DNA of 64,000 bases from Clostridiales bacterium (GTDB lineage: Bacteria; Bacillota; Clostridia; Oscillospirales; Acutalibacteraceae), in the NCBI GenBank assembly GCA_021199275.1, contig JAJQIJ010000037.1, positions 14,154 through 78,153 of the forward strand, read 5' to 3'. How positions within the stretch are numbered: position 1 is the first letter of the stretch; every line of letters starts with the position of its first letter. A model generated the notes under the pieces. It was not told the origin of the DNA. It saw nothing but the letters and a program-made list of their open reading frames with translations, and did not search any database. A program made the position numbers and the translations under genes. Below, in pieces: positions 1 through 64,000 of this stretch.

Positions 1-426
1 AATTGAATCTGTGATTTCAATGCCTATTTTTGAAAACGGCGAACCCACAGGGCCCATTGAATAAGGAATTATATACATGGTGCGCCCTTCATAGCTGCCC
101 CTTGCAATGTCATAAAGCATTTCATATGCCTTTGCCGGTTCCATCCAGTGGTTTGTCGGGCCGGCGTCTTTTTCAGACTTCGAACAAATTAATGTTCTGT
201 CTTCAACACGTGCAACGTCGTTTTCAGCTGTCCTGTGTAGATAGCAGTCAGGCAGCAGCTCTTCGTTGAGCTTTATCATTTCGCCCGTTTCAACGCCTTC
301 GGCCTTGAGAGCGTCTATCTGTTCCTTTGACCCGTCAATCCACATGATTTTTGACGGCTTTAAAAGTTCAACCTTTTCGTCAAGCCACTTAAGAAGCGTG
401 GGGTTTTTGGTTAAAGTTGTTTGCAT
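1..426 (-). CDS. pckG: GTP-dependent phosphoenolpyruvate carboxykinase, 5' part (runs off the window start; absent from the ORF track)
   Basis: Manual translation from ATG at 426 gives MQTTLTKNPTLLKWLDEK...RTAENDVARVEDRTLICS...GRTMYIIPYSMGPVGSPFSKIGIEITDS, matching GTP-PEPCK N-terminal motifs (DVARVE, MYxIPxSMGP, GIEITDS). RBS AAGGAGA lies upstream. Confidence 0.93.
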   Translation of the reverse strand, partial: MQTTLTKNPTLLKWLDEKVELLKPSKIMWIDGSKEQIDALKAEGVETGEMIKLNEELLPDCYLHRTAENDVARVEDRTLICSKSEKDAGPTNHWMEPAKAYEMLYDIARGSYEGRTMYIIPYSMGPVGSPFSKIGIEITDSI

Positions 427-540
427 ATTTTTATCTCCTTCAAAATAAAATACTTAATAAGTGCGCAATGCTGCGCTGCGGCGCCGGCGGTAATTTAAAG
501 TCAACAAGTAAAATATTCCAATCTTCCGGCACTATAATAT

Positions 541-568
541 ATTATAACAATTCGCCCCGAAATTTCAA
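541..568 (-). promoter_or_regulatory. sigmaA-type promoter for pckG
   Basis: Minus strand TTGAAA-16nt-TATAAT with extended -10 TG. Confidence 0.55.
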
Positions 569-589
569 TAGGCATATTGTCTAATTTGC

Positions 590-1603
590 CTAAAAATTAA
601 TAATGTCTATTGGCATTGTTGCATAAGCATTCAGGCTTGATTTGGCTATTGTGCCCGCAAGAAATTCATAATAGCCCTGCGAAGCCACCATGGCGCCGTT
701 GTCGCCGCAATAGCAAAGTTCGGGCAGCTGAAGCTGCCATGAGCGCCTTTTGCACATTGCAGCGCATTCTTTTCTTAAAAGCGAATTTGCCGAAACCCCG
801 CCCGCCAGCACAATTTTATTATAACCAAAATTCAGCGCCGCCTTTTCAAGATTTGAAATCAAACAGTTTACCACGCTTTTTTGAAAAGACGCCGCAAGGT
901 CAGGCACATTTATGTTGTCGCCGCGCTGCTCGTGCTTGTGAATAATGTTTATGACAGACGTTTTCAGGCCGCTGAACGAAAAGTCATATGGGCTGCCGTC
1001 AACCTTTGGGTGCGGAAATTCAAAGGCGTCTGCCATGCCGTTTTTGCTTATCTTGTCTATGCTGACCCCGCCCGGGTATTCAAGCCCCATTGCGCGCCCC
1101 GCCTTGTCAAGCGCTTCGCCTGCCGCGTCATCACGCGTGCGGCCTATTACTTTATATTCAGTATAGCCGTTTACCGCCACAATATGCGAATGGCCGCCGC
1201 TTACAACAAGGCACAAAAACGGCGGCTCTAAATTCGACGTAAGATAATTTGACGCAATGTGGCCGCGCAGATGATGCACGGGCACAAGCGGCTTGTTGCA
1301 GGCAAACGCAAGCCCTTTTGCAAAATTCACACCAACAAGCAGCGCGCCTATAAGCCCCGGCGCATATGTAACCGCCAAAGCGTCTATATCTTGCATGGTG
1401 CAGCCGGCTTTGTCCAGCGCCTGCTGCACAACGCCGCTTATGGCTTCCGCATGGCAGCGCGAAGCAATTTCAGGCACAACGCCGCCGTAAAGCTTGTGCT
1501 TGTCAAGCGACGAAGCTATCACGTTTGATTTGACCGCCCTGCCGTTTTCCACCACCGCAGCGGCGGTTTCATCGCAAGATGATTCTATTCCAAGTATCTT
1601 CAT
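590..1603 (-). CDS. tsaD: tRNA N6-adenosine threonylcarbamoyltransferase
   Basis: ILGIESSCDET, HHLRGH, LVVSGGHS, DDAAGEALDK, FSFSGLKT, DNGAM motifs. Confidence 0.97.
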   Translation of the reverse strand: MKILGIESSCDETAAAVVENGRAVKSNVIASSLDKHKLYGGVVPEIASRCHAEAISGVVQQALDKAGCTMQDIDALAVTYAPGLIGALLVGVNFAKGLAFACNKPLVPVHHLRGHIASNYLTSNLEPPFLCLVVSGGHSHIVAVNGYTEYKVIGRTRDDAAGEALDKAGRAMGLEYPGGVSIDKISKNGMADAFEFPHPKVDGSPYDFSFSGLKTSVINIIHKHEQRGDNINVPDLAASFQKSVVNCLISNLEKAALNFGYNKIVLAGGVSANSLLRKECAAMCKRRSWQLQLPELCYCGDNGAMVASQGYYEFLAGTIAKSSLNAYATMPIDIINF

Positions 1604-1620
1604 ATTAAAATATCCTCTTG

Positions 1621-1678
1621 ATATAACTTAGGGGAAATGTCCCCCGCCTCTACAGGCGGCGGGGCTCGACTTTTAAAC
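1621..1678 (+). repeat. Truncated copy (A) of the ~138-bp palindromic intergenic repeat
   Basis: ATATAACTTAGGGGAAATGTCCCCCGCCTCTACAGGCGGC...CGACTTTTAA matches the first ~55 nt of the copy at 38110. Confidence 0.85.
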
Positions 1679-1709
1679 GCCAGAGATTAAATACCGCCGC
1701 GCCGGTAAT

Positions 1710-2147
1710 TTAACGTGCCCTTGTATGGCAACACTGTTTTTTCATAAGCAGCGCGTCGTCAGGCGGGTTGTTGTAATAATCTTTGCGAACGGCATATTGC
1801 AAAAAACCCGCGCTTTCATAAAGCGCACGTGCCGGCGCGTTATTTTTTCTTACGTCAAGATAAACATTGCCGCAAAAGTCAGAAAGAGCGCTTTCAAGCA
1901 GCGCCGTGGCTATGCCCTGCCTGCGGTATTCGCCCAATACTGCAAGGCGCACTATTTCAGCTTCGTCTTTAATTTTATAAACCAGCAAAAAACCTGCCGC
2001 GCCGGCATGTTCAGCAATAAAAAATTCTGAAAAAGCTTTGGCAAATTCAGCTTTTATGCCGGGGCTGCCCCACGCGTCTTTAAAAGAAGCCTTTTCTATT
2101 TTTTCTATTTCACCAATGTCAGCCAAAACGGCTTTTCTTATTTTCAT
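1710..2147 (-). CDS. rimI: Ribosomal protein S18 alanine N-acetyltransferase (GNAT)
   Basis: LAVLGEYRRQGIA, YLDVRKNN, LYESAGF, RKDYY motifs. Start placed at ATG 2147 right after the polA TGA. Confidence 0.85.
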   Translation of the reverse strand: MKIRKAVLADIGEIEKIEKASFKDAWGSPGIKAEFAKAFSEFFIAEHAGAAGFLLVYKIKDEAEIVRLAVLGEYRRQGIATALLESALSDFCGNVYLDVRKNNAPARALYESAGFLQYAVRKDYYNNPPDDALLMKKQCCHTRAR

Positions 2148-2148
2148 G

Positions 2149-4764
2149 TCAGTGTGCGTCATACCATGTTTTGGCAATTTTTCCGTCTGCAACATAAGGC
2201 ACCGCGCCGGTGCAGGCGTTTTGCATTTCCTGTGTTACAATTTCCAGCGCGCGTTCGGCTTCATCTGCCGGCGCTTCAATCATAAGTTCGTCGTGCACCT
2301 GTAAAATCAGGCGCGAATTCATGTGTTCGGCTTCAAGCCGTTTGTCAACCCTTACCATTGCAATTTTAATTATGTCTGCCGCGGTGCCCTGAATTGGCAT
2401 GTTGCGCGCAACACGTTCGCCAAAGCTTTTTAAAGCGTGGTTTTTAGACTTTAATTCCGGCAAAAAGCGCCTGCGGTTAAACTGGGTTTTTGCCCAGCCG
2501 GTTTCCTTTGCGCTTTCAATCATTTTGTTCATATATTCACAAACGCCGCTGAAATGCCTTAAATAGCCGTCAATATATTCCTTTGCCTCTTTATGTGAAA
2601 CGCCTATATCTTTGGCAAGGCTATATGGGCCTATACCGTAAACTATGCCGAAATTCACCGCCTTTGCGCGCGAACGCAGCATTGGCGTTATCATTTCAGG
2701 CGGCAGGCCGAAAACCTGAGACGCGGTGGTTTTATGAATGTCTTCACCTGAATTAAACGCGTCTATCATGTTTTTGTCGCCGGAAAGATTTGCAAGCACA
2801 CGCAGCTCAATCTGGCTGTAATCGGCGTCTACAAGCATGCAGCCGTCTGCGGCGCGGAAAAAGCGGCGCATTTCGCGCCCCAGCTCAGTTCTTATGGGAA
2901 TATTCTGAAGATTAGGCTCTAAAGATGAAATCCTGCCGGTTCTGGTTTCAACCTGGTTAAAAGAGGTGTGAATTCTGCCGTCTTTTTCTATTACCTTTAA
3001 AAGCCCGTCGCAATAGGTTGAGCGAAGCTTTGCAAGCTTGCGGTATTCAAGCACCTGAGCTACAATCGGGTAACTTTCGGCAAGGGCTTCCAAATCTTCC
3101 GCTTTGGTTGAATAACCGCGCTTTGACTTGCCCTGCGGCGGCAGGTGCATTTCTTCAAAAAGCACACGCCCCAGCTGCTGCGGCGAATTTATATTAAATT
3201 CATGCCCGGCGCCGTCATATATGCTGCGCGTTAATTCGTCAATTCTCTTTGTCAGTTTTTCTTTGAAATTCTGTATTCCAACAGGGTCTGCTTCAAAGCC
3301 GACAATTTCCATTTTTGCAAGCACTTTTGACAGCGGCAGTTCAATTTCATAAAGCAGCTTTTCCTGGCCTGCAGCTTTCAGTTCATTGTCTGTTTTTTCA
3401 AAAAGCTCTTTGAGCGCCGCCGCCTGCGACACTGCTTTTTCATTTGCACCAAGTGAATTGATATATTCAGGCAGCTGCACGCCGTATTCCAGGCACAGCT
3501 TGTCAATGTCATAGCTTGCATTGTCTGCGCGCAGCAGATATGCGCTTAGCAGCAGGTCGCCGCACACATTTTTAAGCTGCACACCCAGCTTGCATGCAAG
3601 CTTATAAAGCTCTTTTGTGTTATAGCTGTATTTTTTAACGCTGTTTTCAAAATAATTTTTAACCAGATATTTATATTCCGCGCCTTCGCCCGGAAAGGTA
3701 ATTATTTCATCGCCGAAAGCAAAATGCAGCGCGGCAATTGAATTTTGCGCCGGCAAAAATTCCGGCAGCACATAGCTGACAGTGCTTTCATTTATTTTTT
3801 TGAGCAAAAAGTCGGCGTCAAGGCATGTGAGCCTTGTAATTTTGCGTTCCGGCGGCACGGCGGCATTGCCTTTTGCAGCTGAAACGGCGGCATTTTTGTC
3901 TATGCCGAATTTGTCAAACATGCTGAAAAGCTCAAGGCGCTGCAATTCATTTGCGGCCGCTTCGGGGTCTGCAATGCTTTTAGTGTAATGCGAAATAAGC
4001 GAATCAATAGGCACGTCAGTCCTTATTTTTCCAAGCTCAAGCGAAAGATAAGCTTTTTCTTTGTCGTTTTTAAGCTTTTCACGAAGCGAAGCTTTTATGT
4101 CTATTTCGTCAATATGTTCATAAATGTAATCAATGCTGCCGAAGCTTTGAATCAGCTTGAGCGCAGTTTTTTCACCCACGCCGCGAACACCGGGAATATT
4201 GTCGCTTGCGTCACCCTGCAGGGCTTTCACCTGCAAAAGAGCCGGCGGCTTTATGCCGTATTCGGCCTCAATTGCAGCTTCGTCATAAACGTCTGTTACA
4301 GCTTGGGAATTTTTTGTGCGCGCAAGCAGCACCCTGACGCTGCCGTGAGCCAGCTGCAGCGAATCGCGGTCTCCCGTGGCTATGAAGCACTCGTTTCCCA
4401 GCGCACGGCAGTTTTCGGCAAAAGTGCCCAAAATGTCGTCTGCTTCCCAGCCGGGGCATTTAACCGTTTTATAGCCCAGCAAATTAAGCAGCTTTTCAAG
4501 CACCGGCATCTGTTCGCACAGCTCCTCCGGCATGGCGTGCCTGCCTGCTTTGTATTCGGAATACATTTTGTGCCGAAAGGTGGGCTCATGCACATCAAAG
4601 GCAACCGCAACCGAGTCCGGCTCGCAAATGGATTCAAGCTTTAAAAGAATGTTAAGAAAGCCGTAAATCGCATTGGTGTGAAAGCCAGTTTTGGTTGAAA
4701 GAATTCTTATGCCGTAATACGCGCGGTTTGCTATGCTGTTTCCGTCTATTACAAGTAATTTCAT
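2149..4764 (-). CDS. polA: DNA polymerase I
   Basis: 5'-3' exonuclease (LLVIDGNS, EADDILGT, GDASDNIPGV) and polymerase motifs DYSQIELR, KAVNFGIVYG, QVHDEL. Start at ATG 4764 after AAGAAAGG. Confidence 0.98.
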   Translation of the reverse strand: MKLLVIDGNSIANRAYYGIRILSTKTGFHTNAIYGFLNILLKLESICEPDSVAVAFDVHEPTFRHKMYSEYKAGRHAMPEELCEQMPVLEKLLNLLGYKTVKCPGWEADDILGTFAENCRALGNECFIATGDRDSLQLAHGSVRVLLARTKNSQAVTDVYDEAAIEAEYGIKPPALLQVKALQGDASDNIPGVRGVGEKTALKLIQSFGSIDYIYEHIDEIDIKASLREKLKNDKEKAYLSLELGKIRTDVPIDSLISHYTKSIADPEAAANELQRLELFSMFDKFGIDKNAAVSAAKGNAAVPPERKITRLTCLDADFLLKKINESTVSYVLPEFLPAQNSIAALHFAFGDEIITFPGEGAEYKYLVKNYFENSVKKYSYNTKELYKLACKLGVQLKNVCGDLLLSAYLLRADNASYDIDKLCLEYGVQLPEYINSLGANEKAVSQAAALKELFEKTDNELKAAGQEKLLYEIELPLSKVLAKMEIVGFEADPVGIQNFKEKLTKRIDELTRSIYDGAGHEFNINSPQQLGRVLFEEMHLPPQGKSKRGYSTKAEDLEALAESYPIVAQVLEYRKLAKLRSTYCDGLLKVIEKDGRIHTSFNQVETRTGRISSLEPNLQNIPIRTELGREMRRFFRAADGCMLVDADYSQIELRVLANLSGDKNMIDAFNSGEDIHKTTASQVFGLPPEMITPMLRSRAKAVNFGIVYGIGPYSLAKDIGVSHKEAKEYIDGYLRHFSGVCEYMNKMIESAKETGWAKTQFNRRRFLPELKSKNHALKSFGERVARNMPIQGTAADIIKIAMVRVDKRLEAEHMNSRLILQVHDELMIEAPADEAERALEIVTQEMQNACTGAVPYVADGKIAKTWYDAH

Positions 4765-4863
4765 AATTTGACCTTTCTTAAAGTTCAATAGCTCATGGGC
4801 ACCGGTGACTTTAAACGGCGCCATGGTGCCGTGGCGCGCCTTTTAAGCTGCGCTGCTTTGGCT

Positions 4864-5259
4864 TCAATCGGCTTCGTCTGTAATTATTTTGAAAAGCTCG
4901 CGCAGCCTTAATGTGTTGCCGGAAAGATAAAGCCAGCCAAACAGCGCTTCAAACCCGGTTGCCGTGTGATATTCAGCTTCGGTTGCGCTTTTTGGCAAAT
5001 GCCCCACCTTGGCGTTGCGCCCGCGTTTGAAACAGCGCATTTCATCTTCGCCGAGTAAGGGCTCTATTTTTTTAAATGCCGCTGTCTGCGCCGCAGCGCT
5101 TACAAATTTAACGCTTTCACGGTGCAGGTCTGCAACAGGCCTGTTTGCGCTGCAAACAATGCTTTCGCGCACCAGCATTTCATAAACGCAGTCGCCTATA
5201 AAAGCAAGGTTGAGCGGGCTTATTTCTTTTAAATCAACATTTAAATCCAAAAATCTCAT
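4864..5259 (-). CDS. mrnC: Mini-ribonuclease III
   Basis: LAFIGDCVYE, KRGRNAK, ATGFEALFGWLYL; no dsRBD. Confidence 0.93.
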   Translation of the reverse strand: MRFLDLNVDLKEISPLNLAFIGDCVYEMLVRESIVCSANRPVADLHRESVKFVSAAAQTAAFKKIEPLLGEDEMRCFKRGRNAKVGHLPKSATEAEYHTATGFEALFGWLYLSGNTLRLRELFKIITDEAD

Positions 5260-5266
5260 ATTATTT

Positions 5267-6535
5267 TTAAGGCACATATTCAAATTCAATGTCATACACA
5301 GACACCGTGTCGCCTTCCTTCATTCCCATTTCAAGCAATTTTTTTATTATGCCGCTGCCTTCAAGCACCCTTTGCAGGTATTCAAGGCTTTCATAGTCGT
5401 CAATATTAAGCCCTTTAAGCACCTTTGGAAACCAGCTTGCTTCAACTATATAATAATGCTCTTCCGGCATGGTAATGCAAAAATCAGAGTCGCCGGTAAT
5501 GCTTTGCAGCGGTATTTCCTCTCTTTCATATTCCTTAATCGGCGGCAGTTTTGAAAGAGCGCGTGCCGCCGCAGCCATAAGTTCGCCTGTGCCTTCGCCT
5601 ATAGGCGCGCATATAGGGTAAAATTCATAACCCAGTTTTTCAACCCAGCGCCTGAAATCGGCAACGGTTTCTTCACTTGCAAGGTCAATTTTTGTGCCTG
5701 CAACAATCTGCGGGCGCTCTGCAAGTTCCGGGTTGAACTTTTTAAGTTCTTCATTTATTTTTATAAAATCCTCTTTGGGGTCTCTTCCTTCAAAGCCGCT
5801 TACATCAACCAAATGCACCAGCAGCCGGCAGCGGTCTATATGCCTTAAAAATTCAAAGCCCAGCCCGGCCCCTGCCGCCGCGCCGTCTATCAGCCCGGGA
5901 ATGTCTGCAATTACAAACGAATTTTCGTCTGTAATTCTTACCACGCCCAAATTCGGGCTTAGCGTTGTGAAATGATAATCTGCAACTTTCGGCCTGGCGT
6001 TTGAAACCGCCGCAATAAGGCTTGACTTGCCGACTGACGGATAGCCCACTAAGCCAACGTCTGCAAGCAGCTTGAGTTCCAGCACCACTTCCCACTCTTC
6101 GCCGGGCACACCCGGCTTTGCAAAGCGCGGAGCCTGCCTTGTTGGCGTGGCAAAATGCTGGTTGCCAAGGCCGCCCCTGCCCCCTTTGGCTGCTATGAAA
6201 CGCTCTGTGGCGCTCATGTCTGCCATAATGGCGCCGCTGGAAGCTTCTTTTATAAGCGTTCCCCGCGGCACATTTATAACTAAATCCGGCGCGCTTTTGC
6301 CGCGCTTTCTGTCGCCGCCGCCGGGCAGCCCGTTTTTAGCTGCATATTTTCTTTTATATCTGAAATCGGCAAGGGTTGACAAATTGTCGTCAACAACAAA
6401 CACAACGTCGCCGCCCTTGCCGCCGTCTCCGCCGTCAGGCCCGCCTGAAGCCACATATTTTTCGCGGTGGAAAGCAACGGCTCCGTCGCCGCCGTTTCCT
6501 GCTTTAATTATTATTTTTGCTTTATCTATAAACAT
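5267..6535 (-). CDS. obg: GTPase Obg/CgtA
   Basis: Gly-rich N-terminal domain, GYPSVGKS, YHFTTL, DIPGL, C-terminal domain ending in IEFEY. Confidence 0.98.
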   Translation of the reverse strand: MFIDKAKIIIKAGNGGDGAVAFHREKYVASGGPDGGDGGKGGDVVFVVDDNLSTLADFRYKRKYAAKNGLPGGGDRKRGKSAPDLVINVPRGTLIKEASSGAIMADMSATERFIAAKGGRGGLGNQHFATPTRQAPRFAKPGVPGEEWEVVLELKLLADVGLVGYPSVGKSSLIAAVSNARPKVADYHFTTLSPNLGVVRITDENSFVIADIPGLIDGAAAGAGLGFEFLRHIDRCRLLVHLVDVSGFEGRDPKEDFIKINEELKKFNPELAERPQIVAGTKIDLASEETVADFRRWVEKLGYEFYPICAPIGEGTGELMAAAARALSKLPPIKEYEREEIPLQSITGDSDFCITMPEEHYYIVEASWFPKVLKGLNIDDYESLEYLQRVLEGSGIIKKLLEMGMKEGDTVSVYDIEFEYVP

Positions 6536-6788
6536 TTTATTACCTCAAAAACAACTTGGCAAAAAATGCCGCCCGCAATGGTGCGCCGCTTTCCCCATGG
6601 CAAAACAGGGCGGCTCATTACTATTTAAATATTAACAGAAATACATTCAAAATGCAACCGAGCGCGCCAAAATAATCTTGAAAATGAGATTTTCGGTAAA
6701 AAACAGCTTAAACAGCGTAAAATTGCCATGTAATGAACTTGTTTTTTTAAAATTTGATTATTTTTTTGAAAATAATACAAAAAATCAC

Positions 6789-6817
6789 TTGACAAAGCCT
6801 GTGAACTATGTTATCAT
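6789..6817 (+). promoter_or_regulatory. Strong sigmaA promoter with no downstream CDS
   Basis: TTGACA(6789-6794)-17nt-TATCAT(6812-6817) with extended -10 TG. Confidence 0.75.
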
Positions 6818-6823
6818 GTGATT

Positions 6824-6946
6824 ACAGTTAACGCTGCTGTAAACCTGTCGGCGTTAACGGTGCTCTTTAGGCAGGGGCATGGCTTTCTCTGCGTCTGCCG
6901 GTTTTAAAGAGCAAAAGCAGCCCTGAAATTCAGGGCTGCTTTTTTA
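6824..6946 (+). ncRNA. Candidate orphan small RNA (~120 nt, family not recognised)
   Basis: Lies between a consensus promoter and an intrinsic terminator; two hairpins (GTTAACGC/GCGTTAAC; GCTCTTTA/TAAAGAGC with inner GGCAG/CTGCC); no convincing ORF. Confidence 0.55.
6913..6946. terminator. Bidirectional intrinsic terminator (candidate sRNA / rsmE)
   Basis: AAAAGCAGCCCTG-AAATT-CAGGGCTGCTTTT followed by a T run. Confidence 0.85.
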
Positions 6947-6988
6947 TTTTTTAAACAGTGCGCAAACGGCGTTTCGGAAAAAAGACGC

Positions 6989-7717
6989 TTATTCCAAATT
7001 ACCTGTCAGCAGCATAATTGCAGTTAAAGCGGCAATCGGCGCAGTTTCACACCTTAATATGCGTTTGCCCAAGCCTGCCGTTTTGCCGCCGCGGCTTACA
7101 ATGCTGTCTATTTCGCTTTTGTCAAAGCCGCCCTCAGGCCCGATAAACACAGCTATATGCCGCGCAGACGGGCAGGCGCTGATTATATTTTTTATCGGCT
7201 CGCCGCCGCCTTCATAAAAAACTATAATTTGTTCCGCCTTACAGCTGCGCAGCGCTTCGTCAAATGCCAAGGTTTTGCCCACGCGCGGAACTATGCCGCG
7301 CCCGCTTTGCTGCGCGGCTTCAAGCGCAATTTTATTATAGCGTGCGTTTGCCTTTTCCGCCTGCTTTTCATCTGGGCGTTTTATGCTGCGCTTTGTTATA
7401 ACCGGCACAATTTCAAACGCGCCCATTTCAACGCTTTTTTGAATTATGTCTTCCATTTTGCCGCCCTTTGGCATGCTTTGGTAAAGACTTACCTTTACGC
7501 CGGGCTCGCAGTCGCTTTCTTTTTTATAACACACTGTTAAAAACGTGTTGCCCGGTTTTGTGCTTTCAAGCATGCAAACATATTCATAACCGCCGCCGTC
7601 TGTCAGCGTGATTAAATCGCCTTTTTTCATGCGCAGGCTTTTAACTATATGGCGGCTCTGCTCTTCGCCCAGCAATATTGTTTTTGAATCTATTGTTTCA
7701 ACAAAAAGCTTTTGCAT
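6989..7717 (-). CDS. rsmE: 16S rRNA m3U1498 methyltransferase
   Basis: HIVKSLRMK, QKSVEMG, EAAQQSGR, IGPEGGF, LGKRILRCETA. Confidence 0.96.
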   Translation of the reverse strand: MQKLFVETIDSKTILLGEEQSRHIVKSLRMKKGDLITLTDGGGYEYVCMLESTKPGNTFLTVCYKKESDCEPGVKVSLYQSMPKGGKMEDIIQKSVEMGAFEIVPVITKRSIKRPDEKQAEKANARYNKIALEAAQQSGRGIVPRVGKTLAFDEALRSCKAEQIIVFYEGGGEPIKNIISACPSARHIAVFIGPEGGFDKSEIDSIVSRGGKTAGLGKRILRCETAPIAALTAIMLLTGNLE

Positions 7718-7726
7718 AAATTCACC

Positions 7727-8551
7727 CTATTTCAAATTGTTTCTTGCCCAGTGGTAAAGATACTGCTGCGCTATGCCCTGATATGGCTGAAAGCATTCGG
7801 GCAGCCCGTTTGGGTAATATTGCAGCGCGCGCTCAATCCAGACGTCAACAGGAAAGCATTCCAGAAAATTAAAGCCAAACAGCAGCGCGCAGTTTGCCAC
7901 CTTTATGCCGACGCCGTTTATTTTAAGCAACTCTGCTTTGGCGTCTTCAAGACTCATTTTACCTATTTTTTCAAGCTCAATACTGCCCGAGTTCACGCCC
8001 TGTGCCAGTCGGCAAAGATATTTTGCCCTGTAGCCCGCGCCTATAGACTTAAAATCATCTTCAGACAGCACCGCTAAAGCCGAAGCGGTGGGAAAGGAAT
8101 ATACGCCGTTTTTTATTTCATTACCCCACCCGGCGCACAGCTTTTCTATTATGGCTTTTATTCTGGGTATATTGTTTTGCTGGCTTATTACAAAAGACGC
8201 TAACGCTTCCCACGGCTGCTGTCTTAAAATTCTGATTCCATAATACTGTTTTACAGACGGGGCAATGATTTCATCTTTTGAAATTTCACGGCAAATGGCT
8301 GCATAGTCCCTGCCGAAATCAAAATAATTATACCACACATTTTCAAAGTCCTGCATGTCTGTGCCCCTTAAAACCAGACTGCCGCCCGGCAGCTGCTTGA
8401 TTTCCAAATATTTTGAATATGCCGCGCCGCGCCAAAAGCCGTCTTCGCCCTTTTTCCACCTGAATGCTTCGCCGCAGTCAAGCGTCAAATCAAGGTTAAA
8501 ACATTTTACATCTTTTAAAACAATATCTGTGCCGTTTTGTTCAATTAACAT
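7727..8551 (-). CDS. 8-oxoguanine DNA glycosylase (Ogg1-like, HhH-GPD)
   Basis: TLDCGEAFRW, ISQQNNIPRI, GAGYRAKY, HhH INGVGIKVANCALLF, FPVDVWI. Confidence 0.9.
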   Translation of the reverse strand: MLIEQNGTDIVLKDVKCFNLDLTLDCGEAFRWKKGEDGFWRGAAYSKYLEIKQLPGGSLVLRGTDMQDFENVWYNYFDFGRDYAAICREISKDEIIAPSVKQYYGIRILRQQPWEALASFVISQQNNIPRIKAIIEKLCAGWGNEIKNGVYSFPTASALAVLSEDDFKSIGAGYRAKYLCRLAQGVNSGSIELEKIGKMSLEDAKAELLKINGVGIKVANCALLFGFNFLECFPVDVWIERALQYYPNGLPECFQPYQGIAQQYLYHWARNNLK

Positions 8552-8592
8552 TTTCGTCTCCCGTCAGTTTAATATTTGTATATAGCTGATAT

Positions 8593-8616
8593 AATAACGA
8601 GCAGTCCCTTATTGAA
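8593..8616 (+). repeat. Isolated right-end palindrome module of the 138-bp repeat
   Basis: AATAACGAGCAGTCCCTTATTGAA vs consensus AATAACGGGCAAGCCCTTATTGAA. Confidence 0.6.
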
Positions 8617-9127
8617 ACGCCTTACCCTTTTACGCCATGGTGTTAAAAAGTAAAAATATGACAGTAAGTAAAACTTTATCTTTCAATTTTACCTGTGCAA
8701 AAATAGCAAAATAGCCAAAAAAAACTGTAATAATTTGTAACTTTACAAATTGTTGAAAACTCGGTGTAAATTATTGAAAATTATTAAAAAACAACCGAAA
8801 AACCACTTTTCAACATTGAAATATGCCTTAAACAAGCGCATTTTTTTGAAGTTTTAAACATTTTTAACATAGTTTTTAACAATTTCACCCCATGGGGCGG
8901 ATATACAAATTGTTATATAAAACCTTTGTCAAGACTTTTTTTATTGCAAAAATAACCAAAAATGAAATTTGCAAAAAATGAATAAAGGCAATTTCAAAAA
9001 CCTACACTATCTGTATAACTTAGGCAGTAAATGTTCATCTTTTTCTTAGCCGGTGTCATAAATGCCAATTTTGTTTAAAGCATTTGCAGCAAAAAATCTT
9101 TAATTTTAGTTGAAAGGACAAGAGAAT

Positions 9128-9394
9128 ATGATAAAAGGAGTAAACCGCCAGGTGCTTGAAGTTACAAACACCGAAAACCCCTATTTTGAAAAAATAATAT
9201 TTTTCGTAAAACCGGAATATGCCGGCGAAGACCGGGCAAAACTAAAAAAAGAAGCGGAATCGCTTTCAAAAGTAACTCAAAAGCCGCCGAAGAGCAGGCG
9301 AACAAAAAAAGAAATAAAATACCTTGTTTTTCAAAGCTTTTTATGCATTGCCGCAGGCGTGGCGGTTACGTTTCTGATAAATTATTTTATTTAA
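9128..9394 (+). CDS. Small hypothetical protein with C-terminal TM helix, upstream of sleB
   Basis: ORF MIKGVNRQVLEV...; RBS GAAAGGA upstream; C-terminal hydrophobic segment. Confidence 0.75.
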   Translation: MIKGVNRQVLEVTNTENPYFEKIIFFVKPEYAGEDRAKLKKEAESLSKVTQKPPKSRRTKKEIKYLVFQSFLCIAAGVAVTFLINYFI

Positions 9395-9411
9395 ACCAAA
9401 GGTGTGAAATT

Positions 9412-10146
9412 ATGAAAAGGGCCGCTAAAACAACAGTGTCAAAAGCTTTTAAAAACTTTTATATTTTTCTGATTGTATTTTCAGTGCTGGCAGCTGCCGC
9501 AGCCGCGGGTTTTACCGCATATAGCCTGTTTTATAAAGAAAGCGCCGAATACGCCACGTCAAGATATGGCTCAACCGGCAGCGAGGTTGAAGAAATACAA
9601 AAAAAGCTGAAAAGCCTTGGCTATTATAACGGCAGTGTAGACGGCATATTCGGCAGCAGCACAAGGGAAGCCGTAAAAAGCTTTCAAAAAAGCGTGGGGC
9701 TCACAGCCGACGGCATTGCGGGCTATGCCACTCTTTTGTATCTTGGGCTTGACACATCGTCTGCCGCAGGCACGTCAAACAACACGCAATACAGCGATTC
9801 AGACATTGAACTGCTGGCAAAGGTTATTTCAGCCGAAGCAAGGGGCGAAAGCTATGAAGGGCAGGTTGCGGTGGGCGCCGTTATATTAAACAGAGTTGCG
9901 CACCCGTCTTTCCCGGACTCAATCAGCGGCGTGGTTTACCAGGCGGGCGCATTTTCATGCGTTTATGACAGCAATTGGTATGAAGCCGTGTCTGAAACTT
10001 CAAAAAAAGCCGCCATTGACGCCATAAACGGCTGGGACCCGACAGGCGGCGCAATATATTATTTCAACGCCGCTAAAACAGACGACGCATTTATGCATGC
10101 GCGCCCGGTAACCACAGTAATAGGAAACCACAAATTCTGCACCTGA
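9412..10146 (+). CDS. sleB: Spore cortex-lytic enzyme (PG-binding domain + Hydrolase_2)
   Basis: GYYNGSVDGIFG PG-binding domain, AEARGESYEGQVAVGAVILNRV, IGNHKFC. Start at ATG 9412 after AAAGGTGTG. Confidence 0.9.
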   Translation: MKRAAKTTVSKAFKNFYIFLIVFSVLAAAAAAGFTAYSLFYKESAEYATSRYGSTGSEVEEIQKKLKSLGYYNGSVDGIFGSSTREAVKSFQKSVGLTADGIAGYATLLYLGLDTSSAAGTSNNTQYSDSDIELLAKVISAEARGESYEGQVAVGAVILNRVAHPSFPDSISGVVYQAGAFSCVYDSNWYEAVSETSKKAAIDAINGWDPTGGAIYYFNAAKTDDAFMHARPVTTVIGNHKFCT

Positions 10147-10172
10147 ATTACCTCAGCGCCCGGCAAAGGCGC

Positions 10173-11213
10173 TTACCATTTATTATGCACCCTTTCGGCA
10201 AAGGCAGTCATATTTGTTACTTCAACAGTGCTGCCGTCATCAAGCACAGCCCTGCCGCTCATCAGCCCGAACACCTGGTGGGGCAGCATACATAAAACCT
10301 TTAAATCAAGCGGCGACTGCCTGTCTATAATCGGCTTGAAACGCATTTCAAACCTGCCGTCTGACGACGTGAAAGTCCATTCTTCTGTGTAAAGATATTC
10401 GCTGCCGTTTTTAGGAATGTTAAATTTAACTTCGTCAAGCTTATGCGCGCGCCCGTTAAAAAACAGCATGTTTTCGCTTGCCTGCGACGTGTCGCCGAAG
10501 CCGTAGCCTATATTGAAGCCGAACAAATCGCCGCCCGGCAGCACGCACTGCCCGGACCCCCAATACCACACATTGTCATATGTCCACACGCCGCGCCCCC
10601 AGTCAAGCGTGGCAAGGGCATTATTTTTTTCTGAAAATTCATATCTTTTGCCGTCAAATTCATAAAAGCCGGCAGCGCGCATGCAATTTATTTTTTGGTT
10701 GTAATAAAAATGCCTGTCTTTGTTAAACGGCGTGGCTATAACCATGCTTTCTTCTGGAAAATCAGTAAGTTCAACATCAAAAACGCAGCATTTTTTGCTG
10801 TTGCAAAAATTGTCATAGCTGCCGTGCAGGCGCCGCCTGGCGCCGTTATTTTCAAACGTCATGTCTGCCGTGCCGACTCTGGCGTGCACATTTCCTTTTT
10901 CACTTGTGGCGGGCAGGCCCAGCTTGCCCAGCGGGAAAAGGCCTATTTCGGAATCGTTGAGCTGCGACGGCTCTTTGCCGAAAGTCAAAACCGAAACTGA
11001 AAGGCAGCTGACATAGCCTGCGTCTGAAACGGTAAGGCAAAGAGCGTATTCGTCTGTGCCTATATAATAATAGTCCCATTCCTTAATTCGGCTTTTTCTT
11101 GCCTTTATGTCGCCCCTGTCATATTGCCAGTAAAGCTTTTTGGCAAAGCCCGGCTCTGCAATGTTTCCGCTTTCATTCAAAAGCCTTTGCGGCGCGGTGA
11201 TTTCATGCTGCAT
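10173..11213 (-). CDS. DUF2804-like hypothetical protein
   Basis: RIKEWDYY, YYNQKINCM, LDWGRGVW, FNIGYGFGD, HQVFG motifs; family recalled from memory. Confidence 0.7.
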   Translation of the reverse strand: MQHEITAPQRLLNESGNIAEPGFAKKLYWQYDRGDIKARKSRIKEWDYYYIGTDEYALCLTVSDAGYVSCLSVSVLTFGKEPSQLNDSEIGLFPLGKLGLPATSEKGNVHARVGTADMTFENNGARRRLHGSYDNFCNSKKCCVFDVELTDFPEESMVIATPFNKDRHFYYNQKINCMRAAGFYEFDGKRYEFSEKNNALATLDWGRGVWTYDNVWYWGSGQCVLPGGDLFGFNIGYGFGDTSQASENMLFFNGRAHKLDEVKFNIPKNGSEYLYTEEWTFTSSDGRFEMRFKPIIDRQSPLDLKVLCMLPHQVFGLMSGRAVLDDGSTVEVTNMTAFAERVHNKW

Positions 11214-11256
11214 AAATTATTCCCCTTTCATTAATTTCAAATTAATGTGCCGCGCT

Positions 11257-12864
11257 TCAGTATTTTTTCAGCTGTTCCTCGTCAAACGCGGCAAGAAATT
11301 CTTCATAAGTGCCCTTACGGTCAATTATTGTGGGGCCTGAAATTTCAATAATTCTGTTTGCAATGGTTTCAATAAACTGGTGGTCATGAGACGTAAACAA
11401 AACTGTTTCGCTGTAACGAATAAGCCCATTGTTGAGCGCCGTTATAGATTCCAGGTCAAGGTGGTTTGTCGGCTCGTCAAGCAGCAGCACATTTGCGCCG
11501 CTTAACATCATTTTGCACAGCATGCAGCGCACGCGTTCGCCGCCCGAAAGCACATTGGCGCGTTTCAATGCGTCGTCTCCGCTGAACAGCATTCTGCCAA
11601 GCCAGCTTCTTATGTCTGTTTCAAGAGTTTCGGTGGTGTATTGGCGCAGCCAGTCAATCAGGTTGTAATCAACGCCGTCAAAATAGCGCGAATTGTCGCT
11701 CGGGAAATATTCCTGCGAAGTTGTAACGCCCCATTTAAAGCTGCCGCTGTCAGGCTCTTCTTCGCCCATTAATATTTTAAACAGCGTTGTTTTTGCAACC
11801 GCGTCAGAGCCGACAAACGCAACCTTTTCACGCGGGTGTATCACAAATGAAATATTGTCAAGCACCTTTCTGCCGGCTATGGTTTTTGTAAGCGAATCTA
11901 CCCGCAGCAAATCGTTGCCGCACGCCCTGTCCGGCTTAAAGTCAACATAAGGAAAGCGGCGCGACGACACGGGCATGTCAATCATTTCAAGCGCGTCAAG
12001 CTGCTTTTTGCGGCTTGTGGCCTGTTTTGATTTTGAAGCGTTTGCGCTGAAACGCTGTATAAATTCCTGAAGCTCTTTAATTTTTTGTTCGTTTTTCTTG
12101 TTTTGGTCTCTCTGCTGGCGCTGGCGCATCTGTGTGTATTCATACCAGAAATCATAGTTGCCGGCATACATTTGTATTTTGCCGAAATCAACGTCACATA
12201 TATGTGTGCACACCTTGTTTAAAAAATGCCTGTCATGCGACACCACTATAACGGTGTTTTCAAAGTCAAGCAAAAAGTTTTCAAGCCAGCGTATGGCAGA
12301 AAGGTCAAGGTGGTTTGTCGGCTCGTCAAGCAGCAATATGTCAGGGTTGCCGAAAAGCGCCTTTGCAAGCAGCACCTTTACTTTTAAATCAGTGGCCAAG
12401 TCGGCCATTTTTATATAGTGAAATTCGTCTTTCACGCCAAGCTTGTTGAGCATGAATTCAGCGTCAGCTTCGGCATTCCAGCCGTCAAGGTCTGCAAATT
12501 CAGCTTCCAGCTCGCCCGCTTTAATGCCGTCTTCTTCGCTGAAGTCCGGCTTTGCATAAAGCGCGTCCTTTTCTTCCATAATTTCAATAAGGCGCGGGTT
12601 GCCCATAAGCACAGTGCGCACCACTTCATATTCATCATACTTAAAATGGTCTTGCTCCAGCACTGAAAGCCGTTCGCCCGGGGTCATGCTGACTTCGCCC
12701 TTTTGCGGCTCAAGCTCGCCGCTTAAAACCTTTAAAAATGTTGACTTGCCGGCGCCGTTTGCGCCTATTATGCCATAGCAGTTGCCCGGCGAAAAAACAG
12801 CGTTTACCCTTTCAAAAAGCGCCTTGCCGCCAAACTGAACCGTAACATTATTAGCCTGAATCAT
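11257..12864 (-). CDS. ABC-F family ATPase (YkpA/YbiT-like)
   Basis: Two NBDs (GANGAGKS; degenerate GSDAVAKT), LLDEPTNHLD twice, linker ASKSKQATSRKK, no TM segments. Confidence 0.9.
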   Translation of the reverse strand: MIQANNVTVQFGGKALFERVNAVFSPGNCYGIIGANGAGKSTFLKVLSGELEPQKGEVSMTPGERLSVLEQDHFKYDEYEVVRTVLMGNPRLIEIMEEKDALYAKPDFSEEDGIKAGELEAEFADLDGWNAEADAEFMLNKLGVKDEFHYIKMADLATDLKVKVLLAKALFGNPDILLLDEPTNHLDLSAIRWLENFLLDFENTVIVVSHDRHFLNKVCTHICDVDFGKIQMYAGNYDFWYEYTQMRQRQQRDQNKKNEQKIKELQEFIQRFSANASKSKQATSRKKQLDALEMIDMPVSSRRFPYVDFKPDRACGNDLLRVDSLTKTIAGRKVLDNISFVIHPREKVAFVGSDAVAKTTLFKILMGEEEPDSGSFKWGVTTSQEYFPSDNSRYFDGVDYNLIDWLRQYTTETLETDIRSWLGRMLFSGDDALKRANVLSGGERVRCMLCKMMLSGANVLLLDEPTNHLDLESITALNNGLIRYSETVLFTSHDHQFIETIANRIIEISGPTIIDRKGTYEEFLAAFDEEQLKKY

Positions 12865-13018
12865 ATAATTTCCGCAGCCTTTCAATTTTATGTCTTTTTT
12901 CTTTCATATTTTACTACACCGCAGGGCTTAATACAAGATTTAATTTATTTATAAGTTGATTTTAAAAGATTTACTATGTATAATATATAAAAACGCTGAA
13001 CAGGGGGCGTGTGGGCTT

Positions 13019-13675
13019 ATGGAAATTAAAATTTCCCCGTCTTTGCTGGCAAGTGACTTTGCAAACCTGGAAAATGAAATAAAAAAATGCGAAGCAGCCG
13101 GCGTGGAAATGATACATGTTGACGTTATGGACGGGCATTTTGTGCCCAACATTACAATCGGCGCGCCGGTTGTAAAAGCAATAAGGCGCGTAACAAAGCT
13201 GCCGCTTGACGTGCATTTGATGATTTCACACCCGCTGGACTATATTGAAGATTTCGCCCGTGCAGGCGCAGACATAATTACATTTCATTATGAAAGCAAA
13301 AGCCCCGTGCAGGAAACCATAGACAAAATAAAAAGCTGTTACTGCAAACCGTCAATTTCAATAAAGCCCGCAACGGCGGCTGAAAAAGTTCTGCCTTATA
13401 TGGATTCGCTTTCAATGGTGCTTGTAATGACTGTTGAGCCGGGCTTCGGCGGGCAGAAATTTATGGCTGACATGCTGCCGAAAATCAGGCGGCTGCGCGC
13501 TGCTTTTCAGGGCATTGACATTGAAGTTGACGGCGGAATAGACTCCGACACGGTTTCGCAGGCAGCTGCGGCCGGCGCAAATGTGTTTGTGGCAGGGTCT
13601 GCCGTGTTTGCGGGGGGCGGCGTGGCAAATGCCGTAAAAGAGCTCAAAGAAAAAGCCAAAGCGGGAATGTTTTAA
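13019..13675 (+). CDS. rpe: Ribulose-phosphate 3-epimerase
   Basis: SPSLLASDF, HVDVMDGHFVPN, DVHLMI, MTVEPGFGGQ, EVDGGI. Confidence 0.97.
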   Translation: MEIKISPSLLASDFANLENEIKKCEAAGVEMIHVDVMDGHFVPNITIGAPVVKAIRRVTKLPLDVHLMISHPLDYIEDFARAGADIITFHYESKSPVQETIDKIKSCYCKPSISIKPATAAEKVLPYMDSLSMVLVMTVEPGFGGQKFMADMLPKIRRLRAAFQGIDIEVDGGIDSDTVSQAAAAGANVFVAGSAVFAGGGVANAVKELKEKAKAGMF

Positions 13676-14730
13676 TGAAAAAAAATCGCTTTTACAGCAA
13701 TAAAAAGCGCAACCTAAAATGGACTGAAGAGGCGCAGGGCAGGCAAATAGACTTTGCAGACAAATATGCCGGCGGAATTTATTCAGACAAGTTTGACTAT
13801 CTGCGCCCCAAGCCTAAAAAAAAGAAAAAGCGCATTTCAGCTGAAACAGCGCTTAAAATTGCCAGGGGCTGCGGCGCGGTTATAATAAGCATTGCGCTTA
13901 TATTTATGGGCTACACGGTTATGGACGTTTATATGCTGCGCCACCAAATGCCGGCGCTGTCTCAGGCTGAAAGCGACAGTGCAAACATAATGGAAACCAC
14001 CATTAAGGCAAAGGGCAAATATATAGAGTCTGTTTCGCTTGACGGCGGCGAAATGCTTGATTCCACAGCGCGGCTGCTGGCAGACAGCGGCTACAGCAGC
14101 GCCGTGTTTGACATTAAAAGGCAAGACGGCACGGTTGCATACCAAAGCGGGCTGTCTAATATTGACGCCTTTTCCGCAATTTCTTTCGCAGCAGACGACT
14201 TGGCGGGCTCAGTCAGGGCGCTGACAGGCAGCAACATTCTTTCAATAGGGCTTATTTATTGCTATCTTGACAATATTGCGCCGGCAAAAGACACTGCCAT
14301 GGCAGTTTTAAATGAAGACGGCACGCTTTACACAGATTCTGCTGGGAATACATATCTCAGCCCCGACTCTGACGAGGCATACAATTATATAAAAGACATA
14401 ATTGAAGAGTGCGTTGACAACGGAATTACCGTTTTCGCTCTTGCCGGGCTTGAACTTCCTGACAGCGCTGCCGGCAGCGAATCGGGCAGCTTTGAAACGC
14501 TTTCAAAGCGCCTTTACAGCGACATCGGCAGCGGTATAAAGCTGCTGGAAGTGCAAAGCGTTTCAATAGAATATGGCGAAGACACAGATGTGTCTGAAAT
14601 TGAAGAGCAGGTAAGTGAGCTCAAAGACCTGTCAGGCGAAGACAAAATTTATTTTATAGAAAGCGAATATGCAGATATAAAAGAATTGCTTGACGAAAAT
14701 GAAATCTTGTCGTATATTATTTCAAACTGA
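13675..14730 (+). CDS. Membrane-anchored acidic protein, putative glycoside-hydrolase-like
   Basis: Basic N-terminus, one TM helix, then an acidic domain with AVFDIKRQDG and CYLDN segments reminiscent of DUF4015-type proteins. Confidence 0.5.
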   Translation: MKKNRFYSNKKRNLKWTEEAQGRQIDFADKYAGGIYSDKFDYLRPKPKKKKKRISAETALKIARGCGAVIISIALIFMGYTVMDVYMLRHQMPALSQAESDSANIMETTIKAKGKYIESVSLDGGEMLDSTARLLADSGYSSAVFDIKRQDGTVAYQSGLSNIDAFSAISFAADDLAGSVRALTGSNILSIGLIYCYLDNIAPAKDTAMAVLNEDGTLYTDSAGNTYLSPDSDEAYNYIKDIIEECVDNGITVFALAGLELPDSAAGSESGSFETLSKRLYSDIGSGIKLLEVQSVSIEYGEDTDVSEIEEQVSELKDLSGEDKIYFIESEYADIKELLDENEILSYIISN

Positions 14731-14816
14731 AAATAAGAATGCACTAAAAACCGGGCGTGGCTTTAACCCGCCGTGCCTTTTTATGCGCAGGCTTATGAAA
14801 GGCGGTTATAATTAAA

Positions 14817-15656
14817 ATGAAAAGGTTTTCAGCTGTTTTTGCGCTGCTGCTTTTAATTACGGGCTTTAACGCCCTTGCAGCCGAAGCGCCTATTTCAGAC
14901 GCCCCTTACCTTACAGCCATAACGTTTGAAAACGCCGAAATAGACGGCGGCTTTGATTCGGGCGAAACGGTGTTTGATTTAACCCTGACTGACAACACAA
15001 AAAGCCCCAGCATTAAAAGCTTTGAAATAAACGGGCAGGCAAATTTGCTTATAAATTATATATATGACATTTCAAACCACCAAACGGGAATCAGCGTGAC
15101 ATTGCAATTTGACAGCGGCAGTATTATTTACACATTTAATTACACCAACGCTGAAAGCTACAGCGCAGGCAGCAATGCAAACCTTGCAGGGCTGAGCTGC
15201 GAATATGCGGAAATTGTGCCCGAAATCAATTCAAGCGACACATCTTACAAATTATATATTCCATATGACCTGACAGAGCTTAACCTGACCCCCGTTACCG
15301 AAGACATAAACGCATATTGCGCACCGCAAAGCATAATACTGGCAGAAGGGCAGGAAACCACGCTTAAATTCACAGTCACCGCCCCGAACGGGGACACTAA
15401 AGTTTATGAATTTTCGGTAAAGCGCGTTGAAAAAACCCTGGAAGAGGTAAAGCTTGAAATGGAATCAGACGATTACACGTCTTTCGTAAAGGGCGAAATG
15501 TTTTACCAAAAGCCCGAATTTTATATAACCGTTCCCGTTGTGGCGGCTGGCGCGGCTGTAATAATAGTTCTTTTCGCCCTGACGCGGCGGCTTATGATTA
15601 ACCCATATGACAGCGAAGAGCCTGAATTTTACGCGCACAATCAAAACAAGGAATAA
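14817..15656 (+). CDS. Secreted/membrane protein with cadherin-like beta-sandwich domain
   Basis: Signal peptide, NANLAGL...LNLTP...FTVTAPNGDTKVYEFSV pattern, C-terminal TM. Confidence 0.7.
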   Translation: MKRFSAVFALLLLITGFNALAAEAPISDAPYLTAITFENAEIDGGFDSGETVFDLTLTDNTKSPSIKSFEINGQANLLINYIYDISNHQTGISVTLQFDSGSIIYTFNYTNAESYSAGSNANLAGLSCEYAEIVPEINSSDTSYKLYIPYDLTELNLTPVTEDINAYCAPQSIILAEGQETTLKFTVTAPNGDTKVYEFSVKRVEKTLEEVKLEMESDDYTSFVKGEMFYQKPEFYITVPVVAAGAAVIIVLFALTRRLMINPYDSEEPEFYAHNQNKE

Positions 15657-15681
15657 ACGCAGCAGAAAAGGAAGTGGCAGT

Positions 15682-17055
15682 ATGGAACTGAATGAAATGC
15701 TTGAACAAATCAACGAGCTTTATAATTCAAGGCATATCGCAGACGTGAAAAAGCTGTTAAACGACCTGAACCCCGCAGACATAGCGCAGCTGCTTGAAGC
15801 GGTTGACGAGGAACGAAGGCGAATATTTTTTTTCAGACTTTTAACCAAAGAAAATGCTGCCGAAACATTTGTTGAATTTGATTTTGACACACAGGAAAAG
15901 CTTATACATTCATTTTCAGACGCAGAGCTCAAAGAGGTGCTTGATGAAATATATGTTGATGACGCGGCTGATATTATTGAGGAAATGCCCGCCACTGTTG
16001 TAAAAAGAATTCTTAAAAACACAGACAGCGAAACAAGGGAAGCCATAAACAGCATATTAAAATACCCGGAAGATTCCGCGGGCTCAATAATGACGCCGGA
16101 ATTTGTTGACCTGAAAAAAGACATGACTGTGGAAGACGCGTTTAAGCGTATTCGCCGCACCGGGGTTGACAAAGAAACTATTTACACCTGTTATGTTACA
16201 GACGCTTCGCGCCACCTGATAGGCGTTACAACGGTTAAAGAGCTGCTGCTGAGCGACTATGACGACATTATTGAAGACTTTATGGAAACAAACGTAATTT
16301 CCATAAACACGCTTGACGACAGGGAAAAAGCTTCAACCGAGCTGTCAAGATATGACTTTCTGGCAATGCCGGTTGTTGACATGGAAAACCGGCTTGTGGG
16401 CATTATTACGGTTGACGACGCTATTGACGTTTTGCAGGAAGAAAACACCGAAGACATTCAAAAAATGGCGGCTATTGTGCCCACTGACACACCTTATCTG
16501 AAAACAGGCGTGTTTGAAACATGGAAAAAGCGCATTCCATGGCTGCTGCTGCTTATGGTGTCTGCAACCATAACAAGCCAAATACTTACAAGCTTTGAAT
16601 CTAAGCTGGCGGCGCTGCCGGTTTTGGTGGCGTTTATACCCATGCTTATGGACACCGGCGGAAATTCCGGCGGGCAGGCAAGCGTAACCATTATCAGGTC
16701 TCTGTCTCTCGGCGAAATAAAAATGGGCGACATTTTCAGGGTTGTCTGGAAAGAAATTCGCGTGGCTTTGGTGTGCGGCGTTTCACTTGCCGTTGTGTGC
16801 TTTGCAAAGCTTATGCTTTTTGACAAGCCTGTGCTGGGCAACAGCGAAATCACTCTTAGCGTGGCGCTTGTAATTTGCCTTACCATTGTGGCTGAAATAG
16901 TTTGTGCAAAAATTATTGGCTGCACACTGCCAATTTTCGCCAAAAGGCTGGGGTTTGACCCCGCTGTTATGGCGAGCCCGTTCATCACCACAATTGTTGA
17001 CGCTATTTCGCTGCTTGTCTATTTCGGGCTGGCGTCTTTGATTTTAAGCATTTAA
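15682..17055 (+). CDS. mgtE: Magnesium transporter MgtE
   Basis: SAGSIMT, CBS pair, KKRIPWLLLL, GGNSGGQ, DPAVMASPFITTIVD. Confidence 0.97.
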   Translation: MELNEMLEQINELYNSRHIADVKKLLNDLNPADIAQLLEAVDEERRRIFFFRLLTKENAAETFVEFDFDTQEKLIHSFSDAELKEVLDEIYVDDAADIIEEMPATVVKRILKNTDSETREAINSILKYPEDSAGSIMTPEFVDLKKDMTVEDAFKRIRRTGVDKETIYTCYVTDASRHLIGVTTVKELLLSDYDDIIEDFMETNVISINTLDDREKASTELSRYDFLAMPVVDMENRLVGIITVDDAIDVLQEENTEDIQKMAAIVPTDTPYLKTGVFETWKKRIPWLLLLMVSATITSQILTSFESKLAALPVLVAFIPMLMDTGGNSGGQASVTIIRSLSLGEIKMGDIFRVVWKEIRVALVCGVSLAVVCFAKLMLFDKPVLGNSEITLSVALVICLTIVAEIVCAKIIGCTLPIFAKRLGFDPAVMASPFITTIVDAISLLVYFGLASLILSI

Positions 17056-17133
17056 AACAGCAAAAGTGAAACCAACCGGCTTTTGCAAATATGCCCGCCC
17101 TATGTGCGGCGGGTAAAATAAAAACAGCCCGGC

Positions 17134-18492
17134 TTAACTCGCCGGGCCGTTTTTGTTTTGCTTTTTTTGCTGTTCTTTCATTTGGTTTTTCATGTCTTCA
17201 ATGCGCTGCTTTATTTCGGCAAATTTCTTTTCGCGCCCATTTTGCGTAGGCGTGTAATATTTCCTGCCCTGAAGCTTTTCGGGCAGGCACTGCAAGTCAA
17301 ACATTTTATATTCTTCATTATAATTATATTGATACCCCTTTAAATATCCCAAATCTTTCATAAGCGGCGTCACGTCGTTGCGAATTACAAGCGGCACATC
17401 TTCGTTTAACATGGTTTTTGCGTCTTCCCTGGCGCGTTTTTCGGCAAGATAAAGCGAATTGGACTTAGGCGCAAGCGAACAATAAACTGCAGCGTGCACC
17501 AAATTTACGGAGCATTCCGGCATGCCGTTGAAATGGCAAGCCTGGTAAGCGCTGACTGCAAGCAGCAGCGCGTTGCTGTCTGCCATGCCTATGTCTTCGC
17601 TGGCAAAGCGTATTATGCGCCTTGCTATATAAAGAGGCTCTTCCCCGCCCTCAAGCATTCTTATAAGCCAGTAAACCGCGGCGTCTGCGTCTGAATTCCG
17701 CATTGACTTGTGCAGGGCTGAAATCAGGTTGTAATGCTCTTCCCCGTCTTTGTCATATCTTAAAACACGCTTGCCGACGCACTGCTTTACAAGCTCTTCG
17801 CTTGGCGTTACCGCGCCGTTTTCTTCGGCTGTGTTGTTAATTATTATTTCCAGCGTGTTCAGCGCCGCTCTTGCGTCACCGTTTGCAGTAACGGCTACGG
17901 CCTCTGCCAGCTGCGGCTCAAGATTTACTTTAATATTTTCATTTTCTTTTAAATAATCTATCGCCTGAAAAATTACTTTTTTAATTTCGTCTGTGCTGAG
18001 CGCGTTTAAAACAAACACCCGGCAGCGCGAAAGTAATGCCGAATTAATTTCAAAAGACGGGTTTTCTGTGGTGGCGCCTATCAAAGTTATGCTGCCGCTT
18101 TCAACAAACGGTAAAAACGCGTCTTGCTGCGCTTTGTTGAAGCGGTGAATTTCATCAATAAAAATAATGGTGTTTTTATAATGCTGTTCGTCCGCCGCCT
18201 GCTTCATGGCTTTTTTTACGTCTGAAATGCTGCTGGAAACCGCGCTGAATCTTATGAATTCAGACGTGGTTTTTTCCGCTATTATTTCGGCAAGAGTGGT
18301 TTTGCCGACGCCGGGCGGCCCCCAGAATATCATAGACGGAATTTTGTCTGCCTCAATTATTTTAGACAATATTCTGCCTTCGCCTATTATGTGTTCCTGC
18401 CCCACAAAATGTTCAAATGAATATGGGCGCAGCTTGCTTGCAAGCGGGGTGTATATAGATTTGTCACTGTCAAAAAAAGACTGCTGTTTCAT
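17134..18492 (-). CDS. rarA: Replication-associated recombination protein A
   Basis: WGPPGVGKTT, DEIHRFNKAQQD, GATTENPSF, ISALHKSMR, ASEDIG. Confidence 0.95.
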   Translation of the reverse strand: MKQQSFFDSDKSIYTPLASKLRPYSFEHFVGQEHIIGEGRILSKIIEADKIPSMIFWGPPGVGKTTLAEIIAEKTTSEFIRFSAVSSSISDVKKAMKQAADEQHYKNTIIFIDEIHRFNKAQQDAFLPFVESGSITLIGATTENPSFEINSALLSRCRVFVLNALSTDEIKKVIFQAIDYLKENENIKVNLEPQLAEAVAVTANGDARAALNTLEIIINNTAEENGAVTPSEELVKQCVGKRVLRYDKDGEEHYNLISALHKSMRNSDADAAVYWLIRMLEGGEEPLYIARRIIRFASEDIGMADSNALLLAVSAYQACHFNGMPECSVNLVHAAVYCSLAPKSNSLYLAEKRAREDAKTMLNEDVPLVIRNDVTPLMKDLGYLKGYQYNYNEEYKMFDLQCLPEKLQGRKYYTPTQNGREKKFAEIKQRIEDMKNQMKEQQKKQNKNGPAS

Positions 18493-18590
18493 ATGCTCTC
18501 CTCAGTCTGTAAAGCGGGGGTGCTTTTTCAAATATTATACTTTATTTTTACAAAGCTGTAAAGCAATGTAAACAAATTTTAAAAATTGTA

Positions 18591-18618
18591 TTGACTTTTT
18601 TGTTTTTTATGTTAAAAT
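18591..18618 (+). promoter_or_regulatory. Promoter of tRNA-Val
   Basis: TTGACT-16nt-TAAAAT with extended -10 TG. Confidence 0.65.
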
Positions 18619-18634
18619 ATCTACATTGGTAATC

Positions 18635-18710
18635 GGGAGCATAGCTCAGCTGGGAGAGCATCTGCCTTACAAGCAGAGGGTCACAGGTTCGAGCCCTGTT
18701 GCTCCCACCA
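18635..18710 (+). tRNA. tRNA-Val (anticodon TAC)
   Basis: 76-nt cloverleaf GGGAGCA...TGCTCCC-ACCA, D arm TAGCTCAGCTGGGAGAGC, anticodon loop CTTACAA, T loop GGTTCGAGCC. Confidence 0.98.
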
Positions 18711-18804
18711 AGAAACGCCTGTTGTCAAATGACTTCGGGTGTTTTTTTATTGCCCTTTTCAAATCCGTTTTACACGCTTACCCCGAAAAGCTCTTAGCGC
18801 AGCC

Positions 18805-18840
18805 GCGCCCCGCCGGTAACCGGCGGGGCGCGTTTTGGTT
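18805..18840. terminator. GC-rich hairpin terminator between tRNA-Val and the convergent kinase gene
   Basis: GCGCCCCGCCGG-TAA-CCGGCGGGGCGC then a T-rich tail. Confidence 0.7.
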
Positions 18841-18845
18841 TTTAA

Positions 18846-18907
18846 TTAAAGCAATCGGGAGCCGAACAGGACAAGGTTTATCTTAGCAATTTTTCCCAAA
18901 TACTGCG
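18846..18907 (+). mobile_element. Solo arm of the MITE seen at 32201-32478
   Basis: AAGCAATCGGGAGCCGAACAGGACAAGGTTTATCTTAGCAATTTTTCCCAAATACTGCG closely matches the reverse complement of 32419-32478. Confidence 0.85.
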
Positions 18908-18955
18908 CGGAATACTTAAATGCAAGGGGCTTTAGCTGTTTTGTTTGCCTCCAAA

Positions 18956-21553
18956 TTAATTATGCTTTGGCAGCTTTACGGTGGCTTTAAACAAGTCGCC
19001 GTCTATTGAAAGCAAAAGCTCGCCGCCGTTTAGCCTGCAAAGTTCCTGCGCTATTGAAAGGCCAAGCCCGTTTCCCTCTTCGCTTCTGGCCTTGTCTGCA
19101 CGCACAAAACGTTCCAGCAGCTTTTCCGCCGAAATATTAAGCTGGGTTTTTGAAATGTTTTTAATTTCAAAGCAGCCAAAGCTGTCGTCTGAATAAACGC
19201 GTGCATAAACCCTGCTGCCCGGCGCTGAATATTTTTTAGCGTTTGAAAGCAGGTTTTGGTATATGCGCCAAACCTTTGCGCCGTCTGCCCAGACTATGTT
19301 GTTTTTCTGCGAATCATCAAAAACAAAGGTCAGTTCATATTTGTCAAAATCAGCCGCTTCTTCGGCTATTGCCTGCGCTGTCAGTTCGTTTAAATTAATA
19401 ATTTCTTTATTAAGCGTTACATTGCCCGTGCTTACCTTTGACACTTCAATCAAATCTTCAATCAGGTGCTTAAGCCGGTTGCTTTTTTCGCTTATTACAG
19501 AAATATATTGCTTTTCGGTTTCATCTTTAATGTCAAGCTGCTGCAAAAGGGCTGAATAATTTATTATGGAAGTCAGCGGCGTTTTCAGGTCATGCGAAAC
19601 ATTTGTTATAAGTTCAGATTTCATCTGTTCGCTTTTTACCGCCTTTGAAACCGCGTCTGTAAGGCGCATTTTGCTTTCATCATATGCCTGAACAAGAGTT
19701 TTTAACGACTTGGGCAGGCAGTCTTTGTTTTCAACCGGGCGCGCTGTTTCAAACAGCTTTACAACACTGTCCAGCTGGTGTAAAAAGCAATATGTAATGT
19801 AAAGTGTAAACGCAAAAAGCAGGAGTGACAAAAATATGAATATTGCGCCCATAACAGGCAAAGGGTCAGTCAAAGCCGCGCCTATTGCCATAAATATAAT
19901 GCTGAAAAACAGTAAAAACGCAAAAGCGGTATATCTATATTTGAAAGAAAAGTTGCTTATTGTGCGAATCGCTTTTTTAGTCTGCCGCGCAATGACTTTA
20001 AACAGCTTAATAAGCATGCCGATGGCAAACGGCAAAACGAAATTCATTATAACTTTGCGTTTTGTTTTAATATTCCGCGCAAGAGATGTAAACAGCTCTG
20101 TAAACAGCAGGTTTACGGCGACTGCCGCCGCGGCCGCGCTTACATAAAACCACCCGGAATCAAGAAAAGCATTTAAAGTGTAGTCGCTGCTGGTGTAGTA
20201 AAATCTTTCATTTTGTAAAACGCACAGTATAACCAATGCATAAACCAGCCCTGCAATGCAAACGCCGCAAATCAAGAAATGAATGTCCCACGGCAGCCTG
20301 TCTATGCCTGTTGACACCAGTTCGTGCCCGCGGTGCCCTGCAAGGCGCAGGCTGCACACAAACAGCGCCACAAGGGCTGCAAACGAAACAATGGTAAGCG
20401 TCAGGCAGCCGAAAACAGGGCTTAAGTTCAAAGAACTGCTGGCAGCAATATAGCTGCTGTAAACTTCGCTAAAGCTGTCTGAACCCGAAAAGAGCATATC
20501 GTCAAACACAAGATAAAGAGTCATGCCCGAATTGCCCAGCAGGTTTGTAACCTGCGCGGCAAAATATTGCGTCAGCTCGCCGCCGTATGAATATTCCTGC
20601 CAAGCGCTGTCTGAATAAAAAGCAGACGTGGTTTCAAGTGACATGCTGTTTATTTCGTCTTTGCTTTCGCCAAAAACATAATAGCCTATTACCCCGTCAG
20701 ACGAAATAATTCTTTGCACCGCCTGCTTACTTTCGGCATTTGTTGAAATTGTGCCGTCTGCCGATTCGGCATAATATGTCAGATTTTGCAGTGCGGCCAG
20801 CTCTTCTTTGTCATTCTGTAAAAGGGTTTCTGAATAAATATCTGAAAAGAAAAAAGTAATTGTGCTGTTATTTGAAGTTATAAACGCGCTTATATCAAAG
20901 TCCGGCGTAAAATACACGGCATCTTCAAATGCCGGCTCTTCGTCGTTACCGTAAATGTAAATTTCGCCATAATAGTTTTCGCCGTCATAACCCAAGCTGT
21001 AGTCAAAATAGCCGTCATAGCTGTATAAAACAAAAACGCCGTCAAAATACCCCTTTTGGCTGATATACTCTGAAAACACATAACCCCAAAAGTCATTTTC
21101 ACGGCCGATTTCCTGAAAATAGCTGTAATAGTTACCTACGCTGTAATCTGCTTCGGGGCATTCGTCATAATAATATTCTGCATATAAATCATTGCTCTGG
21201 GCAAATTGGCTTTTAACGCTTTCAAAATTTTCCGCGGCGCCGCAGCCGACATTGTAAAATTCCGTTATGGCGCTTACCATTTCGCCGTAGACTTTTTCAT
21301 ATTCCTGCTGCTTTTCGTCTGCTTTCAGAACATAATCTATGCTGCCAATCACAGCTTCGGTTTCATTGTAAAATTGCTTAAAATCAAATATGCTGGCATT
21401 GCCTGACTTAAAGCTGTTAGGTGAAAAAAATACTGCTGTCGTGATAACGCTAAACATGTTGATAATGAACACTATGCTGAAAAATGCCGCCGCCGCGGCA
21501 ACTGCCACCCTGCTCCATTTGCTGTATTTAAATTTTTTCCATTTTGTATCCAA
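18956..21553 (-). CDS. Sensor histidine kinase with large extracellular domain and multiple TM helices
   Basis: HisKA NVSHDLKTPLTSI; HATPase NLLSNAKKY, ERFVRAD, GNGLGLSIA; TTG start. Confidence 0.95.
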   Translation of the reverse strand: MDTKWKKFKYSKWSRVAVAAAAAFFSIVFIINMFSVITTAVFFSPNSFKSGNASIFDFKQFYNETEAVIGSIDYVLKADEKQQEYEKVYGEMVSAITEFYNVGCGAAENFESVKSQFAQSNDLYAEYYYDECPEADYSVGNYYSYFQEIGRENDFWGYVFSEYISQKGYFDGVFVLYSYDGYFDYSLGYDGENYYGEIYIYGNDEEPAFEDAVYFTPDFDISAFITSNNSTITFFFSDIYSETLLQNDKEELAALQNLTYYAESADGTISTNAESKQAVQRIISSDGVIGYYVFGESKDEINSMSLETTSAFYSDSAWQEYSYGGELTQYFAAQVTNLLGNSGMTLYLVFDDMLFSGSDSFSEVYSSYIAASSSLNLSPVFGCLTLTIVSFAALVALFVCSLRLAGHRGHELVSTGIDRLPWDIHFLICGVCIAGLVYALVILCVLQNERFYYTSSDYTLNAFLDSGWFYVSAAAAAVAVNLLFTELFTSLARNIKTKRKVIMNFVLPFAIGMLIKLFKVIARQTKKAIRTISNFSFKYRYTAFAFLLFFSIIFMAIGAALTDPLPVMGAIFIFLSLLLFAFTLYITYCFLHQLDSVVKLFETARPVENKDCLPKSLKTLVQAYDESKMRLTDAVSKAVKSEQMKSELITNVSHDLKTPLTSIINYSALLQQLDIKDETEKQYISVISEKSNRLKHLIEDLIEVSKVSTGNVTLNKEIINLNELTAQAIAEEAADFDKYELTFVFDDSQKNNIVWADGAKVWRIYQNLLSNAKKYSAPGSRVYARVYSDDSFGCFEIKNISKTQLNISAEKLLERFVRADKARSEEGNGLGLSIAQELCRLNGGELLLSIDGDLFKATVKLPKHN

Positions 21554-22217
21554 GTCCGTATACCACCTTTATGTATTTAGGGTCTTTGGGGTTTATTTCA
21601 ATTTTTTCGCGTATGTTTCTGATGTGCACGGTGACTGTGCGTTCGGCTTTAAAAGACGGTTCGTTCCACACAGCTTCATAAATCTGGCTTGACGAAAGCA
21701 CCCTGCCCATGTTTTTGCACAAATATTCAAGTATTGAATATTCAAGCGCCGTGAGCTTGATGTTTTCACCGTCAACACTGGCTGTTTTTGCGTCTGTGTC
21801 AACAACCAGCGTGCCTGTTACAAGCTGTGACTCTGTCTGCTTGAAAGATGAAAATGAAACATAGCGCCTTATCTGCGATTTAATCCTGGCCACAAGTTCC
21901 AGCGGGTTAAACGGCTTGGTAACATAGTCGTCTGCACCAAAGCCGAGCCCCGCAATTTTATCTGTGTCTTCGCTTTTTGCAGACAGCAGGATTATGGGAA
22001 AATCATATTTTTCCCTTATGCGCAGCGTGGTTTTAAGCCCGTCAAGGCGCGGCATCATTATATCAAGCACAAGGCAATGCACTTCATTGCTTTTTATCAT
22101 TTCAAGCGCTTCAATGCCGTCGTAAGCTTTGAGCACCTCGAATCCCTCATGGCGCAAATAAATTTCTATGGAATCGAGTATGCTTTTGTCGTCGTCGCAA
22201 ATCAAAACATTTTGCAT
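21528..22217 (-). CDS. OmpR-family response regulator
   Basis: LICDDD, LDIMMP, LSAK, GADDYVTKPF, winged helix VHIRNIREK, VYGLGYK. Confidence 0.96.
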   Translation of the reverse strand: MQNVLICDDDKSILDSIEIYLRHEGFEVLKAYDGIEALEMIKSNEVHCLVLDIMMPRLDGLKTTLRIREKYDFPIILLSAKSEDTDKIAGLGFGADDYVTKPFNPLELVARIKSQIRRYVSFSSFKQTESQLVTGTLVVDTDAKTASVDGENIKLTALEYSILEYLCKNMGRVLSSSQIYEAVWNEPSFKAERTVTVHIRNIREKIEINPKDPKYIKVVYGLGYKMEKI

Positions 22218-22462
22218 AAATACCTCCCGGCGATTTCGGCCGTCGCCGCGCTTCAACGCCGGTGCAAGCCGAAGATGCCATAAACCCTATACTTGGAATT
22301 AAACCACACAATAGTCAAAAACTAAAAAAGAAAATGTCAAGAAATTATAAAGTTTGAAAAACACTTGCGGTGCAAATAAAAAATTTAAAGCTGCCCTGTG
22401 TAAAAACAGATGCGGGCAGCTTTTTTTATGCGGCGCAGGATTAACAGGGCTGGCGGGACATT

Positions 22463-23875
22463 TTAGCTGATTGATTTTGTAAAAAATGCCACGAACGCTT
22501 TATATGCCATATAAAGGTCAATTTTACTTACCAGTTCATAAGGCGAATGCATTGAAAGCACCGGCACGCCTATGTCAATGGTGTCAACGTCAAGATTGGC
22601 GACATACATGGCCACAGTGCCGCCGCCGCCCGCGTCAACCTTTCCAAGCTCGCCGCTTTGCCACAGCACGCCGTTGTTTTCAAGCAGCGCTTTTATTTTG
22701 CTTACAAATTCGGCGCTCGCGTCGCTTGTGCCGCTCTTGCCGCGCGCACCGGTAAATTTGGTTACACACACGCCCTCGTTAATTTTACACGCGTTGCTCT
22801 TTTCAAACGCGCCGGCCCATGTCGGGTCAAACGCGGCGTTAACGTCTGCCGAAAGGCATTCGCTGCGGCGCAGCACATCTCTGCCCTCAAGCCCGTCAAG
22901 GCGCGCCAAATCTTCAATGAAATATTTCATATAGCTTGAATTAAGCCCCGTGTTGCCGTCGCTGCCGGTTTCTTCCTTGTCTGTCAACACCGCCATTACT
23001 GTGTATTCAGGCGTGTCGGCAATATTTGTAATTGCCGCTAAAGACGGGTATGCGCAAACCCTGTCGTCATGCCCATAGCCGCCTATCAGGCTTTTGTCAA
23101 AGCCCACGTCGTCAACAGTAAAGGCGGGCACCAGCTCAAGCTCTGCCGAAAGAAAGTCGCGTTCAACAATGCCGTATTTTTCATAAAGCAGATTTAAAAT
23201 ATTGAGCTTTATCCTGTCGCTTTCATCGTCTGTTTTAAACGGGCGCGAGCCTATTACAACATTGAGCTCTTCGCCCTTTACAAGCTCTGCCGGTTTGCGC
23301 TGATATTGTTCTGCGGCAAGGTGCGGCAAAATGTCCGTTATGCAAAACTTTGGCTCGCCCGGTTTTTCGCCAAGACAAATGTCTGTAAAGCTGCCGTCGT
23401 TTTTGCAAATTCTGCCGTGCAGAGAAAGCGGAATGGCAGTCCACTGGTATTTTTTTATGCCGCCGTAATAATGTGTTTTGAAAAAGCCCAGAGACCCGTC
23501 TTCAAAAACAGGGCATTGCTTTAAGTCAATGCGCGGCGAATCAATATGCGCGGCAGTAATTTTAATGCCGTCTGTAAGCGGGCGCGAGCCCCTGACGCAC
23601 AGAATAACCGCCTTTCCCCGGTTTGACACATAAACCCTGTCTCCCGGCTTCAGGGCGCCGCCCTTTTCGTCAAACGGCTTAAAGCCGGCGGCTTCGGCAG
23701 TCTTTTGCGCAAACGCAGCGGCTTCACGTTCCGTTTTGCATGAAAACAGAAACTCCTTGTATTCCTCTGCAAATTTATCGCAGCTTTCAAGCTCTGAGCT
23801 GCTCATAAAATCAACGCCGTTTTGTTTTTTGTTAAACAAAAGTTCCTTGAGTTCCTTTGCTGTTTTGTCTTTCAT
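22463..23875 (-). CDS. M18 family (aspartyl-type) aminopeptidase
   Basis: AHIDSPRID, HYYGGIKKYQW, GHDDRVC, DKEETGS, LSMHSP. Confidence 0.92.
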   Translation of the reverse strand: MKDKTAKELKELLFNKKQNGVDFMSSSELESCDKFAEEYKEFLFSCKTEREAAAFAQKTAEAAGFKPFDEKGGALKPGDRVYVSNRGKAVILCVRGSRPLTDGIKITAAHIDSPRIDLKQCPVFEDGSLGFFKTHYYGGIKKYQWTAIPLSLHGRICKNDGSFTDICLGEKPGEPKFCITDILPHLAAEQYQRKPAELVKGEELNVVIGSRPFKTDDESDRIKLNILNLLYEKYGIVERDFLSAELELVPAFTVDDVGFDKSLIGGYGHDDRVCAYPSLAAITNIADTPEYTVMAVLTDKEETGSDGNTGLNSSYMKYFIEDLARLDGLEGRDVLRRSECLSADVNAAFDPTWAGAFEKSNACKINEGVCVTKFTGARGKSGTSDASAEFVSKIKALLENNGVLWQSGELGKVDAGGGGTVAMYVANLDVDTIDIGVPVLSMHSPYELVSKIDLYMAYKAFVAFFTKSIS

Positions 23876-25434
23876 AATCTTTCCTCCAGAATATTATCTA
23901 TTTGTATTTTTATGTTTCTGCCGTCGTTTATAACAACGCAGTCTGACTTTTTTAAATAGAATTCTTCACTGTGCTGCGCCTGCATTCTGAGCTTTGCCTG
24001 TGCGGCGCTTATTTTGTCTCTTTGCATTATGCGGCTGAGCCTTGTTTTTTCGTCTGCCGTTACGCAGACTGTTATTTCACACAGCCTGTCACCGCCGCAT
24101 TCAAACAGCAGCGGCGCGTCAAACACACAGGGGAAAGCCGCCCCTTTCACGGCTGCGTTTAACACCGCCGGGTGCATTATTGCATTAAGAGTTGCGGTGT
24201 TTTCAGCGCTTGAAAACGCCCTTTTTGCCAACAGCTGCCTGTCTGCCGCCCCGTTTTTTATAATGTCGCTGCCAAAGGCGGCGGCCAGCTTTTCAAGTAT
24301 TTCACGGTTTTCTATAACTATTTTTGAATAATAGTCTGCGTCTGCTATATTGTAGCCAAGCTCTTTTAAATATTGGCCTACATATGCTTTGCCCGCGCCG
24401 GTCTGCCCCGTAAGCCCTATTAAAAACGGCTTTTCCAAATCAACAGTGCGAAATGCCGCGGCACGAATGAGCCTGTTGTAAACCGCAGCGCCAACGCCGC
24501 TGCCGGAGGGGCTTCTGGCATAAACCTTTTTGGCGCCCAGCTCGTCAAGGCGCCTGAGCGCTGCAAACAGATTTTTTGCCTGGCTTTCATCGCTGCCCTC
24601 TGCCCCGTAAGTCACTTTGGGAATTTTTATATTGTCTCCTTCAAAACAAAGGGCAAACACGTTTTTCTTTGAATTTACAAATTTTTCAAACTTGTCCCTG
24701 CCGCCCTTTACCACCACAACCATAGCCTGAGGCGCATAATGCTTGTATTTCATTCCGGGAGACTGCGCTTTTTCAACCGCAATATTTTCAAACGCGCCCT
24801 TTGAAAGTTCCACCGGGCCTATAACCTTTTCAATTTGCTCTTGTGTAACGGCACCGGGGCGCAATATAACCGGCACATCGCCCGCCATGGAAATAACTGT
24901 TGACTCAACGCCCACGCTGCAAGCCCCGCCGTCAATCAGCGCGTCTATTTTGCCGCCCAAATCTTGCATAACATAGCCGGCGCCGGTTGGGCTTGGGCGC
25001 CCGCTTTTATTTGCGCTTGGGGCGGCAATCGGCACGCCTGCCGCAGCAATCAGTGCCGCCGCCGTTTCGTTTTGCGGCATGCGCACACCCACCGTGTCCA
25101 GCCCGGCGCTTACACTTTCCGGTATTTTGCCGCTCTTTTTCATAATAACAGTCAGCGGCGCAGGAAAAAAGGCGTCAATCAGCGCCTGCGCTTTGGGTGG
25201 AATTTCACTTACAAGCTCTTTTATTGTTTCTTTTTTTGCAACATGAACTATAAGCGGGTTGTCGCCCGGGCGCCCCTTGGCTTTAAAAATGCTTTTTACC
25301 GCATTTTCATCAAACGCATTGGCGCCAAGGCCGTAAACCGTTTCGGTGGGAAATGCAACCAGCCCGCCGTGCCTGATTATTTCGCCCGCTTTTTCTATGT
25401 CTGATTTACTGTTTGATAAAACAAGTGTTTCCAT
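23872..25434 (-). CDS. sua5-coaE: Fusion of Sua5-type threonylcarbamoyl-AMP synthase and dephospho-CoA kinase
   Basis: Residues 1-~335: FPTETVYGLGA, KGRPGDNPLIVH, APSANKSGRPSPT, PGMKYKHYAP, NRLIRAA. Then IGLTGQTGAGK, DAD, LNAIMHP, DAPLLFE, RLSRIMQRD of CoaE in the same frame with no stop. Confidence 0.88.
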   Translation of the reverse strand: METLVLSNSKSDIEKAGEIIRHGGLVAFPTETVYGLGANAFDENAVKSIFKAKGRPGDNPLIVHVAKKETIKELVSEIPPKAQALIDAFFPAPLTVIMKKSGKIPESVSAGLDTVGVRMPQNETAAALIAAAGVPIAAPSANKSGRPSPTGAGYVMQDLGGKIDALIDGGACSVGVESTVISMAGDVPVILRPGAVTQEQIEKVIGPVELSKGAFENIAVEKAQSPGMKYKHYAPQAMVVVVKGGRDKFEKFVNSKKNVFALCFEGDNIKIPKVTYGAEGSDESQAKNLFAALRRLDELGAKKVYARSPSGSGVGAAVYNRLIRAAAFRTVDLEKPFLIGLTGQTGAGKAYVGQYLKELGYNIADADYYSKIVIENREILEKLAAAFGSDIIKNGAADRQLLAKRAFSSAENTATLNAIMHPAVLNAAVKGAAFPCVFDAPLLFECGGDRLCEITVCVTADEKTRLSRIMQRDKISAAQAKLRMQAQHSEEFYLKKSDCVVINDGRNIKIQIDNILEERL

Positions 25435-25435
25435 A

Positions 25436-26518
25436 TTATTCTTCGCCAGCCGCTTTCAGTTTCTGCGCCGTGTCGGCAGTTATAAGGGCGTCTATAAGTT
25501 CGTCAATATCACCGTTAAGGATTTGCTCAAGCTTATAAAGAGTCAGCCCTATTCTGTGGTCTGACACCCTGCCCTGCGGGTAGTTGTATGTTCTGATTCT
25601 TTCGCTGCGCTCGCCCGTGCCAACCTGCGACTTGCGCTGGCCCGCTATCTTTGCGTCTGCCTTTGCCTTTTCAGCGTCATAAAGCCGTGAACGCAGCACT
25701 TTCATTGCCTTTTCCTTGTTTTTGTGCTGGCTTCTTTCATCTTGGCATTCAACCACAGTGCCCGTTGGAATGTGCGTAATTCTTATTGCCGACGACGTTT
25801 TGTTTATATGCTGCCCGCCGGCGCCGCTGGAACGAAAGGTGTCTATCTGCAAGTCCTTTTCGTTAAGCTCAAAATCAACCTCGTCAGATTCGGCAAGCAC
25901 CGCCACGGTAACCGTTGATGTGTGTATGCGCCCCTGGCTTTCGGTTTCCGGCACACGCTGCACACGGTGCACGCCGCTTTCAAATTTAAAACGGCTGTAT
26001 GCCCCGTCTCCCTCAACGATAAAGCTTATTTCTTTATAACCGCCAAGCCCGGTTTCGTTTGCATAAACAAGCTCTGTTTTATAGCCCTTTGCCTGGGCAT
26101 ACATTGAATACATTCTGTAAAGCACGCCGGCAAACAGGGCGCTTTCTTCGCCGCCTGCGCCGCCCCTTATTTCTATTATTACGTTTTTGTCGTCATTAGG
26201 GTCGCGCGGCAGCAGCAAAACCTTTAATTCTTCTTCCAGGCGCGCCAAGTCCTGCTTGTTTTTTTCAAGCTCTTCCTTTACCATGTCTGCAAATTCACCG
26301 TCTGACTCTTCGGCAAGCATTCGGCGGTTTTCAGACTCTGCCGAAAGCGCCGCCTTGTATTCGCGGAATTTCCCCACCACGCCCGAAAGCTGCTTTTGCT
26401 CTTTCATAAGCTTAGTGTATTTTTCAATATCTGCCGCTATATCAGGCGACATTAGGCTCTGGTTTATTTTTTCAAATTTCTTTTCAACCTCTTCAAGCTT
26501 TTCAAACATTTTTAACAC
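25436..26518 (-). CDS. prfA: Peptide chain release factor 1
   Basis: [18 protein letters not shown] (PxT), [17 protein letters not shown]. Confidence 0.98.
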
Positions 26519-26690
26519 CTTTAATACTGTTTTCAGCCTTTATTCTGGGAATTATTATTTCCCTTTGGCATTTTGTGCAGCGCATTTTATAGTCAACGCC
26601 GACGCGCAGCAGCAAAAATTCGTTGCACCCGCAAGGGTGCGGCTTTTTCATTATAAGAATATCATTTACATTGCGCCCCACAGGCCGCAC
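26502..26690 (-). CDS. DUF951-like small protein (start uncertain, possibly GTG 26681)
   Basis: [19 protein letters not shown] motifs. Confidence 0.75.
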
Positions 26691-26834
26691 CGCCTTTCAG
26701 CAAAGAGCACCCGCCGCACGATAAACGGCAGTCAGCTTTCAAATGCTATTGTAACACAAACTCCGCTTATTTACAACATAAACCGAATTTTATAAGCATA
26801 TATATGTAACATACAAATTAAAGAGAGTGATGTT

Positions 26835-27746
26835 ATGAACTTTTACCCGGAAGGTCAAAACGAAGCCCTTTCAAAAACATTTGATTCAATTGAAGACATA
26901 AAAAGCGCAATGATAAATGGAAATGTAATTGAATCGCGCGTGCTGCTGTGCGACAGCGAACATAATTTGCATGTGGATTTGGGCATAATAAGCGGTGTGA
27001 TTCCGCGTGAAGAGGGCGCTATAGGAATATCAGACGGAACTACAAGAGACATAGCCCTGATTTCCAAAGTCAACAAAAAAGTATGCTTTACAATACTTGG
27101 CTTTCAGCGCGACGATATGGGAAATATAAGCGCAATACTTTCACGAAAAGCCGTGCAGCTGGGGTGCAGAAAAAATTATATTGACAAACTTGCCCCGGGC
27201 GACATTATTGACGCTAAAGTAACGCACCTGGAAAAATTCGGCGCATTTATTGACATAGGCGCAGGCATAAACGCGCTTATTCCAATTGACATGCTTTCAG
27301 TTTCACGAATAAACCACCCCGCCGAAAGGGTGAGCGAGGGGCAGTGCATAAAAACCGTGCTGCGAAAAAGAGAGCCGGGCAAGCTGACCTTTTCGCTTAA
27401 AGAGCTGCTTGGCACCTGGCGTGAAAACGCCGCGCTTTTCAAGCCGGGCGAAACAGTCACCGGAATTGTAAGGAGCATTGAAACATATGGCGTTTTTGTG
27501 GAACTTGCGCCTAATCTTGCAGGCCTTGCAGAGCCCGGCGACTGCCTGTTTGAAGGGCAGAAGGTGGCGGTGTATATAAAATCTGTGCTGCCTGACAAAA
27601 TGAAAATCAAGCTTGTTATAGTTGAAGCCTTTGAAGAAGCCGAAAAGCCGCAGGAACTTACATATTTCATTTCCGGCGGGCATATTGAGCGCTTTGACTA
27701 TTCCACACCGAACGCGCCAAAGGAAATTTTTACCGTTTTTGAATAA
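26835..27746 (+). CDS. S1 RNA-binding domain protein
   Basis: Repeated S1 motifs (KVTHLEKFGAFIDIG; VRSIETYGVFVEL). Confidence 0.85.
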   Translation: MNFYPEGQNEALSKTFDSIEDIKSAMINGNVIESRVLLCDSEHNLHVDLGIISGVIPREEGAIGISDGTTRDIALISKVNKKVCFTILGFQRDDMGNISAILSRKAVQLGCRKNYIDKLAPGDIIDAKVTHLEKFGAFIDIGAGINALIPIDMLSVSRINHPAERVSEGQCIKTVLRKREPGKLTFSLKELLGTWRENAALFKPGETVTGIVRSIETYGVFVELAPNLAGLAEPGDCLFEGQKVAVYIKSVLPDKMKIKLVIVEAFEEAEKPQELTYFISGGHIERFDYSTPNAPKEIFTVFE

Positions 27747-27805
27747 ATGCTTGCGCCCTAATAAATCCCCTTTTCATGCAGATACTAAGCAAAAGGGGGT
27801 TTTCT

Positions 27806-29269
27806 GTGGAATCTTTATGGCTGAAAGACAGCTTTATTAAACCGTTTGAGCCCCTCAAGCGCAACATAAAAACAGACGTGGTTATAATAGGCGCCGGAAT
27901 GGCCGGAATTTTATGCGCGCACGAGCTTAAAAAGCGCGGCGTGCGCGCAGCGGTTATTGAAGGCGGCTCGGTGGGCAGCGGGCAGACGAAAAATACAACT
28001 GCAAAAATAACCGCACAGCATGGCATTATTTACAGCAGGCTTTTTAAAAATTTCGGCGCTGAATATGCGCGCCTTTATGCGCAGGCAAATATGGCGGCAA
28101 TTGAAAAATATGCCCAAATCATAAAAGAAAACGGCATTGACTGCAATTTTGAGCGGCGCGCCGCCGTTTTGTATTCCGAAATCAATGCAAGAGAAATCAA
28201 AGATGAAGCGCTGGCGGCAATAAAAGCCGGAATACCCTGCCGCCTGACAGACGAAACCGAACTGCCGTTAAATGTTCGCGCCGCGCTTGTTTTTGAAAAC
28301 CAGGCGCAATTTAACCCGCTGAAATTTTTAGGCGCCGTCGCAGAGCAGCTTGAAATATATGAAAACACATATGCGTCTGCCGTAACAAACAACACGGTTT
28401 ATACAAACGGCGGCACAATAACAGGTGAATTCATAATTTTCGCCTGCCATTACCCATTTATTAATTTTCCGGGGCTGTATTTTTTAAAAATGAGCCGCAG
28501 CCGCAGCTATTGCTTGGCATCTCAGGCTGACTTTCATGCAAGCGCAATGTATTATTCAAATGACCCCGGCGCTTTGTCTGTGCGCAGCTATAATGGTTTT
28601 ACCATATTCGCTGCCGAAGCTCACCGCACCGGAAAAGCCCCGGCATATAACCCTTTTGAAAAAATTAAAGAAACGGCGTGCCGCAGCTTTGGCAGGGTAA
28701 ACGAATATTGCCGCTGGTCTGCACAGGACTGTGTGACTCTTGACAACATGCCTTATATAGGCCGTTTTAGCATTCACCAAAAAAACTGGCTTGTTTTAAC
28801 AGGCTTTAATAAATGGGGCATGACAAGCTCGGCGGCCGGGGCTGACATTATTTCAGACATGGTGTGCGGTAAGAAAAACAAATATGAAAAGGTTTTTGCC
28901 CCTGACAGATTTAATTTTAAAGCGTCATATATTAATGCGGCAGCTAATTTTAAAGCCACCGCGTCTGCCTATGCCGGGCGTTTGCTGCCTGTGCCGGCGC
29001 CGCTTGAAAAGTGCGAAATTCCACGCGGCACTGCCGCGGTTGTACTTTATAAAGGCAAAAAAGCCGGCGCTTACCGCGACGACTGCGGGGCGCTGCACAT
29101 AGTTTCGCTTAAATGCCCCCACATGGGCTGCGCGCTGAAATGGAACGCAGCAGAAAAAAGCTGGGACTGCCCCTGCCACGGCTCCCGCTTTGATTACAGG
29201 GGCCGGCTTATAGACAACCCGGCTCAAAGCACGTCAATAATTATTGACACACCGGGCGGCAAAAATTAA
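27806..29269 (+). CDS. FAD-dependent oxidoreductase with C-terminal Rieske [2Fe-2S] domain
   Basis: IIGAGMAG, TTAKIT, FNKWGMT, CPHMGC...WDCPCHGS. Start placed at GTG 27806 after AAAAGGGGG. Confidence 0.9.
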   Translation: MESLWLKDSFIKPFEPLKRNIKTDVVIIGAGMAGILCAHELKKRGVRAAVIEGGSVGSGQTKNTTAKITAQHGIIYSRLFKNFGAEYARLYAQANMAAIEKYAQIIKENGIDCNFERRAAVLYSEINAREIKDEALAAIKAGIPCRLTDETELPLNVRAALVFENQAQFNPLKFLGAVAEQLEIYENTYASAVTNNTVYTNGGTITGEFIIFACHYPFINFPGLYFLKMSRSRSYCLASQADFHASAMYYSNDPGALSVRSYNGFTIFAAEAHRTGKAPAYNPFEKIKETACRSFGRVNEYCRWSAQDCVTLDNMPYIGRFSIHQKNWLVLTGFNKWGMTSSAAGADIISDMVCGKKNKYEKVFAPDRFNFKASYINAAANFKATASAYAGRLLPVPAPLEKCEIPRGTAAVVLYKGKKAGAYRDDCGALHIVSLKCPHMGCALKWNAAEKSWDCPCHGSRFDYRGRLIDNPAQSTSIIIDTPGGKN

Positions 29270-29295
29270 CACCGCCGCCGGCAAACACAAAAAAC

Positions 29296-29319
29296 GCCCC
29301 GCAGCAAATGCTGCGGGGC
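29296..29319. terminator. Intrinsic terminator hairpin between convergent genes
   Basis: GCCCCGCAGC-AAAT-GCTGCGGGGC, A-run upstream. Confidence 0.75.
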
Positions 29320-29345
29320 ATTAATTTTGATAGCATTTGAAAAGC

Positions 29346-29448
29346 TGCCCCCGCCTCTTAAAACTGCGGGTGCCGCCTTTGCCCTGGGGTGAAAGCCAAA
29401 GCTTCCGCCTGAGCGGGCAAAGCCCTTACCAAATGTTGATGTTCCGGC
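29346..29448 (+). repeat. Diverged repeat X, related to copy Y at 30545-30640
   Basis: Collinear shared blocks GCGGGTG / GCC(C/T)TGG / TG(A/C)AAGCCAAA / GCGGGC / GCCC with the reverse complement of 30545-30640. Confidence 0.55.
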
Positions 29449-29468
29449 AAAGAACTCAATTAAATAAT

Positions 29469-30482
29469 TTAGCCGAGCTCAGAAAAATATTTAATGGTGC
29501 GGACCATCTGTGAAGTGTAGCTGTTTTCATTGTCATACCAAGAAACAACCTGAACTTCATAAAGCCCGTCTGCAATCGGCAAAACCATAGTCTGCGTAGC
29601 GTCAAACAGCGAGCCAAAGCGCATGCCTACTATGTCTGATGAAACGATTTCATCTGTGTTATAGCCAAAGCTTTCGGTTGCGGCAGCTTTCATTGCGGCG
29701 TTTACAGCGTCAACCGTTACATTGTCGCCCTTAACAACAGCGGTAAGTATTGTTGTTGAGCCTGTGGGTGTGGGAACACGCTGTGCAGAGCCGATAAGCT
29801 TGCCGTTAAGTTCCGGAATAACAAGGCCAATGGCTTTTGCGGCGCCTGTTGAATTTGGAACAATGTTTACTGCCGCTGCGCGCGAACGGCGAAGGTCGCC
29901 CTTGCGCTGCGGGCCGTCAAGAGTCATTTGGTCACCTGTGTAAGCGTGAATTGTGCACATAATGCCGCTTTGAATTTCAGCATAGTCGTTAAGAGCCTTT
30001 GCCATGGGGGCAAGGCAGTTTGTTGTGCATGAAGCGGCTGAAATAACAGTGTCGTCAGCCTTGAGCGTTTCGTGGTTTACGTTGTAAACTATTGTGGGCA
30101 GGTCGTTTCCGGCAGGGGCTGAAATAACAACCTTGCGCGCGCCGGCCTGAATGTGCGCCGAAGCCTTTTCTTTTGAGCAATAAAAGCCTGTGCATTCAAG
30201 AACAACGTCAACCGCAAGCTCTTTCCAGGGCAGGTTCTTTGCGTCAGCTTCCTTGTAGATTTCGATTTCCTTGCCGTCAACCACTATTGAAGATTCTTTA
30301 GCTTCAACAGTGTCTGCAAGGGCATATTTGCCCTGTGACGAATCATATTTAAGCAGGTGGGCAAGCATTTTCGGGCTTGTAAGGTCGTTAATAGCAACAA
30401 CCTCATACCCCTCTGCGCCGAACATCTGGCGAAAAGCAAGACGACCGATACGGCCGAAACCGTTAATAGCAACTCTAACCAT
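29469..30482 (-). CDS. gap: Glyceraldehyde-3-phosphate dehydrogenase
   Basis: [34 protein letters not shown]; RBS GGAGGT. Confidence 0.98.
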
Positions 30483-30544
30483 TTCAATTACCTCCAATAA
30501 AATTCTGAAATCTTTTTTGCGGCTGTGTTAGCCGCCGGCAGCGC

Positions 30545-30640
30545 CCGGCATTGAAATTTTCCGGGGCACAGCCCGCCCGGGTGAGTATTTGGCTTGCACC
30601 AAGGCGAAGCAGACACCCGCCGCCTGAAGTGGCAGGACGT
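30545..30640 (-). repeat. Diverged repeat Y, inverted relative to X
   Basis: Minus strand GTCCTGCCACTTCAGGCGGCGGGTG... resembles both X and the CCGCCTCTACAGGCGGCGGGG hairpin of the 138-bp family. Confidence 0.55.
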
Positions 30641-30756
30641 CTTTCACATGTTATTTTATACCTAAACACCCGGAATATCAAGAATTTTTTTCCATTAAAA
30701 AAACTTTAGTTAAATTTTAACAAAAAGATATATAAAAGCTATATTTATTTTATGAG

Positions 30757-32088
30757 TTAAGCTGATGTGCCAGGCGTGTCAGCATTTTCTTTTTTCTTTT
30801 GCATTACATAAAGCACGGCAGACGGAATAACAGCGAAAAACGCCACCGCCGCAGAAGCTAAAAATATTGCCGACGTGGGAATGTGCTTTACTGTGCCGAG
30901 CTCTTCATAAGTGGCATTGTTGTTTGAAATTACCGCCGCGCCTATATACGGGCCTATAACCATTGGCAGCAGCACCTGAAAAACCATTCTTATGCCCTGG
31001 AAAAGGCCAACTTTGTCTTTAGGCGTGTAATCTCTGATAGTGGCGGAAAGAGCTGCCGATGTAACAAGATAAGCCCCCATCATAATAACGCCCGCAGTAA
31101 TAAGCAGCGCAAGGTTGTTTCCGGTTGCAAAATACATAAACACAAAACCGCCGATAAGAATTATAATTGACGGAATCATAAATTTCACTTTGCCAAACTT
31201 GTCTATAGCCCTGCCGCACACAACCGAAATTGCCGCCGCAAGAATTAAAATAACCCCCAGCGGCACGGCATAATCTGTTATGCCGAGACTCAGCTCAAGA
31301 TAAATAATTATATATGGCATAAACACCTGGTATGCTATGTTAAGAATGCAAAATGCGGCAAAAGTTATGTAAAGTTCTTTATTTGCGCGCACTGTTGATG
31401 GGCGAAAACCATAAAATATGTTTTTGAAATAGCTGTCGTTATTGGCTTCTATTTTCGGCTTGTCTTTAAGTAAAAAGAAGCCCAAAATGCCGCCTGCCGT
31501 GGTGGCTGCGCCGACTATTATAAAAAATGTCTGCCAGTCGCCGCGCTGTTTAAAAGAGTCAAGCACGCCGAACACAATTATAATTGCAAGCAGCGGCATG
31601 GCCTGCATAAGAGCTTCCGCACGGCCACGGTTTTTTTCATCTGTCACGTCTGTAACCCAGCTGTTAAACGCCGCGTCAGACGCCGTTGAGCCGAAGAAAG
31701 TCATAACGCAGTCCATTATTATAACCAGCGCCGCAGCGGTGGAAACCGCGTTGGCGGTGTGAAACAGCTTTTCTGTGTTTTCAACAGTTATAAAGCCGAA
31801 CGAAGCAGTTATAATGCCCCAAATTATGTAACCGAATGTTATGAACACCTTGCGCCGGCGCAGCTTGTCTGAAAGCACGCCGATAAACAGCGTGGTTACC
31901 GCCGCCGTAATGGCAGACGCCGCCACCATTGCCGCAATGTCATTTGCCGTGCCGCCTATTTCATTGAATAAATAGACGTTGAAATACATATTTTCAACAA
32001 CCCATGCCAGCTGCCCTATCAGCCCGAAAATGACAATAGAGCCCCAAACCCTTGCGCCCAAAGCAGCGTTTTCTTTGACTTTTTTCAT
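30757..32088 (-). CDS. MFS transporter
   Basis: About 12 hydrophobic segments; GVLSDKLRRRK and GRAIDKFGK loop motifs. Confidence 0.92.
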   Translation of the reverse strand: MKKVKENAALGARVWGSIVIFGLIGQLAWVVENMYFNVYLFNEIGGTANDIAAMVAASAITAAVTTLFIGVLSDKLRRRKVFITFGYIIWGIITASFGFITVENTEKLFHTANAVSTAAALVIIMDCVMTFFGSTASDAAFNSWVTDVTDEKNRGRAEALMQAMPLLAIIIVFGVLDSFKQRGDWQTFFIIVGAATTAGGILGFFLLKDKPKIEANNDSYFKNIFYGFRPSTVRANKELYITFAAFCILNIAYQVFMPYIIIYLELSLGITDYAVPLGVILILAAAISVVCGRAIDKFGKVKFMIPSIIILIGGFVFMYFATGNNLALLITAGVIMMGAYLVTSAALSATIRDYTPKDKVGLFQGIRMVFQVLLPMVIGPYIGAAVISNNNATYEELGTVKHIPTSAIFLASAAVAFFAVIPSAVLYVMQKKKENADTPGTSA

Positions 32089-32200
32089 AAAATCCCTTCT
32101 TTAATTTTATTCGGGGTGTGCTTACATTTATTATGAACAAAAACAGGCGTTTTGTCAAGAAATCAAGGTGCAAACCGCCCGGCAGATGTTGCGCACAGGC

Positions 32201-32478
32201 TTAAGCAATCGGGAGACGAACAGAACAGCCTAAAGCTATAATTTTAGCACCTTGCGCCATTTTTTGCCTTAATATACGCCAGTATATCTGCGGCAAAGAA
32301 ATGACGCCATGCACAAAAAATTATTGCTTTAGGTGCGCTACAGTTTATCTTTGGAAATTTTTTTCAAAGACAAGGCACAAAAACGCAGGAATACTTTCGT
32401 ATTCCGAGTATTTTTAACGCAGTATTTGGGAAAAATTGCCAAGATAAACCCTGTCCTGTTCGGCGCCCGATTGCTTAA
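32201..32478. mobile_element. MITE with long imperfect inverted arms, interrupted by a nested element
   Basis: Left TTAAGCAATCGGGAGACGAACAGAACAG vs right-end reverse complement TTAAGCAATCGGGCGCCGAACAGGACAG. Arm homology resumes at 32343 after the insert; TTAA at both ends; no ORF. Confidence 0.85.
32229..32333. mobile_element. Nested ~105-bp MITE-like element
   Basis: Own inverted ends CCTAAAGCTATAATTTT / AAAATTATTGCTTTAGG and a central hairpin. Confidence 0.7.
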
Positions 32479-32492
32479 AACAAAACGGCTTG

Positions 32493-32521
32493 TTGACAAA
32501 GGAAGTGTAAAGTATTAAAAT
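32493..32521 (+). promoter_or_regulatory. sigmaA promoter for the ilvA-ridA operon
   Basis: TTGACA-17nt-TAAAAT. Confidence 0.7.
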
Positions 32522-32606
32522 ATTTAAGCTAACCCAAGTTCGGCGCATTTAAAAGCCGCCTGCGGTCAGCTTAAATTTAGTAATTTAAAAATGAGAGGGT
32601 GATTTT

Positions 32607-33806
32607 TTGCTGACTCTTGACAGGGTTTATAAAGCTTCACGCGTGCTGGGCGAGGTAATCCGTGAAACAGACATGATTTACGCCCCGAACATAGGCCGCG
32701 GCGCCAACATATATCTTAAAACAGAAAATTTACAGGTAACCGGGTCTTTCAAAATAAGGGGCTCTTATTTTAAAATCAGCAATCTTACAGACGAAGAAAA
32801 AAAGCGCGGCGTAATAGCCTGTTCCGCCGGCAACCATGCGCAGGGCGTGGCGCTGGCTTCAACAAAAAACGGCATTAAAAGCTATATCTGCCTGCCAAAG
32901 GGCGCGCCCATTTCAAAGGTGGAAGCCACAAAGCGATACGGCGCAGAGGTAATTATGGTTGACGGTGTTTATGACGACGCATACCAAAAAGCGCTTGAGC
33001 TCAAAGAAAAATACGGCTATTCATTCATTCACCCGTTTGACGATGTTGACGTTATAGCGGGCCAGGCCACAATCGGGCTTGAAATTGCCGAGCAGCTGCC
33101 TAATTTAGACGCGGTTGTTGTGCCGGTGGGCGGCGGCGGGCTTATTGCCGGGGTTGCATTTGCAATAAAGCAAATTAACCCTGACTGCAAGGTTTACGGC
33201 GTGCAGGCAGCCGGCGCAGCCAGCATGGAACAGTCTGTTTTAGGCGGAAAAATACTTACCCTGCCGAAGGTGCAAACCATTGCAGACGGCATCGCGGTTA
33301 AAACCCCGGGTGAGTTGACATATGATTTGGTAAGCAAATATGTTGACAAAATAGTCACCGTTTCAGACGATGAAACAGCACTTGCAATTTTAACCCTGCT
33401 TGAACAGCAGAAGCTCATTGCCGAAGGCGCCGGCGCAGTGCCTGTGGCGGCGGTGCTGGCAGGCAAAATTCCGGACATTGCGGGCAAAAACATTTGCTGC
33501 ATTGTGTCCGGCGGGAATATTGACGTAACAATTTTGTCAAGAGTAATTGCGCGCGGGCTTAAAATGGGCGGCAGAACTGCAAATATTACCATTGCCCTGT
33601 CTGACAAACCGGGGCAGCTTTCAGACGTTTCGGGCATAATTGCGAAAACCGGCGCTAACGTAACCAGCGTCAGCTATGACAGCACAGACCTTGACATGAA
33701 CATAACAGACTGCTTTTTGAAAATCAGCGTTGAAACAAGAGATTTTGCGCATATTGTGGCAATCAAAAAGGCTCTGCGGGACGCCGGCTTTGAAGTTTGC
33801 GGCTGA
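32607..33806 (+). CDS. ilvA: Threonine ammonia-lyase with C-terminal ACT domain
   Basis: ENLQVTGSFKIRG, SAGNHAQG, VGGGGL, EGAGA, SGGNID. Confidence 0.93.
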   Translation: MLTLDRVYKASRVLGEVIRETDMIYAPNIGRGANIYLKTENLQVTGSFKIRGSYFKISNLTDEEKKRGVIACSAGNHAQGVALASTKNGIKSYICLPKGAPISKVEATKRYGAEVIMVDGVYDDAYQKALELKEKYGYSFIHPFDDVDVIAGQATIGLEIAEQLPNLDAVVVPVGGGGLIAGVAFAIKQINPDCKVYGVQAAGAASMEQSVLGGKILTLPKVQTIADGIAVKTPGELTYDLVSKYVDKIVTVSDDETALAILTLLEQQKLIAEGAGAVPVAAVLAGKIPDIAGKNICCIVSGGNIDVTILSRVIARGLKMGGRTANITIALSDKPGQLSDVSGIIAKTGANVTSVSYDSTDLDMNITDCFLKISVETRDFAHIVAIKKALRDAGFEVCG

Positions 33807-33844
33807 TTGTAATAGCCGCTGATTAAAAATAAGGAGGAATAATT

Positions 33845-34216
33845 ATGGAATTCATTTCAACAAAAAATGCGCCCGGCGCTATAGGCCCCTATAGCCAGGC
33901 GGTAAAAATTAACGGCTTGCTTTTTACCAGCGGGCAAATTGCCCTTGACCCCGAAACGGGCTGCGTGTCAGGCTCTAATGTTGGGGAACAGGCAGACAGG
34001 GTGTGCAAAAATTTAGCCGCCCTTTGCGAAGCAGCCGGCACAAGCCTTGACAATGTAATTAAAACAACCTGCTTTCTTGCAGACATGGCAGATTTCGCCG
34101 CTTTTAACGAAGTTTACGGCAAATACTTTACGTCAAAGCCCGCAAGAAGCTGTGTTGCAGTAAAGGAACTGCCCAAGGCCGTGCTGTGCGAAGTTGAAAT
34201 TATTGCGAAACTGTAA
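33845..34216 (+). CDS. ridA: RidA-family enamine/imine deaminase
   Basis: APGAIGPYSQA, SGQIA, PARSCV. Position next to a threonine dehydratase fits the known RidA role in removing enamine intermediates. Confidence 0.92.
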   Translation: MEFISTKNAPGAIGPYSQAVKINGLLFTSGQIALDPETGCVSGSNVGEQADRVCKNLAALCEAAGTSLDNVIKTTCFLADMADFAAFNEVYGKYFTSKPARSCVAVKELPKAVLCEVEIIAKL

Positions 34217-34347
34217 GGTAAAAATGGCAGGTGCTGAAATTACCGCTTTGGGCTGTTCTGTGGTTAAAACGAATATTTTGCTGAAAAACCGCCGCGCATT
34301 GCGCAGCGGTTTTTGTTTTAAAGATTATTACACTGCTTTGCGTTAAA

Positions 34348-34581
34348 TCAGCAGCACAATGCCCACCCCGGCAAATAGGCGCCTGCTTTTTCAAAAAAAT
34401 ATTTTATGTCGTCATATTCAACAGTGCAGTCAAGAATGGTAAAAGAGCTTTCATCTTGCGCAAAAAGAACTGCGTCTTCGTCAAAGCCCATGCGCTTTGT
34501 GTTGTAATATGCAGTGCCCACGCCGAACACAACTATGCAAAGCGACAAAAGCACGCTGAGCAATGCCGTAAATTTTTTCAT
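34348..34581 (-). CDS. Small hypothetical membrane protein downstream of spoIIP
   Basis: 77-aa ORF with N-terminal hydrophobic helix; AAAGGA RBS. Confidence 0.6.
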   Translation of the reverse strand: MKKFTALLSVLLSLCIVVFGVGTAYYNTKRMGFDEDAVLFAQDESSFTILDCTVEYDDIKYFFEKAGAYLPGWALCC

Positions 34582-34627
34582 TTTACCGGTCCTTTCGCGT
34601 TTGGCTGAAGCCGGCCTTTGCGCCGTT

Positions 34628-35824
34628 TCAGCTGTTTTTTGTATATTCCTCTTTTATTAGCTGGGCAAGCTGGTAAGCAAAAAGCCTGGCCGAATAGCAC
34701 GCCTCTTCCAAAGTGTTGGCGCTGGTGCCTATTTCCAGCAGAAACGAATTTTTAGTCAAATCCATATTATATTTGCGCTGTGAAAACAGCACGGGGCGCA
34801 TAAGATTTTCATAGGCGCTGTTTATTTTTTCGTTGACTGCAAGTGAAAACCTAAGGTTATATTCCCAATTTGGAAAATTGGTTACGCTGCCGTATTCGCA
34901 GCCGGAAATAATCATCATTCTGGCAGCTTTTTTGCCGTTTATCGTAACTGTGGGCTTTACCTTCGTCAGGTCGCTGTATGTAATGTCGTCTCTGTGCACG
35001 TCAATGGTGATTTCAATGGTTGGGTATTTTTCAAGATATGCAATAACAGACTTTCTTGATGAAGAATAAGCTTCATTATAGCTGCTGTCATGTATTTCGG
35101 TGTCGTGCACAACTCCTATGCCGCAGCTTTCAAGTATTTCGCATATTTCGTCCCCGACCCGAACCATGTTGCGGGCGGTGTCTTTTGTTTTCAGGTCGGT
35201 GGACTCTGTATAATAGCCAACGTCAAGAAGCGTGTAACATTCCGTAGTATGGCTGTGGTAAATTAAAACCGTGGGAAGCGACTCGTCTTCAATTTCCAAA
35301 TCTGCCTGTTGTTCAAGCAGGCTTTCAATGTCAAGGCTGTAAAATGAAGTCGGAATTTTATTTTGCACCTGTGTGTTGCTGTAAGACACTATTGTGCCGC
35401 CGCCCGTGTAATTTTCTTCGCTGGTGCTTCCCTTTATTGTTTCAGATTCAATGGTTTCCTGCGCTTTTTCCATAAGTTCAAGAATGTCTGACGGGGTTGC
35501 GGTAAGGTCGCTATCGTCAAAGCTGTCCTTTGAAGTGATAGAATTCATGGCGCTTTCTGCGTTTTCAGAACTTTCGTTGCCGCTTTCACCGCCGGCTGAA
35601 GCTTCCTGCGTGGCAGTGTTAGTGTCTGCCAAATCACCTGTGATAACCAAGGAAATTTTTGACGACGCGGTTTTGATAGCCGAATACGGCTGCCACGAGC
35701 CCGTTATTTTGCCCTCAAGCGCCGTAAGTGCGTCACATGCATATGGCGCCACGCAGACAGCCGCGGCGCAGGCGCACACCAGCAGCATAATATTTATTGC
35801 AAAAAATTTTATTTCACGCTTCAT
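34628..35824 (-). CDS. spoIIP: Stage II sporulation protein P
   Basis: LIYHSHTTECY, IDVHRD, RKYNMDL, LLEIG, directly downstream of gpr. Confidence 0.9.
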   Translation of the reverse strand: MKREIKFFAINIMLLVCACAAAVCVAPYACDALTALEGKITGSWQPYSAIKTASSKISLVITGDLADTNTATQEASAGGESGNESSENAESAMNSITSKDSFDDSDLTATPSDILELMEKAQETIESETIKGSTSEENYTGGGTIVSYSNTQVQNKIPTSFYSLDIESLLEQQADLEIEDESLPTVLIYHSHTTECYTLLDVGYYTESTDLKTKDTARNMVRVGDEICEILESCGIGVVHDTEIHDSSYNEAYSSSRKSVIAYLEKYPTIEITIDVHRDDITYSDLTKVKPTVTINGKKAARMMIISGCEYGSVTNFPNWEYNLRFSLAVNEKINSAYENLMRPVLFSQRKYNMDLTKNSFLLEIGTSANTLEEACYSARLFAYQLAQLIKEEYTKNS

Positions 35825-35907
35825 ATGTCAACCCGAACGCAGTTTTTTTGTTTGATTTGCACCGCCGCCCCGAAAACACCCCGCGCGGCAGGGCTGTCTA
35901 TATTAAG

Positions 35908-36047
35908 TTCAATAAGGGCTTGCCCGTTATTCAACGTGGCAAGCGACAGCAATGCTGCCGCTCCCAGCGGGAGCTTGCATTCACCGCTGATTAAAAATCG
36001 GACAGAGCCGCCTGTAGAGGCGTGGACATTTCTTGCTTAAGTTATAT
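35908..36047 (-). repeat. Full copy (B) of the ~138-bp palindromic repeat
   Basis: Plus strand TTCAATAAGGGCTTGCCCGTTATTCAACG...CACCGCTGATTAAAAATCGG...GCCGCCTGTAGAGGCG...TAAGTTATA, collinear with C, D and E. Confidence 0.92.
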
Positions 36048-36125
36048 TCGCCTTGCTTAGAAAATATGCCCGGTGCGGTTTTTGCAATTTAAGGCAGGTT
36101 TCAGCTTTGACACGGCATTTGAAAA

Positions 36126-36944
36126 TCAGACTGCAAGCGCATAAAGCTCTGCCGCCGAAAGCGAGTCCTGCAAACACACATTTACCGCCATGCCCAGCAG
36201 CTTTGCGCCCTGCTGGGTCAATCTGTCTATTTCACGCGGCGTTACAAACATGTCTTCGCTGCCGTTTACAACGCTGCCGGCCGAAATCACGGTGGGAATT
36301 CCCATGGCAATAACCGGAATGCCAAGGGTTTTCTTTGAAATTTCAAACCTGTGGTTTCCCACGCCGGAGCCCGGCGAAATGCCCGCGTCTGAAAGCTGCA
36401 CGGTTGTGCCGAGCCTTTCAGGCGAGCCTGAAGCAAGGGCGTCTATTACAATAAGGCATGCGGGTTTTATTATGTCTGCCACGCCCTTTATTATTTCAGC
36501 GCTTTCAACGCCCGTGTTGCCAAGCACGCCTGTTTGAATTGCAGACACGGTTTTCAAATTTTCAAAGCCCATTTGCTTTCTTAGCTGCGCCGAAATATGC
36601 CTTGTTGCAAAAACATATGAGCTTGCTTTCGGCCCCAGCGAATCTGCGGTTATGGCGCTGTTGCCCAGCCCCGCCACAAGCACATTGCCGCAATTTTCAG
36701 GCAATACTGACTTTAAAACCGCAGCCACCATGTTGAGCCGGCTGCCCAAAATGTCTGCGTCGTTTGCAAAAGAGCCGACGTCAACGGTGATATACCGCCC
36801 GCACGGCTTGCCGATTTTTTTCTCTCCGTTTTTATTGAGCACCAGCACTGTGGTAATATTGTCTTTCACCTGAACCTTTACGCCGTTTATTTCGGTTTTG
36901 TCTTTTTCTTCAAAGCATTCAACTGCCAAATCTGTTCTTTTTAT
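36126..36944 (-). CDS. gpr: Germination protease GPR (start uncertain; possible ATA start)
   Basis: RTDLAVE, GLGN...TADSLGP, VIDALA, GISPGSGVGN, VIAMGIPTV, VTPREID. Confidence 0.9.
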   Translation of the reverse strand: MKRTDLAVECFEEKDKTEINGVKVQVKDNITTVLVLNKNGEKKIGKPCGRYITVDVGSFANDADILGSRLNMVAAVLKSVLPENCGNVLVAGLGNSAITADSLGPKASSYVFATRHISAQLRKQMGFENLKTVSAIQTGVLGNTGVESAEIIKGVADIIKPACLIVIDALASGSPERLGTTVQLSDAGISPGSGVGNHRFEISKKTLGIPVIAMGIPTVISAGSVVNGSEDMFVTPREIDRLTQQGAKLLGMAVNVCLQDSLSAAELYALAV

Positions 36945-37154
36945 AAAACCACCCCATGTCGCCACGCCGGCTTTTTTAGTTACAATTTTGAATGCGAAGC
37001 CCGCCTGAATTTGCATTGCGGGTGCAAATATCGCCGCCGCTGCGGTGTCTCTGCTTAAAAGTATGTCCAAAAAATAAAAAAACTCTTGCAATTTATTTTT
37101 ATGTATGATAATATACATAGGCATTGAAATAATTTCAACCAAGGGAGTGATAAA

Positions 37155-37412
37155 ATGCCTCAGATAAAATCAGCTAAAAAACGAGTTAAGGTTGAAGCTA
37201 AAAAAGCCGCTAACAATAAAGCTGCTAACACTGCGCTTAAAACAGCTATAAAGAAAGCTAACACGGCCATTGCCGAAAATGCGCCTGACAAAGAGGAAGC
37301 TGTAAAGCTTGCGGTTAAAAAGATTGACAAGGCCGCTTCAAGCAATCTCATTCACAAAAACAACGCGGCAAGAAAAAAGAGCAACCTTGTGTCAAAGCTC
37401 AACAAGTCATAA
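37155..37412 (+). CDS. rpsT: 30S ribosomal protein S20
   Basis: MPQIKSAKKRV...IHKNNAARKKS; divergent from gpr as usual in Firmicutes. Confidence 0.96.
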   Translation: MPQIKSAKKRVKVEAKKAANNKAANTALKTAIKKANTAIAENAPDKEEAVKLAVKKIDKAASSNLIHKNNAARKKSNLVSKLNKS

Positions 37413-37439
37413 CTTGAATTCACCTTAAACAATATGCAC

Positions 37440-37464
37440 GCTCTGCCGATTCAGGCAGGGCTTT
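37440..37464 (+). terminator. rpsT terminator
   Basis: GCTCTGCC-GATTCA-GGCAGGGC-TTT. Confidence 0.65.
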
Positions 37465-37660
37465 ATTGTTTTGAAATTCAATAGCGTTTAAAAAGACGCC
37501 GCGCCGTGTAAAGCGCATGGCTCACCTTTTTTCTTGGGCGGGGCATAATTTCGGCTTTTCGCTTCGCCTCTCTGGCAGCAGTGCCGCGGTCTTTCTAAGC
37601 GGGCGCTTCAGGCCCTTGAGCCTAAATTATTAACGAAAACAAAACAAATTTTCGTTGTTC

Positions 37661-37689
37661 TTGACTTTAATCTGCAACGTGGTTATAAT
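37661..37689 (+). promoter_or_regulatory. sigmaA promoter
   Basis: TTGACT-17nt-TATAAT upstream of ORF 37732. Confidence 0.75.
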
Positions 37690-37731
37690 ATAAGCTATAA
37701 GAAAGCAAAACGATTTGTTTAAGGGGGAATT

Positions 37732-38013
37732 TTGGTGAAACTCAATAAAATATTAAAAATCATAGGCGCAATAGTTGCCGTTGCGGGTCTTGCCGCCGCA
37801 GTTTATTTTGCCGTTAAAAAACTGACTGCGAAAAAGCCGGTTGACTATTTTGACGACAATGATTTCTTTGAATGCGACAATGAGCTTGAAGTTGTAGAAG
37901 CTGAAAACGCCGCCGCGGCAGACGAAGCGCCGGCAGAGCAGCCGAAAGCTGCGCCCAAAGCAAAAAAGGCGCCTGCTAAAAAGGCAAAGACCGAAGAAGC
38001 CAAAGCCGAATAA
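37732..38013 (+). CDS. Small membrane-anchored hypothetical protein with acidic middle and Lys/Ala-rich tail
   Basis: TM helix, DYFDDNDFFECD, KAAPKAKKAPAKKAK; own promoter and AAGGGGG RBS. Confidence 0.75.
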   Translation: MVKLNKILKIIGAIVAVAGLAAAVYFAVKKLTAKKPVDYFDDNDFFECDNELEVVEAENAAAADEAPAEQPKAAPKAKKAPAKKAKTEEAKAE

Positions 38014-38109
38014 AATCAATTCGGCAGTTTTGGGTATGAATTGTCAATATTTTTGCCAATAATAAAGAGAGTCGCAGTGCTCTCTTTATTTTCACGTAAG
38101 CAATTTTCA

Positions 38110-38246
38110 AATAACTTAGGGGGAATGCCCCCGCGTCTACAGGCGGCTGTGCCCGACTTTTAATCAGCGGCAATACAGTTTCCCGCCGTGGGGGCGGCAG
38201 CGCCCTGCCGCTTGCCAAGTTTAATGACCGGCAAGCCATTATTGAA
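38110..38246 (+). repeat. Full copy (C) of the ~138-bp palindromic repeat
   Basis: ATAACTTAGGGGGAATGCCCCCGCGTCTACAGGCGGC...TTTTAATCAGCGG...GGCAAGCCATTATTGAA. Confidence 0.88.
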
Positions 38247-38326
38247 TTTGCTGCATTAACCGCCGCGCATTTAATTCGGCGGGTGCCCGCCCCGGGCCGG
38301 TGGGTTTTATTGAAAGGTGATGTACA

Positions 38327-39178
38327 ATGTCAAAATGTGCGCTTGTGCTTGAGGGCGGCGGAAACAGGGGTATTTTTACAAGCGGTGTGCTTGACGCGTT
38401 TATGGAAGCCGGCGTTACATTTCCATATGTCATCGGGCAGTCATACGGCTCGTGCAACGGCGCGTCATTTATTGCCGGGAATTTCAGGCGCCAGCACGAC
38501 ATGATAATAAAATACACAAACGACAAGCGCTATATGAGCGTAAACAGCTTGGTTAAAAACGGGCAATATTTAAACCTTGACTGGGACTTCGGAGAGCTGT
38601 CATATGAACTTATGCCTTTAAATTATGACAATTATGAAAATTCGGGCAGCGAGCTGTGCGTAGTTACATCAAACGCGCAAACGGCTAAAGCTCAATACTT
38701 TTACCCAAAGTCGCTGCGTGAATGGGGCTGCCTGCCGCTTAAAGCAAGCTGCGCCATGCCGCTTGCCACAAACGGGGTTTCAATAGACGGCACAATGTAT
38801 TTTGACGGCGGAATAACAGATTCAATTCCGCTGAAAAAAGCTTTTGACGACGGCTGCGACAGGGCTGTGGTAATTTTGACTCAAGACCGTGATTTTATAA
38901 AGCAGCCCATAAAGGGAAAGCGCCTGATAAAGCGTTCGCTTAAAAATTACCCGCTCCTGGCAGACGCGCTTATAAACAGGCACATTATGTATAACGAACA
39001 GCGTGAATTTGCAAGGGCGCAGGAAAAGGCCGGCAGGGCGCTGCTGATTTACCCAAAGCGCCCGCTTGAATGCAGCTCAATAGAAAAAAACACAAATAAG
39101 CTTGAAGTGATTTACAAGCTTGGCTATATGCAAGGGCAGCAAAGCGTGCAAAGCGTGCTTGAATTTGCCGGCGCATAA
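38327..39178 (+). CDS. Patatin-like phospholipase
   Basis: EGGGNRG, GQSYG nucleophile elbow, DGG motif. Confidence 0.92.
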   Translation: MSKCALVLEGGGNRGIFTSGVLDAFMEAGVTFPYVIGQSYGSCNGASFIAGNFRRQHDMIIKYTNDKRYMSVNSLVKNGQYLNLDWDFGELSYELMPLNYDNYENSGSELCVVTSNAQTAKAQYFYPKSLREWGCLPLKASCAMPLATNGVSIDGTMYFDGGITDSIPLKKAFDDGCDRAVVILTQDRDFIKQPIKGKRLIKRSLKNYPLLADALINRHIMYNEQREFARAQEKAGRALLIYPKRPLECSSIEKNTNKLEVIYKLGYMQGQQSVQSVLEFAGA

Positions 39179-39234
39179 TTTAAGGCAAAAACAGCCGAAA
39201 GCCGCACACAAAAACCAAAAAGCATTAAAAATAA

Positions 39235-39267
39235 AAAGCCGCCGCGCAATTTTTGCGCGGCGGCTTT
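39235..39267. terminator. Bidirectional terminator between convergent genes
   Basis: AAAGCCGCCGCGC-AATTTTT-GCGCGGCGGCTTT. Confidence 0.8.
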
Positions 39268-39274
39268 GCCTGTT

Positions 39275-40318
39275 TTATTCCACCCAAATGGGGTTTGTGA
39301 AAGCCCAAATAAAGTCGGGCAGATGTTTTGCTTTTTGTATGTTTTCAATTTTTTTGCTTTTAAAAAACAGATATTCGCCCAGGCAGAAAAGCTTTTCATT
39401 AAATGGGCTGAAACGGTAAGTAATTTCAGCCCGGACAAAGCCCTTTTCTTTGATTTCAGCCTTGGCACTGAAGCTTTTTTCAAACTTTGCAGCTTTGTGT
39501 TCAAATATTACCTTTTCATTGTTATAAACCCTGAGCGTGTGCTTGGCGCGCAGCTTTTCTGCCCTGATTTCTGCAATGCAGCCGGCTGAAAGGCTTACTG
39601 AATCGCCAACCTGCGCCGAGCCCACCGTAAGGTAAAGCATGCCCGAATCCGGCGAATTGGTTATAACGCTTCTGCCCTCTTTAATTGCTTTCAACACGGC
39701 TTTTTCGCTTTTTTCTTCACACAAAACATGGGTTGTAGGGCACGCAAGAAACGGCACAAACGCATATTCGCGGTGAAAGTCAGACCCGCCCACGGCGGCA
39801 AGGCGCCTGCCCTTGAGCAGCTCGCCCACCCACCAGTCGCGGCATTTCATGTTGTCTGAATGCTGAACGGTGTTCCAAATTTCAACACAGTCAAAGTCAA
39901 ACCTGTTAATGTCAATTCGGTAAGGGCAGTTGGTGCAAAACGGGTGGTTCAGGCTGATTACAGCGCCCGCCGCGCGGCATGAATCAAGCAGCGCCACATA
40001 GCCATCTTCGTCTTTTATTTCATAAACGGCTTCGCCTGTTTTTGTGTTGTAAAGCGGCTCTTTCGGCACTTTTTTGCCCCAGACGTTTACATGCCCCAAA
40101 TAATCTGTTATTTCCTGCCCCTGAATTACAAGCATGTCGCCGTCAAAATAGCTTTCCTTAAGTGAATTGTGGTTGTGGTCTGTTATCATTATGAAATCAA
40201 GACCTGCTTTATTGCACGCGTCAATTAATTCACGGGCTTCCAGCACACCGTCTGAATTGGTGGTGTGCAGGTGAGGGTCTCCCCTGAGCCATATTTTTTT
40301 CATTTTATCACTTTCCAA
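39275..40318 (-). CDS. PHP-domain metallohydrolase (CehA/McbA-like)
   Basis: GDPHLHTTNSDG, ITDHN, NHPF, GGSDFH. Confidence 0.85.
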   Translation of the reverse strand: MESDKMKKIWLRGDPHLHTTNSDGVLEARELIDACNKAGLDFIMITDHNHNSLKESYFDGDMLVIQGQEITDYLGHVNVWGKKVPKEPLYNTKTGEAVYEIKDEDGYVALLDSCRAAGAVISLNHPFCTNCPYRIDINRFDFDCVEIWNTVQHSDNMKCRDWWVGELLKGRRLAAVGGSDFHREYAFVPFLACPTTHVLCEEKSEKAVLKAIKEGRSVITNSPDSGMLYLTVGSAQVGDSVSLSAGCIAEIRAEKLRAKHTLRVYNNEKVIFEHKAAKFEKSFSAKAEIKEKGFVRAEITYRFSPFNEKLFCLGEYLFFKSKKIENIQKAKHLPDFIWAFTNPIWVE

Positions 40319-40331
40319 TCGGCTTTGTGTT

Positions 40332-40832
40332 TTACCATTTTAAATTGTGCAGCTGCCCGCGCTGCTCAAGCTGCGGGTAACCCCACTGGCGCAGCGCTTC
40401 ATATGTGCCCACCGCCACGGCGTTGCTCAAATTAAGACTTCTTATAATGCCGCGCATAGGCAGGCGCACGCAGCGGTTTTTGTTTGCCCTTAGCAGTTCT
40501 TCGGGCAGGCCCTTTGTTTCTTTTCCAAACACAAGAAAGCAGCCGTTTTCATAGCTGACTTCACTGTGCGCCTTTAGCGCCTTGGTTGAAAAATAATAAA
40601 AGCTGCCGCCGGCGTTTTCGGCAAAAAAATCAGCTAAGCTGTCATAATATGTAAGGTCAAGCTTGTCCCAATAATCAAGCCCGGCACGCTTTAGCTTTTT
40701 GTCTGTTATTTCAAAGCCCATGGGCTTTACAATGTGCAGCCTGGCGCCGACTGCGGCCGCCGTGCGCGCAACATTGCCGGTGTTTTGCGGAATTTCAGGT
40801 TCCACCAAAACTATATTAAGCACGTTTGCCAT
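40332..40832 (-). CDS. trmL: tRNA (cytidine/uridine-34 2'-O)-methyltransferase
   Basis: EPEIPQNTGN, KRAGLDYW, FGKETKGLP, RSLNLSNAV. Confidence 0.95.
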   Translation of the reverse strand: MANVLNIVLVEPEIPQNTGNVARTAAAVGARLHIVKPMGFEITDKKLKRAGLDYWDKLDLTYYDSLADFFAENAGGSFYYFSTKALKAHSEVSYENGCFLVFGKETKGLPEELLRANKNRCVRLPMRGIIRSLNLSNAVAVGTYEALRQWGYPQLEQRGQLHNLKW

Positions 40833-41931
40833 CTATATATACTTCCCTTATGTTAAGCTCTTTGTCAACAAAAACAATGTCTGCCGCCTTTCCCGGCGCT
40901 ATTGAGCCTATGTTTTTGTCTTCGCCTATTACGCGCGCGGGGTTTATTGTGCAAGCCTTAAGCGCGGTTTTGAAACTAATGCCTATTTGCAAAAGGTTTT
41001 TAAATTCTTCAAACATATTGGTTACAGATGCGGCTATGGTGCCGTTTTCAAGGCGCGCAACACAGTCCCCCTCTTTTACAAAAACACGCTGGCCGCCCAG
41101 CTCAAATTCGCCCGTGCCGAGCCCCGCGGCGCGCATGGAATCTGAAATAACGCATGCCCTGTCTTCACCCAGAATTTTAAACGCATTGCGCAGCACAGCG
41201 GGGCAAACATGGTGCAAATCGCATATAAGTTCGCATGTAACGCTTTCACAGTCAAGCGCAGTGCCTGCTATTCCGGGCTCGCGGTGGGTCATGGGCGTCA
41301 TGGCGTTAAAAAGATGTGTTGCATGGGTAACGCCCGCGTCAATCGCAGCCTTGCATTCGCTGCCGCTTGCCGCCGAATGCCCTATCGCCACGGTGCAATA
41401 TTTAGAAACGGTTTTTATGAATTCGCCGCTGTCAAAAGCTTCCGGCGCTATTGTAATAAGCTTCATTAAACCCGCGCCGGCATCATAAAGCCGCCGTGCG
41501 CTTTCACAGTCAGCCGGGGCTATGTAAGCTTCGTTTTGGGCGCCCTTTTTGCTTTTTGCTATAAACGGGCCCTCAAAATTAATGCCGGCAATTTTTGCCC
41601 AAGCGCTTTTAAACGAAGCTATGTTTTCAGCTATTTGTTCAAGCCTCTCAAGCGGCAAAGTCATTGTGGTGGGGCAAAAAGACGTTACGCCGCACTTTGC
41701 AAGGTGTTTGCTCATTTTTTCAAGGCTTTCAGCCGTGCCGTCAGACGCGTCTGCGCCCGCGCAGCCGTGAATATGAATGTCAACAAAACCCGGCAATGCC
41801 GTAAATTCGCCCATGTCCCTGCCCGGGCCGGCAATCACGCCCACTGCGCTTATTTTGCCGCCGTCTATTTGAATGTCGGCGACTTCCTTTTCAAAAAGTT
41901 CATTATAAAAACACACGTTTTTTAACAGCAT
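40816..41931 (-). CDS. nagA: N-acetylglucosamine-6-phosphate deacetylase
   Basis: PGFVDIHIHG, FEGPF, KKGAQ, GHS, THLFNAM, ICDLHH. Confidence 0.95.
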   Translation of the reverse strand: MLLKNVCFYNELFEKEVADIQIDGGKISAVGVIAGPGRDMGEFTALPGFVDIHIHGCAGADASDGTAESLEKMSKHLAKCGVTSFCPTTMTLPLERLEQIAENIASFKSAWAKIAGINFEGPFIAKSKKGAQNEAYIAPADCESARRLYDAGAGLMKLITIAPEAFDSGEFIKTVSKYCTVAIGHSAASGSECKAAIDAGVTHATHLFNAMTPMTHREPGIAGTALDCESVTCELICDLHHVCPAVLRNAFKILGEDRACVISDSMRAAGLGTGEFELGGQRVFVKEGDCVARLENGTIAASVTNMFEEFKNLLQIGISFKTALKACTINPARVIGEDKNIGSIAPGKAADIVFVDKELNIREVYIDGKRA

Positions 41932-42896
41932 TATAAATTTTCCTTTAGCATTTTATATGTTATTTCAACAAGGGCGTCATAAGTTTCAACCCCGCTTATA
42001 AGGCGCCTGTAATGAGCGCCGCCTTTTATGCCTTTTGTGTAATATGCCGCCTGGCGGCGGGCTTCTTTCATGGCAATTTTTTCGCCCTTATATTTCACGG
42101 CTTTTTCAATGTGCTTTAACATGACCGCCGCTTTTTCGTTTATTGTGGGCGGCAAAAGCATGTTTGAAGTGTTAAGATAAGCGTTTATTCTGGCAAACAG
42201 CCACGGGTTGCCGAAAGCCCCCCTGCCTATCATTATAGCATCACAGCCCGTTTTTTCAAGCATTTTTGCCGCTGAAGCTTCATCTGTAATGTCGCCGTTG
42301 CCTATTACGGGAATTTTAACAGCATCTTTTACACGCCTGATGACTTCGTAATCAACTGTGCCGGAAAACATTTCCTGCCGTGTTCTGCCGTGCACGGTAA
42401 TTGCCGCGGCGCCCGCCTGTTCAAGCATTGCCGCCAGCTGCACGGCGTTTTCATGCTGCGAGTCCCAGCCCTTTCTTATTTTGACTGTTACGGGAATATT
42501 TACGCTTTCGCTGACTGCCCTTACTATTTCACACGCCAGTTCAGGCTCTTTCATAAGCGCCGAGCCGCTGCCGCCCTTTACAATTTTGGGCGCGGGGCAG
42601 CCCATGTTTATGTCTATAAAATCAGGCGAAAATTCAGCCGCCGCTGCCGCAGCTGCCGCCATGCATGTTGCACTGTTTCCAAACAGCTGCACGGCTATGG
42701 GCGCGCCGTTTTTTTCAACTTTCAGCATTTCAAGGCTTTCTTTGTTGCCCATTTCCACGCCCTTTGCGCTTATCATTTCAGTTGCCGTGTAAGCCGCGCC
42801 GAAACTGACCGCCGTTTCGCGAAACGCCCTGTCTGTAACCCCGGCCATGGGGGCTAAAAATACTTTTGATTTAAATTCTGTGTTTCCTATTTTCAT
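41931..42896 (-). CDS. dusB: tRNA-dihydrouridine synthase B
   Basis: LAPMAGVTD, QLFG, DINMGCPAPK, GSGSALM, VHGRT, GNGDI, IGRG. Confidence 0.94.
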   Translation of the reverse strand: MKIGNTEFKSKVFLAPMAGVTDRAFRETAVSFGAAYTATEMISAKGVEMGNKESLEMLKVEKNGAPIAVQLFGNSATCMAAAAAAAAEFSPDFIDINMGCPAPKIVKGGSGSALMKEPELACEIVRAVSESVNIPVTVKIRKGWDSQHENAVQLAAMLEQAGAAAITVHGRTRQEMFSGTVDYEVIRRVKDAVKIPVIGNGDITDEASAAKMLEKTGCDAIMIGRGAFGNPWLFARINAYLNTSNMLLPPTINEKAAVMLKHIEKAVKYKGEKIAMKEARRQAAYYTKGIKGGAHYRRLISGVETYDALVEITYKMLKENL

Positions 42897-42957
42897 GTGT
42901 TCCACCGAATAAAGCAAAAGCCCGACTTACCTGCGGCAAATCGGGCGATTTCATCTG

Positions 42958-43197
42958 TTAGTTTGATGTGTAAGGCAATAAGGCAATCTGGCGGGCTCTT
43001 TTAATTGCTGTGGTAAGCTCCCTTTGGTGCTTTGCGCACACACCCGTAACGCGGCGGGGCAGAATTTTTGCCCTTTCTGACGTGAATTTGCTAAGCTTTG
43101 CAACGTCTTTATAATCTATTTCGTTTTTGCTGTCAACACAAAACTGGCAAACCTTTTTGCGCCCTCTTTTAGCGCCGCCTTTATTATTATATGCCAT
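42958..43197 (-). CDS. rpsR: 30S ribosomal protein S18
   Basis: [26 protein letters not shown]. Confidence 0.97.
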
Positions 43198-43223
43198 TAG
43201 CGTATTCCTCCTGACTGAATGAT

Positions 43224-43658
43224 TTAAAACGGAAGGTCATCGTCGTCGTCAACAATTTCTTCAAAGTCGCTGCCCGAAGCCGAAGCATAGCTTGCCTGGG
43301 GCTGGCTGTACTGCGTGTTGGAGCCCGTGTTGCTTTCGGACTTAGACCCGCAGAAAGACACATTGTTTGCAACAACGCGCACATCTTTTCTTTTGTTTCC
43401 GTCTTTGTCTGTGTAATTTTCAACCTGAATTGAGCCTTCAACGGCTATCATTGACCCCTTGTGGAAATAGCGGGACACAAATTCGGCGGTCTGCCGCCAA
43501 GCCGTGACGTCAATAAAATCTGTTTTGCGCTCTTCACCCTGGCGCGCATAATTCCTGTCGCACGCAACGGTGAAACGGCAGAGCGACACGCCACTGGGCG
43601 TAGTCCTGAGCTCAGGGTCAAATGTCAGCCTGCCCATAATTACTGCTGTGTTTAACAT
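43224..43658 (-). CDS. ssb: Single-stranded DNA-binding protein
   Basis: OB fold, C-terminal DDDLPF, between rpsF and rpsR. Confidence 0.97.
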
Positions 43659-43670
43659 TTTGAGCCCCCC

Positions 43671-43967
43671 TTATTCGTTTTCGCTTTTTGAAACAATCAG
43701 CGAACGAAGCACGCCGTCTGTTATGTTAACAACACGGTCAAGCTCTGACGGAAAAGCGTCGTCAGCTTCAAACTGGGCAACGATGTAATAGCCTTCCTTT
43801 TCGTAGTTGATTGGGTAAGCCAGCTTGCGCTTGCCCCACTCTTCAACTTCGCCAAGAGTGCCATTCGCCGCAATTAAATCGGTGAATTTTTTCTTTAAAG
43901 CTTCAACAGCCTCTTCACCCTTTGCAAGCGAAAATACAAGTACGATTTCGTATTTTTTTAATGCCAT
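43671..43967 (-). CDS. rpsF: 30S ribosomal protein S6
   Basis: KKYEIV, WGKRKLAYPI, VLRSLI; start at ATG 43967 after AAGGAGGTG. Confidence 0.96.
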   Translation of the reverse strand: MALKKYEIVLVFSLAKGEEAVEALKKKFTDLIAANGTLGEVEEWGKRKLAYPINYEKEGYYIVAQFEADDAFPSELDRVVNITDGVLRSLIVSKSENE

Positions 43968-43974
43968 TCCTGTG

Positions 43975-44068
43975 CACCTCCTTCTGGACTTTTGGCCCGA
44001 AAACCGCTTTCGGGCAAGGATTTCCCAAACAGAATTCCGGGGCTTGAAAACCCCGCTTTCCATTCAGT
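43975..44068 (-). promoter_or_regulatory. Probable S6:S18 autoregulatory mRNA leader
   Basis: ~100-nt 5' UTR with CCTTGCCCGAAA...TTTCGGGC hairpin and CCTT/AAGG pairing onto the SD. Such leaders are known upstream of rpsF; no covariance model was run. Confidence 0.55.
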
Positions 44069-44074
44069 TAAAAT

Positions 44075-44103
44075 ATTATAACAAACCCCGGCAGGGCTGT
44101 CAA
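44075..44103 (-). promoter_or_regulatory. Consensus sigmaA promoter of rpsF-ssb-rpsR
   Basis: TTGACA-17nt-TATAAT with extended -10 TG. Confidence 0.88.
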
Positions 44104-44407
44104 GTAAATTTTGCAACAGATAATTCATTGCCTTTTCGGCATGCAGCTTTTCGGCTGCCGCTTACCTTGAAATCCGACATGGCAAAAAACATTGACGGTT
44201 GATGACGGCGGCACATTTGTTTAAAATAAAATTAGCTTACAGGGCATTTGATTAAATTGCGACAGTCTGTTGCGCTAAATAAAAACTTTTTTCAAAATGC
44301 CTTTTAAGGCTTGATTTGTCTTTTTTTCGTTAGTATAATTAAATCGGAACAACTTTGGCGCTGCACTGCGCGGCGGCATGGAAAAGGGGCGGCGGTTTTT
44401 GGAAAAT

Positions 44408-45580
44408 ATGCAAAAAGAAAATATTGCCGAAACGGCACAAACGCCCGCCGCTGCCGAAATTGCCGGCGCGCCTGCGCAAAACGCAACCCTGCGTGTGAAA
44501 AAGCGCGGCGGGGCTAAGGGCTTTTTCAGGGCGGCCGGTTACATATTGCTGGCGCTTGTCATGCTGGCAGTCATAGGCGGGGTTATAATTTTCACGGTGT
44601 TTATGCTGGGCGGCTCTTCAATCAGCGAAAAGTCATATTCCACCGCGGTTGATTTGACAGACGGCGAATGTGAAATTATTGACAGATATATAGCCGCGGT
44701 AAACGCCGCAAAAAATGAAAGCGACTTTTCGCTTAGCGTTGAATCAGCTTCGGAAATTAAAGACATTGAATGTTCCGTGTCTATTTTTCAGACTATGATA
44801 AACAGCCTGGTTAATTCAATAGACATGCAATATTCGGCAAGCGAAAGCTATGTTTTCACTGCCGGGGCAGACGAAACAGATGAAAGCGCCACCCCGCTTT
44901 CGGTAATTCAGCCCGCGGGCGTGTTTATTGAAGATGGCAGCTACAGCGGCATTTCCGCTGTAAGCAGCAGCGTTTCGGGCGAAAGTGAAACCATTGAATT
45001 CACCGTGGCGGCTGAAAGCATTGACGTGGCAGAAATAATGGCGTTAATGGGCGTTGACATTACAGACATGACGTCTGCCGGGCAGGAAGCATGGGCAGAT
45101 GAAAGCATGGCCACTTACGGCGAAGATTATGACGCGGGCGACTTTTCGATAGACGATATTCGCACCACCGAAGAATACAGCGCGTTTGTGTCTTTAGTGC
45201 CAAACCACACGCAATATTTTGACGTGCTGAGCGCCGCATGGTCTGTAATGAACTCATTCACAGGGGAAGACATGCAGGGCGATTCCGGCCAGTTTGGCTA
45301 TTTTGGCAGCACAGACATGCAGGGCAGCGGGGACATGGCGGAATATTTTGAAGAAAATGGCAGCGCAGACAGCGGCGACTTTTCAAACATGTTTTCATTT
45401 GACGGCGGCACAATTACCTTTGGCGACATGCAGCTTAAAGCCACGCTGCTGGGCGGAAAGGTGCAAAGCCTTAGCATTTCAGTTGACTTTATAATGAACA
45501 TGAACATTACTCTTATGAGCAAGGCGGTTGAATTTTCTTACACCGCCGCGCTTTCGCAGGCATATAATTTTTCGTATTAA
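44408..45580 (+). CDS. Membrane-anchored, highly acidic hypothetical protein
   Basis: One N-terminal TM helix, then a D/E/S-rich domain; no recognised motif; start uncertain (44378 or 44408). Confidence 0.75.
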   Translation: MQKENIAETAQTPAAAEIAGAPAQNATLRVKKRGGAKGFFRAAGYILLALVMLAVIGGVIIFTVFMLGGSSISEKSYSTAVDLTDGECEIIDRYIAAVNAAKNESDFSLSVESASEIKDIECSVSIFQTMINSLVNSIDMQYSASESYVFTAGADETDESATPLSVIQPAGVFIEDGSYSGISAVSSSVSGESETIEFTVAAESIDVAEIMALMGVDITDMTSAGQEAWADESMATYGEDYDAGDFSIDDIRTTEEYSAFVSLVPNHTQYFDVLSAAWSVMNSFTGEDMQGDSGQFGYFGSTDMQGSGDMAEYFEENGSADSGDFSNMFSFDGGTITFGDMQLKATLLGGKVQSLSISVDFIMNMNITLMSKAVEFSYTAALSQAYNFSY

Positions 45581-45585
45581 GGAGC

Positions 45586-46230
45586 TTGGCTTATATGGAA
45601 AGCGAAAACAAAGAAATTAAAACAGCCCAAACCGCCCCGGCGGGCGAACAGCTTGCCGAAAGCAGCCGAAAAGAGCCGAAAAGAGTTGACAGCGGCGCGC
45701 GCAAAAAAAGCAAAAAAAGCAAAAAAAGCAAGAAAAGCAAAAAGGGCAAAAGAGTTTTAACGGCGCTGCTTATAATTGCCGCGTTGGTGCTGGCGGCGGC
45801 CATATTTTTCCCTGTTATGCAAATTTCAAGCAGCAGCATGGCGCCCGCGCTTAACAACGGCGACATTGTGGTGTTAATGGAATCGGGCGAATATGAGCAG
45901 GGCCAGATAATTTGCTTTACCAAAAACGGCAAAACACTTGTAAAAAGGGTGATAGGCACCCCCGGCGACACCGTTGACATTGACGAGCAGGGAAATGTTT
46001 ATGTAAACGGCGCATTGCTTGACGAGCCTTATGTGCAGGAAAAAGCCCTTGGCGATTGTGACATTTCATTTCCTTACACCGTGCCGGACGGGGCATATTT
46101 TGTGCTGGCAGACAACCGGGCAGAGGGTGTTGATTCCCGCTCAAGCCTTGTTGAAAGCGTAAATGCTGAAAAAATAACGGGCCGCGTGCTGTTTCGCCTG
46201 TGGCCTTTCGGCAGCCCGTCTGTGGAATAG
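45586..46230 (+). CDS. Signal peptidase I
   Basis: SSSMAPAL (Ser), LVKRVIGTPGD (Lys), DNRAEGVDSR. Confidence 0.92.
   Translation: MAYMESENKEIKTAQTAPAGEQLAESSRKEPKRVDSGARKKSKKSKKSKKSKKGKRVLTALLIIAALVLAAAIFFPVMQISSSSMAPALNNGDIVVLMESGEYEQGQIICFTKNGKTLVKRVIGTPGDTVDIDEQGNVYVNGALLDEPYVQEKALGDCDISFPYTVPDGAYFVLADNRAEGVDSRSSLVESVNAEKITGRVLFRLWPFGSPSVE
45701..45754 (+). repeat. 9-bp tandem repeat encoding KKS units
   Basis: GCAAAAAAA x3 perfect, then three degenerate units. Confidence 0.85.
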
Positions 46231-46251
46231 CGCTTAAATAATTGTGTTTTT

Positions 46252-46278
46252 AAAAGCCCCCCACCGGGGCTTTTTTTG
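46252..46278 (+). terminator. Terminator after the signal peptidase gene
   Basis: AAAAGCCCC-CCACC-GGGGCTTTT plus T run. Confidence 0.75.
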
Positions 46279-46424
46279 TTTGCCTGAGTTGCTTGTTTTA
46301 AGATTTTTTTGTGCGCTTTTTTTGCTTTGTGGTCTTTCAGGAAAAATTTTCAGCAAAAAAGGCGAAAATGCCCCTGAAAATGATAATTTTCTTACACCCA
46401 AAACGTGTTTTTGCCCGATATTTG

Positions 46425-46453
46425 TTGAAATTTCTGAAAGCCTGTGCTATTAT
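46425..46453 (+). promoter_or_regulatory. Candidate promoter of the pilus operon
   Basis: TTGAAA-17nt-TATTAT with extended -10 TG. Confidence 0.55.
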
Positions 46454-46930
46454 TAGGCTGGCGGGATTATTAATATTAAATTAATAATGAATTCATACTG
46501 ACTTTATATGTTTTTAATTTGGAATTTATTTAAAAAGCAGCGCGTCATAAAATGCTCAAATTACTTTTGTAAAATAGCTATGATTCAATGCGCAGGCTGT
46601 GCCAAATTAAAACATAAATCGGGGCGCGGCTGAAAAGCTGCCCGCAAGTAAAGCCCCGTTTAATTTACCAAATACAGCGGCGCAGGTTTAACCTGCCGGC
46701 CCTTTGCACGGGGAAACGGCTGCTAAAAATGCAATGAGAAAACAGTGGCAAAGCTCATGGCGGTCAGGCATTTTGCAGGCTTGTTGAACCCATGAACACA
46801 GTTAAATGCGTTTTTGCGCAATTTAACAAAAGGGCAATCTGTGCAAACAGTTCCCTGTGTAAGGGGCGGCATGGCGAATGCCCCTGTAAAACTCCGGCCC
46901 GGGCGGGCCGGCGCTTCGGCATCTCTGTAA

Positions 46931-46957
46931 GTTGTCTAACTTTTGGGGTGCATATCA
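46931..46957. mobile_element. Orphan IS3-family (IS150/IS861-like) terminal inverted repeat
   Basis: Reverse complement reads TGATATGCACCCCAAAAGTTAGACAAC, resembling the TGAACTGCACCCCAAAAGTTAGACA end recalled for streptococcal IS3-family elements. No partner IR or transposase seen. Confidence 0.7.
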
Positions 46958-46958
46958 A

Positions 46959-46988
46959 CGAAGCGTGGGGATTTCCCCTAAGTTATAT
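46959..46988 (-). repeat. Left-end fragment of the 138-bp repeat family
   Basis: Plus strand GCGTGGGGATTTCCCCTAAGTTATAT matches the GCG.GG..ATT.CCCCTAAGTTATA end of copies B, D and E. Confidence 0.7.
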
Positions 46989-47032
46989 TTGGACAATAAA
47001 TTTTAAAAAATTTAAGGAAAGAGGAAAAACTC

Positions 47033-48619
47033 ATGAAGACTATGAAAAAAGTTTTCGCGGCACTTGTGGCGCTCACAATGGTTTTGGCAATGGGCACGTT
47101 TTCTGCGTTTGCTGACGATTCATACACAATTACAGTAAACAACACAAGTTCCACCATTTCAATTGACGGCAACACTTATTCTGCATATAAGCTGTTTGAC
47201 GTTACTTACAGCGGAAACGCATATTCTTACACGGCTGACAGTGATTTTGCAACTTTCACTTACTCGGCTGACGGCACAGACTATTCAATGGACAGTGTTG
47301 ACAACGTTCAGGCCCTGCTTCGCTATCTTGAAAGCCTTGAAAGTGATTCAGACGCGTTAAACGCTTTTGCAACAGCTGTTTATGAATTTATTACTAATAA
47401 CGGCATCTCAGCTGACGGCACAGCCACAGCTGACGGCGAATCAGCCACTATTGACGTGACAAGTGCCGGCGCCGGCTATTACCTGATTTACGGTGACGGC
47501 GTGACCACAGACGGCGCAGATGAAACCATTGTTTCAGCCGTTATGTTAACCACAACAGACCCGACTGCAGAAGTTAACGTTAAAGCCGACACACCGACAA
47601 TTGAAAAGTTGATTGACACTGACGGAAAGGACGGAGGCGACACAGACAACACATCTGCCGACATTGGCGACACTGTTGACTTTGTTATTACTTCAACCAT
47701 TCCCACCACTGTTGCGGGCTATGAAAGCTACACTTACACCATTACAGATACTATGTCTGACGGGCTGACATATAATAACGACATGGTTATATCTGTTTAT
47801 AACTCAGCCGGCGCTCTGGTAAGCACATATACCACGTCTGATGTTTTAACAGAAAACGGGCAGGTTCTTACCGTTGACCTTACAGATTTTCTTACAACAG
47901 CAGCAGCAAACCTTGGCGGCACAGTTGTTATAACATATTCGGCAACGCTTGACGTTGACGCTTATGACAATGAAACAGACGAAACCAACACGGTTTATCT
48001 TACATATTCAAGCGACCCATACGCCGCTGACACCACAGCAAACACACCTGAATCAACGGTTTATGTTGCTGATTATGACATTGAAATAAACAAATATTAT
48101 GACAACGACGGCACTGAAGAAGCCCTTGCAGACGCTTCGTTCGTGCTGCAAAATGCAGACGAAGAGTATTACAGTGTTGACGAAACCACAGGTGTTGTTA
48201 CTTGGGTAAGCGACCAAGATAGTGCAACAACAGTTACAACTGACGCCAACGGTTTTGCCCAGTTTGCAGGCCTTGCAGCCGGCACATACACACTGACTGA
48301 AACGGCTGCACCGAGCGGCTATAACCTGCTTACAGATTCAATAGAAGTTGTTATTACTCAAGAGAGCATTGACGCCACCGGTGGTGTTACCGCCACAGCC
48401 ACAATTGACGGTGAAGACGCCACTGTTAGCACAAACGCAGACACAGGGCAGCTTTATGTAACTGTTGATGTTGAAAACACCACAGGCACAGTGCTTCCCT
48501 CAACCGGCGGCGTGGGCACTTACATTTTCTATGCCGTAGGCGGCACTCTTATGATAGCTGCATTTGTTATGTTTATGCAGCAAAAGAAAAAAAGAGAAGC
48601 TTGGGCTGAAGAGGCATAA
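47033..48619 (+). CDS. Major backbone pilin (isopeptide-bond, SpaA-like)
   Basis: Signal peptide, pilin-motif-like VNVK..PTIEK, E-box YTLTETAAPSGY, sorting signal LPSTG + TM + basic tail. Confidence 0.93.
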   Translation: MKTMKKVFAALVALTMVLAMGTFSAFADDSYTITVNNTSSTISIDGNTYSAYKLFDVTYSGNAYSYTADSDFATFTYSADGTDYSMDSVDNVQALLRYLESLESDSDALNAFATAVYEFITNNGISADGTATADGESATIDVTSAGAGYYLIYGDGVTTDGADETIVSAVMLTTTDPTAEVNVKADTPTIEKLIDTDGKDGGDTDNTSADIGDTVDFVITSTIPTTVAGYESYTYTITDTMSDGLTYNNDMVISVYNSAGALVSTYTTSDVLTENGQVLTVDLTDFLTTAAANLGGTVVITYSATLDVDAYDNETDETNTVYLTYSSDPYAADTTANTPESTVYVADYDIEINKYYDNDGTEEALADASFVLQNADEEYYSVDETTGVVTWVSDQDSATTVTTDANGFAQFAGLAAGTYTLTETAAPSGYNLLTDSIEVVITQESIDATGGVTATATIDGEDATVSTNADTGQLYVTVDVENTTGTVLPSTGGVGTYIFYAVGGTLMIAAFVMFMQQKKKREAWAEEA

Positions 48620-48800
48620 TTAATTCAGATTAAAGCCTGCCGGCTTTATGAAAACGGCCGCCGGCTTACGCCTTTTCATTAAAGGAAAATGCGCAGAAAA
48701 AACAGATTTCCCTTTAATGAAAAGGTGGCAACACCTTTTATTACCATGGCTGCAACTGCGGCGCCGAAACACGGCTGCCGAATGTTTAAGGGGGAAACCC

Positions 48801-49928
48801 ATGGCTGCAGAAAAAACAGACGTTGGCACCGCCGGCAACACCGCGGCGCAGCAGCAAAACAAACCAAAAACTGAAAACAAAACAACCGGCAACAAAAGCA
48901 AAGCCGCCACAGCCGCAAAGAAAAAAAAGAGGAAAAAAAAGAAAAAGAAAAAAAGCGGCCGTTTGGCAAGCGTGCTGTTTGCTTTAATATTTGTTGTGGG
49001 GCTTGGCGTGCTTTTATACCCCACTGTGAGCGACTGGTGGAATTCGCGCGTGCAAAGCCGCGCCATTGCAAATTATGACGAAACCGTTGCAAACATGAAT
49101 GAAGAGGAATATGAAAACATGCTGGCGGCGGCGCAGGAATATAACGAAGCTCTTGCCGACCTTTTGTACCCATATTACCAATATGATGAAATAGATGGCT
49201 ATGAAGACGCGCTGTCTATTACGTCTGACGGCATGATGGGTTACATAACCATTGACTGCATTAACGTAAAGCTGCCGCTTTACCACGGCACGTCTGAAGC
49301 TGTTATGAATGTGGGCGTGGGGCATTTGCAGGGCAGTTCGCTGCCCGTTGGCGGTGAAAGCACGCACTGTGTGCTTTCAGCCCACAGGGGGCTGCCCAGC
49401 GCAACGCTGTTTTCACACCTTGACGAAATGGAAATAGGCGACACGTTTACGCTTACAATATTAAACCAGACTCTGACATACCAGGTTGACCAAATATTGG
49501 TGGTTGAGCCGGGCGAAACAGACGACATTCAAATAGTTGGCGGCGAAGATTACTGCACGCTGCTGACCTGCACGCCTTACGGCATAAACACACACCGCCT
49601 GCTGGTGCGCGGGGTAAGGGTTGAAAACCCTGAAGAATTAACGCTTACTAACGAAGCTTACCAAATAGACAAAAAGATTTTAATTCCCATAGCCGCCGCG
49701 CCAATTGTAATTATATTGCTGATTATGGCGCTGACAAACGCCAAGGGTAAAACAAAAAAGAAAAAGAAAAACAAAAGTAAAAAAAATGCAAATAAAAAAG
49801 CAAAGGGCAAAGCCGCCGGCACAAATAAAGCGGTGCAAAGCACAGCGCCGCCGGCTGCCGGCACAGCCGAAAGCCCTGCCGCTAAACAGGAAATTCCGCC
49901 TGGCAGCCGGGGCAATAAAGACGGCTGA
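48801..49928 (+). CDS. Class C (pilus) sortase
   Basis: GVGHLQGSSLP, AHRGLP, TLLTCTPYGINTHRLLVRG; N- and C-terminal TM helices; start ATG 48801 after AAGGGGG. Confidence 0.95.
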   Translation: MAAEKTDVGTAGNTAAQQQNKPKTENKTTGNKSKAATAAKKKKRKKKKKKKSGRLASVLFALIFVVGLGVLLYPTVSDWWNSRVQSRAIANYDETVANMNEEEYENMLAAAQEYNEALADLLYPYYQYDEIDGYEDALSITSDGMMGYITIDCINVKLPLYHGTSEAVMNVGVGHLQGSSLPVGGESTHCVLSAHRGLPSATLFSHLDEMEIGDTFTLTILNQTLTYQVDQILVVEPGETDDIQIVGGEDYCTLLTCTPYGINTHRLLVRGVRVENPEELTLTNEAYQIDKKILIPIAAAPIVIILLIMALTNAKGKTKKKKKNKSKKNANKKAKGKAAGTNKAVQSTAPPAAGTAESPAAKQEIPPGSRGNKDG

Positions 49929-50001
49929 ATTTAAAGCTTTTGTTTAAACTGCGCCAGCCGGCTGCGGCGCAGGGTGAAAAATTTTAAGGAATGGTGAAAT
50001 A

Positions 50002-50775
50002 ATGAAAAAAGTTTTAGCAAAAAGAGCTTTAACATTTATATGCGCGCTTTTGGCGTTTTTTGCCTTTCCCGCAGCTGTTTTCGCCGCAGGGCCTGACCTT
50101 AGCGCGAAAGTCACAATAAACATAACCGCAAAATGCGTTGACAGCAGCAACGAAAATGTAAGCGGCACTGCGTTTGCGCTTTATAAGGTGGCGGAGCTTA
50201 CAAATGAAAGCGGCAGCTACACATATGCTTTAACTGCCGATTTCAGCGCCAGCGGCGCAGATTTAACAGACATTGAAAGCGACTCTTTGGCAGAAAATTT
50301 AGCTGCATGGGCGCAGGAAAACAATTTGACGGCGGCTGAAAAGTCAGCAGATTCCACAGGCACCGTGTCTTTCAGTTCACTTTCAGCCGGGCTTTACCTT
50401 GCGGTGCAGACTGAAACGCCGGCAAAATATGCCACGGCGGCGCCGTTTTTGATTTCAGCCCCTGAAAGCGACGGGGCGGGCGGCTATATTTATGAAGTAG
50501 AAGCAAACCCAAAGGTGCAGCTTTTAAGCAGTGAAACAGCCACCGAAACCACCACAGCCGCCACCGAAACCACCACTGGCGAAGCCACCACTGCCGGCGA
50601 AATAACAACCGCGCTCAGCGTGACATCTTCAAGCGGGACTGACAGCAGCAGCCAAACTCTGCTTAAAACAGGGCAGCTGAACTGGCCCGTGCCGGTGTTT
50701 GGGGTGCTGGGCATTTTCCTGTTTGCAGCCGGCTTTTGCATGGTGTTTATTGAAAGGAAGACAAAAGCCAAATGA
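50002..50775 (+). CDS. Ancillary pilin with Thr-rich stalk
   Basis: Signal peptide, FALYKVA, GLYLAVQ, PFLISAP, LLKTGQLNWPVP + TM + basic tail. Confidence 0.85.
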   Translation: MKKVLAKRALTFICALLAFFAFPAAVFAAGPDLSAKVTINITAKCVDSSNENVSGTAFALYKVAELTNESGSYTYALTADFSASGADLTDIESDSLAENLAAWAQENNLTAAEKSADSTGTVSFSSLSAGLYLAVQTETPAKYATAAPFLISAPESDGAGGYIYEVEANPKVQLLSSETATETTTAATETTTGEATTAGEITTALSVTSSSGTDSSSQTLLKTGQLNWPVPVFGVLGIFLFAAGFCMVFIERKTKAK

Positions 50776-51308
50776 AATTTAAACGCGCAGGCAAGCTGTT
50801 AATGGTGCTGGGCGCGCTTTTCATTTTGGGCGCGTTGGCATTATTTACGTCAAACCAGCTTGATGATTTCAATGCAAAGGTTGCCGCCGCGCAGGTGGTT
50901 GAAAGTCTTGACAGCGACAACACGGTGATAAACGGCAACGAATATATAGGCGTGCTGTCTATTGAAACGCTTGGGCTTGAGCTGCCCATTATGGCTGAAT
51001 GCAGCTATGAAAAGCTTGAAACTGCGCCGTGCTGCTATTCCGGCTCTGTTGAAAGCGGCGACTTGGTTATAGCGGGGCATAATTACACCAGCAATTTCGG
51101 CGAAATTTACAATTTGCAGCCCGGCGATGCAGTTGTGTTTACAGACGTTTATTCAAACGAAACCGTTTATGAGGTGGCAGAGATTGAATATCTTGAACCC
51201 ACCCAGGTGCAGGAAATGGTTGAAAGCGATTACCCGCTGACTCTTTACACATGCACATACGGCGCGGCAAAGCGCGTAACCGTGCGCTGCGTTTTGGCAG
51301 GTGAATAA
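50772..51308 (+). CDS. Second, short sortase
   Basis: AGHNY, TLYTCTY...KRVTVRC catalytic His/Cys/Arg. Confidence 0.9.
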   Translation: MKFKRAGKLLMVLGALFILGALALFTSNQLDDFNAKVAAAQVVESLDSDNTVINGNEYIGVLSIETLGLELPIMAECSYEKLETAPCCYSGSVESGDLVIAGHNYTSNFGEIYNLQPGDAVVFTDVYSNETVYEVAEIEYLEPTQVQEMVESDYPLTLYTCTYGAAKRVTVRCVLAGE

Positions 51309-51319
51309 AAGAAAAAATT

Positions 51320-51350
51320 AAAAGCAGGCGTTTTAAAGCGCCTGCTTTTT
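51320..51350. terminator. Bidirectional terminator (pilus operon / leuB)
   Basis: AAAAGCAGGCG...CGCCTGCTTTT. Confidence 0.85.
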
Positions 51351-51423
51351 CATTTGCATAATTGTAACCAAGCTTAAAACTGCCCGCTGTGGGCGGCAAG
51401 CCAATATTGAAAGCTGCCGCACA

Positions 51424-52494
51424 TCACAAAAGAGACGAAACCAAGTCGCCCATTTGCGCAGTGGTAACGGCCCTGAAGCCCTGTTCATAAATGTCCGGCG
51501 TTCTGGCTGTTCTAAGAGCACAATCAACAGCAGCTTCAATGGCACTGGCCGCTGCGTCTTCGCCGAAAGAGTAGCGCAGCATCATGGCGCCTGACAGAAT
51601 TGTGGCAAGCGGGTTTGCCTTTTGCTGGCCCGCAATGTCCGGCGCGGAGCCGTGAATGGGCTCATAAAGCCCAAAGCTGCCCCCGGCAAGAGAGGCAGAC
51701 GCCAGCATGCCTATCGAGCCGCTTATCATTGAAGCTTCGTCTGACAAAATGTCGCCGAATATGTTTGAAGTCACTATTGTGTCAAACTGGCCGGGGTTGC
51801 GCACAAGCTGCATGGCGCAGTTGTCAACATACATATATGAAAGTTCAACTTCGGGGTAATCAAGGCTTACCCTGTCTGCCACACGGCGCCACAGGCGCGA
51901 ACTTTCAAGCACGTTTGCTTTGTCAACACAGGTCAGCTTTTTGCCGCGTTTCATTGCATATTGAAAGCCTGCTTTTACAATTCTTTCAATTTCGGGCTCT
52001 GTGTAACGTTCCGTGTCATAAGCGCCGGTAACCCCGTTTTCAGTGTAAGTGCCCCTGTCGCCGAAATAAATGCCGCCGGTAAGCTCACGCACAATTAAAA
52101 TGTCAAGCCCCTCGCCTATTATTTCCTCTTTAATAGGAGACGCTTTTTTAAGCGGCGCAAAAATTTTGGCGGGGCGCAGGTTTGCAAAAAGCCCCAAATC
52201 CTCTCTAATAGCAAGCAGCCCGGCTTCGGGGCGGTTGCCGCCCGGCTGTTTGTCCCATTTCGGGCCGCCCACAGCGCCCAGCAGCACCGCGTCTGAACTT
52301 TTACATGCCGCGGCGGTTTCTTTGGGGTAAGGCACGCCCGTTTTGTCAATAGCGCAGCCGCCCAGCAGCCGGTAGTCGCAGCTGATTTCAAAGCCGAATT
52401 TTTCACCGGCGGCATGCAGCACCTTAATGCATTCAGCCACAATTTCAGGGCCGATTCCGTCCCCTTTCAAAACCGTTATTTTATATTTATTCAT
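51424..52494 (-). CDS. leuB: 3-isopropylmalate dehydrogenase
   Basis: [54 protein letters not shown]. Confidence 0.96.
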
Positions 52495-52586
52495 TACAAT
52501 TCCCCCTGTTTGAATTAATGGAAATGCCTGCACGGCGCCGCGGCGGCTTTTTCACAGCGCCCGAACGCCCTTTACGCACGGCAAAA

Positions 52587-54320
52587 TTACTTTTCAAATA
52601 TGCCGGGCATGGTGTCGTCTCTTACACAGTCTGCCTGGTCTCTGTTTACAGCGCATATAATGCCCTTAAGTGAAGCATAGCCAATGTTGTGGCTGACCCC
52701 TATTCCGAATATATCTTTCCCCTGCGGGTTTCTCAGGTGAATATAAGAAATGGCTTTTGAATCAGAGCCCACTGCTATTGCATGTTCGCTGTAGTCAACA
52801 AACCGGTAGCCTGTTATGCCAACCTGCCCCAGTGCGCTGAAAAATGCGTCAATAGGGCCGCTGCCGCTGCCGCTGACTTTAACGCTGCTGCCGTCTTTCA
52901 CCCTTATTGCGCCCTCAAAATGCACGCGGGTAAGATATTCGCCCTCTTCCTTTTCCTCATAAGTCTTATGGTTTAAAATTCTGTAAGGGCCAACAACGTT
53001 TCTGTATTCTTTTTGAAATAAATCAAAAACCTCAAGCGCATGAAGCTCTTTGCCCTTTTCGTCGCATGCGTGCTTTACAATTGCGCCAAATTCGGCGTGC
53101 ATTGCTTTTGGCATTTTAATGCCGTATTGCGTGGCAAGTATAAACGCCGCGCCGCCCTTGCCTGACTGTGAATTTATTCTGATGACAGGCTCGTATTCGC
53201 GCCCCACGTCTGCCGGGTCAATAGGCAGGTAAGGCACTTCCCAATAATCTGAGTTGGTTTCTTCCATATATATTTTGCCCTTGTTGATTGCGTCCTGGTG
53301 TGAGCCGGAAAAGGCGGTGAACACCAACTCGCCCGCATATGGCTGGCGCGGCGGCACTTTCATTTTTGTGGTGCGTTCATAAACGTCTTTCACTGCATTT
53401 ATGTCATGGAAATCAAGCTTTGGGTCAACCCCCTGAGTCCACATATTAAGCGCAAGCGTTATTATGTCAACATTGCCGGTGCGTTCGCCGTTGCCAAACA
53501 GCGTGCCTTCCACCCTGTCTGCGCCCGCCATGAGCGCAAGCTCTGTTGCGGCAACACCCTCGCCCCTGTCATTGTGCGGGTGCAGCGAAATTATGGCGGC
53601 TTCGCGGTTTTTCATGTTGCGGCAGAAATATTCAATTTGGTCTGCATAGCCGTTTGGCGTTGAACATTCAACTGTTGATGGCAGGTTAAGTATAATTGGG
53701 TTTTCCTTTGTGGCGCCCATAACAGCCATAACACGCTCACAAATTTCAATGGCGTTGTCTGTTTCGGTGCCGGTAAATGATTCCGGCGAATATTCATATC
53801 TTATGTTCATGCCGGGGTTTTCGCGCAGCTCTTTGTCAGTCAGCTCTTTAATAAGCTTTGCGCCGTTTACCGCAATGTCAATAACACCCTGCATGTCTGT
53901 TTTAAACACAACCTTGCGCTGCAGGGTTGACGTTGAATTATAAAAATGCACTATTACGTTTTTTGCGCCCTTTATGGCTTCAAAGGTTTTCACAATAAGG
54001 TGTTCGCGCGCCTGCACCAGCACCTGAATCGTAACATCGTCCGGAATATAATTGCCTTCAATAAGAGTTCTTAAAATTTCATATTCCGTTTCAGACGCAG
54101 ACGGAAAGCCAACCTCTATTTCCTTTATGCCCACGTCAAGCAGGGTTTGAAAAAGTTCAAGCTTTTCCTGCAAATTCATGGGGTCTACAAGCGCCTGGTT
54201 GCCGTCTCTCAAATCAACGGAACACCACACCGGCGCTTTTGTTATTACCTTGTCCGGCCAAGTTCTGCCCGGCAGATTTACCGGCTTAAACGGAATATAT
54301 TTTTTATAACCTTGTAACAT
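52587..54320 (-). CDS. leuA: 2-isopropylmalate synthase (LEU4/actinobacterial type)
   Basis: WCSVDLRDGNQAL, EYSPESF, HPHNDRG, GNGERTGN, FSGSHQDAI, RINSQSGKGG. Confidence 0.96.
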   Translation of the reverse strand: MLQGYKKYIPFKPVNLPGRTWPDKVITKAPVWCSVDLRDGNQALVDPMNLQEKLELFQTLLDVGIKEIEVGFPSASETEYEILRTLIEGNYIPDDVTIQVLVQAREHLIVKTFEAIKGAKNVIVHFYNSTSTLQRKVVFKTDMQGVIDIAVNGAKLIKELTDKELRENPGMNIRYEYSPESFTGTETDNAIEICERVMAVMGATKENPIILNLPSTVECSTPNGYADQIEYFCRNMKNREAAIISLHPHNDRGEGVAATELALMAGADRVEGTLFGNGERTGNVDIITLALNMWTQGVDPKLDFHDINAVKDVYERTTKMKVPPRQPYAGELVFTAFSGSHQDAINKGKIYMEETNSDYWEVPYLPIDPADVGREYEPVIRINSQSGKGGAAFILATQYGIKMPKAMHAEFGAIVKHACDEKGKELHALEVFDLFQKEYRNVVGPYRILNHKTYEEKEEGEYLTRVHFEGAIRVKDGSSVKVSGSGSGPIDAFFSALGQVGITGYRFVDYSEHAIAVGSDSKAISYIHLRNPQGKDIFGIGVSHNIGYASLKGIICAVNRDQADCVRDDTMPGIFEK

Positions 54321-54329
54321 AATTCTGAC

Positions 54330-54600
54330 TCCTTTTGGGCATAAAAATTACGCCCCTGATATGCATAGGGGCGCATATTAAGCGCGGTACCACCCTATTT
54401 CGGCGGGAAAGCCCCCGCCCTTTAGCATCTGACAATGCCTTAACCTTTAACGCAGTTGCGCGTCTGCCCCTATGGCGAAAAACGCTTTCAAGGCAGCAGC
54501 TCCGCAGAGAGCTATTCATTATGCCCTTTGTGCCGGCTTGCAGCAAACGCCGGCTCTCTGTGACAAATAAGCATAATCTTTTTCTGCTTCACAGCCTTTA
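54330..54600 (-). promoter_or_regulatory. Leucine T-box riboswitch
   Basis: T-box AGGGTGGTACCGCG (plus strand 54383-54396), AG bulge (CAGAGAG), specifier loop containing CTC (Leu), terminator CGCCCCT...AGGGGCG then T-rich tail. Confidence 0.92.
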
Positions 54601-54662
54601 AGGTGAATTGATTTTATTAAAACACGCAGGAAACCGGCACTGGCGCCACCCTGCACATTCAT

Positions 54663-54690
54663 ATTATAACATTAATTTACCTTTTGTCAA
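54663..54690 (-). promoter_or_regulatory. Promoter of the T-box-leuAB transcript
   Basis: TTGACA-16nt-TATAAT with extended -10 TG. Confidence 0.8.
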
Positions 54691-54691
54691 G

Positions 54692-55342
54692 TTAAAGTTT
54701 TGAATAGCCGTAACCGTTTGCAATGGCGTCAACCGGCATGCCCTGCTTGCACAGCGGGCAGCTGTGTTTGTCATAAACTTCATAACCCGGCAAGTCCTCT
54801 TCAGTGAAAATGCTGTTTACTTCAATGCCCATAATTTCCTTAGCCGCGCTGAAAGCCGCGCTTATGCCCACCACAACGCCGCTGTAATATTGCACGCTTT
54901 CAATTGCCTTTTCAACAGTTTTGCCGCTTGTTATGCAAGACATTAGCAGCAGCACGTTTTTGCCCTTAATCATTCTTTTAAGATTGTCGCGGAATATTAT
55001 GTTGCCCTGCGCGTCATATTCGCTGCCAAGCACATAAATATTGGTGTTGGGGTTTGGCGACATCATAGACGGGCGGGCAAGTTCATGCGCAAGATATGCG
55101 CCCAGCGCCTGTGTTTCATAAAGACACAGCACGGTGTCAATGTCAATGGCGCGTTCGTTGTAATATGACGCCAGCAGCATGGCCGTGTCTGTTGAAACGG
55201 CATGGTTATGCTTTATGTCTGACGTGCCAACATAATAATTGATGTGCGCGTTTGCCGTTATGAAATGCCCGTTTGTAACGCGAATGAAAACGCCCCGCGC
55301 ACGGTTTGAATTTATAATTGTGATATTTTGCATAGAAACCAC
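54692..55342 (-). CDS. Type I phosphoribosyltransferase-fold protein (OPRT-like, degenerate PRPP loop)
   Basis: GHF...HINYY, KNVLLLMSCITSGKT, C-terminal CPLC. Confidence 0.7.
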   Translation of the reverse strand: MVSMQNITIINSNRARGVFIRVTNGHFITANAHINYYVGTSDIKHNHAVSTDTAMLLASYYNERAIDIDTVLCLYETQALGAYLAHELARPSMMSPNPNTNIYVLGSEYDAQGNIIFRDNLKRMIKGKNVLLLMSCITSGKTVEKAIESVQYYSGVVVGISAAFSAAKEIMGIEVNSIFTEEDLPGYEVYDKHSCPLCKQGMPVDAIANGYGYSKL

Positions 55343-55408
55343 CCTTTAACCGGGGGCAAAGCCCCGCTGTAAAGCATTTCGGCAAAAGCGCGCCCGCCGG
55401 CAAAGCAT

Positions 55409-55429
55409 AATTACGGGCAAGCCCTTATT
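55409..55429 (+). repeat. Isolated right-end palindrome module of the 138-bp repeat
   Basis: AATTACGGGCAAGCCCTTATT. Confidence 0.6.
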
Positions 55430-55619
55430 TAAACGCACACGGCGCCAACGCCAAAAAGCTTTTTCCTTTAATAATTAGATTTTACAATAATTCGGCATTC
55501 AATTCAATATATAAAAACATATTTTTTTAAATGCCCGCCGCAGAAAACTTTTCAATGGGCAAAATTCACAAATAAACCTGCTGTGATTTGTTGAAAATAG
55601 CTTAAATATTAAAAAGCAC

Positions 55620-55648
55620 TTGCTTATAATGTAAAATGAAGGTAAAAT
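55620..55648 (+). promoter_or_regulatory. Candidate promoter of the transporter/mannosidase operon
   Basis: TTGCTT-17nt-TAAAAT. Confidence 0.5.
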
Positions 55649-55679
55649 TATTATAAACTATTAATAAAGGAGTCTTTTT

Positions 55680-57191
55680 ATGACTGAAACACAGGAAAAG
55701 CAAAAAAAGTATATGAAATTTTCCGAAATTATTACTTTCGGCGTGGGGCTGTTCGGCGTTGCCCTTATGACAGGGTGGATGCCTGACTACACCGCAACTT
55801 TCTTTGCTGATTTTGCATTCAAGGGCAAGGGTTTTGATTCCGACGCCATGTCTTCCGCAATAACGCTGGTGTTTGGCGTAGCGGGCGTTGTGGGCGCTGT
55901 GTGCGAACTTGTTATAGGCTATCTTGTAGACAGGACTCACACGCGTTTCGGCAAGGTTAAGCCGTGGGTCGGCTTTGGCGTAATTCCCCTTGCAATAATT
56001 TCTCTTTTGGTGTTTATTGCGCCAAACACAAACAGCCAGACTGTGGCTATTATATGGATGTTTGTGGTTTACTGCCTTTACACAGCTGTTTCGTGCGCCG
56101 TTGAAAGCCCGTCTAACTGTTTTGGCTCTTTGTGTTCGCCAAATCCGGGCGAAAGGTCAACCGCCATTTCAATTGCGTCTTTCCTGCGCTCTGTCGGCCA
56201 GTCAGGCGGCATGGTTGTGGTAATGGTTGTGGGCTTGCTTATGAAAGTGTTAATGGGCAAGCAGCAATACCAAAACGCAGAGGGCCAAGGGCTTGACCTT
56301 GTTATTTCAACGGCAGTCTGCGCGCTGGGGCTCATAATTTTTGTAATGATTTTCTTTGTAAACAACAAAGAAAGAGTGCCCTTTACACAGGAAAAAATAA
56401 GCATTAAAGATTCAATTAAGGTTGTGTTCGGAAACAAAAACCTGCTTATGGTTTCACTGACAAAGCTCTGCGGCTTCGGGCGCGGGGTTTACGGCACCGT
56501 GTCGCTTTACATAGCAATATACCTGCTGGGCTCAAAAGACCTGAAGCTGGCGCTGCTGCTGCCCATGGGCATAGGCACGGCGCTTGGCACATTGCTGGTA
56601 AACTTTGTGCTTAAAAAGTTTTCAACCAAAAAAACATATATCATGTTTTGCATTTACGGCGCCACAACCCTGGCAATATTATATTTAGTTTCAAGCTCAG
56701 TCGGCTTTAACAGCACGCTTATAGTTCCGTTTCTTATAATAAATTTCTTCTGCGGAATTCAGCACGGCAACACAAACACCACCCCCAACATTATGATTGC
56801 AGACTGTGTTGATGAAATTGAATATAAGACAGGCAAAAGGCAAGACGGAATTGCATATGCCGGCTATGGCCTGTTTTCAAAAATAGCGTCTGCGCTTACA
56901 AAAAGTCTGGGGCCGTGGCTGCTTTACAAATGGTCTGGCTATATGGTGTCGCAGGACGCCAATGTGGCATATGCTTCGCAGACAGACAGCACCTTAAACC
57001 GCCTGCTTATGATATACACCATAATTCCAGCGGTGTTCGTGCTCTTGCAAATGGTGCCGATATTCTTTTATGACAATGTCGGGCTGAAAAAAGCCACAAT
57101 CACCGCCGCGCTTGCAGAGCGCCGCGCAGCGAACAAAGCCGAAGCGCCTGACAGCCCTGCCGAAGACGCGGGCGAAGCGGCAGCTGAATAA
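55680..57191 (+). CDS. GPH-family (MelB-like) MFS sugar:cation symporter
   Basis: VDRTHTRFGKVKPW, MIADCVDEIEYKTGKRQDG, ~12 TM helices. Confidence 0.9.
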   Translation: MTETQEKQKKYMKFSEIITFGVGLFGVALMTGWMPDYTATFFADFAFKGKGFDSDAMSSAITLVFGVAGVVGAVCELVIGYLVDRTHTRFGKVKPWVGFGVIPLAIISLLVFIAPNTNSQTVAIIWMFVVYCLYTAVSCAVESPSNCFGSLCSPNPGERSTAISIASFLRSVGQSGGMVVVMVVGLLMKVLMGKQQYQNAEGQGLDLVISTAVCALGLIIFVMIFFVNNKERVPFTQEKISIKDSIKVVFGNKNLLMVSLTKLCGFGRGVYGTVSLYIAIYLLGSKDLKLALLLPMGIGTALGTLLVNFVLKKFSTKKTYIMFCIYGATTLAILYLVSSSVGFNSTLIVPFLIINFFCGIQHGNTNTTPNIMIADCVDEIEYKTGKRQDGIAYAGYGLFSKIASALTKSLGPWLLYKWSGYMVSQDANVAYASQTDSTLNRLLMIYTIIPAVFVLLQMVPIFFYDNVGLKKATITAALAERRAANKAEAPDSPAEDAGEAAAE

Positions 57192-57204
57192 GGGGGTATT
57201 GATT

Positions 57205-58122
57205 ATGAGCAAAAAAGCATTTAATTCCACACTTTATGCATTAATCACATTTGTTGTAATGGCCGCAATTTTGTCAACAATGACTGTGCTGACTTTCAAA
57301 GATAAATATATAGCGTTTGACGAAGAAAAGCTTGCAGGCAATTATGTTGATTCAATTGTCCAATCCGGAGACGGTTATAATGCATACAAATACACCCTTG
57401 TTTCCATAAACGACAAATATGGCGACTACATTCGCAAAAATTACATTTACCCCATTGTTTACCCCGGCTATGAAATCGGCATGGACACTGGCGACTTAGA
57501 TGGCTATGACGACAGCAAATATATGTCTGAAGCCACTGAAAATGACGACGGCACACTGGCAGGCCAGCTTGCAGACGCACTTTACCCATATTACGAAGAG
57601 CTTATGCAGCAATACGGGTGGGACGATTACGACGCGGTTTTCACCAATTACTTTAACGCCCTTGTAACAGAAAGGCAGCAAATTTTCGGCGACGAATATC
57701 TTTCTGACGAAGTTATGTTCACCGCGCTCGAAGCAAATGTTGCCACATACGGCGACAAGCTCACCGGCACCACCGCTGTTACAGACGAAGATTCCGGCGT
57801 AACCACAGGCGAAGACACCACCGGGTTTTACCAAACCATCTACGGCGACGATTACAAAATAACCACAACCACATCTGAGCCTGAAAGCATAAGCAATTTA
57901 GACGAATATGTGGCGATGCTTGACTCTGACGTTCTTGAATCTTACGGCATTTCAGCGTCAGACATAGCAGACGCCTGCAGGGTTGAAGTCACCAGCTCTT
58001 TAGCAGACGGCACCGTGATTTACAGCCAAACAGTTTATGAAGTAAAAGTCGGCAACACGTGGTATGTTGACAACATTACAACAGACACTTTTAATTTTTA
58101 CTTAAGCCTTGGGAACATTTAG
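57205..58122 (+). CDS. Membrane-anchored acidic, Tyr/Asp-rich hypothetical protein
   Basis: N-terminal TM helix; start ATG 57205 after AAGGGGG; followed by a terminator. Confidence 0.75.
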   Translation: MSKKAFNSTLYALITFVVMAAILSTMTVLTFKDKYIAFDEEKLAGNYVDSIVQSGDGYNAYKYTLVSINDKYGDYIRKNYIYPIVYPGYEIGMDTGDLDGYDDSKYMSEATENDDGTLAGQLADALYPYYEELMQQYGWDDYDAVFTNYFNALVTERQQIFGDEYLSDEVMFTALEANVATYGDKLTGTTAVTDEDSGVTTGEDTTGFYQTIYGDDYKITTTTSEPESISNLDEYVAMLDSDVLESYGISASDIADACRVEVTSSLADGTVIYSQTVYEVKVGNTWYVDNITTDTFNFYLSLGNI

Positions 58123-58145
58123 GGGCTTAAACAAACAACCAAACA

Positions 58146-58177
58146 ATAAACCCTTTACCGCTTGGTAAAGGGTTTAT
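58146..58177 (+). terminator. Intrinsic terminator
   Basis: ATAAACCCTTTACC-GCTT-GGTAAAGGGTTTAT plus T-rich tail. Confidence 0.75.
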
Positions 58178-58371
58178 TTCTTTTTTGCCGGTGGCAGCCT
58201 GAACATGCCGCTCCCCCCCCCGCTGCGCTGACTGCGGCGGGTGCGGGCAAATTAATATTGAAATTTGTTATAATATATGATATTTTAAGAATGTCAAAAA
58301 AATTAACCGGCGGCAATTCAGATGAAAACATAAACTTCAAAAACAAGCACTGCTTTGAAAGGTAATATTAT

Positions 58372-64000: not shown

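What the first reader, a model, noticed from the sequence alone, without database searches (positions are those of the whole stretch)
6789..6946. Orphan small RNA with its own consensus promoter, two hairpins and a terminator
TTGACA-17-TGnTATCAT points into a 120-nt stretch that folds into two clean hairpins and ends in a strong terminator (seen). It lacks the SRP, tmRNA, tRNA, T-box and 6S hallmarks that could be checked by eye. Only tiny ORFs exist (15 aa on +, 8 aa on -). An AATCAC...GTGATT inverted repeat brackets the promoter and may be an operator. A stand-alone, unclassified regulatory RNA divergent from obg is the simplest reading (inference).
Basis: partly seen in the sequence, partly recalled or inferred. 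Interest (0 to 1): 0.65.

Follow-up and report, generated by a model that had tools for sequence, protein, structure and literature searches.

The report
Sibling small RNA, not an orphan
The flagged stretch is very probably a real gene for a small regulatory RNA of about 122 bases. It is not an orphan: it is one divergent member of an uncatalogued family of at least a dozen small RNA genes in this gut Clostridia genome that share an unusual promoter and a CUUUCUCU loop.

Summary
A near-consensus extended -10 promoter (6789-6817, +) leads into about 122 nt that fold into two hairpins and a strong terminator (z -7.3; -4.0 without the terminator). Nothing in Rfam matches.

"Orphan" is wrong. The same promoter signature, CTTGACA-N6-GTGA-N3-RTGTTATYAT, occurs 13 times in this 1.86-Mb genome and 0 times in 60 congeners. 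Every complete copy drives a 75-130-nt terminator-ended RNA with CUUUCUCU in the hairpin just before the terminator. The finding carries that motif at 6883-6890.

One positional homologue exists, in a Logan metagenome contig (RsmE 75% identical). There the unit from promoter to terminator is 80% identical, against about 40% in both flanks. A 22-nt block around the motif is identical, as are both arms of the AATCAC/GTGATT repeat. The 15-codon ORF and the outer stem of hairpin 2 are not kept.

Best reading: a trans-acting, Hfq-independent, base-pairing sRNA that works like streptococcal csRNAs or Listeria LhrC1-5. Two sibling types carry tandem Spo0A boxes; this copy does not. It is a new family of a known kind and of moderate interest.

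The parts
6783..6788 (+). Left arm (AATCAC) of the inverted repeat that brackets the promoter; possible operator half-site
   Evidence: repeat I3. Identical in homologue L253. Absent from the sibling promoters.
6789..6794 (+). -35 hexamer TTGACA
   Evidence: Invariant in all 13 family promoters and in L253.
6801..6805 (+). GTGAA spacer motif, the signature of the sRNA promoter class in this genome
   Evidence: Among strict strong promoters it occurs only ahead of CUUUCUCU RNAs: 10 of 10 against 0 of 57. Conserved in L253 while the 6 nt before it diverged.
6809..6817 (+). Extended -10 element TGTTATCAT
   Evidence: The family consensus is RTGTTATYAT.
6818..6823 (+). Right arm (GTGATT) of the inverted repeat, between the -10 element and the predicted start
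   Evidence: Identical in L253.
6824..6861 (+). 5' hairpin of the RNA. The transcription start is inferred near A6824.
   Evidence: 89% identical in L253; 11 of 13 pairs kept and 2 broken.
6862..6912 (+). Hairpin 2. The outer stem (6862-6869 / 6905-6912) is specific to this genome; the inner stem (6870-6875 / 6894-6899) is conserved.
   Evidence: The outer stem is broken in L253 (7 of 8 pairs) and the inner stem is kept.
6882..6903 (+). 22-nt block GCTTTCTCTGCGTCTGCCGGTT, identical in the homologue; it holds the seed
6883..6890 (+). CUUUCUCU family motif at the apex of hairpin 2; proposed base-pairing seed
   Evidence: Mean unpaired probability 0.67 here, against 0.93-1.0 in types A and B.
6913..6949 (+). 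Intrinsic terminator: 14-bp stem, 3-nt loop, T-run. It is bidirectional and shared with rsmE.
   Evidence: In L253 it shows one compensatory pair (U-A to C-G) and one wobble change.

Best explanation
Window 6824 to about 6946 (+) is a stand-alone gene for a non-coding RNA of about 122 nt. It is transcribed by the housekeeping sigma factor from a very strong extended -10 promoter and ended by an intrinsic terminator.

It is the most divergent member, here called type D, of a lineage-specific family of sibling sRNAs. The family has types A to D and at least 13 full copies. All copies share the promoter CTTGACA-N6-GTGAA-N2-ATGTTATYAT. All display CUUUCUCU in the hairpin that precedes the terminator.

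Inferred mechanism: the exposed pyrimidine tract, in this copy GCUUUCUCUGCG, pairs in trans with purine-rich stretches of mRNAs. Likely sites are ribosome-binding regions of the GGAGAAAG(C) or AGAGAAAG type. Pairing would block translation or alter mRNA stability, without Hfq.

Type D probably has its own transcriptional control, through the AATCAC/GTGATT repeat around its promoter. Types B and C carry tandem Spo0A boxes instead.

Shown: the anatomy, the family membership, and conservation in one relative. Inferred: transcription, trans action, the targets and the regulator.
For: Promoter, fold and terminator are real and better than chance.

The promoter pattern occurs 13 times in the own genome, 0 times in 60 congeners and 0 times in the reversed-pattern control. 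Across 185,579 species genomes there are 9 single hits, and only one of them (L063) is a true sibling.

All 10 complete family promoters that pass the strict scan are followed within 130 nt by CTTTCTCT, against 0 of 57 other strong promoters (Fisher p = 4e-12; copies are paralogues, so this counts as 4 of 4 types).

Only 46 CTTTCTCT 8-mers exist on both strands of the genome. Of the 14 that are followed by a terminator, 13 are these units. The chance of one falling in a given 120-nt stretch is about 1e-3.

The motif sits in the apical loop in every type. Siblings show compensatory changes: 3 pairs in the type B 5' hairpin.

Positional homologue in L253: the unit is 80% identical (132 of 165), against 39-40% in the flanks and 57-60% at third codon positions of the neighbouring genes. 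The promoter is kept, the seed block is 22 of 22 identical, and the terminator has one compensatory pair.

The ATG of the 15-codon ORF is lost in L253. No Hfq gene was found in a genome that is 98.7% complete.
Against: There is only one homologue, so covariation in the body of type D is essentially untested. The outer stem of hairpin 2 and two pairs of hairpin 1 are not conserved.

In type D the motif is partly paired.

The exact complement AGAGAAAG is not enriched upstream of start codons: 5 of 46, against 24.5% for 8-mers of the same composition, which include the true Shine-Dalgarno words.

Target scans gave only 9-12-bp matches, at about the level expected by chance.

Covariance models of type D and type B found nothing in 144 congeners. 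The family is therefore very narrow.

The conserved terminator also serves rsmE, so it is not independent evidence for the sRNA.
Confidence: 0.55

Rival explanations
1. Protein-binding (decoy or sponge) RNA. The invariant CU-rich loops of the whole family would be binding sites for an RNA-binding protein, such as a KH- or S1-domain protein, which the RNAs titrate. They would not be seeds for mRNA pairing.
For: The same short motif is displayed in hairpin loops of many highly expressed copies. That layout is typical of protein sponges. No convincing mRNA target set emerged. There is no Hfq.
Against: No candidate protein was identified. One purine-rich small RNA (G000:C37:156144) has 13-15 nt of complementarity to the type A, B and C loops, which points to RNA-RNA pairing. 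Known CU-loop sibling sRNAs of Firmicutes act by pairing (PMC3091779, PMC5880928).
Confidence: 0.15
2. Local cis function. Strong convergent transcription from this promoter into the rsmE terminator would insulate obg from rsmE read-through, or interfere with it. The RNA product itself would be unimportant.
For: The unit sits exactly between the rsmE terminator and the obg promoter and shares a bidirectional terminator. It is absent from the relative whose rsmE-obg spacer is 92 nt.
Against: The best-conserved part is the internal 22-nt seed block and the 5' 36 nt of the transcript. Twelve or more siblings with the same promoter and motif lie in unrelated contexts.
Confidence: 0.1
3. Decaying or neutral paralogue. 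A family promoter cassette duplicated into the rsmE-obg junction, and its transcript has no function of its own.
For: The body of type D has no sequence similarity to types A, B or C beyond the 8-mer. Family loci are clearly in flux, with truncated copies, MITE insertions and a decayed B-like promoter upstream of the homologue.
Against: The unit is 80% identical against about 40% in the flanks, across a divergence at which third codon positions are only 57-60% identical. The seed block and promoter are fully conserved.
Confidence: 0.1
4. Small-protein gene: the 15-codon ORF at 6879-6926 encodes a micropeptide.
For: An ATG-initiated 15-codon frame exists (sequence).
Against: There is no properly spaced Shine-Dalgarno sequence. 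The ATG is CAACGC in L253. The siblings have no equivalent ORF.
Confidence: 0.02

Closest known systems
csRNAs (cia-dependent small RNAs, ccnA-E) of Streptococcus
   Same: Several sibling sRNA genes per genome in a Firmicute without Hfq. All are driven by very strong promoters with a shared signature. Each is a short RNA of stem-loops plus a terminator, with a pyrimidine-rich unpaired tract that can pair with translation initiation regions (PMC3091779, PMC8186281).
   Different: There is no sequence or Rfam relationship. No CiaR repeat TTTAAG-N5-TTTAAG lies upstream. The csRNA seed lies between two stem-loops and carries a conserved anti-AUG; here it lies in a hairpin loop and the CAU is not conserved. 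The shared promoter element here is inside the spacer (GTGAA).
LhrC1-5 of Listeria monocytogenes
   Same: Sibling sRNAs of a Firmicute with CU-rich motifs in loops, including the hairpin next to the terminator. They are controlled by a response regulator (LisR) and act on ribosome-binding regions (PMC5880928).
   Different: LhrC uses UCCC motifs, several per RNA. Here there is one CUUUCUCU per RNA. There is no sequence similarity or Rfam hit. The regulator differs: tandem Spo0A boxes for types B and C, and none for this copy.
RsaE/RoxS of Bacillales
   Same: A Firmicute sRNA with pyrimidine-rich seeds in loops that targets Shine-Dalgarno regions. This comparison rests on my own knowledge.
   Different: RsaE/RoxS is single-copy, has C-rich (CCCC) motifs and is widely conserved. 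There is no Rfam match here.

Membership tests
CUUUCUCU-loop sibling sRNA family of this genome (undescribed; types A-D) | Promoter CTTGACA-N6-GTGA-N3-RTGTTATYAT | tested here: met
   Exact match at window 6788-6817 (G000:C29:20941-20970). It is one of 13 matches in the genome.
CUUUCUCU-loop sibling sRNA family of this genome (undescribed; types A-D) | CUUUCUCU at the apex of the hairpin immediately 5' of the terminator | tested here: met
   6883-6890, at the apex of hairpin 2. It is partly paired; mean unpaired probability 0.67.
CUUUCUCU-loop sibling sRNA family of this genome (undescribed; types A-D) | Stand-alone unit of 75-130 nt ending in an intrinsic terminator, with no downstream gene on the same strand | tested here: met
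   The next gene, rsmE, is convergent.
CUUUCUCU-loop sibling sRNA family of this genome (undescribed; types A-D) | Sequence homology of the transcript body to other members | tested here: not met
   BLAST finds only the promoter (39 nt, 85%). The type B covariance model does not hit it. Membership therefore rests on promoter, motif and architecture.
Spo0A-box-linked subset (types B and C) | Tandem TGTCGAA-N3-TGTCGAA 43-47 nt upstream of the -35 element | tested here: not met
   There is no TGNCGAA on either strand in window 6500-7000.
csRNA (Rfam RF02379) | Match to the covariance model | tested here: not met
   No hit even at E <= 10.
csRNA (Rfam RF02379) | CiaR direct repeat TTTAAG-N5-TTTAAG upstream of the -10 element | tested here: not met
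   No + strand match within 2 mismatches near 6700-6800.
csRNA (Rfam RF02379) | Conserved anti-SD plus anti-AUG in an unpaired region | tested here: inconclusive
   CAU-GG-CUUUCUCU is present here, but the CAU is lost in L253.
Housekeeping and other catalogued RNAs (6S, tmRNA, SRP, RNase P, T-box, riboswitches, LhrC, RsaE) | Rfam covariance-model match | tested here: not met

The most novel reading that the evidence does not exclude
This uncultured gut Clostridia lineage has a dedicated promoter class, TTGACA-N6-GTGAA-N2-ATGTTAT, that drives only small RNA genes. There are about 17-20 of them, in types A to G. This forms a sibling-sRNA regulon. Part of it (types B and C) is wired to the sporulation master regulator Spo0A through perfect tandem 0A boxes. 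It is possibly buffered by a purine-rich sponge RNA (G000:C37:156144). The flagged RNA would be the separately controlled member, with its own operator.
Probability: 0.3. Interest if true: 0.6.

Novelty: new member of a known kind. Interest (0 to 1): 0.42.

Why it matters
Almost nothing is known about riboregulation in uncultured gut Oscillospirales and Eubacterium-like Clostridia.

This case gives a concrete and testable set:
- a family of at least 13 sibling sRNAs with one invariant seed;
- a promoter signature that picks them out of the genome with no false positives;
- a plausible link of two subtypes to Spo0A.

It also shows that an apparent orphan sRNA can be assigned to a family through its promoter and seed, even when the transcript body has diverged beyond recognition. 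The general mechanism, pyrimidine-seed sibling sRNAs in Firmicutes, is already well known.

Tried and rejected
1. Rfam at gathering score and at E <= 10, on the finding and on ten sibling loci: only terminator-driven noise.

2. BLAST of the unit in 40 relatives: only terminator stems matched.

3. Synteny through Obg in 35 congeners and through RsmE in 80 metagenome loci: no rsmE-obg adjacency and no sRNA.

4. Covariance models of type B (R1) and of the type D hairpins (R2) in 144 congeners: only generic terminators, or nothing.

5. Promoter pattern in IMG/VR: of 64 hits, 63 are one conserved coding stretch of a marine phage gene family, which is a coincidence. The remaining one, L205, is promoter-like.

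6. One pattern search used a mistyped motif and is uninformative.

8. Target prediction by duplex energy and by contiguous-pairing scans: too noisy to name targets.

9. Small-protein reading: rejected, because the start codon is lost in L253.

10. Rex, CRP, cre and SigH readings of the GTGAA spacer were considered by eye and dropped for poor fit to their consensus. This is inference only.

12. The look-up of encoding contigs for the window's own RsmE returned nothing.

Full report
**Observation.** The + strand of window 6789-6817 carries TTGACA, a 17-nt spacer and TATCAT, preceded by TG. That is 11 of 12 consensus positions. From about 6824 the sequence folds into a 38-nt hairpin and a 51-nt hairpin. 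A 14-bp terminator stem (6913-6943) with a T-run follows. The whole gives -61.8 kcal/mol, z = -7.3, and no shuffle out of 200 folds as well. Without the terminator the values are -37.0 kcal/mol and z = -4.0.

Rfam 15 gives nothing at gathering score. Below it there are only terminator-driven noise hits. The neighbours are obg (5267-6535, minus) and rsmE (6989-7717, minus). The terminator is bidirectional and also ends rsmE. The description is therefore accurate.

**Not an orphan.** BLAST of the unit against its own genome (G000: 1.86 Mb, 40 contigs, 45% G+C) matched a second promoter at 85% over 39 nt. Scanning the genome showed a tight promoter class, CTTGACA-N6-GTGA-N3-RTGTTATYAT.
- It occurs 13 times in G000, with 0 matches to the reversed control pattern.
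- It occurs 0 times in 60 species of the same genus.
- Across 185,579 species genomes it occurs only 9 times, each a single hit. One of these, a 3.2-kb contig (L063), carries a genuine sibling; the rest are unrelated.
- 63 of the 64 IMG/VR matches are a conserved coding stretch of a marine phage gene family, which is a coincidence. The other, L205, looks like a promoter.

Every complete copy of this promoter drives a short RNA of 75-130 nt that ends in a terminator. In each, CUUUCUCU sits in the apical loop of the hairpin that precedes the terminator. By transcript sequence the copies fall into types:
- A: six copies, one with a decayed promoter;
- B: four copies;
- C: two copies in the genome, plus L063;
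- D: the finding;
- two further copies cut off by contig ends.

Among strict strong promoters, 10 of 10 with the GTGA spacer are followed by the 8-mer, against 0 of 57 without it. The copies are paralogues, so the fair count is four types out of four. The 8-mer occurs only 46 times on both strands of the genome. Of the 14 occurrences followed by a terminator, 13 are these units. In the finding the motif lies at 6883-6890, at the apex of hairpin 2. Finding it by chance in 120 nt has a probability of about 1e-3.

The siblings behave like RNAs. The type B 5' hairpin has three compensatory pairs. The loops are invariant while the stems and linkers vary. None of the types matches Rfam.

**Conservation of the finding itself.** The genus is deep: the best Obg identity is 74%. 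The region upstream of obg differs in every congener. RsmE relatives in JGI metagenomes reach at most 63% identity and have other neighbours. Covariance models of type B and of the type D hairpins found nothing in 144 congeners.

A search of the 5.8-billion-protein collection gave one closer RsmE, at 75% identity (P0002). Its 2.5-kb Logan contig (L253, run SRR32865906) has rsmE, a 614-nt spacer and obg. The spacer holds a homologue of the finding in the same place and orientation. It has the promoter TTGACA-17-TATTAT with TG.

| Region compared between G000 and L253 | Identity |
|---|---|
| Unit, from the AATCAC arm to the terminator T-run | 80% (132 of 165) |
| Flanks on either side | 39-40% |
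| Third codon positions of rsmE and obg | 57-60% |

These elements are identical in the two sequences:
- the -35 element;
- the GTGAA motif, although the six bases before it have all but one changed;
- both arms of the AATCAC/GTGATT repeat;
- a 22-nt block (6882-6903) that contains the motif.

The first 36 nt of the transcript are nearly identical.

The terminator keeps 13 of 14 pairs, with one compensatory change. The inner stem of hairpin 2 is kept. Seven of the eight outer pairs of hairpin 2 and two pairs of hairpin 1 are broken. The ATG of the 15-codon ORF is lost.

A more distant relative (Obg 78%, GCA_965308915.1, L256) has rsmE and obg only 92 nt apart and no sRNA. The gene was therefore inserted at this junction before G000 and L253 split, and it has been maintained since.

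**Mechanism.** The anatomy matches that of the sibling base-pairing sRNAs of Firmicutes: many copies, strong shared promoters, one invariant pyrimidine tract displayed in a loop next to the terminator, and no Hfq gene. The closest working analogues are the streptococcal csRNAs (PMC3091779, PMC8186281) and LhrC1-5 of Listeria (PMC5880928).

I therefore propose trans pairing of GCUUUCUCUGCG with purine-rich mRNA segments. This step is inferred, and the support is weak:
- The exact complement AGAGAAAG is not enriched before start codons.
- With one G.U pair the seed fits ribosome-binding sites of the GGAGAAAGC type, but such 9-12-bp matches are near chance level.
- For types A, B and C there is one striking partner. 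A small RNA at G000:C37:156144 has 13-15 nt of complementarity, and it could be a target or a sponge. Type D pairs with it over only 8 bp.

**Regulation.** Types B and C have perfect tandem TGTCGAA-N3-TGTCGAA repeats 43-47 nt upstream of the -35 element. TGTCGAA is the Spo0A box (PMC3485338), and the genome encodes Spo0A. Type D has no such box within 250 nt. It has the conserved inverted repeat around its promoter instead. That repeat may be an operator, but the evidence is two sequences. What reads the GTGAA spacer motif is unknown.

**Comparison and novelty.** The RNA is not a member of csRNA, LhrC, RsaE or any other Rfam family. It works like them in outline. It is a new, very narrowly distributed family of a known kind. 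Earlier notes of this scan describe analogous CU-loop sRNA families in other phyla. None concerns this DNA.

**Limits.**
- There is only one homologue, and no validated target.
- The organism is known only as an unnamed MAG. Its relatives are labelled Eubacterium sp. or Candidatus Eubacterium faecavium in NCBI records.

Noticed in passing
G000:C37:156144-156260 (+), outside the window: A strong promoter drives an RNA of about 85 nt. It has a GNRA hairpin followed by GAAGAGAAAGGTAGAGC, which is complementary over 13-15 nt (one G.U pair) to the loops of sibling types A, B and C. The 3' half of that tract forms the 5' arm of its own terminator. There is a 5-codon mini-ORF and no downstream gene. 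It is a possible sponge or target of the sRNA family.
   Followed up: partly
G000:C38:1196, C9:3590, C15:29519, C15:587, C24:11241, C12:89353: Perfect or near-perfect tandem Spo0A boxes (TGTCGAA-N3-TGTCGAA) lie 43-47 nt upstream of the -35 element of type B and C sRNA promoters. One more pair sits at C12:89353 without an sRNA. Spo0A is encoded at C6:58974-59285.
   Followed up: partly
G000:C9:57899(-), C37:176225(+), C15:39(-), C6:68887(+), C17:27707(-): Further sRNA-like promoter-to-terminator units have related promoters (ATTGACATTTTGAGTGAAnTGTGkTATTAA). They lack the CUUUCUCU motif. Three of them lie directly downstream of type B units.
   Followed up: no
window 6560-6660 (minus strand): The obg promoter TTGCAT-17-TAATAT (6656-6628) is conserved across the genus. 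In this genome it is followed by a leader of about 90 nt with a GC-rich hairpin and a T-run just before the obg ribosome-binding site. This is a possible attenuator, and most congeners lack it.
   Followed up: partly
L256 (GCA_965308915.1) 1542-1633; L253 788-1401; window 6536-6988: The rsmE-obg spacer is 92 nt without an sRNA in one relative, and 453 nt and 614 nt with the sRNA in G000 and L253. The sRNA gene looks like an insertion at this junction. Upstream of the L253 copy lies a decayed type-B-like promoter leader.
   Followed up: yes
genome-wide, for example G000:C9:3270-3410; window 35908-63713: A MITE-like multi-hairpin repeat of about 140 bp is present in well over 100 copies. It interrupts or abuts several sRNA loci, and in one case truncates a type C copy (C15:29319-29452).
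   Followed up: no
window 54364-54601 (-) and 18635-18707 (+): A T-box leader (130.5 bits) and a tRNA gene are the only Rfam gathering-score hits in the window.
   Followed up: no
L063 (JAJQIK010000017.1): This 3.2-kb contig, binned into an unrelated 3.1-Mb MAG, is about 92% identical to G000 C9:2812-3264. It carries an intact type C sRNA with 0A boxes after a Fic-domain gene. It is probably mis-binned DNA of a close relative of G000.
   Followed up: partly
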